Positions 1-64,000 of a stretch of 64,000 nt of DNA are shown in pieces. Within the stretch, counting starts at the first letter, position 1. Every line of letters starts with the position of its first letter. The notes below the pieces were generated by a model, which was not told the DNA's origin, did not search any database, and worked only from the letters and a program-made list of their open reading frames with translations. The stretch spans positions 1,013,184 through 1,077,183 of the forward strand of contig BCKQ01000002.1 of assembly GCA_001600695.1 (NCBI GenBank). The letters run 5' to 3'. Position numbers and translations under genes: made by a program. The DNA is from Ascoidea asiatica JCM 7603 (lineage: Eukaryota > Fungi > Ascomycota).

Positions 1-800
1 ATTATTATTTTTTTTCTTTATTTTCTCTTCATGCTATATATATATATATTAACATATTGATATTGAGTCTTTATCATTAGTCACTCTACTATCAAAAAAG
101 TGCTTTCCTTTAAGAAATAATTATATTTTGTCTTATTTCATACTACTAGTGATAAAATTACTTTCTTTTCAAAAGCATTAATCTCCTAAAAAATGAAATT
201 TATGAGAAAATTGCTATAAAGCTAAGGTTGATTTTGCATGGAGACTAAATACTATTAACTGCTAAAACTTTAAATTCAGTTTCCTACAAGCTTTATTTCA
301 AATATGGAATTCAATTTTTTTAGTTCATTATTACCAATATCAGAGTAATAATGTTTTTGCAGTTTAGTATTGTTGTTATATTCAAACTATAATCAAGCTC
401 AACAATTCCTGAGTAATTTAGTCAAGTTACAATAATATGGGATAATTGCAGTTCTTTAATGACCCTTTACAATTATCCATTAAACTAATTTTTTTGAGAA
501 AGGCTTTAAAATTTTATGTGATTTTTAACTGATTGTAGATTAAATAGATAAATCCTTCAATCGTATTTTCGATTAAGATCACAATTAGATAACAAACTAC
601 GAATTGATACCATCATTTCCCCACAAAAAGTAGTCATCAATTGATCATAGTATATGCTCTTTCCATAATAGCAAACCAGATCAAATAGAAAATCTTCTAT
701 ATTAAAATATGGAATAATATTGAGACATTATTACACCATACAATAGAAGCAATATAATAGATTTGGGTGGAATATATTATTGTATAAATATAAGAGCTTA

Positions 801-824
801 TTTCCTAATCCGGTCACTTCAATG
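801..824 (+). promoter_or_regulatory. Composite Mcm1 site + CAATG (a2-Mcm1-like a-specific gene enhancer), distal, upstream of pheromone gene 1
   Basis: TTTCC-TAATCC-GG-TCACTT-CAATG; same architecture and 6-nt spacer as the sites at 1041 and 2753. Confidence 0.7.
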
Positions 825-1040
825 ATGATTCTTAACTCGAATATAAGAGTCTCAGCCAACAAAAATGGTATTTCAGGGCAAAGCAATACAAAGATTCGAT
901 TTGAAGCTATTAAGGGTTTCCACAACAATTCAAAAATCATTGGGCAAAATTATAAACTGGAGGTCAAAGCCAAACGTAGTGAATTTCTATACCAGTTCCA
1001 CAACTTTAAAAATAATTGTTGAAAAGTATGTGATAAACTT

Positions 1041-1064
1041 TTTCCATTTTAGGTGATTTCAATG
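1041..1064 (+). promoter_or_regulatory. Composite Mcm1 CArG box + CAATG (a2-Mcm1-like), proximal, upstream of pheromone gene 1
   Basis: TTTCC-ATTTTA-GG-TGATTT-CAATG; perfect CC(A/T)6GG about 300 nt before the ATG at 1363. Confidence 0.75.
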
Positions 1065-1362
1065 TAATAAAACTAAAAATTAGAGCATTTGTCTTCACAT
1101 TAACAAGTCTCCACAAAAAACTATTCGCTTATTTTTCCATACATTGATTAACACACTCTTTAGTAAAAAACTCGTCTTTTCTGATGCGCCATTAATGAAA
1201 ATCTTTTTATAATTCATGGCAAAAAATCAATCATAATTCCTTATTACCAAAATGATATAAATTAGAATGGTTATCCATACTTCTAAAATAAAATGATCTA
1301 TATTTTTTTTTAATTATCAATTATCAATTATTATAATTATTTAACTCTAACTTCCTCTCAAA

Positions 1363-1561
1363 ATGCAATCTTCTTCAAACACTCAATCTCAAACTCCAAA
1401 AGATCAAGATCTTCCAGGTATGTAATGTCATCTCTCATTTAGAGAAATAGAACAAAATTAAAAAAATTGCTGTCTCCTCACCCTTTTGCATAGAATATAA
1501 TTGCTAACAAATACTATTAATAGATGGTACAACCGTTCCTTCTGGATGTGTTATTGCTTAA
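1363..1561 (+). CDS. MFA: a-factor-type mating pheromone precursor, copy 1; join(1363..1417,1524..1561); MQSSSNTQSQTPKDQDLPDGTTVPSGCVIA
   Basis: AAAATG start; GTATGT donor at 1418, TGCTAAC branch 1502-1508, TAG acceptor 1521-1523. The spliced 30-aa ORF starts MQ, has KD before the putative mature peptide and ends in CAAX CVIA-stop, like S. cerevisiae Mfa1/2. Paralog at 3623. Confidence 0.93.
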
Positions 1562-2752
1562 ATTATATATAAAATCCTCAGTGGGTAATTTTAAAAGATG
1601 CTTTAGATACGTTTGATTTATGATATACATTTATTTGCTATGCTACAATATTATATCTAGGGTAAATTGTTTCAAAAGCATTCCCTCATTTTTTTTTCCT
1701 CTTACTTCTTAATCTTCATTTCAAATATGAATCACAAACAATAAAACTGCAAAAATTTTTTTTTGATGAATAAATATCCTTTTTGATTGAGCGATAATTT
1801 CTTTAAGCAGTAGAATGTATTTTCATGAAAATCAAAAAAAAAAAAAACTTTTTGCTCTTCTCTGCAATTATTAAGCATATCTTCTTCTTAATACCAAAAT
1901 ATATTTACTTTTGAATCCCGAAATTGAGACCAATAATGGAGAACTAATCATTAAAAATGTTAGAGCCGGGTTTATGCAATGGCAGCACAATTTCAGCACC
2001 CACAAGGCTGGCTTTTTATCGCTTCTTTGAGAAAATATCGATTATCATCGAGAATTCCAAAATTTGATACTTTTATCAACTTATCAGCAATTTAGATATT
2101 TAGAAAAATTGTCAAATTGACTATTTTCTACATTTTTTTTGTTATGAATTCTAGTCTATTAAATAGCAAAGATTATTTTTTGGAGAATTCTTAGACTTTA
2201 ATTTATTATTTCGCAGATAATGATTTTTTTTGTAGATTAACTGCTAAAAGAGCTAACTTTTTTGTATGAGTTTGAGTAGCAAAGGTCAGTTGGCTTAATA
2301 AAAGATTATTATCCGAATATTTTTGATTAAATTTAAAAAAAGTCTACCAAGCGAATGAAAACCAACCAAGTTTATCATAAAATAGCTTAATAGTAGCAAT
2401 AAAGGGAGACTCTATCGGATAATAATAAGACCAAAAAAGCAAGAAAATTAATGTTCTAAATTCACTTGATTTCACCTTATTTACCATTATTTTAGTCGAG
2501 ATTTTTTTTGAAGAAATTAAAAACTAAACGAAATTTGAAAATTATTGATGCCACTTTTTCATTAGCTGCTTGGAAAAAACTGTTATTTTGAGAAACTATT
2601 ATGGAATTGAAGGAAAAAATGGATGCCATTTTTTGAATCAAATTCAGTTGTATTAGAACCATTAGGATCAGTAATAATTTCATCCGGAAAAATTTAGCTA
2701 ACTTTACCAGATTTTTCATAAGTAAACTTTTTGCGGATATTTCTGTTAATGA

Positions 2753-2776
2753 TTTCCTAAACAGGCACATTCAATG
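2753..2776 (+). promoter_or_regulatory. Composite Mcm1 site + CAATG (a2-Mcm1-like) upstream of pheromone gene 2
   Basis: TTTCC-TAAACA-GG-CACATT-CAATG, overlapping a TGAAACT Ste12-like word. Confidence 0.7.
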
Positions 2777-3196
2777 AAACTTTTATCTCATTAATTATGT
2801 GATATTTGAGTTAAATCGGATTTTTTTTTATCTGGTCAACGAATAATCGATTGAGTTCTCTTCAAACGGAAAATGTTCTACCAAGTAACAAAATCTGCCA
2901 AAAAATGTTTGATAAAACTTAAGCACTGGAAAAATTGAAATAGGTAAGAAACCTATGGTTACACATTAGGTGGTAAATTTGGAACAAATCAAGTTTCAGT
3001 AAAACTGAAATTCAGTTCTAGATAATTTTTAATTTCACTAATACAACTTCTTAATTTTTTTTAAAAAAAAGCCACCACAAAATATTCCAACTGAGCGTAA
3101 AAAGCAGATAGAATAATACAGCTTTTTGGGCTTTTATTTTATTCTATTAATCTATTTAGGGTTGTTTTTTTTGGCTTTCCCCAATATTTTGAAGTT

Positions 3197-3203
3197 TGAA
3201 ACA
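3197..3203 (+). promoter_or_regulatory. Pheromone response element (Ste12 site)
   Basis: TGAAACA about 420 nt upstream of pheromone gene 2; a reverse copy TGTTTCA lies at 1668-1674. Short word, could be chance. Confidence 0.45.
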
Positions 3204-3262
3204 CTGTTGAAATCCAATCCAATAACCTTATTGAGTTTCACTAGAAATTTATTGAAATGACA

Positions 3263-3286
3263 GCTCTAATTTAGGCTATTTCAATA
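3263..3286 (+). promoter_or_regulatory. Degenerate Mcm1 + CAAT(A) composite site, proximal to pheromone gene 2
   Basis: CT-AATTTA-GG-CTATTT-CAATA; same 6-nt spacer, two mismatches to the other three sites. Confidence 0.45.
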
Positions 3287-3622
3287 CAACCAAAGAGTTT
3301 TGATTTATTTTATCTCTCCTTTTTTATTTCTTAGAAATTGATTTGGCTTTGATCTAAGCAGGATGACATTAGCAAAGTTTCTTGAATTATTTTGAAACTT
3401 CAAAAAACCACAAAGAAATTGATACTAGATAATATATTTTGTGTTTTTTTTAAAAGAATCATTGATTATACAATTGATAATAATCAAAAATGATATAAAT
3501 ATTCCAATGATTAACAGCTTTTTTGTTTAATAATTTTGATTCTTTTTTTTTTAAATCATCAATTATTCAATTATTAAATTCTTATAATTATCTTATTAAC
3601 TCAATTAAACTACTTTTTCAAA

Positions 3623-3787
3623 ATGCAATCTACTTCAAACACCCAAAACGAATCTCCAAAAGATCAATCTCTTCCATGTAAGTAGTGATCAATTAGCTTT
3701 AAAACATTATACATTGGATCATTTTACTAACTAACTTTTTTCTTTATAGACGGAACTGTTGTCCCATCAGGATGTGTTATTGCTTAA
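3623..3787 (+). CDS. MFA: a-factor-type mating pheromone precursor, copy 2; join(3623..3677,3750..3787); MQSTSNTQNESPKDQSLPYGTVVPSGCVIA
   Basis: GTAAGT donor at 3678, TACTAAC 3725-3731, TAG acceptor 3747-3749; exon lengths (55+38 nt) and intron phase identical to copy 1; ends CVIA-stop. Confidence 0.93.
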
Positions 3788-4696
3788 GTTATAGATGACA
3801 TTCAAAGCTGCTAATTCTTAATGATGTTTTAATTCTTATTAATTGTACCTTATTAATCATGATGTTTAGATTTTTATTATTTCTACTTTATTAATCACTG
3901 CTGCTTTTTATTTTATTCTTAACTTTTCTTAACTATTCTTAAATTCTTTTCTAAATATTATAAAAAAAATTACAAAAAAAAAAAAAAATTAAAAAAATTT
4001 TTTCTTTTTTCTTTTTTTGATTTTTTGATGAATAAATATTAATTTTGATTCAATTATTATTCTCTACTTTTTCAAAAGTTGAAAAAAGCGTATGTATTAG
4101 AGATTCTGATAAAATTTAATTCCTTTTGACTTTTTATTATTTCACAATTTTGCCCAAAAAGAAAAAGCGTCACCTTATATCAATTAAAATATAGCTATAA
4201 TTTCAAAACGTCCTGTAACATTCACAATAATCATAAGAAATATTGTTCTTTGACATATGATTTCTGTTTTAACTAATTATTTCTCTTAGCAAAATAAAAT
4301 TACAGTCCCATAGCCAGTAATCAATAAATTATTAAAAATTGGTAACTTCAAATATTCTTTTTTTCAATTATCCATAAGCTGGCTAATCAAACTTAAAAAT
4401 TAATCGGATGGGGCTCTAATAAATTTCCTCATATTTCTGTAGCCCTGAAAATGGAATTTTGGTAACATTACTGATGAGATTCAGATTTGAAATTTAACAT
4501 GAGATTCATTGTTAAAAAAAAAAAAAAATTATTCATTGTTTAACAATGTTCTCAATTAATCGAAAAATCAATAAAAAAAAGTGAATAGAAACATCGTTCA
4601 ATCTGAATTTTAAGGCTTTAAATAAATGAAATGTTTTGAAAAGAATATAGTTATAGACTAAATAAATTAAGAGATTTTTTTAATGAGATTAAGAAT

Positions 4697-5764
4697 TTAA
4701 ATGAAAGAAGAATGACTAGCTTGTTCTGGAACAATAGATTTTACTTTTCCAGTATCAAGATAATGATAAATATTTTCAATTACACATTCTTCCATTCCAG
4801 TAATAGCTTGAAATGCATGAGTTCCCATATGTGGAATTGCAATAACATTTGGAAAAGACAATAAATCTTTTGGTACAAAAGGTTCATTTTCAAAAACATC
4901 TGCAGCAAAAGAAGAAATTTTACCATTTTTAAGATTTTCAATTAAATCAGATTCATTAATTATAGCTCCTCTTGCAGTATTAATTATAATTACACCATTT
5001 TTCATTTTTGAAATTGTTTTATTATCAATTAAATGCTTTGTTGAATTATTTAAAGGAATATTAATTGAAATTATGTCTGAATTTGAAAGTAAATCTTCAA
5101 AAGAAGCATAAGTTAAATCGAAAGAACTGTTATCATTATCATCATCAATAGGTTTGGATAATTTGGATAATTCTTCATTTGATAATGGATTTCTATTATG
5201 ATAAATTATTGATTTAAATCCTAAAGGTTTTACTCTTTGTAAAATTTGTTTACCAATTCCTCCTAACCCTAAAATACCTAAAGTTTTACCCTTTGGATTA
5301 TAACCAAATGGAGTTCCAGCAGCAATATTATTTGGCCATTTACCTAATTGAAGATTTTTTTGACCAAAATTGAAATTTCTCATTGCTGCCAATAATAAAT
5401 ATAAATGTGTATCCGCAGTTGAAGCATCATTTAGTTTTTGTACATTTGATAATTGAATTTTTTTAGTAATTAAATGATTGACATCAATCGAATCATAACC
5501 TGCACCTGCGTGACAGATGACCTTTAAAGTCTTTGGAAATAAGTCTATTAATTCTTTATCAAATTTTATACTTAAATAAGTTCTTGCAATTATATCAATT
5601 TTTTTATTTTTTTCAAAAAAATTTTCATTTATTAATTTTTCTTTGGTATAAGATTCATCTAATTTGATAATATCTGCAATTTCAGATAACTTCTCCCAGG
5701 AATCATGAGAGAATCTAAATGGGGGAAATTGAAGAATAACTGGGCGTTCCAAATCCAAACTCAT
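4697..5764 (-). CDS. GOR1: D-2-hydroxyacid dehydrogenase / glyoxylate reductase
   Basis: GAGYD, GLGGIG Rossmann motif, INTARG, DVFENEP and PHMG catalytic motifs. Confidence 0.8.
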   Translation of the reverse strand: MSLDLERPVILQFPPFRFSHDSWEKLSEIADIIKLDESYTKEKLINENFFEKNKKIDIIARTYLSIKFDKELIDLFPKTLKVICHAGAGYDSIDVNHLITKKIQLSNVQKLNDASTADTHLYLLLAAMRNFNFGQKNLQLGKWPNNIAAGTPFGYNPKGKTLGILGLGGIGKQILQRVKPLGFKSIIYHNRNPLSNEELSKLSKPIDDDNDNSSFDLTYASFEDLLSNSDIISINIPLNNSTKHLIDNKTISKMKNGVIIINTARGAIINESDLIENLKNGKISSFAADVFENEPFVPKDLLSFPNVIAIPHMGTHAFQAITGMEECVIENIYHYLDTGKVKSIVPEQASHSSFI

Positions 5765-6074
5765 ATTTGCCTATTACTTATTAACCAGATATTTTTATGA
5801 TTTCACTTTATCAAAAGCAGATCAAAAGCCGATCAACGAAGATTATTGAAGACTACTACTACTACTAGTGCAGTAGTAATAAAGATGGTTTAAATGCAAA
5901 GCAGCTCAATATATGCGATGGCTGAGTACACTAACAAAGTTCTCTTCTCTGCTTTGAAGGGAGTTCTGGAGGAAGAGTTGAGCATCTCTTTGACCATCTT
6001 TGTGAGCAGTCTGCACCGTAAGCAAGCTTTTCCCGGGCTTTTCTGGCGCTGTGCAAGTTTTCGGGCTCCTCTTG

Positions 6075-6625
6075 AACCAGCGGCCAGCTTTTTCGGAAAC
6101 TTCTGCGAGTGGCCAGCAACGGAAGAGCTCTCTGCACCGGCAATACGATGCTAACAATAGATGATATAATAAAGTGGTAAGCTAATTCACCAATATAATA
6201 GAGAACTATTACTGGTAATAACCATATTGGAACTATATCACTGATATAATATAATATAACTATCCATAATAGACTATATCATAGTGAAATATATAATATA
6301 CTTTAAAAGCTGGTTTTGATCCATATTGTGGAAATAGTCGACGTTATTCTGTCATGCAAAATTTGTTTCATTTGTATTCAACTACTATTTAGATCAAAGG
6401 GGGAATATAATTAATTATTCAGTCCTGCTTATTCGCCTTCCAATATTTGTTTGAGAAAATAATCTAAGAGTATCTATTAATGTGCCTAAAATAAATAAGG
6501 AGAACCCAGGAAAAACCAGATGTAATACTTTTCAGAATATTATTGAAAACTTTGCAAGCATTTTATTTTTTAAATGAATTAACTTTTTATTCAAATTTGG
6601 TTTTCAAACTCAAAACAGGCTGGTA
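6075..6625. promoter_or_regulatory. Cluster of Ace2/Swi5-type CCAGC sites in the chitinase promoter
   Basis: AACCAGC 6075, GGCCAGC 6082 and 6111, GCTGGTT 6309, GCTGGTA 6619; CTS1 is a known Ace2 target in S. cerevisiae. Confidence 0.6.
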
Positions 6626-7040
6626 AATAAATTATCTAAGAAATTTCATTTCAATTCTGTTTTTTGATATTGAATTACTATATTCAACAATTAATATTTT
6701 TACTGATAATTTCAATATATAATCTTCTTCTTTCTTCTAAAAAAGTTTGCTGATTTATTTTTAAAAATGATCTATCATTTCGTTTATCAAGATTAATACA
6801 TTCTTAAAATACTAAAGGAAACTATATAAGAAAATTATCAATTGACTCATTCAAACATAATACTAATAATATCTTCAATTCTTTTTTCATAAAATTCTAA
6901 TTAAAACTTTTCTTTCAAAAAAATCAACTTACTTAATTTGTTCTTCTAATCTCTAATTTTAAATTTTTTTCAATAAAAATTATCAATAATACCCAATATT
7001 CAATTCTCAAACAATTTCTTTAAATATATACACTCAAAAA

Positions 7041-9338
7041 ATGAAATACCCTTTTAGTTTTACATTTTTCTTTTTTTCAATATTAAATTTATCAAACGCT
7101 GCTTTTCAAAGTGGCTCTAAACAAAATATGGTTGTTTATTGGGGTCAAAATTCTGCAGGCTCTCAAGAAGATTTAGCTTATTATTGTAATCAGGATAATG
7201 TAGATATTGTCGTTCTTTCTTTTATGACTACTTTTCCAGGTACTGATGATATTCCAACTTTAAATTTCGCAAGTGCATGTTCAGCAACTTTTTCAAATGG
7301 CTTACTATATTGTGATCAAATCGAATCTGATATTTTAACTTGTCAAAATAATGGTGTTAAAATTTTACTATCTTTAGGGGGTGCTTCTGGTTCTTATGGA
7401 TTTGATTCTGATTCTGATGCTGAATCTTTTGCAGAATCTTTATGGAATTTATTTCTTGAAGGTTCAAGTGATACAAAACCATTTGGTGATTCAATTATTG
7501 ATGGTTTTGATTTAGATATAGAAAATAACATTCCTCAATATTATCCTGCTTTAGTTTCCAAATTAAGAGAATATTTTGAAACTGGTTCAAAAACTTATTA
7601 TATTAGTGCTGCTCCACAATGTGTTTATCCTGATGCTTCTTTAAAATTAGCTTTAACTGAATCTAATATTGATTTTGCTTTTATTCAATTTTACAATAAT
7701 TATTGTTCAATTTCTGGTACTTTCAATTGGGATACTTGGGTTGATTTTGCTAATGATGATTCCTATAATTCAAATATAAAATTATATCTTGGTCTTCCAG
7801 GCTCTTCATCTGCTGCCGGAAGTGGTTATACTTCTGTTGATGATGTTCAATCAACTATAGATACAATCAGTTCTGATTCACAATTTGATGGAATTATGCT
7901 ATGGGATGCTTCTCAAGGAACTTCAAATGAAATAGATGGTGAAACTTATATTGCAAAATTGAAAGCAATACTTCAATCCATTGATACTTCTTCTACTTCT
8001 TCTACTTCTTCTGTTTCTACCATTTCTTCCATATCATCTTCATCAGTTGCATCAACTATTATATCACATACTCCATCAACTACTTCATTAACTATTTCTT
8101 CTAGTATTTCTTCAACTAGTATTCAAACTATAATATCCAGCAATACTTCCCCTATAAGTTTTTCCAAATCAACGAGTGATATTTTAACATCAATTTATAC
8201 CGATAATATCCTCTCCTCATCATCATCTGACTTATCATTATCTTCTTCCTCTGAATTTTCCCAAAAAGCACATTCCACAACCACTTCATCAATAACAACC
8301 GAATCTATTGAATCCTTATCTACAAAAAAAACATCCATTTTATCTTCATCCACATTATTAGAGATTTCTACTCAAACTTCTGCTGAAGTATCCTCAGCAT
8401 CAATAACCGATTCTTTTCAAACAAACACTCAAATAAATCCTGGTACAAGTACCAATGAAAGCATTTCAAGAACTTCAACAACCTCTAATGATAATACAAA
8501 AACTACAAAACAAACAAATTCTAATACCATTACTGTAAAAACAGAATCTTCAATTTTTTCTCTTACAACAAATGATGTTCAAATAATTGAAGTTAATACC
8601 ACTTTAAAAAGTACTGATATTGCAATAGTAACAGTTACAAATTTCAATAATCAATACACAAAAACTAAAAATCCGTTAGCAACTACCATGTCAACTATCT
8701 ATTCTGTTTTTTCAGAAACTATCGAAAATGATTCTTTCGATCTGATGTCAGAAACCTTTAGTTCCAGTTTGGCAGTTACTCCGACTTCTACTGGTACAAA
8801 AGCTTCAATAACAGAAATGAATATTGGGTCACATTCCAATACTGAAACAATTCAATTAACTTTAGCTACATCTGCTATAATAACAATAACTAATTCTGAA
8901 AATTCTGTTACTGTTGTAACCACTTCTATTAGTTTAATCACTTCAATTGCTCGACCAACTGATCAATCAGATGAAATTAAGGTCACTTGCAGTTCATTAA
9001 CTGGTTTAGAACTTGCTCAATGTTTGAATGCAAACTTTCCTTCAAGTGATACAGCTGCAGATTCTGAAACATGTGAAGACGGTGCTTTCTCTTGTCTATC
9101 TGATGGTCGTTTGATAAAATGTTCTTATGGTAAATGGGTTGTTTTTGACTGTCCATCCGGTACTTCGTGTTATGCATTCACCGATACATTTGAATCTGTT
9201 TTTATAGCTTGCAACTTTGCCGATTATAAATCAGAATATACCAGTAACAAATATTCTAAGCGATCATTTGCAGGAAATTATTATCAATATAGACGTCATT
9301 TGCATAATAAGCACAATAGGGATTCAATTAAAATCTAG
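7041..9338 (+). CDS. CTS1: Secreted GH18 class III endochitinase with Ser/Thr stalk and C-terminal Cys-rich chitin-binding (CBM19-like) domain
   Basis: Signal peptide, VYWGQNS, SLGGA, DGFDLDIE catalytic motif, AAPQC, QFYNNYC, GIMLWDAS; C-terminal C..C..C..GKW..CPSGTSC. Confidence 0.93.
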   Translation: MKYPFSFTFFFFSILNLSNAAFQSGSKQNMVVYWGQNSAGSQEDLAYYCNQDNVDIVVLSFMTTFPGTDDIPTLNFASACSATFSNGLLYCDQIESDILTCQNNGVKILLSLGGASGSYGFDSDSDAESFAESLWNLFLEGSSDTKPFGDSIIDGFDLDIENNIPQYYPALVSKLREYFETGSKTYYISAAPQCVYPDASLKLALTESNIDFAFIQFYNNYCSISGTFNWDTWVDFANDDSYNSNIKLYLGLPGSSSAAGSGYTSVDDVQSTIDTISSDSQFDGIMLWDASQGTSNEIDGETYIAKLKAILQSIDTSSTSSTSSVSTISSISSSSVASTIISHTPSTTSLTISSSISSTSIQTIISSNTSPISFSKSTSDILTSIYTDNILSSSSSDLSLSSSSEFSQKAHSTTTSSITTESIESLSTKKTSILSSSTLLEISTQTSAEVSSASITDSFQTNTQINPGTSTNESISRTSTTSNDNTKTTKQTNSNTITVKTESSIFSLTTNDVQIIEVNTTLKSTDIAIVTVTNFNNQYTKTKNPLATTMSTIYSVFSETIENDSFDLMSETFSSSLAVTPTSTGTKASITEMNIGSHSNTETIQLTLATSAIITITNSENSVTVVTTSISLITSIARPTDQSDEIKVTCSSLTGLELAQCLNANFPSSDTAADSETCEDGAFSCLSDGRLIKCSYGKWVVFDCPSGTSCYAFTDTFESVFIACNFADYKSEYTSNKYSKRSFAGNYYQYRRHLHNKHNRDSIKI

Positions 9339-10369
9339 TGAAATGATTCACTGAAACTCACAATATTTGTATATATTTTTGAGATTACTTAGATAACTTA
9401 TACACTTTAAGAACATAAGATCTTTATAATCCAAAAATTTTATTGGTTCTGCATATGGAAAATATAGGAAAGCCAAAACTACTCAGGCTACTAACCTTTT
9501 TGCTTTCAGTTTAAAGAAATTGAATATTTAGTTTATGTCGTTTATTTTCTTTTTTTTTGGTGATAGGGTTGTTTTATATTTTTTTACTTTTGGTGGGCTT
9601 GATCTTAATCATTTTTTGGGTCTTTTGTCATTTTTCTATTCATGATCTTTTTATATTATATATGAGGAAATACCATTATTTATTATATCAATTGCAATGC
9701 AATTCAACTCAATATATATTATATTTTGTTATTCTGAAGTGTATAAAAAAAATGAACTTTGAGAACTTGACTATATTGAATATTATATATCGAGAAAAAA
9801 TCGATTGTTTATTGAATTAAGAAAATGTAAAATAAAATATAACTATTTGAATTTCAAGAAGTGTCTTACTGAGATTCTCGTTATCGAATGTATTTGAACT
9901 TAGTTTGATTATTAAACTTACTGAACATCATTTTAGAATTTGACTGATGTTCATTTTAAAAGTTGGGATCCAAAATCAATAAAACTTACTAAAACAGTAA
10001 GATGAGTGAGAAAAAAAGAACTGAAAAAAAAGCATTGTGAAATAATTATCTGATTGTTCATTTAAAAATAAATAACTAAAAACGAAGAATCCGAATAAAA
10101 AAATAAATAAACATATTTAAGAAAATAACCATAAAAATTTAAAGAAAATACTCAAAAATATCACAAAAAAAGTATGTTGTGAGGAAAATAAAGAAAAAGA
10201 AATAATAAATGAAATATAATAAAATCATAATTAACAATCAACAATTAACAAATAGCAATTAACAAATAAAATAAAAATATCCAACTTATAAAAAACTAAA
10301 AATAAAGACAATAACAAAGACAAAATCAAAAATTAAAAACAAAAACAAAAACAAAAACCTAGTTATTCA

Positions 10370-11632
10370 TTACTTCTTTTCTTGATAAATCATCTTAAAT
10401 GGATTATCACCAAGTGTTTCTATCGAATAATGTGCATTCTTTGTCCATAGAGACATACCAAAAGTTTTTCTTTTCGTTTTGACTTTTTTCTGACTTTGTA
10501 AGTCATTTACTCTTCTTCTTTCATTATGATTTTCAATTCCTTTTTTTTGGTTTTTATTTTTGTTTTCATCTTCATCTATTGTAGTTTGTGTATTAATTTC
10601 CGTCACTCGTGTATAATATAAATTTGGAATCTTCTCCTGATTCATATCATTTAAATTGACTTTAGATGAGTTTATACTTGCTGGTGGTAATATTACTGAT
10701 CCATATTTGTTTTTCTGATTGACAAAATTATTGTATTTTGAATTAGTTGTATTGAAACTATCTGTATTATTATCATTATCATCGGTATCTATTTCATCAA
10801 TATCAATTTCTTCAAAAACATCATTTTTATTTCGTTGATTGTAAATCAATTTATTTTTACTATTTTTATTCCTGATTTTATCCTTTTTGCTATTTGGGAT
10901 ATTAGGATTTTCGTCATTTTGGTTATTACTATTATTATCTTTATTATTATTATTTTCTATGACTGCTGATAAATTCATTGATAGTGGTTTGATTCTAGTT
11001 GAAGCTCTTGTTGATTTCATTCTGTATACATCTGGGGGACCGAAAAATCTTGAATAAAAATCAGTTGCATTATTATAAGAATAAAAATAATTGTTATCCG
11101 AAGGTTTTTCAATTTTTGAATTTGTTATCATCATATTCGACGTACTTAACTGGCCTTCCACTTTTTTATTCATATGATTTATATGCAAAATTATACAAAT
11201 TACAATGATAAAGAAAACTAGGATTGATAACCCAATTCCTGTCCAGGCTACAATTGTACATGTTTTATTATCTAAACATGTTGACCAATGTTTGAAAGAA
11301 TCCCAATCAGATAATTTACTTGAGGTTGCAAAATTGTGTGAGGTTGAAGATGTCGACGAGGATATAGATGAGGATGAAGAGGATGCTGACGTTAATGCTG
11401 AGGCTAAATTGGAAGTTAAGCCAGAAGAAGAAGTGGATATTGATAAAGAATATTCCAAGGAAGGTGATGCTGCTGCTGTTGTTATTGGTGTTAAAGTGGT
11501 AATTGAAGATATTACTGAATTCTCAGAATTATCTCTATTTTGTAATATTATTGATAGATTTTTTTTAGAATTATATATTGACTCAATTGTTGAATTTATC
11601 AATTTTTGAGAATACACTACATCACCACTCAT
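10370..11632 (-). CDS. PIN2: Pin2-like single-pass membrane protein with Asn-rich cytosolic tail
   Basis: SFKHWSTCLDNKTCTIVAWTGIGL followed by a TM helix resembles Pin2 SFRSWDTCMDNKACKIIAIVGIVL; N-rich C-terminal part. Confidence 0.6.
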   Translation of the reverse strand: MSGDVVYSQKLINSTIESIYNSKKNLSIILQNRDNSENSVISSITTLTPITTAAASPSLEYSLSISTSSSGLTSNLASALTSASSSSSSISSSTSSTSHNFATSSKLSDWDSFKHWSTCLDNKTCTIVAWTGIGLSILVFFIIVICIILHINHMNKKVEGQLSTSNMMITNSKIEKPSDNNYFYSYNNATDFYSRFFGPPDVYRMKSTRASTRIKPLSMNLSAVIENNNNKDNNSNNQNDENPNIPNSKKDKIRNKNSKNKLIYNQRNKNDVFEEIDIDEIDTDDNDNNTDSFNTTNSKYNNFVNQKNKYGSVILPPASINSSKVNLNDMNQEKIPNLYYTRVTEINTQTTIDEDENKNKNQKKGIENHNERRRVNDLQSQKKVKTKRKTFGMSLWTKNAHYSIETLGDNPFKMIYQEKK

Positions 11633-13239
11633 TAGTAGTCATTAATTTTAATTTTGTTTTGGCTTAATTTATTTGAAGCTTCGAAGAAATGTTTCAAAAA
11701 TATTCTCAAATTTTGGATGAAGTTGATATTATATTAAATTAGGTTTTTTTTTTAAATTGTTATGACAGTGAAATTATGAAGATGATTTGGAATAAAGTAA
11801 TTTGAAATGATACTTCAGAGGTTGATAAAAGCAATAATTGGTTACTTAAATTTGGTTGTAAATTAAAGGAATAAATAGGAGAAGACTTATGTTATAATAA
11901 CGCCAGTATACTTTATACTTTAGAGGTAAAATATTACAAAAAGGAAATATAATTCAAAAACAGAGTCTAATATAATTAGGACTTTTTAATTTTCTTTTAG
12001 ACCTTGAAATTTATATTCAAAGATACTTTATGAAATTTCAAGTACTATTGAAATATAATATAAGTATTAGAAAAAATAAAAAAAGCTTTAGCAAGAGTTA
12101 AAAAAGAATAAATTTGAAAAATTGTAATAAGGATACTGAATTATATATATGCCATAAGATTGCCAATTGATTGCTAAGTTTATTAATAGAATTGAATTCT
12201 AAGATATTTGATTCAATGAAAGAAAAAATAGGAAAAACAATGAAGGATATTGTCATTATTAGTACTAATTTTGAAAAGTAATTTTTATGTTCATTAAAAA
12301 ACAGTATTCAAAAATGTGATGATAATTACCGAAGCTTAAATTAATCTAGAATAAGGGAGTTTTATTATTTTTTTCAAATTACATGAACAGCTACATTAGT
12401 ATCATTTAAATTAAGTGTAAAAGAAAAATGTTCTCCCCTGTTCAAAAAGATAAAATTTTGGATATTCTTAAAATTTAATCATACTGTTTTACCACATATA
12501 AAATCTTTTTAAACATTATGCTTATTTAAAAAAGAACGAGAAAAAAGCTAGCATTACAAAATTTTTTTCAAGATTAACGAAAGTGAACCATCAATATTCA
12601 AGTTTAAAATATAACTTTGAATGTTTCAAGCTGCAATTTTTAGCATTATCCCAGAATTGATCTTGAATTCAAGTTAACCCTTTTTTTGATGTTATCGGTA
12701 TTGGAAAACTACCGCTGGAATTTTCCGGTTATTTAAAGTTAACGGTTCCTGAAAAATCAAACTTAAAGTGTGCTGCCGTTGCAATTGCCGAGATAGTTTC
12801 TTGCGACCGGTAGCCACCGAGTGTCACAAAAAAGTTGGTAGCTGCAACTCAAACGCTTCAGTAGGCAAATGGTGTTTGAAAGAACAAAACCGTGATATTG
12901 GCGACAACTATTTAAGGGCAAAAAAACACAAATTATAGGTTATAGCTGTAGGACAAAAATATTTTCTGGGACACATATCAATCATCATGTGATATTGAAG
13001 GTTTAGAGTCATACACTCAATTATGGACATTTAGTAAAGCTCTTTCTAACTCATGAAAAAAGTCAAATTCAAAAGAAACCAAAAATTAATAGTTCAATAG
13101 TTTATCATAGAATTTATAATAATATCTTTCTCTTAATTGACTAAAATAAGTATCATTGTATTGATTCTTTAGTAAAAATATATCATTATTATCTATATTT
13201 TTAATAATAAGAAAAGAAAACAATTTTACAAATAAAAAA

Positions 13240-14475
13240 ATGAGTTCTTCTGATTCTCAAACTGAATTAAATATTCAAATTGATTTTTTTATATCAAAAT
13301 TAAAAAGACGTCAAATATCTGGGTCATATATAGTTGCAACAGAAACAGCTCAACTTTTGATAAGAGTTATTTCTGGTGCAAAATGGTACACTCCAGATCA
13401 GTTGATTTCACAAATACGGCAAATTGGGCAAAGGCTAATTGATGCTCAACCAAGGGAATTTGCTTGTGGTAATATAGTTCGAAGAGTATTATCATTGATT
13501 AGAGATGAAATTAAAGAGAAAAAATTAAATATAAATACTTATAAAAATAATAATAATCCAAATAATGGAACTAATAATAATAATAATAACAATAATAATA
13601 GTAATGGGTTAAATATGATTAGTGCAAATTCAACAATAGATGATCCAATTTTCACTTCAATGTTTAATTTGTTATCAACTGAAAAAGATCGTCAAGAGAG
13701 TATAGAAAAAGATCATTTAAAAACAATAAAAGATAAAACAGCTATACAGTCAAAAGAAAAAAGCAATCGTCAATTAGTTAATTATTTAAGATCAACTATA
13801 ATTCAAGATATTAAAGAATTAATTGATGAAATAGTTACAACTGATGAAGGTTTAGAAAGTAAAGCTGTTGATTTAATTCATGATGATGAAGTTTTATTAA
13901 CTCCAACACCAGGTTCCAAAACAGTTTTAAAATTTTTGAAAAAAGCTAGACAAAAAAGAAGATTCACTGTTTTAGTTACAGAATCTTTTCCAAATGATAC
14001 TTTAACTGCTCATAAATTTGCAAAAGAATTAGCTGATGCGAATATAGAAACTATTGTAATTCCAGATAATTCTGTATATGCATTAATGTCAAGAGTTGGA
14101 AAAGTAATAATTGGAACAAGAGCCGTATTCAAAAATGGTGGATGTGTTACAAGTTGTGGAGTTTCTTCCGTTTGCGAATGTGCTAAAGAACATAGAACTC
14201 CAGTATTTACTGTTACTGGTATTTATAAATTAACACCATTATATTCTTTTGACAGAGAAAGTTTAATTGAAATTGGTAATTCTGGTAAAGTTATTCTATA
14301 TCAAGAATCTGATTTAATTCAAAAAGCAAATTTCACAAACCCTTTATTTGATTATGTTCCTCCTGAAAATATTGATATTTATATTACTAATTTAGGTGGA
14401 TTTTCTCCAAACTTTGTTTATAGAATGGTTCTCGATAATTATAAGGCTGAAGATGTTGATTTAATAGATAATTGA
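13240..14475 (+). CDS. GCD7: eIF2B beta subunit
   Basis: LKRRQISGSY, EFACGNIVRRVL, SKTVLKFL, VTESFPN, MSRVGKVIIG, NPLFDYVP; poly-Asn insertion. Confidence 0.95.
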   Translation: MSSSDSQTELNIQIDFFISKLKRRQISGSYIVATETAQLLIRVISGAKWYTPDQLISQIRQIGQRLIDAQPREFACGNIVRRVLSLIRDEIKEKKLNINTYKNNNNPNNGTNNNNNNNNNSNGLNMISANSTIDDPIFTSMFNLLSTEKDRQESIEKDHLKTIKDKTAIQSKEKSNRQLVNYLRSTIIQDIKELIDEIVTTDEGLESKAVDLIHDDEVLLTPTPGSKTVLKFLKKARQKRRFTVLVTESFPNDTLTAHKFAKELADANIETIVIPDNSVYALMSRVGKVIIGTRAVFKNGGCVTSCGVSSVCECAKEHRTPVFTVTGIYKLTPLYSFDRESLIEIGNSGKVILYQESDLIQKANFTNPLFDYVPPENIDIYITNLGGFSPNFVYRMVLDNYKAEDVDLIDN

Positions 14476-14941
14476 AACCTTTTATTATGTTTTATTATAT
14501 GTTTTATTCGGACTTATTTTAATCATTTAATTACATGTTATTTTAACTATTTTATTCTTCCTAGGTAAACTAGGGCTTCAAATAATTTTCACATAAATTT
14601 TATTTTTTTTAATAAATAAAATGCAGGGTAATCCATTTGACATCCTCACCATTCTTTTTTCAAAAAGTTATAAAAACAATAAACATTTGAGAATTTTTAT
14701 TTTATTTTATTTATTTTTCTCTTTTTTTAAAGCAAGCCTTGTGCCTTGCTCGGTTTTTTGTATAAATTTAAAGATCTTGAGCTGGATTCATCTTTCGTTA
14801 AATTATTAATGAGATTTTGATAATAGGCAATATCAATTTTGGGATTTTATTTGAGTGCGATTGCATTCGAGAATGATGTAACTGTAATTAATAAGCCTAA
14901 CAGATAATTATTACTATTACTAAAAATTTGACTAATTGTTT

Positions 14942-15646
14942 TTAACTTACTTTGGTTTCTGTACCATTGATGCTTTCAATCAACCTTTTCATTTCTTCGA
15001 ATTCTTTGATTTTTTCTTCGTTTTCTAATTCATTTTTTTTCTCATCCAATTCTTTATATTTTCTTTTTGATTTTTTAGTTTTACTTTTTTTAACAGTTGA
15101 TTTTTGTTCATTTATAACTTTACTTCTACAATTTTCAGGATAAAACTTTTCTTGTAACTTTAAGGCCAATATTTGTCTTGCATGTTTTCTATTTTGTTCT
15201 CTTGATCTGGTAGCTTGAGATGTTACCACAATTCCAGTTGGAATATGATGAAGCTGAACTTTGCTGTTTGTTTTATTAATCTTTGAAATATTTAAAATCA
15301 TATTTTGAGTTAGTTTGAAAAACTATTAATTCTAAAGAAGATTTGATACTCTGTATTTTATCAATAATTACTCACTTTTTGGCCACCTTTTCCACTCCTA
15401 CACCAAATGCAAAAAAAATTCAAATCAATTGATAACAGTTAGTATTTTGATACTCTGAAAAAAATCATTTATTAGAACTACATACCCTCCTTTGATAAAT
15501 ACTTCTTCTATTTCATCTTCGTTAACTTTCGGTCTTGGAGGAAACTTATTTTTACTGAGATTAGTGTAAACAGAGACAGAAAAGAATCTGGATCCATTCC
15601 TCAACACACTGCTATTCAATCTAGATCTTCCATAAAGAGAAATCAT
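14942..15646 (-). CDS. RSO55: Mitochondrial codon-independent release/rescue factor (YLR281C, C12orf65/mtRF-R family); join(15646..15486,15397..15376,15280..14942), 173 aa
   Basis: Splicing at GTATGT/TACTAAC/TAG and GTGAGT/AACTAAC/AAG restores [41 protein letters not shown]; presequence-like N-terminus; basic C-terminal tail. Confidence 0.9.
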
Positions 15647-16110
15647 AACAATTCTTACTCGAAATACAGAATTTTGGTTGACAAAACAATAGTTCTTTGA
15701 ATCGAGATTACCAATTTACAATTATTAGAATACCATTATCATCAAAATCACCTTCAACTAACTTTCAAATCACCTTTTAATCCCCTTCGTTCACCATTCA
15801 CATGCTCAAGTCAATTTTTCAAACTATTACCCTTACTTGTGTTTTTTAAATAGACCACCGAAGTAGCTGCGCCGGGTGACCTTTTGCTCTTCTGTTTGTT
15901 TTTCTGCTTTCAAAGTTCGCAGTTCAACCAAAAATATCATTGAAGACTTCAAAAGGTGAAAAAAGATTTGAAGAACTGCAAAACGATCCAAAATAACAAA
16001 ATAAAAACTACTTCAAGAGAACAAATCTATTTAAGCCAAGTATTTATTGACGAAAAACAATTGAGCTTGATGAAAAAAAGTCTGCATTGTCTTGTTTTCC
16101 CATTAGAAAA

Positions 16111-19001
16111 ATGTCCAATTCTAATATTCCAGCAGATGAGCTTGTAAGCATTTCTTCCTTTGGTGATTATAATTAAACTATCTAAATATTACATTTAATT
16201 TATTCAATCATTTACTAACAAATTGTTTTTCTCAATTTTTTTTATTATCAGATCGATGAAAATGATTTATTGAAATTTCACTGTTTGGGTGGTGGTAATG
16301 AAGTCGGCAGATCATCTCATATAATTGAGTATAAAGGAAAAACTATCATGGTAAGTTATTCACACCTTTTTTAATATTTTTCCATTTTTAATTAATTAAA
16401 AAACTAACTTATCTCCAATCTTTCAAAAAATTATTATTTTTATCCTTTTTTTTCTCTTTTATTTAAAGCTTGATGCAGGTGTTCATCCTGCTCATTCAGG
16501 TATGGCTTCTTTGCCTTTTTATGATGAATTTGATCTTGAAAAAGTTGATATTTTGCTTATCAGTCAGTATGTAAACACAATACACGTTAAATTCCTTTTT
16601 AACATACACTATAGTTTTTTTTTTCTAAAAAAACAAGTTTTGAATTGAAAATACAATATGTATTTTCAATTAAATTACTTACCATGAGTCAAATAATATA
16701 TATATATTTATATATATAAATGTATATCCCGATAGTTCTTATTTTCTTCAGAGCAAATTTACTAACCTTTTTTAATATCATAGCTTCCATCTTGATCATG
16801 CTGCTTCTTTACCGTATGTTATGAAACATACAAATTTTAAAGGTAGAGTATTCATGACACATCCTACAAAAGCAATTTATCGTTGGCTATTAAGTGATTT
16901 TGTTAGAGTTACTTCTATAGGAAATGATAATAATAATTCCGCTTCTTTGTATACTGATGAAGATTTAACTGATTCTTATGATAAAATTGAACCAATTGAT
17001 TATCATTCTACAATTGAGGTTGATGGTATAAGGTTCACTGCATATCATGCTGGTCATGTTTTAGGAGCAGCTATGTTTTTAATTGAAATTGCAGGCATAA
17101 AAATATTATTCACTGGTGATTATTCAAGAGAAAAAGATCGCCATTTAAATCCAGCTGAAGTTCCACCACAAAGACCTGACTTATTAATTTGCGAATCGAC
17201 TTTTGGTACTGCCACTCATGAACCTGTCGATGAAAAAGAATATAGACTTACTAAACTAATTCACAATACCTTGAATAATTCAGGTAGAGTTTTAATGCCA
17301 GTTTTTGCATTAGGAAGAGCTCAAGAAATTTTATTAATATTAGATCAATATTGGGAAGAACATCCAGATTTAGAGAATATAAATGTATTTTATGCTTCTA
17401 ATTTAGCAAGAAAATGTATGGTAGTATATCAAACTTATATCAATATGATGAATGATGATATTCGTAAAAGATTCCGTTCTCAAAATTCAAATCCTTTTAA
17501 TTTCAAATATATAAAAAGTATAAAAAATTTAGATAAATTTGAAGATTTTGGTCCATGTGTAGTTATTGCAAGTCCTGGTATGTTGCAGAATGGTGTTTCC
17601 AGAGAATTGTTAGAAAGATGGGCTCCTGATGAAAGAAATTTAGTAGTAATGACAGGTTATTCTGTTGAAGGAACTATGGCAAAACAATTATTAACTGAAC
17701 CTGAAGTTATTCCAAGTGTTAATAACCCTGATATTTATATACCAAGAAGAATGAAAATAGAGGAAATTTCTTTTGCTGCTCATGTAGATTTTGAACAGAA
17801 TTCTAAGTTTATTGAACTAGTTAATCCCAAATCCATAATATTAGTACATGGCGAATCAAATCCAATGGGAAGATTAAAAAGTGCTTTATTATCAAAATAT
17901 CATAAGTTTAAGAATTCAGATAAAGAAGTTAGAGTTTATAACCCCCGTAATTGTGATAAATTAGATATATATTTCAAAGGTGTCAAAGTTGCAAAAGCTT
18001 TAGGATCAATAGCTGAAATTAAGCCAAAAAATAATGATACTATATCTGGTGTTTTGGTTTCGAAAAATTTTGACTTAAATTTATTAAAAGTAGATGATTT
18101 AAGAGAATATGCAGGACTTACTACTACTGTTATTAAAGAGAGGCAAACTATAAGAATTTTATGTGGTAGAGATATTCTTTATTGGCATTTGATTCAAATG
18201 TTCGGATATGTAGAAATTTTAACTGATGACGAAAGTGAATTTGAATTGAAAGTAATGGATGATATAATATTAAGTTTAGAAAATCAAATATGTACTATTC
18301 AATGGAATAGTGGTATCATTAATGATACCCTCGCAGACTCTGTTATAGCTATTCTTTTATCAATAGATTCATTGCCAGCTTCTGTTAAATTATCTTCAAA
18401 ATTTTGTAATAATAACCATAATCATAATCATGAAAAAAGTTCAGATTTCAAATCTGAGACTCAAAATAGAAAAGTTTTTCCAATAGAGAACACAAGGGTT
18501 ATTCCGATAAAAAAGGAAGGACCAGAATCGGAAACAAATATTATAGAAAGTACTGAAGATCACAAACTGACAACAGAGGTCAAGACTGAGATTACTGAAA
18601 ATGAAGATATAGATACTGAAATGAATTCTCAATCTATCGGAGAAACAGAACTCAAAATTATCAAGAAAGAAATTGAATTTCCATTAGATTTAAAAGAAAT
18701 TCCAAAAATTCAGGAAAGTGGTAATAATACCGAAATTCTTGAGCATGCTGATTATACAATAGGAACAAGAACTCATAGAATATCTTGCTTACTTAGAGCT
18801 CAATTTGGTGACTGTTTTGAGGAAACAGAAAGTAAATCAGGATGCTCTATTAAAATAGGGAAACTTGAGGCCACTGTTAATTATTTTGATATGACTGTCG
18901 AGTGTAAATCAAATCCTTTGAAAAGTAGGGTAGAAAATATTCTCAATAGGGCGACTGTATTGGTTGCTCCTCTTGCACAAAGGAGGAAAGTAGTTAGTTA
19001 G
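16111..19001 (+). CDS. YSH1: CPSF73 pre-mRNA 3'-end endonuclease; join(16111..16143,16252..16350,16469..16566,16784..19001), 815 aa
   Basis: Upstream exons encode [18 protein letters not shown] and SH|FHLDH (metallo-beta-lactamase motif); donors GTAAGC, GTAAGT and GTATGT with branch points; beta-CASP motifs AGHVLGA and FAAHVD. Confidence 0.95.
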
Positions 19002-19212
19002 TCCAGCTTTTTAGTTTCGTAATTTGTTTAGTATTTGCTGTATAATTTTTGTCCTTGAACTGAGCCTAAATATCCTAAAAAATAGTCTAGTTTAACTAAA
19101 TATTTTAACGAATAAAAATTTAATGTACATTAATGATTGAAAATATTATAAAAGTAAAAAGAAAGAATTGAAATGAAATGAAAAACAGAAATCTAATTTT
19201 AAAACCAAAAGT

Positions 19213-21372
19213 TTAAGCACCACACCTAAATACATTCGATCTTTGATGTCGAAACTGAATAGTTTCATGTCTTTCCAAAACATATAATGCTCTATCAAGG
19301 GCATCTGGTGAGAAGTTTTTACCATCTACAAATTCTCTTTTTAATGTTCTATATGAGGTTGACCAACCAATTGGAAGACGTCTTCTCAATTCATCTTCAA
19401 TTTTAGAAACTTCGTTAATCATTTCAGATCTTGTATCATTTCCTTGACCAGCAGCATCCATAGTTGAAGCCCTGAATAATCTTATGGCTTCATCAACATG
19501 CTCTTCTGTAGCAACAGGCGATAAATGAATTTTAGCTAAACCTTCTGAGATACGAACAATAGCTTCAAGTTGACGTACAGTAATTGGAATTGAAGACCTT
19601 TCTTTTCTAATTTTTTCTTGATTGTGCACTTCACTCCTGATCTCAACAAAATATGATGCAAGTTTAACTGAGGCTTCTTCTGATAATCTTGGAGCACATT
19701 TCAATTTACAATATGAAATATATCTTTTCATTTTTTCAATTGGAATTTCACCTTCTACAGGTTTTGCTCTATCTAAATGGACATTCATAACATGATTGGC
19801 TATTGAAATATCTCTTTGCTCATTATGTTCATCCTTAACAATAAAAATCATATCGAAACGAGATAAAATTGTTGTTTGAAAATCGATATTATCACCGGGA
19901 CTTTTCATTTCATCATATCTACCAAATAATGGATTTGCTGCAGCTAAAACAGAAGTTCTAGAATTTAAAACTGTAGTAATACCAGCTTTAGCTATTGAAA
20001 TAGTTTGTTGTTCCATAGCTTCATGAATTGCAACTCTATCTTCATCTCTCATTTTATCAAATTCATCGATACAAACTACACCTCCATCGGCCAAGACCAT
20101 GGCACCTCCTTCAAGATAAAATTCTCTTGTACTTGAATCCTTTTGAACAGAAGCTGTTAAACCAGCTGCAGATGAACCTTTTCCTGAAGTATAAATAGAT
20201 ATTGGAGAAACTTTTTCTACGAACTTTAATAATTGAGATTTTGCAGTACCGGGGTCACCCAATAATAAAACATTAATATCACCTCTTAATCGAAGCCCAT
20301 CAGGTAAAATTTTTTTTGAGCCACCAAACAAAAGACAAGTTATAGCTTTCTTGATATCTTCATTACCATAAATTGAAGGAGCGATTGAATTTGCAAAAGA
20401 TTGATATAAATTATGTCTACGAGATAATTCTAAAAATTCTTGTTCTTCTTCTTCAGAAAAAATTGCATTACCTGAAGCAGTATGATCAACATCAGTTTGA
20501 ATACCCAATACTCTTAAGTAAGGATTTCTAATTGCAACAGCTTGAGCATTTTTAACTTTAGATTGATAAATGGAATAAATACCAATTATTGTGCATCTTG
20601 TACCTGGAACAACTTTATTTGTTAAATATCTATCAGCCGATAAAAGTATATGCCTTGGTAATTCTCCAACAGGTACCATATCAGGAGCTTCTTGTAATTT
20701 TAATACTTGTTGATCAATGAAAATTGATTTATCATGAACAACAACATATGGATCTGGTGGGCATGAAGTTCTATCAGCTTGATTTTGACTAGGATTTGGA
20801 GGAGCAAGACACTTTGTAGGTAAAGAAACAGAACCAAAACCGGAATTGACAGTTAATTTCATTGTATGTTTGCATGTTCTACAAACAACTTGAACAGACG
20901 TTGCTTTTGAAGTTAAAACAGAAGCACTTATAACAATACCTGCAATTCTAACAACTTTTGATATATGATTAGCATCTAAATCTCTTATTGAGATTAAATT
21001 TTCTCTGGAAGTTAAAATTAATTGACAATTTGGAAAATCAGTTGGAACTTCTTCGGAAGATAAATACGCTAATCTTTTTGCAACTTCAGTTATTGCTTGT
21101 TCAAATAAAGGTATAATTTCAGCGGGAGAATCTGTTAATTTTTTATGTAATTCTTCATTATAACCAATTAAATGTTCTGTATTAACAGTTAAAGAATATT
21201 CTTTTACTAATAAATTTTCTCTTAATTGATCTCTATAAAGGAATTGGGTATCTAATCTGAAATCTAAAATAAAAGAACGAAATACTTTTATTATTTCAGA
21301 AAAAGCATTGGCAGAAGTATCTTCACCGGCAAGAACTCGAGCAGAATAAACATTTGATGCTTCAAAAGACAT
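19213..21372 (-). CDS. MCM5: MCM replicative helicase subunit 5
   Basis: GDPGTAKSQ Walker [21 protein letters not shown]; N-terminus and [12 protein letters not shown] are Mcm5-type. Confidence 0.97.
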
Positions 21373-21598
21373 TTTGATATTATTAATTCTATTATTATTA
21401 TGGAGTTTTGAAGAGAAAAATATTTATTTCAGATAAATAGTATATAAATATTTGAAAAAGACTAGGTGATTGAAATACTTTCTAAATCATAAAATTTTAG
21501 CATTAAGAAAAAGAATCATTTTTTGAAACTTAGATCCAGTACACGTTGAAATTGAAATTATAAAAGAGAATTTAATGAGATTTAAAAAATTAATTAAT

Positions 21599-21636
21599 TT
21601 TCGTGTGTCATTTTCGCGTTTTCAAAATGTTTCGTG
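21599..21636 (-). promoter_or_regulatory. MCB/SCB-like G1/S elements upstream of MCM5
   Basis: CACGAAA twice (21599, 21630) and ACGCGAAAA (21611) on the minus strand within 40 nt. Confidence 0.55.
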
Positions 21637-22010
21637 TTTCGCCGTTTTATAGTTTTGTGGAAACTGAAACCGAACCCAGTTTTATGGCGCTCCTTCACCA
21701 AATTCAAACGAGAGCTATGAGGACAAATTTGTCTGAACTCTTCATTAAAATTTCAGTAATTCTTCTTCATCTTATTTAATCGATTGATTAATTTATTTTT
21801 TTGATTTCAAAAAGTTAGAGACTAAAGGAGTTCTTTGGTATTAAATTAATTTGTCTAAGAATCTAAAAAATTATTTAAGAGTGCAAAAAATATAAATTAG
21901 AAAGGGATAAAAAAATTTTGTAATGTTGCAATTCAACTCAAAAAAAATTGTTTTTTTTACTGTGAATAATTAAAACAACAAAAGAATGGCTGAATTCACT
22001 ACGTTTATTA

Positions 22011-22583
22011 TTAGTCTTCACCAGCAGGAATCTCATCTTTGAGATATCTAATCAATTTGATTTGAATTTCAGTTGCATCATTACCACGCAATATATCACT
22101 GACAAATTTCACTTCACAATCTAATTGAACACTTTGTAAAGCACTTTTTAATATACCACATAAAACATTTGAATACCATAATTCTTTAACTGCTTTTCCA
22201 TCGTCAGGTAGTTCTACAAATTCTGCTAGTGGATTTTCATCAAGTATTAAACTGAATTGTTTTCCATTATCAGTCCAATTTGTTACCTGAGGTATTATAT
22301 TTAGGAAAATCTTGAAACCAATTTTTGATATTACTTCAGCAGTTTCTTTAAATGAATTACATCTTCCAGCACCAGTTCTTGCTAAAAAATCTTCAATCAA
22401 TCGAACTCCTATATTTTCACCCATAGTTTCTAATTGTTTATTGACTTCAATATAATCATGATTTAGATCTTTACAAAGCTGAGCTACAACTGAACCATAT
22501 GTTAATGTGAAAAGCTCAGTATTAACTTTTTCCACTCTATTTTTCCAAATCTCATCACCTGCAGTTCTTATAGATTTCGACAT
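22011..22583 (-). CDS. BET3: TRAPP complex subunit Bet3
   Basis: [47 protein letters not shown]. Confidence 0.96.
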
Positions 22584-23002
22584 TTTGGTTAATACTTGAA
22601 ATTATTTGAACAAAATAATTCTTGGTTACTATATTTGAGTAAGCAAGTGATAATTCTAGGTGTTGATTCTACACTGTGTTAATTACAATTCTATCAAGGT
22701 GCAGTACGTTAGCAATTTCCGCACCATTTGATTGTTTAATTCGTTTTTAATCTAGTATTTCCTGTGCACGGAACTGCGGAAAAAAATTACATTTTTTAAA
22801 AAAATCACCGAATTTGTAAGTTTTCTTAAGTTTTTATTAAAGGATAAAGGATATGACATATTTATATAAAGTAGAAAAGGTTAAAAAAAATATTATTAAA
22901 AATAGAAATAAAGAAGAGAAAACAAAAAAAGAAAAAAAATCATCAGATAAAATTTTGATTATTAGTTGTTATATATATATCATTCTGTCGATTAATATAC
23001 TT

Positions 23003-23452
23003 TCAACTATTATTTTCTTCGGTATTGGCCAAATGAACAATTATTACAGTATCACCTCTGAGGAACATTTTACTAACAAATCTTTCTTTTGAAACAGGTT
23101 TTAATTTCTTACCTTGAGAACTTCTTGGAGTTTCAGTCCAAAGTTCTTTAACATTTTCTAAAATCATGTTTGAATGCCTATCAAATGCTTTTACTCTTGC
23201 CATTAATTTATGATTATTTCTACAACTTATTATTACCACAGCATGAGTTTCTACAGCTTCTTTTAGCAATGACATGGGACCATGAGTAAATTCATACTCT
23301 TCAAGCTGTTGTAATTCCAAATCAGTTAAATCTTCACGAGGTTTATCAAGTAAATCACTTTAAATAAAAATATAGAAAAGTTAGTAATTGAAATGATTAA
23401 AAAAATATGCTCATTTGCATACTTTCAATTGATAAATGTATACATACGCCAT
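23003..23452 (-). CDS. SMD2: Sm core protein D2; join(23452..23448,23357..23003), 119 aa
   Basis: 5-nt first exon ATGGC, GTATGT donor, TACTAAC 23386-23380, AAG acceptor; [39 protein letters not shown]. Confidence 0.95.
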
Positions 23453-24386
23453 TATTTCTTATATTTTCTATTGATTTAACAGGATTTTCTGAAGTATTCT
23501 TGGATTACACGTTTTTTTTGTGATAAGTTATGAGTAGAATTTGAATTTAGAATCTCTTTCAGTTTTTGCTTCAGTTTCTGCTTTAGTATCAGTTTCAACA
23601 AAATTCAAATAAATCAGAAATTCAAAATAAAAAAGTAAATAAAATTCAGGTGATTATGTCGGCGGAGCCACTTTAGTGGGTCTTTTTTGATTGATTATTG
23701 TACGCAATATGTGCAACTACTATAGGGCTTGTATGAACAAAATTTAGGACAACTAGGATTTTGCTTTATTTTTTTAAGATCTTTATCAAATTTTGGTTTA
23801 ATTCTTAAATAATTATTTAATAATATTTATATTTAATAATAATTGATAATTGATAAAAATTAAGACTACTGTTTTATTCCCAAGTACTGAATAGATGAAG
23901 GTAAAGGTGATTAATAATATTAATATATTCAAAGTAAAGAACAAAAATGATAAATTGTAAAACCTAATTTTTTTCAATAATACATATGGTTCAATCGAAA
24001 AAGTATAAATGAAAAAATATTTTTTTTTCAGATATTAATTGGTATAAATATTCATAAATGTAGTTTGTGTTATTTTTATGTTCTTTGTTTGATTGAATAA
24101 AAATTAAAATTAGACTTAAGAAAAAAAAAATAAAAAAAAACTCAACTCATAAACAATGGATTAAAAATTTAAGATACAAACCTTGGAATCAAATAGAAGA
24201 ATAAGTTTGATATAAAACTAAAACTAAATAATAGATAAAAGATATAGGATAAATCATAAAGGATAAAATATATAAGTTTAGAGTAGATAATAAATAATAG
24301 ATAATAAAAAATACAAAGGAGTGAAGATTTATTTTTTAAAAAAAAAATTGAAAAAAAATTAGAAAAAAAATTGAAGAGATTATAAA

Positions 24387-24529
24387 TTAGTATGAATTTC
24401 CATGTTGTTGTTGCTGTTGATCAGGATAATAAGCTGGAGGATAACCTTGGACATTAGGCATATAATTTTGATTAACAGGAGGTTGTATACCCATATTATT
24501 AGGGTACTGACCAACAGGCTGTTGTTGTT

Positions 24530-24560
<31 letters not shown>

Positions 24561-25079
24561 TTGAGCCAGTTGCTGTTGAACCAGTTGTTGTTGTTGCTGT
24601 TGTTGTTGAGGTGGAGAAGCAACTTGATCAGGAGTCTTTTGATCATTTGGCGCACTTTGATTATTACTTCCATCATTTTGACTTGAAACTTCATCTTCAT
24701 CAGGGCTTGGATCTTCAGGAGCATTAAGACAAGCTTGAATTAAATTTTTACCTTCAGCTTTAGTAACTAAAGGTTGCAATTTTGGAGTTGTAAAGGTATA
24801 TACTAAACCAGTTTCGGAAACAACTAACAATAAAACTTGAGTACCAGTTAATACAGATAATTCATAAGCTTTTTTCATTATACCAGCTTTTCTTTTTGAA
24901 AAAGTAATATGACGTCTTGATTTATCTTGAATGAATTTAATTTCAATTTTTCTTCTTTCTTTGGTCAGTTTACCACCAGTTGAAGGAGTTTCATCATCAG
25001 CTTCATCATCTTGAGGAGTATTATCAACAGGAGCTTCCTCTTCTTTTTCGTCCTTGAATTTTTGTTCAACTTCTGACAT
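24387..25079 (-). CDS. MCM1: SRF-type MADS-box transcription factor with poly-Gln tail
   Basis: KERRKIEIKFIQDKSRRHITFSKRKAGIMKKAYELSVLTGTQVLLLVVSETGLVYTF..NLIQACLNAP. Confidence 0.97.
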
Positions 25080-25152
25080 TTTGTTATATTATGTTGTATT
25101 ATATATGTATATTTTTGATGGAGGGATATATGGATAGATAGAAATTAAGTTT

Positions 25153-25469
25153 CTAGTAAAATAGCATGAAAAATTGTTAGTACTTTATATTCTAAGGATG
25201 AATTAAAAAATTTTGAATAAAAAATAAACAAATAATAGATAAATTACAAGTTAATGAATTTCTTTTAAAATTCCAAATTATATTTGTCAGAATATATCAA
25301 CGAAAGATATATATATTTCATAATTTATTTGATATTATAACGTTATAATATTATTCTTAAAAAGGCAATACGGTCTATATTCCTAATTGGAATAAAAAAT
25401 TAGGAAACAGGAAAAATAGATAATTTAAAATTATAATTAGAATTGGAGAAATAAAAAAAAAAAACTAAC
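25153..25469 (-). other. Probable 5'-UTR intron of MCM1
   Basis: Perfect TACTAAC (25182-25176), TAG at 25155-25153 about 74 nt before the ATG; candidate donor AAAG|GTTAGT at 25469 (alternative GTAAGG at 25580); TATA-like sequence near 25665. Confidence 0.6.
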
Positions 25470-26671
25470 CTTTAATAATTAATTGGGAATAATAATTAAT
25501 GATATAATATATATTTATTATAAAATTTTGAAATAATATTAACTAATTGATATTATTGATAATATTCTTGAAGCCCTTACTTTAAGATTGATAAGGCAAA
25601 AAATGGATTAAAAGAGTCAATGAAAAAGGAAATTGCTAAACAAAGAGAATACTTGAGATATATTTATATAAATATTTATCTAATTTAAGTATTTTAAGTG
25701 ACAGTTAATTGTAATTGAATAAATTAAATGATCAAAATTAAGAATGAAAACGAAGTAAAATGGATATATATATATTTAAGATAAATGAAGTGAAAGAGGC
25801 AAGAAGATAGAAAAGGAAATGAGAGGAAAAGGAAACTGTTATAAGAGTGAAGTGAAAAGTGAACGAGGAGTGAACTAAACAGGCATATCTAAAATTCATC
25901 TTAATGAAACTCGAGCTGAAATTTAAAAGGGCAGGAAGAAAAGAAGAAAGGATGAAAAACTGTGCAATCAGTGCGAAGAGTGACCTTTGGGGCAAGAGCC
26001 AAAGAGGGAATTCCCACTTTAGCTCTCCAGGGAAAATGAAAGAAAAAAAAGGAAAGAAAGGAAAGAAAAACGGTGGTAAGCCGGCGGTGGCCAGAACTGG
26101 CCAATGGGACGCGTTACCATGATCACATGATACGGTGTGAGCTATTTTAGGTCAACACGGCTTACACACGACACTTTAGCACGCACTAATAAGCCAATCA
26201 CAACTCACACCTGTTCAATCCCTGCCCCCTCTTTACCAGGATCCGCTCGTTTTTTTTTGTTTTACAACTTTTACGCGTTGTTGGGAGGTGCGTTTAGCAT
26301 AAAGTGAGTATCACGCATTTTAGATTCAACATCAAACTTTCCTGAAACTCGGCAGGGGTTCCTTACGGGATAGTAAACCACGTGAAATGTTAAGTCGGAA
26401 ACCTCGTATTGTATGCAATTCCGGTATGCATGATGCTGCCATGGTTCTTATTAAGTTTAAGAATAATGCATTAATACATGCCCCATATTAGGTCTTTCCT
26501 ATTTGAACATTATATATTTAGAACGAAAAATAATTTTTTACAATAATAATTAATATCTAAAATGTCAATTTATTATGTTTAACTATATACTAGGTTCCAT
26601 TAATTTTTTCTTTTTATAGTAATAGGTCTTCAATTGTGTTAATTTGTATTTATAAAACTCTGGAAAATTTA

Positions 26672-27829
26672 TTATTTCTTAGGTGCAGAAGCAGCAAAAG
26701 TAGCTGCAACAATTAATGGAAATACAATTGTTGCATCACAATATACTTTAGTTGTATGGGCATCTGCTTTGATTTTACCCCATGAAACAGCTTCATCTGG
26801 TCTAGCACCAGCATCTGAACCATCGAATTCTTGTCCTGTATTAATATAAACTGCATAATCTGCACCATTTCTCATAAGACATGCATTTGCAATATGATGT
26901 TTAACTAATCCACCACCAAGAATAATCATACCTGCATGAGAAGCATCCATTGATAATAAATTCATTTTTCTAATATCTGCAACAATATCTAATCTTAATT
27001 GTTTTGGTGATGCTTTAAATGTATGAAAAAATAACATATCTCCAATTGAACCATCAGTAATTGATGGACATAAAATTGGTATTTTATTTTTATGAGCCCA
27101 ATATAATACAGATTCTTCATTATTAATTTCTTTACCTAATCTATCAATCATTTTTGATGGAGTCCAAAATCCAGGACTTTCAAAATCAAAACTTGAATTA
27201 TTATTATTTTCTTTAAGATATTCTTTTGATTTTTCTTCTTGTTCTTCTAACATTTTATCTAAAATTGGTACAATCCATTCTTCAAATTTACAATAATTAT
27301 CATTTGGTACTATTAAATTACCAATTCTATTCATACCTTCTTCTCTTAATTTAGCACCTGGTAAACTAAATTCTCCAAGATATGTTGGTGCAAGGCATTT
27401 AATTAAATCTTCTTCAATTCCACCTGCAGATGAAACAATTGCACTAACCATTTTATGTTGAACTAAATATCTTATAGTATCTCTTAAACCAGAAGAAATT
27501 AAATTTGATGTATATCCTAAAAAAATTGTAGTTTTTTGATAACCATCTTCATCAAAATCTCCCTTTTTTTCATGATCTTCTAATTCTGAAATATGTTTAC
27601 CTCTCCATTTTCTCATTTCATCAATTATTTCACATGCTTTACCTAAAGATGTTGCTTGATATCCTGATGTTCTCATACTTTTAACTAAATCAACTGCTCT
27701 CATATTATATGCAGATTCTTTAGAATAATCAATACCATGAACCTCTACAAAATCTGCAGGTACTGGTACTGATTGTTTTAAAACAGCTTCATTAGCTAAT
27801 TCAGGTTTTTTATTTTCACTACTAGACAT
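26672..27829 (-). CDS. DYS1: Deoxyhypusine synthase
   Basis: [55 protein letters not shown]. Confidence 0.97.
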
Positions 27830-29050
27830 TTTATTGATTATTATTATTTATAATTTTATTTATCTTAATCAACCTTCTTTTAATATATTTTTTTTGATCT
27901 AATAGGTATTTCAACTCATTGATATATGATTTCATAGAAAAAAAATATTTTAAAATTTTTGAAAAATTAGTTTAACCACATTATTATCGAAGTACTTTTA
28001 TCTATACGAAACTGAATAAAAAGGATGAGAAACGATTTTGCACGTGATACTCATCAAGTTCCGCGGGAAACAAATTTTTTTTTTCGTCAAATAAATTCGT
28101 AAATTTGAACAAGAACAATTTAAGGTTAAAAAAATAAAAAAAATGAAAAATAAAAAATAAAAAAATAAAAAGTTAGAAATAAAATGATTGTGAATAGTCC
28201 AGAACCACGGTACCAATGGAGGTGGGAGTGAACAATCAGTGCCATCGCCACATTTTCCACAAAGTATGCATATTGTGCTCAATTTGAATTATGAGGCGAA
28301 TGTTCTTAAAACATATTTTTCAGTCACATTTTAGAACTTGATGATTTTGAGACTGTTCGCTATAAATACAATCTATCAAAAGAAAAAATGCTGGCTAATC
28401 AACAAGAATAAACTATTCTTTTTCTTAGACTTTCATAAAAGAAATATATCAAACAAAATCTACTACAATTTCATATAACACCAATTGAACAAAAAAACGC
28501 AATATCTCATTAATCTTGAAAACTGAATTTAATAGATTCTTTGAAAAAATTGAATTTTGAAGATAACTTTTCTAAAATTTTATGTAAAAATGATTAAATT
28601 GACCACATATTTGGTGTATAAAATGTATAAATTCAAGTGAAATATACTCAAACTACAAAAATTGAAATCTTCTTCTCAAAACTAACTTGATTAATTCAAT
28701 TGATTTAACATTTGAATTAAAAATAAATTTAAACATACTGTCAATGAATAAACAAAATAAGTTGAAGTAAATCATAGAATTCCAAATTCAGCATTTTTAA
28801 AAGATTTAACGTTACTAAAATTATTCTTTTAGATCAATTTTTCATTGTTTTCCTTACTTTAATTCTTTTTAAAGTTTTTATATTTTTGATTTCTAGTACG
28901 AAATGCGGTAAAGCTAAATCAAAAATAATTTTCAAACTAACTGTACAAATTATAAATTTTTTCTAGTAAAATAATTGTAATATAGTATTTTAAAACCTGT
29001 AAAATAACAGATATAATTTATAAAAAAAAGAATATATCAATGTTATTGTA

Positions 29051-31141
29051 ATGTTAAAAAGGATATTTTCAAAATCCAGTCAACGGTTTATACAATTTAA
29101 ATCAATATATCCAACTATTTTTAATGATTCATCACCGTTAATTTCCTCCAATAGCTTTATAAATCAAAATTCAAATTTCAATCTAAGAAATGATTCTTAT
29201 AGATATTATTCGAAGGATATTTCAAAATCTACAAATAATAATACAAAATTGAAATCAAAATCCACACCAATAAAAACTATTACTTCAAATTCAAATTTGA
29301 AAGAAGATTTAAAACAAATTGAAATAAATGAGAGGATAAAAAAAATACCGATTGAGCATTATAGAAATTTTTCAATAGTTGCACATGTTGATCATGGAAA
29401 ATCAACTTTAAGTGATAGATTATTAGAAATAACTGGGGTTATAGAACCAGGATCAAATAAACAAGTATTAGATAAATTAGAGGTTGAAAGAGAAAGAGGT
29501 ATAACAATCAAAGCACAAACATGTTCAATGCTTTATGTTTATAAAAATGAAGATTATTTATTATCATTAGTTGATTGTCCAGGTCATGTTGATTTTAGAG
29601 CAGAAGTTAGTAGAAGTTTTGCATCTGTTGGAGGTGCATTATTATTAATTGATGCTTCACAAGGAGTTCAAGCTCAAACTGTTGCAAATTTTTATTTAGC
29701 ATATTCAATGAATTTAACTTTAATTCCAATAATTAATAAAATTGATTTAGATGCAGCTGATATTCCAAGATCAATTGATCAAATTGAAAATTTTTTTGAA
29801 TTACCAAAAGAAGATATTATTTCAGTTTCTGCAAAAACTGGTTTAAATGTTGAAAAAATTTTACCATCAGTTATTGAAAAAATTCCTGCACCAATTGGAG
29901 ATATTAATGAGAAATTAAAATGTTTTATTGTTGATTGTTGGTATGATTCATATCTTGGATGTATATTATTAGTTAGAATTATAAATGGTTTTTTAAAAAA
30001 AGGACAAAAAATTATGTCAGCTCATACAAGATTAAAATATGATGTAAAAGAAGTAGGTATAATGTATCCAGATAGATTAGAATTAGAAAAAATTCAAGCA
30101 GGTCAAGTTGGATATGTTGTTCCAAGTATGAAAGATTCTTCAGAAGCTATGATTGGAGATACATTTATGTTAGTTGGAGAAGAAGTTGAACCTTTACCAG
30201 GATTTGAAGAACCAAAACCAATGGTATTTGTTGGAGCATTTGCAGCAGATGGAGTTGAATTTAATATTTTAGATGAAAGTATGCAAAGATTAGTTTTAAA
30301 TGATAGAAGTGTAACTTTACAAAGAGAAACATCAAATGCTTTAGGACAAGGTTGGAGATTAGGATTTCTTGGTTCTTTACATGCATCAGTATTTAAAGAA
30401 AGATTAGAAAAAGAATATGGAGCATCATTAATTATTACAGCACCTACAGTTCCATATAAAATTGTATATAAAGATGGAAATGAAAAAATAGTTACAAATC
30501 CAGATGATTTTCCAGATGGAACTCTTAGAAATACTAATGTTGCAGATTTATTAGAACCATATGTTGAAATAATGTCAACATTTCCATCAGAATATGTTGG
30601 AGCAGTAATAAAATTATGTGAAGCAAATAGAGGAGTTCAAACAGATATGCAATTTTTAAATACTGGACAAGTATTGATCAAATATCATTTACCTTTAGCT
30701 CATCTTGTTGATGATTTTTTTGGAAAATTGAAATCAACTACAAGAGGATATGCATCATTAGATTATGAAGAAGCAGGATATAAGTCTTCAGATATTGTTA
30801 AATTAGAATTATTAGTAAATGGTAAAGGAATTGATGCTTTAGCTCAAGTTATGCATAGAAGTCAAATTGAAAGTGTTGGTAGAGTTTGGGTTAAAAAATT
30901 TAAACAATATTTAAAATATCAATTATTTGAAGTTGTTATTCAGGCTAGAGCTAGTGGTAAAATAATTGCAAGAGAAACAATAAAGGCTAAAAGAAAAGAT
31001 GTTTTAGCTAAATTACATGCTTCAGATATTTCAAGAAGAAAAAAATTATTGGTTAAACAAAAAGAAGGTAAGAAACAAATGAAATCAATAGGAAATGTTA
31101 CTATTCATCAGGATGCATACCAGGCATTCTTACGTAAATAG
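29051..31141 (+). CDS. GUF1: Mitochondrial translation factor EF4/LepA
   Basis: [38 protein letters not shown], LepA C-terminal KQKEGKK; mitochondrial presequence. Confidence 0.96.
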
Positions 31142-31511
31142 AATAAGAAGAGTTCAAATTGTAAATAAAAGAAAAAGAAAACCCTGTAAACTAGTAAATT
31201 ATTATTAAATATATTAATCATTTTGATCAATTGATTGTTTTTTTTTTTTATATGTAGCTGTTGACTTCGGATATGACAGTTTACCATCTCGAGTTTTCGG
31301 TGGTTCCGCGAGATGAGTAATAATAATAGTAATAGTAAATAGTTTCGTGGGCCCTCGTGAAAAACTCGTATTGTTCGTGTTCAGTCATCGACAATTCGAA
31401 TCCACAAAGAAGTAATATAAAAGTGTATCAGATTCCTTCTGGGTTTATTTTCTGTTTTCTTTTTTGATTGGACAGGAATAACAAGAAGTGAGAATATTCA
31501 AACTATTCAAG

Positions 31512-32699
31512 ATGTCTGCAAGATCCTTAGAACGTCCAACTGCCCATTATTTTGGTGCTGGTCCTGCTATTATGCCAACCAGTGTATTAAAAGAAGCAGC
31601 TTATGACCTTTTGAATTACGAAGGATTAGGAATTGGAGCTGGTGAAATTTCACATAGATCAAAACAAGGAACTGATATAATTAATCAAACAAAACAAAAT
31701 TTGATTGATTTATTAAAGATTCCTGATACTCATGAAGTTTTTTTCATGCAAGGGGGAGGAACTACTGGGTTTTCTTCAATTGCAACTAATTTGGCTGCAA
31801 ATTCTTTGATTAGAAATGGAAAATCATCTAAAGCTTATTATATAATTGATGGAACTTGGAGTTTAAAATCTTTTCAAGAAGCTAAACGATTGGGAGTTAA
31901 TGTTGAACCTTTATATAATATTAAAGAACAAAATGGAAAATTTGATGATTATTTACCAAAGGATAAATCAGTTTTTAAAAATTTAAATCCAGAAGAAACT
32001 TCATATGTTTATTGTTGTTATAATGAAACTGTAAATGGTGTTGAGGTTCAATCAGTTTCTGATTTAGAATTAGATCCTAAAATCGAATTAGTTTCTGATA
32101 TGTCCTCAGATTTTCTTTCAAAAGAAATTGATGTAAGTAAATTTGGTTTAATTTACGCTGGTGCTCAAAAAAATGTAGGTATTGCAGGTTTAACTATATA
32201 TATAATTAAAAAAACTTTATTAAAATATCCAACTGATGAAGAACTAAAAACCGCAAATATCCCAATAACTCCAATTGCATTTCATTTTCCAACTGTAATT
32301 AAGAATAATTCTGCTTATAATACAATTCCAATTTTTACTTTACATATCTTGAATTTAGTTACAAAAAGATTAATTGAAAATGGTGGTTTATCAGCTCAAG
32401 AAGATTTAAATAATTATAAAGCAAAAATTTTATATGAAGCTTTAGATAAATATCCAAATTTATTTAATTTACCTGTGAAAAAACATGCAAGAAGTAAAAT
32501 GAATGTTGTTTTTACTATTAATGGTAATGGAAATGAAGAAAAATTTATAAAAGAAGCTGGTGAAATTGGTTTAACTGGTTTAAAAGGTCATCGTTCCGTT
32601 GGTGGTTGTAGAGCTTCGATTTATAATTCAGTTTCTAAAGAAAGTGTTGAAGCTTTAGTCAATTTTATAAATAAATTTGCTAGTGAAGCTTCTGTCTAA
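31512..32699 (+). CDS. SER1: Phosphoserine aminotransferase
   Basis: FGAGPA, EISHRS, GGGT, NETVNGV, DMSS, GAQKN (PLP Lys), GHRSVGG; first ATG is at 31512 (the track starts at a GTG). Confidence 0.96.
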   Translation: MSARSLERPTAHYFGAGPAIMPTSVLKEAAYDLLNYEGLGIGAGEISHRSKQGTDIINQTKQNLIDLLKIPDTHEVFFMQGGGTTGFSSIATNLAANSLIRNGKSSKAYYIIDGTWSLKSFQEAKRLGVNVEPLYNIKEQNGKFDDYLPKDKSVFKNLNPEETSYVYCCYNETVNGVEVQSVSDLELDPKIELVSDMSSDFLSKEIDVSKFGLIYAGAQKNVGIAGLTIYIIKKTLLKYPTDEELKTANIPITPIAFHFPTVIKNNSAYNTIPIFTLHILNLVTKRLIENGGLSAQEDLNNYKAKILYEALDKYPNLFNLPVKKHARSKMNVVFTINGNGNEEKFIKEAGEIGLTGLKGHRSVGGCRASIYNSVSKESVEALVNFINKFASEASV

Positions 32700-32740
32700 T
32701 TTAGCTTAAAAATGTTTTACTTTTCCATTTTAATTGAATT

Positions 32741-33793
32741 TTAATCATCAATAACACCACTAACATAATATACAACTTCAATTTCATCAGTATCATCAAC
32801 AAAACAATGTAAAATAATCACATTTGGTTCACACATTATTAAAACAATATTTTCACAAAGTTCACATATTTTTAAAGCAGATCTCCAATCTTTCAACTTT
32901 ATACTTACTGTGACTGTTTTTAGTCTCTCAACAGCTATACTTTCAGTTCCATTTTTACCTTCATTCATTTCTATTATACTTCTACTTGGTTGTCTTATTA
33001 AACTTTGATATTCATTATTTATAATTTTATCTGTAGTATCTTTAAAAACTTGTCCATTTTCAGTATTAACAAATCCTCCATATTCACTATCTTGAACAAG
33101 TAATTTTGAATTCCATCCTAATTTAACTTTTAAAAAATCTTCTTTCAAAATTAATTTTAAATTTCCATCAAAATCTCCAGATATTGTTAAAACTCTACAA
33201 TTTTTAAATCTTTCAATTCTTTTAAAAAGTGATAAAATATCTGTAGGTAATTTAAACATAATATCAACTGAAGAAACATCAGGTTCAATAATTTTTTCAT
33301 CAGATTTTTGTTTTAATAATCGTACAGGTATTTTAAAAGTATGATCTAAAACTGTATTTCCAACCATTTCATTATAAAAAATTGATAAATTTGCAATGTT
33401 TTTTAATTTTTTATTATTTATTGCCTTTGAATTATTATTATTATCTCCATTATTATTATTATTGTTGTCATTTGCACCATCTGATTGCTTTGTTCGTTGT
33501 AACCTAATAGTCAATTTGTTGGAATTCACCTTGCTGAAATTCTTTAAAACTTGGTAAAATTGATCTAAATTACATTCCATACTTATTTGATTATTTCTAA
33601 TTGATTCAACTTCATATTCATCAAACAAATCAGATGAAATCCTTATCCAAATCTGAGGTTCATTTGTAAAAGATGAAATTATTATAAAGTGAGTTGATGT
33701 GAATCTCAAAACACAAGGTTTTCTTATTCCAATAATTGATCCAACAGTATTTTTGATACTTTCACAAGAACTTAAAATTAATTTTAGTTTCAT
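32741..33793 (-). CDS. MEC3: 9-1-1 checkpoint clamp subunit (Hus1/Mec3 family)
   Basis: MKLKL start, K.CVLRFT, EPQIW, F..YEVESIRNNQISME, FKIPVRLL, C-terminal VYYV; near GUF1 as in S. cerevisiae. Confidence 0.8.
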   Translation of the reverse strand: MKLKLILSSCESIKNTVGSIIGIRKPCVLRFTSTHFIIISSFTNEPQIWIRISSDLFDEYEVESIRNNQISMECNLDQFYQVLKNFSKVNSNKLTIRLQRTKQSDGANDNNNNNNGDNNNNSKAINNKKLKNIANLSIFYNEMVGNTVLDHTFKIPVRLLKQKSDEKIIEPDVSSVDIMFKLPTDILSLFKRIERFKNCRVLTISGDFDGNLKLILKEDFLKVKLGWNSKLLVQDSEYGGFVNTENGQVFKDTTDKIINNEYQSLIRQPSRSIIEMNEGKNGTESIAVERLKTVTVSIKLKDWRSALKICELCENIVLIMCEPNVIILHCFVDDTDEIEVVYYVSGVIDD

Positions 33794-34090
33794 TTTTAAA
33801 GATTTATTGCTTCTAAATATATTCAATTTCTACTTCTATTAAAGAATTGATTGATTGATTGATTATTTTATTTGAAGTAAATAAAGTGTAAACACCCAAT
33901 CTTGAACTTTTTATAAAGTTTCAAAGCTCAGAAATTCGGTGCGCTTTTGATCAAATCTCACCAGCAAGCAAAACTTGACAGATAATAAGTATTAAAAAAA
34001 ATAAAACGATAAAATTCAGTTATTTCAAATCAAAGAAAAAGACAAAATAGTATAATAATACCTTTATATTTATGAAAACAAGAAATTATA

Positions 34091-36922
34091 ATGAAACTTA
34101 ATTATTTCATATTATTTATAAATCTTTTTGTTTTATTTTCTCCTTCAATTGCAGTCAAAGAGTATCTTTTCAAAAAATGTTCTCAAACAGGATTTTGTAA
34201 TAGAAATAGACATTTTGCATCAAAGGTTTCAGAAGCTGAAAATTATGTCTCTAAATATTCCATAAAAGATGGATCAGTTGGTTTCAATAATCAGGAACCA
34301 AGAGTTTTTGGAACTATCAGTAAAAAACTCAATGATAATCAATCAGTTGTTGATTTTGATTTCTCGTTATCTGTATTGGAGAATAATAGTTTAAGACTAA
34401 AAATCGACGAAAACTATAGATTAAATGAAAAAAACTCAAACTCTGATATGATTAAAAAAGGTTTAAAATTCCAAAGATATAATGAAACGAGTAATTGGGC
34501 CTTGGAAGGTGAATTAGTCAAATCATCAAATTCGAATTTAAAATTTATTGAAGAAAAAAATATATTAATATATGGTGCTAATAATGAATATAAAGCAGTA
34601 ATTTCAAATGATCCTTTCAAAATTGAAATTTTCTATAAAAGCGATCTTCAAATTATTTTAAATGACAGAAATTTCCTTAATATCGAACATTACAGAACTG
34701 AAGATAAGAATGATAACTCGTTGAATCTTTCGTCAGAAGAATCTGATTTTGATATGTTTCATGATTCATTTAAAGATTCAAAAGGTGATACAATGCCATT
34801 TGGTCCAGAATCCATTGCTATAGATGCAACATTTAATGGATTTTCTCATGTTTATGGTATACCCGAACATGCTGATTCAATGTCACTTGAGGAAACTTCA
34901 GATTCAGAACCTTATAGATTATACAATGTGGATATTTTTGAATATGAGACTCATAGCAAAATGCCAATGTATGGTTCAATCCCATTTATGATGGCCCATA
35001 AAAATGGTGTCTCTGCTGGTTTCTATTGGGTAAACGCAGCTGATACATGGATTGATATTCAAAAGACAACTAAAGATTTATTTGAAGGTATAAATAGTGA
35101 TCAGAAAATATTTGCAATGCAATCTGGATCAACAAAAACTCATTGGATTTCTGAAGCCGGAATTTTGGATATTATAATTATAATTGAAGAAACTCCTTTG
35201 GAAGTTAATAAGAAATATGGGGAATTAACCGGTTTTGTTCAATTACCATCATTATTTTCATTGGGTTATCATCAATGTCGTTGGAATTATAATGACCAAG
35301 ATGATGTTTTAACAATAAACAAAAATTTTGATAAATATAAAATTCCTTATGATACTATATGGTTAGATATTGAATATACTGATGAAAAAAAATATTTTAC
35401 TTGGAAAAAAGAATTATTTCAAAATCCTTCTGAAATGTTAGCAGAACTAGAAGTGACTGGAAGAAATTTAGTTGCAATCATTGATCCTCATATCAAAGAC
35501 AATTATGAAGTATCAAAAGAAATTATTAAAAATAAACTAGCCATATTAAATTCAGATGGAAAAGGAGAATATCATGGTAAATGTTGGCCAGGAGAATCTA
35601 TTTGGATTGATACTTTTAATCCTAAAGCTGTAAAATATTGGTCAACACTTTTTCAAAATTTCACTCAATTTTCCAATGATTCAACTAATCTTTATATTTG
35701 GAATGATATGAATGAACCTTCAGTTTTTTCTGGACCAGAAACTACTTCACCAAAGGATTTATTAAGTTTTGGTAACTGGGAATTAAGATCAACTCATAAC
35801 TTATATGGTCATACTTTAATAAAAGCCACATATAAAGCATTAATGGATAGATTTCAAAATAATAAGAGACCATTTGTTTTAACAAGATCATATTTTGCTG
35901 GAAGTCAAAAATATGCTGCAATGTGGTCTGGTGATAATATGTCTAAATGGGAATATCTCAAAATTTCAATTCCAGTTGCTTTAACTTCTGGAATATCAGG
36001 AATGCCTTTTACAGGTTCTGATGTTGGTGGATTTTTCGGTGATCCTTCAAGTGAATTATTAACTAGATGGTATCAAACTGGTATTTGGTATCCATTTTTT
36101 AGAGCTCATGCTCATATTGATTCTCGAAGAAGAGAACCATGGATTCCTGGAGAACCATATACCTCAATTATCAGAGACGCTATTAAAATAAGATATTCAT
36201 TATTACCTGAATTTTATACTAGCTTTTATGAATCAAGTAAAACTGGGTTACCAATTATGAAGCCATTATATTATGAGACTCCAGAAAATGAGGAAACATT
36301 TGATATAGATGATGAATTTTTTATTGGTAATAGTGGAATTCTTGTTAAACCAATTACAGATGAAAATCCAGAAAATTTCAAAATTTATATTCCAGATGAT
36401 CAGCCATATTATGATTTTGAAAATTTCAATAAATTAGAAAATAAAGGATATCATGAAATCACTGATTTATCTCTTTCTAAAATTCCAATTTTTATAAAAG
36501 GTGGTAGTATAATATCAAGAAAAATGAGACAAAGAAGATCATCAAAATTAATGAAATATGATCCATATACATTAGTTGTTACATTAGATAAACAGCAACA
36601 CGCTAAAGGTAAACTATATATTGATGATCTTGAAACTTTTGACTATAAACTTAATGATGAATATATATTATGTGAGTTTGAGTTTAATAAAAATGAGATG
36701 AAGTCTAAAGTTATAGAATATAAACCATTTTATGATGAATTAGATCTTCTTTTATTTGTTGAGAGAATAATAGTTGCTGGTTATGAAAACACAGTTCCTG
36801 ACAGTGTGAAAATAACTCAAGATGGAAAAGAATGGGATGCAGAAATTATTAAAGAAGAAAATTATTTTGTGATTAGAAATCCAAAATTTTTGTTGAAAGA
36901 TGCTTGGACTATTAAGTTTTAA
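34091..36922 (+). CDS. ROT2: ER glucosidase II alpha subunit (GH31)
   Basis: Signal peptide, FKKCSQTGFCNRNR, YGIPEHA, GYHQCRWNY, WNDMNEPSVF catalytic motif, FFRAHAHIDSRRREP. Confidence 0.96.
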   Translation: MKLNYFILFINLFVLFSPSIAVKEYLFKKCSQTGFCNRNRHFASKVSEAENYVSKYSIKDGSVGFNNQEPRVFGTISKKLNDNQSVVDFDFSLSVLENNSLRLKIDENYRLNEKNSNSDMIKKGLKFQRYNETSNWALEGELVKSSNSNLKFIEEKNILIYGANNEYKAVISNDPFKIEIFYKSDLQIILNDRNFLNIEHYRTEDKNDNSLNLSSEESDFDMFHDSFKDSKGDTMPFGPESIAIDATFNGFSHVYGIPEHADSMSLEETSDSEPYRLYNVDIFEYETHSKMPMYGSIPFMMAHKNGVSAGFYWVNAADTWIDIQKTTKDLFEGINSDQKIFAMQSGSTKTHWISEAGILDIIIIIEETPLEVNKKYGELTGFVQLPSLFSLGYHQCRWNYNDQDDVLTINKNFDKYKIPYDTIWLDIEYTDEKKYFTWKKELFQNPSEMLAELEVTGRNLVAIIDPHIKDNYEVSKEIIKNKLAILNSDGKGEYHGKCWPGESIWIDTFNPKAVKYWSTLFQNFTQFSNDSTNLYIWNDMNEPSVFSGPETTSPKDLLSFGNWELRSTHNLYGHTLIKATYKALMDRFQNNKRPFVLTRSYFAGSQKYAAMWSGDNMSKWEYLKISIPVALTSGISGMPFTGSDVGGFFGDPSSELLTRWYQTGIWYPFFRAHAHIDSRRREPWIPGEPYTSIIRDAIKIRYSLLPEFYTSFYESSKTGLPIMKPLYYETPENEETFDIDDEFFIGNSGILVKPITDENPENFKIYIPDDQPYYDFENFNKLENKGYHEITDLSLSKIPIFIKGGSIISRKMRQRRSSKLMKYDPYTLVVTLDKQQHAKGKLYIDDLETFDYKLNDEYILCEFEFNKNEMKSKVIEYKPFYDELDLLLFVERIIVAGYENTVPDSVKITQDGKEWDAEIIKEENYFVIRNPKFLLKDAWTIKF

Positions 36923-37045
36923 AGTGAATATAGGTATATAAAAAACAAAAAAATATGATACTAAATTTGGTTTTCAAAAAAATAAAAGTAAAAGAGGTAA
37001 ACGTATAATCAATATAGTCATATCTTAAATATATGTTTCTTGAAG

Positions 37046-38107
37046 TTAATCAACTTCATTTGCATCATTTAAATCTGTATTGATTTCCGATAAATGCTTT
37101 GGTTGATCATCATCAAAATCTATTTCATTTTCGGATTCATATAATATTTCTTCTTTTACAGGTCTTTTTGAAATACTTATGGTAACAATTACAGATAATG
37201 CAACAAGCAAAATACTAACTATACCTCTCATTGTGAAAGCCCATCTTAAATTTTCTGCATTAAATTTAAATTCTGAAATTAATTTTGTATTTATTCTTGT
37301 TGTTAAATCTTGAATCTTATTTTTAATTTCTTTTTGTTGTAAAGAATTTTCAGTTTTATAATCATTTGTCGAAACTAATATTGAATTTTTACTTTTCATA
37401 TAAAATTGATTTAATTCATCTCTGACTGAACTGAATTCTCTTTGTAAGAAATTATAACCATTTTCTAATTCATTTAAATACTTTTCTCGATGTGATTTAA
37501 TTTCAACTTGTAATTCAGATCTTGCAGCTTCAAATAAATATCTCTCATTTTCTAAATCTGTACTTGGAACTTTTCCTTCTAATTGAGTTATCATATTATA
37601 TTTAATATTGTAAAGTATAACAGCCAAAAGAATATCTGATTGTTCAGAAGTAAAACCAGAAGAATGAAGTTTATCATAAATCATAAAAGTATCAACCATT
37701 ATATGATCATTTGTAATTCCAATTGAGTCTACAGTTGGTTTTATTTCAATTATAGGATTGATTCCCATTGAAGGCTGTTCATTATTATTCTTTTGCAGTT
37801 CATTTTCTTTAAGCTGATCTTGACTTTTAACTATATCTTGTTCATCATAAATATCACTACTGATTTTGATTGGAAAATGCTCTTCAATCAGTTTTTTCTC
37901 AAATTCCTTATCTTTTAATGCAGTTGTAATACTTTCCTCTCTTCTTGCTTTGAATTCTTTATCAAATGCTTTAGATATACTGGAATTATATCTTATATTA
38001 ACAATTCTGGTTCGGGGAGGTAGTACAAAAGGTTTTATTTTGAACCCAATCAATTTCCCAGTCAAACCTTCTTTCAATAAACAACCAACTTTTATTCTAG
38101 ACAACAT
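37046..38107 (-). CDS. PUT7: Mitochondrial DUF1640/CCDC90(MCUR1)-family coiled-coil protein (YLR283W-like)
   Basis: H..DT....L...GFT.EQ, LENERYLFEAARSEL, ENLRW followed by a C-terminal TM helix; ATG at 38107. Confidence 0.75.
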   Translation of the reverse strand: MLSRIKVGCLLKEGLTGKLIGFKIKPFVLPPRTRIVNIRYNSSISKAFDKEFKARREESITTALKDKEFEKKLIEEHFPIKISSDIYDEQDIVKSQDQLKENELQKNNNEQPSMGINPIIEIKPTVDSIGITNDHIMVDTFMIYDKLHSSGFTSEQSDILLAVILYNIKYNMITQLEGKVPSTDLENERYLFEAARSELQVEIKSHREKYLNELENGYNFLQREFSSVRDELNQFYMKSKNSILVSTNDYKTENSLQQKEIKNKIQDLTTRINTKLISEFKFNAENLRWAFTMRGIVSILLVALSVIVTISISKRPVKEEILYESENEIDFDDDQPKHLSEINTDLNDANEVD

Positions 38108-38508
38108 TTTTTCCTTCACTTCTATCACTTTATGAACTCGATTTACAATTGTAGTTTCAAATATAACTATAAATTCAATTATAACTCATCTCTTTCTTTG
38201 AAATAAATCCAGTTTTGCCATTGTAATAAAATAAAAGCAGATCAGTTACTATGTTGGGAAATTATAAATGCTATCTCCGAGGGCACTAACCGAGAATGGT
38301 CGCGTGACCGAGGAAAATTATTTTTGTTCTTTTTCAATTTATTCACTTTCAGCTGTCTCTGGTGAAAGAAGAAAAGAAATTGAATAAATTTATATTAAAC
38401 TAAATGAAGAATAAAGGATTATAAAATAATTGATAATCAATCTCAACTGTATTATATTTATACGATATCATTTGCTTTATATTAACAAACCAACTAAAGA
38501 AATCAATA

Positions 38509-39849
38509 ATGGCTCCAGCTGCAGTGATTGTTATTGGAATGGCAGGTATGTAATTATAATATTTTTTTTGTTTTATCTTGTTTTTACTTGTAACTTTTAT
38601 TATGAATCAACTACTAATAATTATAAATAAAATCAATTAATTTTTTATATTAATATTAATAGGTTCCGGTAAAACCACTTTTTTACAAAGATTAAATGCT
38701 CATTTATATACCAAGAAACAACCTCCATATGCAATTAATCTTGATCCTGCATGTATTAAAGTACCATTTGGTTGTAATATAGATATTAGAGATTCTGTTA
38801 AATATAAAAAAGTTATGGAAGAATATAATTTAGGACCAAATGGAGCAATTGTAACATCATTAAATTTATTTTCAACAAAAATTGATCAAGTTATAAATTT
38901 AATTGAGAAAAGGTCAAAAGATTTAAATCATGTAATTATAGATACACCTGGACAAATTGAATGTTTTATATGGTCAGCATCAGGTTCAATTATAACTGAA
39001 GCTTTAGCTTCAACATTTCCAACAGTAATTTTATATATTGTTGATACACCAAGAAATTCAAGTCCAACAACATTTATATCAAATATGTTATATGCATGTT
39101 CAATATTATATAAAACAAAATTACCAATGATTATTGTTTTTAATAAAATTGATATTCAAGATTCAAAAGAAATTATAAATTGGATGAGAGATTTTGAATC
39201 TTTTCAATCAGCTTTAATGAATGATAAAGATTTAAGTGGAGAAACAACTGGAACTTCAGGTTATATGAGTTCATTAGTTAATTCAATGTCACTTATGTTA
39301 GAAGAATTTTATAGTCAATTAGATGTTGTTAGTGTTTCATCATTTACAGGATCTGGATTTGATGATGTTTTAAATTCAATTGATAATAAAGTTAAAGAAT
39401 TTAATGAAGATTATAAACCAGAAAGAGAAAAAATAATTCAAGATAAAAAAGATAAAGAAAAAAAAGAAAAAGAAGAAAATTTAGAAAATTTAATGAATGA
39501 TTTAGGAATTGAAGAAAAAAAGCAAAAAAAAAAAGAAAATATCAATGATAATAATAATGAAACAGATGAATTATTAGTTGTATCAGATGTTGAATCTGAA
39601 GAAGAAGAAGAGGATAAAGGAGATTTAAATGGATATGTTGATCCAGATGATGAAGAAGAAGAAAAAAATGGAATTGAATCAGAAAGACAATATACATTTT
39701 CAAATAATAGATTAGGTACAGAAATAAATGATAAATCTGAAAAAGGTTTACAAGATAGATATAAAGAAGCAATAAAGAATAATAGTAAAAATTCGGAAAA
39801 AGAAACATTAGAAAATATGGCACGATATTTAAAAAATGCAAATATTTAA
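38509..39849 (+). CDS. NPA3: GPN-loop GTPase 1; join(38509..38545,38663..39849), 407 aa
   Basis: Intron (GTATGT, TACTAAT, TAG) splits the P-loop GMAG|SGKTT; [24 protein letters not shown]; acidic tail. Confidence 0.95.
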
Positions 39850-39969
39850 AAAAAAGAAAAAAAGAAAAAAAAATTATATTATATTATATTATACATTTAT
39901 ATTATATATATTATATATATTGTATATATTATATATATTGTATATTATTAATTAATAAATAATTAATAT

Positions 39970-40012
39970 CTAATTTTCTACTTTATCATTATTAGTTTTA
40001 TCATTAGATTGA

Positions 40013-40064
<52 letters not shown>

Positions 40065-41991
40065 AATCTTTATCATTTTTAAAAGTATCATCAATAACAT
40101 AAGGAGTATTTGCAAATTCATCTTTAAAAATTAAATGTGGTTTTCTTTTAGCTAAATCAAAAATAGTTTTTGCAAATTCAGAATTTGCCCATGAGAACCA
40201 AGATCTTGTAAAATCTTTACCATTTTTACTATTAACATTAATACTTTCATGAATTAAACCAAGACCAGAAGTTGTTGATAATAAAAGATCTAAATTATGT
40301 AAAATTTCTTCATCATTATCACTTGTTCTAATTCTTATACATAAAGACATTGGCCAAGCATTATTTAAACCAATATGAGGACCACCAATACCTTCAAAAT
40401 ATTTACCTTTTAAATAATATGGATTATTTTTATTTGATAAAATTAAATTTCTTGTATTTTGATAAATTTCATTATTTTTATTTAAAAAACCAATATCAGG
40501 TAATGATAATAATGAAGGTATATTTGCATCATCCATAATTAATGAAGATCCATAACCATCAATTTCATAAGCAAAAACAGGTTTAAAATTTGTATAAGAA
40601 TTATTAAAAATTGCAAAATTATAAATTGAATTTTTTATATTTTTTGAAATTTTTTCTGAAATTATTGAATGTTTTTTTAAAACTTCAAATTTATTTAAAA
40701 TTTTACTAATTTTTAATAATTCAATAGATAAATGAGCATTTGAAGGTATTAAAAATTGAAAAATTGTTGAATCATCACTTGGTCTAAAAGCAGATCTAAT
40801 TAAATTTGTATTAAAATTTACTGGATTTCCAGTACCATCTAAAGGTAAAGTTTCACTTGCAATATTTGTATTTTTTTTAAAAGTATAATAAAATGGAAAT
40901 AAATTACCATTTTTATCAAAAGTTGGAGAACTTTCTCTTTTTAAAATTACTAAAATATTTTCAAAAGCATCAATCCATAAATCATTAACAAAAGAATAAT
41001 CATTTGTATTTTTAAAAAATTCATTTGATAAAGTTAAAAATGAAGCTAAAGAATCTAATTCATATTTACATTCATAAACATAATTCCAATTTGGTTTTGG
41101 TAAAACATTATCAAAATTAGAATTAATTTTTTTAATATTTGAATTTAATGGTGGTTGAAATGCATTACAATATGGAGATGTTAAAATATATGAAGCTTGA
41201 GTATTTATAGCACCTTTAATTAAAATTTTTAAATCATTATCATATTTTAAAATTGGTTGATAAACACTTAATTGTCTTGTTGAATCTCTTAACCATTGAG
41301 CTTTAATATCACCAGTAATTATAAAAGTTTCACTTGATTTTATATTTGAATTTGAATTTAAATCACCATTATTATTAAAATGATAAAATATTGTAGTATC
41401 TAAAGTATTTGGAAATGAATTTTCAAATAATCTTGAAAGGTCATAATTTTTAAATTTTGGTAATAAATCTAATAAAATTTTTTCAACTGCAATTGAATTA
41501 AAAGTACGACAATTTTTTAAAGGTCTTTGAAAAGGTAATTTTAATTTACCTTTTGATAAAGGTAAATGAATTTTTTTTGAATAATCTAAATAATTTGGAC
41601 ATGAATTTGTAATATGATCAAATTTATTTTTAAATGAATTTTCATTATCTTTTATATTTAAATTATCTTCAAAACTCTTTGATTTACTCTTTTTATTATT
41701 ATTATTATTATTAATAATTGAATTTTTAAATTCTTTATTTTTATATTGAAATTGATTAATATCAAGATCATTTAATTTAATTGGATCAACTTGAGTATAA
41801 TCATTTGAAGAATACCAAGACAGATCATCATAATCATCTTCACTTGAAATTTTTTTTAAGAAAAATAAAATTAATAATATTAAAATTATTACTATTAAAG
41901 TTCTATGTTGTTTTAATTTTCTTTTAATATTATAAAAAGCATATGATATATCTATTGATGATAAAGATTGTATTGATTGTAATAATGACAT
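39970..41991 (-). CDS. GH125 (DUF1237/Mug157-like) exo-alpha-1,6-mannosidase family protein with N-terminal membrane anchor
   Basis: FPNTLDTT, ITGDI.A.WLRDS, KYELDSL, SAFRPSDD, MDDANIPSLL, GIGGPH..WPMS, HES, FTRSWFSWAN; hydrophobic LIVIILILLILFFL. Confidence 0.88.
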
Positions 41992-42181
41992 TTGTTTATT
42001 ATTTGTTATTGATGATTGAATTGAATTGAATTGAAATGAATGAATTGTTGTTGTTTATATGTTGAATATTGAATTAGAAATGTGACAGATTTGGGATTTA
42101 GAATGAGATTGAGATTCAGATGCTTTGTTTTCAGAACAAGAACACAGCACCTGGAGACATAAGGCAGGGCTTACCAACAGC

Positions 42182-42244
42182 TACAGCAGTAATACAGCAG
42201 TAATACAGCAGTAATACAGCAGTAATACTGTAGTAATACAGTAA
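42182..42244 (+). repeat. 11-bp tandem repeat (TACAGCAGTAA), four exact copies plus two degenerate
   Basis: Read directly. Confidence 0.9.
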
Positions 42245-42307
42245 TGTAAAAGCCCAGACCAATAAGCCACATGAGCAAGCCACATACTCCATGGCGCGTT
42301 TGTAAAC

Positions 42308-42413
42308 AAGAAGAAAAGAAAAGAAGAGAAGAGAAGAGAAGAGAAGAGAAGAGAAGAGAAGAGAAGAGAAGAGAAGAGAAGAGAAGAGAAGAGAAGAGAA
42401 GAGAGGGAGAGGG
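42308..42413 (+). repeat. Polypurine tract containing (GAGAA)15
   Basis: Uninterrupted A/G run; GAGAA units 42326-42400. Confidence 0.95.
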
Positions 42414-42492
42414 CAGTGGGAGAGTGGGAGATGAACAGCTAGGGCTCTGGAGATACTAAAGATTCTTTTGTTCAGTCAACACGGCACAAGAA

Positions 42493-42528
42493 GAAAGACA
42501 GAGAGAAAGACAGAGAGAAAGACAGAGA
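42493..42528 (+). repeat. 12-bp tandem repeat (GAAAGACAGAGA) x3
   Basis: Read directly. Confidence 0.85.
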
Positions 42529-43020
42529 ATTATCAATACTCTAGATTGAATAACTGAAGAGGCATCTTATTACAACTACAATTGCAATTACAATTATTAG
42601 TATTTAAGATGTATACCGGGCATGAAGTATTAAAACTATTGAACAGTTAAAATACGATTAATCGGTCTAATTTATTCTTTGGAATCTCAATAAAGTTAAC
42701 AAGTAACTGGCAATAAAAGAATATATCATATATTTATGCAAGTTTTATTATAAAACATAATTAAAACTACAATGCTACAATCATGTAAAAAGCCTGAGAC
42801 TCCATTGACTGAAGAATCAGAAAAAATAATAATAATAATATTAAAAGAAGTTGAATTCTTCTTTTCTTTTATATTATTTCTTCTTCATTGCCGGGTGACT
42901 TTTTTTCTTTTACTGTTATTAATTGGTATTGTATTTATTATTAGGGAAACATGCTTGAAGAAGTACCTTGTTTCTGGTTTCTATTCTATTACATACTTTA
43001 TATACTATATATTATATACT

Positions 43021-44148
43021 TTATATATTCATTGGAAAAATTTGTAATTGTTTTAAATTTGAATCATATTTCAATTTCCAATTCTTTATATTTTTTTTTT
43101 TATTATTTAAAATACATTCATTATAAATAAATTCAATAACTTTAAAATACCATTTCTTACAAATTTTATCACAATTTTTAAAATTTTTAAAAATTTTAAT
43201 ATAATTTAAAATTTCAATTTGATTAAATTTTTTTAATTTTTTTAATTCAAAATTTTTTTTATTATTTCTAAATCCAATTATAATTTCATTAATATTATAA
43301 CCTAAATAACATTGTGCCCAAGTTTTAAATAATTTTTTAATAAAATTTTTCTTTCTTTCTTGTTTAAAATCATGAGTTTTTAATTCAATATAATTATTAT
43401 TTTCTTTATTTTTACAATCTATCTCACATCTTAAATTTATAAATATTGATTTTTTATTATTTTTAAAAATTGAACTTTTAACAACTGAACAAAATTGTGA
43501 TGTTGTTTCAAATTTATATTCTTCTTCTTCTTCTTCTTCTTCTTCTTTATTACCATTCATACTTACGTTTGTAGTTATTATATCTTCAAATTTATATCCA
43601 GAATATATAAATTTCATTAATCTTAAATCATACCTTTTAATATTTTTAATAATTTCATTAATATAATCTTTTGAATTTTTAATAATTATCCATTTCTTCT
43701 CATAATTTATCTCAATATCTAAATCAATATTATCATATTCATATTCATATTCATATTCATTAAATGGTAATATAAATAATTTAACAATTATACTCCTAAA
43801 ACTTATAATCTCAAATTCTTCATTTTCTTTAATACATTTAAAAATTCCATTTAATTCCCAATTTTTTTCATTAAATAAAATTTGTTTTTTTTTAACTAAA
43901 TTTTCTTTAAATCCATTAAGTAATTGAATTTTTAAACTTCTTAAATATCCATTATTATATATTAATTCATCATATTTAAATATTCTTAAATTTCTATAAT
44001 CATTTAAAAAATATTCATCTTTATCATTTTTTGAATATCTATTTATTTCTTCACTTCTATATTCATATCTCTCTTCTTCTTCTTCTTCTCCATATATTGA
44101 TTCATAATAAAGAAAATCTTCTAATGAAAGAATTCTTTTATTATTCAT
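43021..44148 (-). CDS. RAI1/DXO-family decapping exoribonuclease (Dxo1-like)
   Basis: GYKFE, QFCSVV, CEIDC, YIELKT and KLFKTWAQ..G...IIIGFR motifs. Confidence 0.8.
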   Translation of the reverse strand: MNNKRILSLEDFLYYESIYGEEEEEERYEYRSEEINRYSKNDKDEYFLNDYRNLRIFKYDELIYNNGYLRSLKIQLLNGFKENLVKKKQILFNEKNWELNGIFKCIKENEEFEIISFRSIIVKLFILPFNEYEYEYEYDNIDLDIEINYEKKWIIIKNSKDYINEIIKNIKRYDLRLMKFIYSGYKFEDIITTNVSMNGNKEEEEEEEEEYKFETTSQFCSVVKSSIFKNNKKSIFINLRCEIDCKNKENNNYIELKTHDFKQERKKNFIKKLFKTWAQCYLGYNINEIIIGFRNNKKNFELKKLKKFNQIEILNYIKIFKNFKNCDKICKKWYFKVIEFIYNECILNNKKKNIKNWKLKYDSNLKQLQIFPMNI

Positions 44149-44313
44149 TGTAATGTAATTGATTGGTTAAGATATTTAATATAAAGTATTCAATTTAATT
44201 ATATTCTTCTTTTCTTCTTATTTTTTGCTTTAAAGCGAGTTAATTTATCTCTTTATCCCTAATTTCAACTAAATCTCGGTCGGATATTCGCTTATTATTA
44301 TCTACAATATTAA

Positions 44314-44403
44314 ATTAAATAGTAAGTATATTAAATAGTAAGTATATTAAATAGTAAGTATATTAAATAGTGAGTATATTAAGTAGTGAATATTAAGTAG
44401 TGA
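44314..44403 (+). repeat. 16-bp minisatellite (ATTAAATAGTAAGTAT), about 5-6 progressively degenerate copies
   Basis: Read directly, in the divergent DXO/COQ11 promoter. Confidence 0.9.
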
Positions 44404-44509
44404 AGACGCTTAATCTAATCTAATAAATATATTATTATTCAATTCAAGGAATACAATACTTCAATCACTTTAATCACTTCAATCAATTGAATAATAAATA
44501 CATCATTCA

Positions 44510-45451
44510 ATGAGTTCTTTACCTTCTATAGTAGTATTTGGTGGTAATGGTTTCTTAGGTAAAAGAATTTGTCAAGCTGCTTTAAATTCTGGTTTTAATG
44601 TTACTTCTCTTTCTTTTTCTGGTAAACCTCCAATTCCATTAAAAAATGATATAAATTCAAATTGGATAAATCAAATAACTTGGAAAAAAGCAAATATTTT
44701 TAATCCAAATTCTTATAAAAATGAATTAAAAGGTAAAGTTTCTGTAATTCATTCAATTGGTTTATTATTAGAAAATAAAAATTATAAAAAAATTTTAAAT
44801 TCAAATTTAAATTCAAATTCAAATTCAAATTCAAATTCAACTTCAATAATTTGTAATGAATTTAAAAATTTAACAAATGGTGAAAATCCAATGAATAAAA
44901 ATAATCAATTCACTTATAAATCAATGAATACAGATTCTGCTTTAATTTTAGCAAAAACTTATTCAGAAATTTTAATTGAAGAAAATAAAATTAAAAAAAA
45001 AAATTTAGATAATTATATGAAAAATTCAATTATTAATACTATTGGTTTATCAAATTCTCCAATTATTGGTTTATATTCAAAAATTAATATATTTTCATCA
45101 ACAAAAATTTCACCTTCTTTTATTTATATTTCTGCAGATAAAACTTTTCCAGGAATTCCAAAAGGTTATATTAAATCAAAAAGAGAAACAGAATTTGAAT
45201 TAAATAAATTTCAAAAATTTTTTAGACCAATATTTATAAGACCTGGTTTTATGTCTGATGATAATGAAAATTTAAATTTAAGATCTTCATTAGCAATAAT
45301 GGCTAATATTGGTACTTTAATTCCATTTGTAGATTTATTTATAAGACCAAGTATTTCAACTCAAAAAGTTTCAAAATCTATAATTAATAGAATTTATGAT
45401 AATAATTTTAAAGGTATTGTATTCTTAGATGCAATGAAACATAACTATTAA
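44510..45451 (+). CDS. COQ11: Atypical SDR/NAD-binding protein of coenzyme Q biosynthesis
   Basis: VVFGGNGFLGKRICQ.A, VIHSIG.L, F.YISAD, GYIKSKRE.E, RPGFM. Confidence 0.85.
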   Translation: MSSLPSIVVFGGNGFLGKRICQAALNSGFNVTSLSFSGKPPIPLKNDINSNWINQITWKKANIFNPNSYKNELKGKVSVIHSIGLLLENKNYKKILNSNLNSNSNSNSNSTSIICNEFKNLTNGENPMNKNNQFTYKSMNTDSALILAKTYSEILIEENKIKKKNLDNYMKNSIINTIGLSNSPIIGLYSKINIFSSTKISPSFIYISADKTFPGIPKGYIKSKRETEFELNKFQKFFRPIFIRPGFMSDDNENLNLRSSLAIMANIGTLIPFVDLFIRPSISTQKVSKSIINRIYDNNFKGIVFLDAMKHNY

Positions 45452-45537
45452 ATATTTAAAAAAACACATTACTTGTCAATTAGCTTTACATACTTAATTA
45501 AATATATATATATATATACATACATCAAAAACCATAA

Positions 45538-45598
45538 ATAACTATGAATAACTATGAATAACTATGAAAACTATGAATAACTATGAATAACTATGAAT
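45538..45598 (+). repeat. 10-bp tandem repeat (ATAACTATGA), about 6 copies
   Basis: Read directly, between convergent COQ11 and DBP9. Confidence 0.9.
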
Positions 45599-45614
45599 AT
45601 AAAATAATATTAAT

Positions 45615-47663
45615 TTAATTTTTTGATCTAAAAGTTTTAAGTGGATCATTTTTTTTACTTCCATTTTTACCTTTATTTTTACCTTTATGAACTTTATAAC
45701 TTTTTTTATTAAATGGTACAAATGATTTTTTATTTAAATTCATTTTATCATTAAATCTTAAATTTTCTGGTAATAAATAATTTGGTACAATTTTTAAATG
45801 TGGTTGAACTCTTGATGGATGTAATTCTTTATCATGTTTTAAAATATTTAAATCATTTGGATTTTCTGTAAAATGTTTTTGTAATTTAGAATTATTTAAA
45901 ATTTCTAATTTAATTTCCTTAATTCTTGCTTCTCTTATAGATACATTAGTTACTGCTCTAAATGCATCTTCTGTTCTATATCTAAAATTTTCTAATTGTT
46001 CAAAATTAAATGTATATGGTTTTAATTCTAAACCATATTTTGATTGTTTTTTAATAATTTTTGATAATATTTTTTCATCATATTTTGCTGTTAATAAACT
46101 TGATTGTTTATGCTTACCATGAGATTTTTTTTCAACAACAAATGAAATTGCAATTCCAGATTTATTACCTCTTGCAGTTCTACCAATTCTATGTATATAA
46201 GATCTTGTTGTTGTTGGTAAATCAAAATTTAAAACACATGCAACATTTTGAAAATCAAGACCTCTTGCAACACTAAATTCTTCATCTGATTTATTTTTAT
46301 TATTTTGATTTTTATTAATTTTTTTAATATTATTTGGTTTTGAAATTTCTTCAACTTCTTCAACATCTTTGAGTTCTTCAGTTTCTTTAAGATCTTTATT
46401 TTCTTCAAAGTCTTCTGTTTCATTTTCTTCAACTTCTTTTTCTTCTTTTTCTTTTTTTTCTTCTTTTTTAATTTGATCATTAACTCCATTAATATCATTT
46501 TCATTAATTTCTTCTTCTTGTTTAATTTCATTAAAATTATTTGATTTTTTTGATAATTGATTTAAATTATCATTTGATTGATCAGTTGCAATTAAAATAT
46601 TAAATAAATTTTTATTAAATTGATCAATAATATTAATTCTTGAATTTATTGGTAATTCATTATTTAAAATTACAGATTTTATTGAAAATTGTTCTAAGAA
46701 TAATTTTAATCTATAAGATCTATCAATATTATTTAAAAAAATTAAAATTTTACCATTAATTAAATTTAATTTTAATAAAACATAAGTTATTAAAAATTTA
46801 TCAAATTCATTTAATTTTATATAATATTGAAATAATTTTTTATTATTTAAAATATTTGAATCATTTAATTTTAAAGTTATAAAATTAGAATTAAAAATCA
46901 ATTTTAAATCATTTAAATTATCATTTAAAGTTGCAGTCATTAATAAAATTTGTAAATTATTTAAATTATTTGAATTATTATTAATTAAATCATTAAATAA
47001 TAAATTATTTAAATTTATTATATCATCTTTATAACCATAAGAAAATATTAAATCAACTTCATCAATAACTAAAAATTTTAAATTTTTCTTAATTAAATTT
47101 ATTAAATTTATTGATTCTAAATTATTATTATTATTATTATTATTTGAATTTATATTATTATTATTATTATTATTTAAATTATTTGATAATATTTTTAATA
47201 ATTTATTTGGAGTTGAAATTATAATCTCAGGTTGATCTAAAATTGAATTAATTAATAAATTATCATTGGATAAAGAGGATGATAAATTTAAAGATTTTAT
47301 GTTATTATTTGAATTTAATTTATTTAAAAAATCAAAAACTTGTACAGATAATTCTTTTGTAGGTACTAAAATTATAGCATTAATTGAAGATAAGGTACTA
47401 CTATTGTTATTATTACTTTTAGTATATGAAGATAAAATCGATTCAACTATTGGAATTGAATAAGCAGCAGTCTTTCCAGAACCTGTAGTTGCTTTTGTGA
47501 TAATATTTTTTTGATTTAAAGCTAATGGTATAAATTTTGATTGAACAAGAGTTGGGTTTTTAAAACCAAGATTATTAATGGATTGAAGTAACCTTGGATC
47601 CAAATTCAAAGACTGAAAAGTAGTTGAATCATCAATATAAGCTTCATTTGCAATCACAGACAT
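45615..47663 (-). CDS. DBP9: DEAD-box RNA helicase for 60S biogenesis
   Basis: [57 protein letters not shown]; N-rich and E/K-rich insertions. Confidence 0.93.
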
Positions 47664-48333
47664 TAGACTAGGTGTTTAAATATATATTCTTTACTTGTAG
47701 ACAGATAAACATATACTAATTACAAACTGATTTATAAAGAAAGTATTCAAAATCTAACATTTTTCACTTTCACCTTCTTTTTTTCATTATTTTCATTATT
47801 TTCATTATTTTTTTTTTCTCAAAATAAAAAAAAAATATTAAAGTTTAAGTTTCATGCATATTACTGCACATTTGCATTAAATCCATATACTTGGTATTAC
47901 CAGTCCAATGGATTTTATTGTTGCTGACTCAGCGCTTACTCAGCTGAGAGGTACCTTATTCCTGGTCTTACTTTTTCTGTTCCTCCAAAGCCAGCCCTGC
48001 GGGTCTGCTGGTTCTACTCCCACCACTCTGCAAACTCGCACTTTCCCACTTCTCACTTTTGTCTGTTCTTCGTTCTTCTCAATTCTTTTTGTTTATTCTC
48101 TATTTTCTATTTTCTATTTTCTATTCTTTATTCTTTTATTTAAATCATTATTTATTTTTACTCGATTTTTATTTATTTATTTACTTTTATAACATCTTTT
48201 CAATCATTAGTTTTATTATTTTAATTCAATCTTGATTTCATTTACATTTTAATTATTTATTTCAACCATAGATTTCAATTAGTATTCTGATTCTTTCATT
48301 TCTTGTAATTGTTTGTGATTCGACTATTTCAAA

Positions 48334-48432
48334 ATGGATTTAACTAAAATCTTGGATGGAACTCCAGAACCACCAATAATTAATCCTATTTTAAACATCC
48401 CATCAGCTTTAGATTACAATAATAGTATTAAA

Positions 48433-48472
<40 letters not shown>

Positions 48473-49022
48473 GTAATAATTTCAGCAAGCCAATTTCAGC
48501 CAAAACAAATTATTATATACATAAAATTAATAATAATAATATACATAAAAATAATAATAATGATAATATACCAAATAGTTTCGATAATTTTCAAAATAAT
48601 CTATTAAATTATCAAAATTCAAATGATTATTGGTTACCAACACCAATGGCTGATTTTCAAAAAGAATTAACTGATCAAATAGTTTCTTTACATTATTCAG
48701 ATATTTTAAAATATTTTGAAACTAATAATAAAAAAAATCAATTACTTATAGATTCTTTAGAAATTTTATATTCAAATATTCAATTAATCTCTTCACATCC
48801 ATATCTTGTAATTAAACATTATATGCCAAAAAATTTAACTTGGAAAGATATACCAAAAAAATTAGCTGAAACTAGTGGAAAATTTAGAATTTTAAAAAAT
48901 TTAATTGAAATTTTTAATGGTATTGCTCAACAAAAAAAAATTGATTATATTAATCAAAAATTACTTACATCAAATCAATTTAAAAATAATAATATGAATA
49001 ATAACTTTCATAATTCTAATTC

Positions 49023-49060
<38 letters not shown>

Positions 49061-51090
49061 TTAATCATAACATTACCATTAATAATAATACCAACATTAA
49101 TAATCAAAAATATTCAAAAAAAAATATACCAAAATTAACTGGTCAAAAAAGAAATATAATTATAGTTTCAAAACCTGGGGAAACTATTGACCTTATTGAA
49201 GCTTTATTATTAGCTTCAAAAGTAAATATAATTAGATTTTCTGGTAATTATTTAAAAGATCCAACTAAACAAAAAAATTATAATAAAAAATTTAATCCTG
49301 ATAATCCTTATTATCCAACAAATGAATGTAATATATATTTAATTTCCTCAGATAATTCTTTTAATAATTCTGAAAGTTTATCTAAATTTATTAATAATAA
49401 TAATAATAATAATAACAATAATAATAATGATGATTATAATAATGATGATAATAATAATAATAATAATAATCAAGAAAATGATGAAGAAAATAAAGCTCCA
49501 TTTATTGATTTATTAATTGCTTTTGATATTTCTGTTGATAAAAATTCAAATTTAATTCAATCTCTTATAAATTTAAATAAATCTTATTTGAAAAATGAAA
49601 TTATTCCAATTGTTAGATTAGTACCAATAAATACAATTGAACATTCTTCTTTACATTTTAGAAATCAATTTTTAATTAATAAAAAAGAATTTAATAGAGA
49701 TAATAATTATTTAATGAAAGTAACTTCTGCAATTGTTTGTCTTAGAGGTAAAGTTGGAATTTTACCTCCGGATTTAAAACCAATTTATTCTCATAATTTA
49801 ACTTATTTATCTGATTGGTTATTAAATCATTCAAAATTTCAATTAAAATTGAAAAAAAAATTTATTAATTCAAATTCAAATTTAAATTCAAATGGAAATT
49901 TAAATTCAAATTCAGTATCTTCAAGAAAAGATAAAAAAAATAAAAAAGATAAAAAAAATAAATCTAAATCCAAAGATAAAGAGAAAGATAAAGACAAAGG
50001 TAATGATAAACATATAAATATAAATATAAATCAAGTACAAGAAAAACAAAAACAAAATCAGTTGGTTAAAAAAGAAACTTATAATCCAATTTATTGGCCA
50101 TTACCAAAAATGAATTCAATTCCTGAATATAATTCAATTGATGTTGAAAAATCTTTATTAACTGAAGTTAAATATACTTTAGATGATGATTATTCTGATC
50201 TTGATGATGTTATTTCAACAAATAATAATTCTAAAAATAATTATTTAAATAATTCAAATAATTTAAATTCAAATTATTTTTATTTTTATAGTACAAAAAG
50301 ATTAAAAAATAATTATTTATCAAATCCTTTAAATCAAAATTTATCAAAATTAACTGGTATAAACTCTATTAATAATAATTTAAATTTTTCAAAAAATTTA
50401 ACTCATAAATTATTAAATAATTTAAATAATTTAAATTGGTTTTATAATAATATAATTTTAAACTTTAATAAACTTGAAATTTCAAATTTTAAAATTTTTA
50501 GAATTAACGATAATTTATTATCTGAAAAAGAATATAAAAAAATTTCAAATTCAAATAATCAAACTATTGAAACAATTGATTCAAATAAATCAAAATATAA
50601 TGAAATTGATATTAGAAATAGTGGTTTGGTAATTAAAACTGATAATTTAATTAATAATTTTGATAATTTATCAAAAAATTTTAATGAATTAAGCTTAAAT
50701 GATAAAAGAAAAAAATGGTTTGAAATTCAAGAAAATTTTATTAAAATATCAAATGAATTTAATTCTAAATTAATTAAAAAAAAATCATTAATTTCTGAAA
50801 ATGATTATTTATCAAAAGAATTGAAAATTGCAGAAAATTCATATAATGAATCAACTGATTCAATTGAAAAAGAAACGAATAAAAATGAAATTTTAAATAA
50901 TCAAATAAATGAATTTATTGAAAAATTTAACTATGATAATAGTAATGAATCTCTAAATAAATCAGGAAAATATAATGAAATACATAAATTAAAATCAGAA
51001 ATCAGAAATCTAGAAGATAAGATAAATAATTTGATTATGAAAAAAGAAGAACAAAATAATAGATATGGTAGAAATTCAAGAAGAAGATAG
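48334..51090 (+). CDS. HDA3: HDA1 histone deacetylase complex subunit 3
   Basis: MDL.KILD, DYWLPT.M..FQKELTDQIVSLHYSDILKYFET, HPYL...HYMPK, AETSGKF; C-terminal coiled coil; many Asn runs. Confidence 0.9.
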
Positions 51091-52391
51091 TAAAATTAAA
51101 TTTTTCAAAGATCATTTGATTGAATACCTCATAAATGAATTTATAATTTGTGTGTGATATACTAAAATATGTTATGAAAGTTTATAATCAAAATTGAAAT
51201 CGCTTGAAATTATACAAAGTATCAAATATTAAGATTAAAATAATCATTAAACTCAAACTTTTCTTTTTTTCTGCTATAATTGTGAAAATTAAAACTAGCT
51301 TTGTGATATATGTTATTTTTTTGGATTGTGAGTAGTAAAACTTTGTTTTGCAAAAATAAAGATAATGCTTATTTGAAATGACGATTTTTACCCTCTTTAA
51401 TTTCTTTTTTGCTATTTGTTCAAAGGCTAAATATGTTTGATAATTGGTTCATGTTTTAACTGCTTGTAATCGATTAACGGTTTATAATGAAGCTTTATAA
51501 TATGCTACTATATTATACTCATTATATGATAATATAATGATTTCCTTTAAAAAGTCATGAAACTTTGGAGGCTAAACTTGATATCCTTTCAATCTGAAAT
51601 ACGTTCAATATTTCTCTCATTTTCTTTCAAGAAAGTAAGAAAATAAAAAACAAGTAAAACACTCACTCTTCAACAATTAATTCCGCATAAATCGAATAAA
51701 TAATTTTACTTTACGATAATTTGTAGAAATCTATTTTAAATAATTTTTAGATTAAGTGGACTTAAAATTTAGTTCGGATTTAAATTCAATAATTAGTGAT
51801 TTATTCATTCATTTGCTATAATACTTATTTTTTTATCTCATATTATTTCGTGGATTGTGGAAATAAACCTTTAGTCTTTATGATGAATTCAAGCATAAAA
51901 ATGCTCGAGTTAAAATTGGGTTTAGTTTAAAGAAATTAATTGAATAAAATAATCTTACAGTAGTAAAAACAAATTTCTTAAATGCGAAGTATTTATGAGT
52001 GTGGTTCCCAAGAAGTGGTACAATATTTCACTTGCTTCAAGTTGCTATTAATTACCAACTATTATTTATGGCTTTTAAAAAGAATTTCCGAAAAAGATAT
52101 AATTTTTATACTTTAACAATAAATTGAGAAAAGTCTGTTTAAAAATTTCAACGAAAACCACATTCTCAGTTCTCGTTTTCGTCATCAAGCTTTCAGTTCT
52201 CTTAAAAGATTCAAGAATTTTTAAATGCTTGCCCCATGAAAAAAGAAATGACTCTACGTAAGAAAATCCCTATTTCACCTCAATTCTGAGGCTACCAAAA
52301 GCCCATTATTATTATATTATATTTCATTGCCAATTGCCATAATAACTAGTAAAACCACTATAATTGCTATACCTGCCGTGGATTTGAGTAG

Positions 52392-52533
52392 TGATGTGGT
52401 CCTGTAATTGCCCGATTGGGCCCTCAACGACGTTTCCCAGAAGCTTGGCGCCGGCTGTTAGCGTGGGCAACGCAGGGTTCTGCATTTTGTGGAGTTTTGG
52501 TGCCGCTGTGTACCCGAGTGAGAGGATGAAACA
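52392..52533 (+). promoter_or_regulatory. GC-rich upstream island of SST2 with TGATGT / TGTAA / Mcm1-like composite and a Ste12 PRE
   Basis: TGATGT 52392, TGTAA 52403, CC-CGATTG-GG 52411-52420, TGAAACA 52527 (second TGAAACA at 52926). Confidence 0.45.
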
Positions 52534-53546
52534 TCGAAAAGATTTCAAACTGTACACAAAAACAGACAAAAATAACAAAAATAAATAAACCTTATTTGAT
52601 TAAGGTCAAAATTGTGAATTCAGAGCTTTTTTAACTTTTTTTTAACTATTTTTTAGCTCTTTTTTAACAGGTTTTTAACTATTTTTTATCAAGTTTTAGC
52701 AACTTTTCGATCAACTTTTTCATCAACTTTCTCAAAAATTTGAATTTTGTAATTAGCCCTGAAATCAATTATTACATTTATTTTAAGACACAAATTTCTT
52801 AGTATTTTTGTTTTACCCGATGAATTTCCATCATTAATTTAGTCTAAATTAGTTTTAGTTTTTCCATCCTGGTTTATACTGTATAATCTCATGGAAAAAT
52901 AGAAACTTTATCATAAAGAATATTGTGAAACACTAATGACTATCCATTACCATCTTATCTTCTTTTAAGTTTGTTTTTTTACCTTCTTGTTTTTAATTCT
53001 TCACATTCAAAATATTCATCAAGCAACCATAAACAGTTCTTTTTAAAAAAATATTTTCAACCACTTTTCACTACATACCCAAAACAGACTTCTTTCTCTT
53101 TTAATGATTCAAACAAGTTTTATACTTGCCTCATGAATCTGTTTTAATTTGGTTCAAAGGTTTTAATGTTTAGTGGTTAAGTAAACACATTCCTTAATAT
53201 ATTTTATAACTTAACTTGCTTTCATGAAAAAATTATTCAATTCATTCATTAGTATATAAGACTTTTATACTATCTCCTCATAATTTTATTTTATCTTATT
53301 ACTTTTCATTAATAACCTTTAACTTGATTTAAATATAACTAAGCCCTTTTATTCGTTTGATTCAATTCAAATTCATTTATTTACTCAATATATTCAGATA
53401 AAAGAAAATTTACTTACTATACTGTATATTTAAATCAAAGAAATAAAACAAAACTGAAATCAAAATATTTATATATAGAGTATATTATCATATAATTTTA
53501 TAATCAAATCAGTTTTTCAAATTATTTAAACTTCAACAAATTCAAA

Positions 53547-55964
53547 ATGGAAAATAAACCAAATACAATTAAAATGGAATCAAAAACTTTACATGAAACT
53601 ATATCTAATAGAATACATAAGACTTCTTCAGGTAGAATTTTTGCCCAAGATTTAAAAAATATATTTTCAATGCTAATAATATGTTTAGATTTAACTGAAG
53701 ATAAACCAATAACAAAACAAAAAAAATTTACTTTAAAATCTTTAACATCTAAGCATTATCCATATTCTTTTCTTTTAAACACTGCTGTAGAAAAAATGTC
53801 AAACTTATCTTTAAATGTTACTCATTCAAATACAAGTACTTCTATATCTTATCAAATGAAAGCAGATTTAGCTACAAGTTTAATCAAAGATTTCTTTCAA
53901 GCAAAATTTCTCCATACTCCTGCTGATAGAACTCGTTCAGAACCAAAGGATACTGTAGCTTTACAACCAACTCCAAAAGGTGTTGCAATCGTTTCAAATT
54001 TTTGTCGTCAACATGGTATTAAAGGTGATAATATGCCAATAATTTTAAAATCTAGTTTTAATTCAATGAGTTTAACTTATTTTGATAGAAGTTCTCAAGA
54101 GGATAAAATTATTTATTCTGATTATTTAATACATTTTGTTTTTGCAAAAATTATGGGTAATTCTCCAAATATTTGGAGCCCATTAAATGATTCTGATCCA
54201 ATTCCTGATTATATTTCAAAACAAATTTTAGAAGATGAAGAATTATCTGGTTTTAATAATTTATTAGATTTTGTTGGTTCAACATCTGATGGAAATAGTA
54301 ATGAAGAAGCAATGACTTTTGATGATATTTTTAAAACTCAAACTCAAGCTCCAAAAACAAGTATTGATATTAAACCAAAATCTCATAAATTAATTCCAAT
54401 GGCTCAATATTTCAATAATTCAAATTCAGCTCAAGTTAAAATATCTCCATTTGCTCATAAATATTTCACAAATCCAGAATCTGATTCTCATACTCAATAT
54501 TATGTTTCTGAAACTGGTGTAAGAGTTGCTCAAAATCGTTGTTTCTCAAGTGATCCTAATCAACCTGATTTAAATGATATAAAAATATCATATTGTTTTA
54601 TTGGAAAAGCAATTTGGCAATGGTTAATGGATTGTACTGATTTAACAACAAAAGATCAAGCTGGTGATATTGCAAATTTATTTGTTAAATTTAATCTTGT
54701 TAAACCAATTGAATATTATCCTTCAACTGCTCCAAAATTAGGCTTTCAATTATCGAAAACTGCTTATTATACTCCAACTGAAGAAGGCTGGAAAATTATA
54801 AGATGGAATGAATCTTTAAATTCAGAAGGTAAAAATACAATAAAAGAAAGAAAAGAATTAGGAAAAAGATTACGCAATTTATCTAAAACTCCTTCAGTAT
54901 TGGCTTCAAATGGTGATGAAGCAAATACTTTAACTTTACCAAAACCTGCTTTTAACTATGATAATACTTCTTTGAAGAAACTTTTAAAAGATCCTGGTTT
55001 AAAATACCTTTTTAGAAAACATCTTGAAAATGAACTATGTGTTGAAAATCTTGATGTATATAATGAAATTTCAAAATTTAATTCTCAAATGGCTAAATTA
55101 AAAAAATATCTTAAACAAAAAGAAGATGAGAAACTGCTATATCTAAATAATCCTTCTCCTATTAATGATGAATATTCAATGCTTCCAGATGTCACTTCTA
55201 AATTCACATCAACCTCAAGAACCAGACAAAAACATGGTAAAAAACTGAGTTTCCAAAAAAGAAATAAAATGATAATCAGTTTAACAAATGAATGTATGAC
55301 TGCTGCTTATAATATATATGGAACATATTTAGCTATTGGTGCACCATATGAACTAAATATAAATCATGGAACAAAACAAGATATCAATGGAGTTATGATG
55401 CATCCAGATTCTCCTGTAAATTATACTTCATCTCCTGTATTTGCAAAAGAATTTCAATTGAGTTCTTCCCCAAGTGATACTCTGATAAACCAACTTCAAG
55501 TTAACTTACTTACAGAAAATGAGTTTACTAGACCAGAAGAAGAAGTTGCTAATTCTGTTCCACATAAACTCAACCAAATACCAAATTACGAAGAAGATTC
55601 AACAAAAACTAAACATAAAAAATCATTATCTTTGAATATAGATGTTGCCAAAAGTAATCATCATAGAAATGTCAAACTGGAAGCATGTAGTGTTTCTTCA
55701 GATTCTGACTCTGGTTCAGAGTCTACTTTATCAAGTTCTTCCCAAGCAGAGAAGTTTTATAAAGTAGAAACCACCTTAATTGAAAGGGAAATTCCATTAA
55801 CACCAACTGAAGAAACAGTTAAAGGAAGTTTATTTGTCCTTAATAATATATTTCCATTGTTTAATAAAGTTGCTGAACATATGTACAGACTTATGGAAAT
55901 TGATTCTCTTCCTAAATTCTTTAAGTCAGATGTTTACATAGAATCCAAATATATGATAAAATAG
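53547..55964 (+). CDS. SST2: RGS protein of the pheromone pathway (DEP-DEP-RGS)
   Basis: HTPADRTR..P....LQPTPKG, F.NPESDSH.QYYVS, QWLMDCTD, DPGLKYLFRKHLE.ELCVENL, LME.DSLPKF. Confidence 0.95.
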   Translation: MENKPNTIKMESKTLHETISNRIHKTSSGRIFAQDLKNIFSMLIICLDLTEDKPITKQKKFTLKSLTSKHYPYSFLLNTAVEKMSNLSLNVTHSNTSTSISYQMKADLATSLIKDFFQAKFLHTPADRTRSEPKDTVALQPTPKGVAIVSNFCRQHGIKGDNMPIILKSSFNSMSLTYFDRSSQEDKIIYSDYLIHFVFAKIMGNSPNIWSPLNDSDPIPDYISKQILEDEELSGFNNLLDFVGSTSDGNSNEEAMTFDDIFKTQTQAPKTSIDIKPKSHKLIPMAQYFNNSNSAQVKISPFAHKYFTNPESDSHTQYYVSETGVRVAQNRCFSSDPNQPDLNDIKISYCFIGKAIWQWLMDCTDLTTKDQAGDIANLFVKFNLVKPIEYYPSTAPKLGFQLSKTAYYTPTEEGWKIIRWNESLNSEGKNTIKERKELGKRLRNLSKTPSVLASNGDEANTLTLPKPAFNYDNTSLKKLLKDPGLKYLFRKHLENELCVENLDVYNEISKFNSQMAKLKKYLKQKEDEKLLYLNNPSPINDEYSMLPDVTSKFTSTSRTRQKHGKKLSFQKRNKMIISLTNECMTAAYNIYGTYLAIGAPYELNINHGTKQDINGVMMHPDSPVNYTSSPVFAKEFQLSSSPSDTLINQLQVNLLTENEFTRPEEEVANSVPHKLNQIPNYEEDSTKTKHKKSLSLNIDVAKSNHHRNVKLEACSVSSDSDSGSESTLSSSSQAEKFYKVETTLIEREIPLTPTEETVKGSLFVLNNIFPLFNKVAEHMYRLMEIDSLPKFFKSDVYIESKYMIK

Positions 55965-56246
55965 ATTTTTCTCAATTTTCAAAACTTTTTTTTTTTGTTT
56001 TCCTTCAATTTTTTAGTTATTTTGGTTTATTTCAATTTCAGTTCAACTTTATTATACTTAATACTAGATATTATTTTACTTTCTTTAATGCATATTTTTA
56101 TTGCTTTTATTTCAAGAAATTTTCGACAATCATAATTGTAATCTTAAAAGAAAATAAAGTAAAAAAGTTATTTTACAAAAAGAAATGATTAATTTTTTTT
56201 AAATAACATTTATTTATTCCGATATTATATATGAAGAAAAAGGAAT

Positions 56247-56856
56247 TTATTGAGATGGCTGAAGAGTAGTACCCCTTTTAATTGTAGCCCAACCAATCAA
56301 TCTCCAATGTTTATCAATTTTTCTCGAAAGTGCAATTTTTTCATCAATTTCTGTACATGCAGGTTTTGTTAAATGTAATCTTGCCATATCTGCTTTTACT
56401 GCTACTACAGTTGCACCAATTGTATTTGAACCGATATTTACCATAATAATTTCTTTTGGTTCAAGTTTCTTAACTTTTGTTTTTTTAGTTCCATCTGCTT
56501 TGACACCTAATAATCTTCTTAAAAGGAAATAATTCACTTCAACTTCAATAAAAACATCTGGTAAATGACCTCTTGCACCTACAACTTGACCAATTAAACG
56601 ATCAGCTCTACATAATGCAGGATCAATTCTGGTACCTACACCAATTAAACCACCAGGAACTGCAAATTTCAAAGAATTTTCTTCTGTATTTAATGAAACA
56701 ATATTAGAAAAAATAGTACGACATTTGATAACACCAGTTTCTGAATCTCTTGTAACTAAACCAGGTCTAACTTCAATTTCATCACCTAATTTAAATACAC
56801 CACTAGTTATAGAACCACCGGCAACACCACCTTTTAAGTCTTCAATTTCAGTACCT

Positions 56857-56888
<32 letters not shown>

Positions 56889-57839
56889 AAGACGTGGAGA
56901 AGCATTAAAATCTCTAATAGGAACAGGGATTGTTTTTACAATAAATTCAAGAACAGCATCGATATTATATTTTAATTGAGCAGAAATTGGAACAATTGGA
57001 GCTCCATCTGCTACAGTTCCTTTAATAAATTTTAAGATTGATTTCTGATGTTCTAAAGCAGATTCTTCTTTCATTAAATCAACTTTATTCTGTAAGATTA
57101 TAATATGTTTAAGTTTCATAATTTCAATAGCAGCTAAATGTTCAGAAGTTTGAGGTTGTGGACAAGGTTCATTACCAGCAATAAGTAATAATGCTGCATC
57201 CATAACTGCAGCACCAGACAACATAGTACTCATTAAAATATCATGCCCAGGACAATCGACAAATGAAACATGACGAACTAAATTATAACGACCATTTCCA
57301 TTTTCAACTTTTGGATGAATTTCTCTATTTGAACTAAATGATCTATAACAATCAGGTTCTGGAATTGATGGATCTTCAGCTTTATAAATTTTTGCATTGG
57401 CATAACCAAGTTTAATAGTAATATTTCTTTCAAGTTCATTTTTAAAACGAACGGTATTTTTCGATGATATTGCTTTTACAACAGTACTCTTACCATGTGC
57501 TACATGACCAATGGTACCAATATTAATAGTTGCTTGTCTGTTGATAATAACATCAGAAGATGCAGTTAATTTAGAAATATCAATTTCATCAGGTTGTTCA
57601 GGTAATCCTCCACCTTCTTCAAATTCACGTCTTTTTTTTTCTTCAAGATCTTCTTGATCGTCTATTGCAAAACTTACCGATTTTGCTGAAGATTTGGATA
57701 AAGATTCATCAGTTATTTTACTTGGTTCAGAAATTTGTGTTTGTTCATCTTCAGATTCATCTTCATAAGGTTGAATTGTTTCTGGAATATTTCCATTTAT
57801 AACAATATCTGGTGTTGCATTTTGTAAGTCTTCTGCCAT
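56247..57839 (-). CDS. GCD11: eIF2 gamma subunit
   Basis: [46 protein letters not shown]. Confidence 0.96.
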
Positions 57840-58342
57840 ACTGATTATGATTAATTTTCACACCTATTTTATATTATACAGTTAGAAGTATTATGAAGTA
57901 TATATAACCTTCTTTGAATATCTATTTTGAAAGTATCACAAGGTCTATTACTTTGACTTATTGGTTCCTTAAAACTAATCTGGTTGATACGTTGGCAAAA
58001 ATATCTTAATTATCCTATTTTAATTCACAACTTTCATTAATCTTCAGTTGTGATTTTTCAATCCCATAAAAATTTTTCGTTGTGAGTGATGCTTACGTAA
58101 TCCTCACGGCTGGTACGTAGTAATAGCAAAATGGACTTTTATCACAACAGCGTAAAAAGCTGAAAAAGTGAATCAAAATAAAGGTTTATGAGGTTTTACT
58201 TAAAGTTGCAAAGTTATTGTTTTATTTATGCTGTTAAGATATGTTGGATATAATGTTCAAAGTTCATTAAAAGAAGAGAATCTTATATCGAGAATTAGAT
58301 ATATAAAATAAATACAAAAGGTTCATTATATTAAAAGCGGGC

Positions 58343-61300
58343 TTAAGTTTTCCTGAAATTATGATTGCTTCCATTAAAATTTTGTGAAGACGTATTAGTT
58401 GTATCACCATTTTGTTGATTTGAAGTATTGAAATTATTAAGTGGTGCATTATTAAAATTAGAATTTACTTGGTGTGGATTCTGGTAATTTGATACAGAAT
58501 CAATTTGTGAATTATTGAAATTGGAAAATTGAATCGGCTGCTGTTTTTGCTGAGGTCTAAACAAAGAATCCGGTCTAATTTGCTGCTCCCTATTATTTTG
58601 ATTAATATTATTTTGGTCCATACTATTTACAGTATTCTGAAATTGATTGTTATTATTGCTTATTGGAAAATGGTCGTCTGGATTGATTCCAAAGTTTTCC
58701 ATTACAGAACTAACATCATTCACAAATGAATTTAGATCTCCATTCCAGATATCTATGTTATCCCATCCTTCTAAAGGTAAATTATTTCCGACAGGTGATT
58801 CATTTAAATAAAACAAATCTCCTAAATTATCGTTCTTAGGTTCGTTTATTTCATTTCTGGCGCTGTTTATATTGTTATTATGATTAAAAGGTATACTACT
58901 TTGATTATTTATAAAATCAGGTGTATTGTTTAAAACCACTGAATTTTGCCAATGAATATCATTTTTAACACTTTTGAGATGCAGATTTCCGGAAGACTTT
59001 TGGATCTTTGGTTCAGACGTAGGATTTTGAAGTGGTTCAATAATCTTTTTAGACAATTCAATATCTGCTAAGTCTTCTGGTCCTTGCTTCTTAGAAGTTG
59101 AATTTTTTCTATAATTTTTTCTAGGCTTCTTTGAGGTTTTAAGGTTATCCTTACTTTTATTTTCGGATTTCCTTCTTACTCGTTTTTTGGTATCACTTTT
59201 TATCAAAAACATTTTGTCATTATTGGCTAATGGTTCTTTATTAATATTGATGTTGCTATCCTTTGACTTCAGATTTTTTTTTGCAGTATTATTTATACCT
59301 TTATTATCTGGTAACAATTTTTCTTTCGAATTATCTCTAACTGCACTAACAGGAGGCGAAATTAAATTACTTGAATGCAAAAATGAATTTCTTCTATGAG
59401 AAAGAGCATGATGTCCCTGGTAAAGTCCAGTTTTTGAACCATTATTCGAGTTTCCAATATTTGGTGTTAAAGGAGAAGAATGATCTGAAGAAGATACAGC
59501 AGGGGCTTTAATTGGATCTGGATCTAAAGGAATAGTTTTTATTATTTTTCTTGCAGAAGATTCTGGACACAGTGGATCTAACAATGATCTTGATTTATTA
59601 GATTTTTTTGAATGTGAACCTGATCCTTGTGAATTTGGAGTTCCTGTATTATTATTTTCAATTCCAGTGGATCTTGATGGTTGTTTTATTTTTTCATCCA
59701 AAGAAGATGAATCATCATCATATGAAGAAGAAGAATCTTCTTCGTCATTTTCTTGAAGTGTATCTTGGTATCCATCACTTCTTTCTATATGATCAGCTAA
59801 TCCTTCTATATCAGAATCATCATTAATGTGAGATGGTTTCTCGGCATTCGATTCTTTAGGTAAATAATTAATCATCCCTACTTGTTCTCTTAATGTCCAA
59901 AGACAATCGAAAAATACACTAGCTGCCATTCTAGTTTTAATTGTAACATTCATCTGAAGTTTATTTTTTTCATATAAAGTATCGAATAATTGCCATAAAC
60001 TTTTCATTATTCCTGCAAATCTATACGCTATATCATATTTAACAATTGAAGATTTTAAAGTTAAATATATTACAACTTGATACATAGATTTTCCAAGATT
60101 AATATCTATATATTTTGACATTGGAGAGTGAATAATTTTACAAAGTATAAATGCTGATTGCCATATTTCAATTAAATAAATATTTGGCAAATATTTCATA
60201 AACATTTTATTATTAGTTTGTGCAGTTTTACAATGATTTATTAAAAATAATGTTGCATTGTAAAGTTTAATTAAACCTCTTTTAAAATGAAGAGAATATA
60301 AAGAAGTATATGAACCATTATAATTTGTTAAATCTGTTGCAGATTCAGATAAATCTTGAATAGAAGAATCATTTAATAAATCATCTAATTTAAGTGAATT
60401 TGAAGAATCAAGAAAATAATATGTTAAAAGATGAACTTTTGCAGAAAGTAATGAAAATTTTCTTATATCATCTAATTTTTTACCTTCAGAAGTTAATTTA
60501 AGTTCTATATCATTTAATTGTTTTAATAAAATTTGAATTAAAGGTAATTTTTCATTAATACTAATTAAACCTAAAGGATCAATAATATTTGAATTTAAAG
60601 TTGTTGCAACAGAATTTTCAAAATACGAAATTTGTAACATTTGACTTAATTCTTCTGGAAAATCATTTAGACTAAGTAATTTTTTATCATTTAAAAGTCT
60701 TGAATCAAATTGAACAAAAGAAGGATAACCAAAAGCAGTTGCAATAGTTTGAGATACAACATTACATGAAGTCCAAGTTTTTACTTGTTCACTTAATAAA
60801 TTTAATTGTTTTGAATCAGAAGAAGCATTTGAAAAATCTATCGTATGACCAGGAGAATGTAAACCAATTCTAATAGCCTGAAATAAAGCTATTCCAATTG
60901 TATTCCAAGAAGAATCTGCACTTAATGAAGAAGTTAATGGTGGCCAAAAAGTATATATTAAAAAAGCTTGTACAGAATAAACAGAAGAAGCATTTAAAAC
61001 AGGTTCATCTAATTCAGAAGGAGAATATCTTGTTATTGGACTTATAGTTAAATCTGCTAAAATTTTTTTTAATAATGGAGTTAATTTTAATAATAATTTT
61101 CTTGAATCTGAAGACATTCTTCTCATTGCAATTGACATGATGACCCAAAATAAAGCAGGACAAAGTCTATATAATTTTTCAGGACCTTTTAAAATATCAA
61201 CAATTGGTAAAATTGGATAATAATTTGAAGTAAATTCTTTATAAAATTGAGAAATTTGAATTGAATTTAAATCAATACCATCTAAAGATTTTGGATCACA

Positions 61301-62494
61301 TTTTAAAATTTCATCAGATAAATTTATATTACATTTTACTGGAATTGAGATTGTATCAAAATCAGGATTTAAAATATTTGAAAGACTTGATTTATTTATT
61401 GGAATTGAATTTACATTTGGATTGAAATTTAAAATATTACTTTTATTTGAATTAGAATCTTGGGTAACAGAATTATTATTAGTATTAGTATTAAGAAGAT
61501 GATCATTATTTAAAATATTTGATATTGAATGTTTTTTATTAACTGGATTAAGGTTTGTTGAATCTATATTTATATCATTAGAGGATTGTATTATATTAGA
61601 TGGAAGTGTAGAAGTTGAAGGAATATTATTATTTATGGAATGATCATCAATGATAGATTTCTCTTCTTTAATATTAATATTATTGGTGTTATTATTATTA
61701 TTATTATTATTATTTATAAGATTAGTTGAATTTATAATTAAATTTGTTAATTTTTCTAAAATATCTGAATTTATATTTGATTTTGGTAATTTTGAAGAAG
61801 AATGAGAATTAGATTGAGAATGAGAATGAGAATGAGAATCTAAAATATTAAATAAACCAGCTTTTTGTAAAGTTGATTTTAAATCATTAAATTGTTTTTC
61901 CATTTGAGCTAATCTTGCTCTTTTATAAGTTCTTTTATAATCAGATTGTAAAGAACATTGTAAATCTCTTCTTGAACATCTTGTACAAGGTAATGGATCT
62001 CTTTCTTGAGCATCACATTTTGATTTTTGTTGTCTACATTCAACACAAGCCATTCTTTTATTTTTTTGAGATTTTTTTTGAATATTATTATTTTCATTAT
62101 TATTATTGATATTATTATTATCATTGATATTATTTAAATTTTGAGAATTTAATAGAGTAGAATTATATTGAGATATTGATTTTGAACTTAAATTTAAATT
62201 TGAATTTTGATTTATAATTGAATTAGAATTAGAATTTTGAATTGGAAAATAATTTGAATTGGGTATATTTTGAATTGAATTTGAATTTAAATTTGAATTA
62301 ATTGGTGAATTTATATTTGATCTCATTGGAGAATTAATTGAAGAATTAAAAGAATGATCATTTTGATTAGAATAATTAAAATTATTTATATTTTTTTGAT
62401 TTAAAATTGGAGTTTTTATATTTCTTTTATTAGAATTATTTATTAATTTATTTTTATTATCATTTTGATTTAAATTAACTATTTTTTTATTCAT
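58343..62494 (-). CDS. LEU3: Zn2Cys6 regulator of branched-chain amino acid biosynthesis
   Basis: ACVECRQQKSKCDA.ER.P.PCTRC......C.L...YKRTYKRAR; WPPLTSSLSAD; ARKII.TIPLDP.PI; close to SST2 as in S. cerevisiae. Confidence 0.92.
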   Translation of the reverse strand: MNKKIVNLNQNDNKNKLINNSNKRNIKTPILNQKNINNFNYSNQNDHSFNSSINSPMRSNINSPINSNLNSNSIQNIPNSNYFPIQNSNSNSIINQNSNLNLSSKSISQYNSTLLNSQNLNNINDNNNINNNNENNNIQKKSQKNKRMACVECRQQKSKCDAQERDPLPCTRCSRRDLQCSLQSDYKRTYKRARLAQMEKQFNDLKSTLQKAGLFNILDSHSHSHSQSNSHSSSKLPKSNINSDILEKLTNLIINSTNLINNNNNNNNNTNNINIKEEKSIIDDHSINNNIPSTSTLPSNIIQSSNDINIDSTNLNPVNKKHSISNILNNDHLLNTNTNNNSVTQDSNSNKSNILNFNPNVNSIPINKSSLSNILNPDFDTISIPVKCNINLSDEILKCDPKSLDGIDLNSIQISQFYKEFTSNYYPILPIVDILKGPEKLYRLCPALFWVIMSIAMRRMSSDSRKLLLKLTPLLKKILADLTISPITRYSPSELDEPVLNASSVYSVQAFLIYTFWPPLTSSLSADSSWNTIGIALFQAIRIGLHSPGHTIDFSNASSDSKQLNLLSEQVKTWTSCNVVSQTIATAFGYPSFVQFDSRLLNDKKLLSLNDFPEELSQMLQISYFENSVATTLNSNIIDPLGLISINEKLPLIQILLKQLNDIELKLTSEGKKLDDIRKFSLLSAKVHLLTYYFLDSSNSLKLDDLLNDSSIQDLSESATDLTNYNGSYTSLYSLHFKRGLIKLYNATLFLINHCKTAQTNNKMFMKYLPNIYLIEIWQSAFILCKIIHSPMSKYIDINLGKSMYQVVIYLTLKSSIVKYDIAYRFAGIMKSLWQLFDTLYEKNKLQMNVTIKTRMAASVFFDCLWTLREQVGMINYLPKESNAEKPSHINDDSDIEGLADHIERSDGYQDTLQENDEEDSSSSYDDDSSSLDEKIKQPSRSTGIENNNTGTPNSQGSGSHSKKSNKSRSLLDPLCPESSARKIIKTIPLDPDPIKAPAVSSSDHSSPLTPNIGNSNNGSKTGLYQGHHALSHRRNSFLHSSNLISPPVSAVRDNSKEKLLPDNKGINNTAKKNLKSKDSNININKEPLANNDKMFLIKSDTKKRVRRKSENKSKDNLKTSKKPRKNYRKNSTSKKQGPEDLADIELSKKIIEPLQNPTSEPKIQKSSGNLHLKSVKNDIHWQNSVVLNNTPDFINNQSSIPFNHNNNINSARNEINEPKNDNLGDLFYLNESPVGNNLPLEGWDNIDIWNGDLNSFVNDVSSVMENFGINPDDHFPISNNNNQFQNTVNSMDQNNINQNNREQQIRPDSLFRPQQKQQPIQFSNFNNSQIDSVSNYQNPHQVNSNFNNAPLNNFNTSNQQNGDTTNTSSQNFNGSNHNFRKT

Positions 62495-63502
62495 TTTTCA
62501 TAAGTGTATGAATAATATAAAATTATTAAATAATTGAGTAAATTAAGTAATTGAAAGAAAAAGGGAATGATTTATATTGAATGATTAAAAGAATATTGAT
62601 ATTGAAAGATTAGATCAAATTCCCTTTTTTGTTGATTGGGTATAATAAAGAAATAAGGAAAGTAATCGAATTCAATCAATTATTTAAAATATGGGGATAG
62701 ATATTATTAAATTTAATGAAGTGAGTATTTTTGAATTTGATAAAGAACTGAGACTGGATAATATATCTTAAATGACCTAATTTTGAGATTGTCTTATGGT
62801 CCTTGATTTAGTTTATTTTAGTTTTTCTTTGACTAGGAAAATTGTGGAGTGTAAAAGTAATTAATAATAATAATAATTATAATAATAGTTATCAAGTATA
62901 TTTGGAAATGGAAAAGGATATCTATATCCAATTAAATACAATTTTTTGCAAATCTTTTCTGTCAAACATATGTTTATTATTCAGATATCTGTATTTGTAT
63001 ATGACTAAATTACAATCTTTAATTCATCCTCATTCTCACCATAATACATACATACATAGGTATATATATTCAATATTGCTATGATTCACACCCAAATTCA
63101 GTATCACCTCCACCTCCACCTCCTCCAGCACTTGCTTCAACTCCAGCGCCAGTTCTTTCTGGTCCCAGCCCTGGCTCTTTTGGCTCTTTTTACTCTTTTG
63201 GCCCTTTTGGCCCTCGGATCCGCAGACGTGAAAACGAGAGGAGTGAGTGCATGCAATTGGTAACATGTGACTGCATGTTGCCAATTACCAGTTAAACGGA
63301 TCTATATTTTTACATGTCACGTGATTTTTTTTATATTTTTGACTGGAAAACTATTTGAAATACTTAGAATTTGTAGAACTTGAGATTAAAGCATATTAAT
63401 TAAGTAATTTAGTAATTGAGTAATTCATAATCAACTATTTATTGATCATCAGTAAAGTATATAAGGAAGATTTAATTCAATCAAATAAAATAATATTTAA
63501 TA

Positions 63503-63955
63503 ATGAGAGCAACTCAGTTAAATAATTTCCAACAAACTTTATCAGTATCTGTTAAAAGACCATGGAAAGTACATAGAGATGGAACTTTATTTTATGGTTT
63601 AAAAAAATCAGGTTCAAAAAGACATGCATTAACAACAAAACAAGGTAATAAAACTTTTTATAAAGGTACAAGATCTTCAGGTATTGGTAATCATACTTCA
63701 AAAGGTGGTTATGTATTAAATTGGAAAAAAGTAAGAACTTATATTTATCCATCTATTGAAAATTTTAATAATGATTTAAAACCATTAGTACCAAAATATA
63801 ATTTTACAAAAATTGAAAAAAATTCTTTCAAAGGTTATCAATTAGGTGCAATTGATCCAAATTTATATTTTAAAAAATTAAATGATTATATTATTTATGG
63901 TGAAAAGGGTAATCCAAATGATGAATCTGATAAAGAATGGATTCAAAAAGGTTAA
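63503..63955 (+). CDS. MRPL27: Mitochondrial ribosomal protein mL41
   Basis: RPW...[34 protein letters not shown]. Confidence 0.92.
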
Positions 63956-64000
63956 TAATATTTACCAATTATAATTAATTTTCAATTTATCATGTAAATA

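Follow-up and report, generated by a model that had tools for sequence, protein, structure and literature searches.

The window (the whole 64 kb stretch of Ascoidea asiatica DNA that was analysed) contains a tandem pair of short genes on its forward strand (Table 1), with spliced models that each encode a product of 30 amino acids ending in PSGCVIA-stop. The pair lies exactly where the original prediction had placed two 30-codon genes with exons of 55 nt and 38 nt and phase-1 introns of 106 and 72 nt. When read unspliced, both genes reach a stop after 20 codons without a CaaX box, and none of the alternative acceptors within them gives a CaaX ending: going by the sequence, the CaaX box is reached only after splicing. 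Both introns appear to be U2-type spliceosomal introns of the budding-yeast kind, with splicing predicted from their signals, and that of copy 1 interrupts the fourth codon of the predicted mature peptide; the 30-residue products exhibit a polar N-terminus and no signal peptide. The claim that the exons are conserved whilst the introns have diverged also holds: copies 1 and 2 share 45/55 positions in exon 1 and 29/38 in exon 2, with a pN of 0.15 versus a pS of 0.41, whereas the introns differ in length as well as in sequence (some 62–67% of aligned columns match). A strict scan for spliced CaaX micro-ORFs over the entire 64 kb returned exactly these two genes, against a chance expectation of 0.03 per window (mean of 100 Markov simulations). 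DNA contigs from three runs (two studies) cover most of the stretch and agree with it throughout, leaving small holes in X1 and with no single piece covering the whole stretch, and a clean intron-skipping joint was not found in the DNA contigs of these runs. The window probably contains two more spliceosomal introns, both with canonical signals that match those of the MFA introns: one at 16567-16783, just upstream of a YSH1/CPSF73 ORF that itself lacks its N-terminus, and one at 22816-23097.

Table 1. Features of the MFA pair and further family copies in A. asiatica; positions without a contig name refer to the window.
Feature	Position	Strand	Remarks
Copy 1 distal operator	804..824	+	Mcm1-type CC-N6-GG, 5-bp spacer, TCAATG; putatively a2-Mcm1-like
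Copy 1 proximal operator	1044..1064	+	Same build: CC-N6-GG, 5-bp spacer, TCAATG
Copy 1 TATA box	1256..1261	+	-107; position conserved across copies
MFA copy 1 exon 1	1363..1417	+	55 nt; pro-region, KDQ site, first 3 residues of predicted mature peptide
MFA copy 1 intron	1418..1523	+	106 nt, phase 1, donor GTATGT, acceptor TAG
MFA copy 1 branch point TGCTAAC	1502-1508	+	17 nt from intron end
MFA copy 1 exon 2	1524..1561	+	38 nt; CaaX (CVIA) 1547-1558, stop 1559-1561
Copy 2 distal operator	2756..2776	+	CC-N6-GG, 5-bp spacer, TCAATG
Copy 2 degenerate proximal operator	3266..3286	+	Two mismatches; aligns with proximal site of other copies
Copy 2 TATA box	3494..3499	+	-129
MFA copy 2 exon 1	3623..3677	+	
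MFA copy 2 intron	3678..3749	+	72 nt, phase 1, donor GTAAGT, acceptor TAG
MFA copy 2 branch point TACTAAC	3725-3731	+	20 nt from intron end
MFA copy 2 exon 2	3750..3787	+	CaaX at 3773-3784
Complete MFA copies	window (two), C20, C36 (two), C44, C58		
MFA copy cut by contig end	C36:58237		
MFA pseudogene	C66:1246 (L012:1246-1330)		

The pair belongs to a larger family, with seven complete copies, one copy truncated by a contig end and one deletion pseudogene in the A. asiatica genome. The original prediction had spoken of the pair as the a-pheromone locus and had proposed a double deletion amongst its tests: with two of about nine copies lying in the window, the pair is not the only such locus and a double deletion therefore could not refute the a-factor reading. 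The intron donor follows the identical base in all family copies, and all seven complete copies share the intron position, a GTA[T/A]GT donor, a CTAAC branch point 16–30 nt from the acceptor, a YAG acceptor and a restored frame. GCVIA-stop is invariant, with CVIA-stop following splicing in 7/7 complete copies; since no further CVIA-stop ending was found in the genome in any frame, there is no intronless copy of the CVIA type in A. asiatica. Summed contig depth over exon 1 amounts to roughly 8–10 times single-copy and agrees with the copy count, this being a rough figure and depth not being copy number. In the pseudogene on contig C66, half of the intron and exon 2 have been deleted at a short repeated word (microhomology), a junction that is also present in independent DNA runs; this copy exhibits neither an operator nor the TATA box conserved in the other copies and contains a newly acquired CTG, a codon that A. 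asiatica rarely uses, whilst its exon 1 variant is seemingly present 2–4 times as judged from contig depth. An origin of the extra copies as alleles or haplotigs is unlikely, because their flanks differ by 20–30% and read depth fits separate loci; a whole-genome hybrid is disfavoured by the single STE2, and expansion driven by transposons was rejected, as eight flanking ORFs showed no Pfam matches except for a sugar transporter. Several of the copies outside the window sit on small gapped contigs. At C36:53952-58311 (L034), two type II copies form a 99% identical inverted repeat that encloses a carboxypeptidase Y-like gene; the repeat measures at least 298 bp and is truncated where the contig ends. 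In two pairs of copies (window 3623 with C36b, and C20 with C58), 1/18 fourfold sites differ between the exons and the introns are only ~70% alike, a contrast that hints, on few sites, at gene conversion limited to exons or at codon bias.

The ends of the 12-residue mature peptides, and with them the exact cut, are predictions obtained by aligning the precursors with those of A. rubescens and with the N21/Y22 cut of S. cerevisiae. This affords four distinct predicted peptides: DLPDGTTVPSGC for window copy 1, SLPYGTVVPSGC for window copy 2 and C36b, DLPSGTTVPSGC for C36a and C44, and DLPPGTTVPSGC for C20 and C58. Position 4, the codon split by the intron, is the most variable and takes four residues. 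The peptides fall into type I (DLP[D/S/P]GTT) and type II (SLPYGTVV), with one gene of each type in the tandem pair, and are fairly polar, type I lacking an aromatic residue. The putative cleavage site, KD[N/Q], lies 12 residues before the Cys; the window copies exhibit KDQ rather than KDN, as do 5/7 complete copies overall, with KDN present in two paralogs and in A. rubescens. The precursors of a-factor are typically about 30–40 aa long, with an Axl1/Ste23 site 5–20 residues ahead of the Cys, and Asn usually occupies P1 of the known Axl1 sites; a published table of yeast a-factor candidates contains 11 instances of KDQ, including candidates from other yeasts.

Comparison with Ascoidea rubescens provides a homolog of the pair. 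The dehydrogenase gene neighbouring the pair has its best match in this species (62%), and ten kilobases from the ortholog of that gene lies an intronless 29-codon ORF (L064:12151-12240), which gives a gap-free alignment with the KDN-type copies over the part that runs from KDN through to the stop (12/18 residues identical). The window and the surroundings of the A. rubescens ORF have GOR1, CTS1 and one more gene in common, albeit in shuffled order, and the genus probably had its ancestral MFA site at the window locus. The window CTS1-like chitinase (7041-9338(+)) exhibits a long Ser/Thr stalk and a CBM19 domain, and its A. rubescens ortholog was called at only 362 aa. The A. rubescens ORF and two paralogs are the three a-factor candidates given for that species in a survey of 332 genomes (10.1101/2021.09.28.462209, Supplementary Table 1), the table of which has no entry for A. 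asiatica. As had been anticipated for scans of unspliced CaaX ORFs, the A. asiatica genes were thus overlooked because they are split by an intron: the survey is blind to introns and also demands Asn before the mature peptide (10.1101/2021.09.28.462209). Introns are absent from all three A. rubescens genes and from most of the yeast MFA genes known, which makes a single gain in the A. asiatica line, prior to family expansion, the simplest history; loss in A. rubescens would be the less simple alternative.

Upstream of all eight non-pseudogene copies, at least one element consisting of an Mcm1 box, five bases and T[CG]AATG is found within 1 kb with at most one mismatch, and the region upstream of the A. 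rubescens MFA homolog contains one such element in reverse orientation. The strict form of this operator pattern gave 14 matches genome-wide versus none for a reversed control (8/14 upstream of intact MFA copies and one in a duplicated promoter fragment), whilst a looser form gave 28 matches versus five. The enrichment at MFA promoters is partly circular, because the pattern was derived from these very promoters, and the independent operator evidence consists of A. rubescens and the contrast to STE3 only: in both STE3 promoters, as well as in the A. rubescens STE3 promoter, these two boxes stand three bases apart. Going by its motif, the MFA operator is a putative a2-Mcm1 site. The spacing of 5 bp versus 3 bp would fit activation of a-specific genes by a2-Mcm1 and of alpha-specific genes by alpha1-Mcm1 (PMC5588923, 10.1101/565234). 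Further exact matches lie at C1:152931(-), C1:393696(+), C8:148539(+), C12:388993(+) and C45:9(-) and likely belong to other a-specific genes; that at C8:148539 precedes a full-length ABC transporter, possibly STE6, and C45:9(-) perhaps marks another MFA copy beyond the contig end. Neither STE2 nor the M16 peptidase genes showed an exact operator nearby, and Ste12 sites are not conserved across the MFA promoters.

The genome contains two STE3 genes (L042:1471-2850 on contig C1; L043:1471-2805 on C4), both with intact ORFs, as opposed to a single STE2. The two Ste3 paralogs are 78.5% identical over 298 residues and arose by a duplication later than their split from the A. rubescens Ste3 used for comparison (100/100). 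Their extracellular loops differ at 39% of positions versus 16% elsewhere, a ratio of 2.4 as compared to 1.4–1.6 in five other pairs with loop boundaries being estimates, and the pS of 0.29 for the STE3 pair stands beside 0.27–0.41 between MFA types I and II (~22 sites). Our literature search, a weak negative, found no yeast precedent for a STE3 duplication. Three M16 (insulinase-type) peptidases are encoded at C1:2117946, C1:2154747 and C8:88282, and a candidate enzyme for cleavage at KDQ may be among them; in S. cerevisiae, the M16 peptidases of this step are Axl1 and Ste23. The candidate for Ste6 is a 1644-aa ABC frame at C8:149900, behind the C8:148539 operator. A second ABC transporter of full-length type was observed nearby at C8:135037-137889(-), its two membrane domains lying in different frames (intron or frameshift). 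The ABC transporter beside the A. rubescens MFA gene was rejected as STE6, being of the Ycf1/MRP type (TMD0 domain; best match Ycf1). An MCM1-like SRF/MADS-box gene (24387-25079(-)) and an SST2-like RGS-DEP gene (53547-55964(+)) share the window with the MFA pair, probably by coincidence. Strain JCM7603 is a heterothallic a/alpha diploid (PMC6692504).

Taken together, both window genes very probably encode a-factor precursors of A. asiatica. The a-factor identity put forward in the original prediction is strongly supported by the A. rubescens homology, the shared neighbourhood, the CaaX box, the KD[N/Q] site 12 residues before the Cys and the a2-Mcm1-like operators, and the genes appear to fit the a-factor family in every sequence feature tested except for the Asn. 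The MFA genes would be activated in MATa cells by Mata2-Mcm1, bound to the operators that lie upstream of them, and removal of the intron, the need for which is evident from the reading frames, would lead to the CaaX box. Following the S. cerevisiae pathway (PMC2134810), the Cys of CVIA in the 30-aa product would then be farnesylated, VIA lost and the Cys carboxymethylated, prior to N-terminal trimming and a cut after KDQ by an Axl1/Ste23-type protease to give the 12-mers DLPDGTTVPSGC and SLPYGTVVPSGC, which a Ste6-type ABC transporter would export towards the Ste3 of alpha cells. Entry of the intron was most likely a single event in the A. asiatica line, ahead of the expansion to about nine dispersed copies, and the extra copies would mainly raise the pheromone dose.

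Other explanations of the pair have to be weighed against this one. That it represents a chance repeat or an assembly artefact can be dismissed with near certainty: although small gapped contigs carry several of the other copies, this idea is refuted by the simulation, by the family comparison and by the independent DNA runs that support the stretch, with the rough exon 1 depth pointing the same way. A farnesylated microprotein family with a role outside mating is very improbable, even though the polarity of the predicted peptides and the missing aromatic residue in type I would suit it and the A. rubescens genes are themselves only candidates, since CVIA-stop endings are confined to this family in the genome, the precursor layout matches that of S. 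cerevisiae MFA1 (N21/Y22 cut, 12-mer) and the operators are of the mating-type kind. It is also quite unlikely that, within an a-factor family, the two KDQ copies of the window are silent or inefficiently processed and active pheromone comes solely from the KDN copies on other contigs. The preference for Asn at P1 of known sites and the decay already seen in C66 speak for such a situation, but the five KDQ copies retain intact frames, splice signals, TATA boxes and operators, pN lies below pS between the two types, and KDQ is found amongst the candidates of other yeasts.

A further possibility refines the a-factor reading rather than replacing it: type I and type II a-factors could be distinct ligands, each preferred by one Ste3 paralog. 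In that case, a single ascomycete yeast would possess a doubled lipopeptide channel, made up of two a-factor classes that have diverged and two Ste3 receptors that diverge along with them and differ in the ligand they prefer; the codon for the key variable residue would be the one split by an intron specific to this lineage. Consistent with this are the STE3 duplication itself, later than the split from A. rubescens Ste3, with both ORFs intact and identical promoter elements, the concentration of differences in the extracellular loops, the resemblance of the STE3 pS to that between the MFA types and the presence of one gene of each type in the tandem pair. However, loops are variable in all pairs, their boundaries are estimated and the ratio depends on divergence; the MFA pS rests on about 22 sites, the A. 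rubescens copies likewise vary at position 1 and relaxed constraint after duplication accounts for the same data. The data thus allow for a doubled channel but do not show it, and we consider it improbable.

On the a-factor reading, the A. asiatica MFA genes close a gap in the published catalogue of yeast pheromones and provide a concrete case of how entire species escape single-exon, Asn-requiring filters; scanning for spliced CaaX ORFs could bring to light the pheromones of other genomes that are still blank. The family yields peptides that can be synthesised, together with a clean contrast in operator spacing between a- and alpha-specific genes in a heterothallic CUG-Ser2 yeast. Should the Ste3 paralogs indeed discriminate between the peptides, they would offer a natural test case for the diversification of a stringent pheromone-receptor pair, which is a standing question in fungal speciation. 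Intron-bearing pheromone genes, multi-copy MFA families (which are common) and a tandem MFA pair were already known; new are the a-factor identification for A. asiatica, a budding-yeast family in which the intron of every copy interrupts the mature peptide and from which four peptides are predicted, and the occurrence of these four predicted a-factors alongside a duplicated STE3.

Amongst known systems, the A. rubescens candidates share the MQ start, the KD[N/Q] site, the 12-residue mature region, the P-x-G-T core, the CVIA end and the operator, with one gene in the same neighbourhood, but comprise three intronless genes that are all KDN, as opposed to about nine copies in A. asiatica that are all split by an intron and mostly KDQ, and the second half of the peptide is different. 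The precursors of S. cerevisiae MFA1/MFA2 end in CVIA, as in A. asiatica. They are likewise short, have a polar pro-region and are cleaved 12 residues ahead of the Cys that becomes prenylated (N21/Y22, PMC2134810), yet they stem from two genes without intron, serve one receptor and have an unrelated mature sequence; their genes are controlled by alpha2-Mcm1 repression and not by a2 activation (PMC5588923). Saccharomycopsis fibuligera, also of the order Ascoideales, possesses a tandem pair (MFA1/MFA2) encoding two slightly different peptides, although these differ by one residue and no intron has been reported (PMC5106798). The MFA family of Wickerhamomyces anomalus has at least seven paralogs and a composite Mcm1 and HMG-type site, but no intron has been described and regulation was tested there whilst it is predicted in A. 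asiatica (10.1101/565234). Published farnesylated-pheromone genes with introns are those of S. pombe (mfm) and Yarrowia lipolytica MFA4, which single-exon scans would miss in the same way; in Yarrowia the intron is found in one of four copies and leaves the mature peptide unchanged, and the S. pombe M-factor and its receptor Map3 are invariant across 150 strains (PMC6342294). In A. asiatica, by contrast, the intron is present in every copy and lies inside the mature peptide, of which four versions are predicted.
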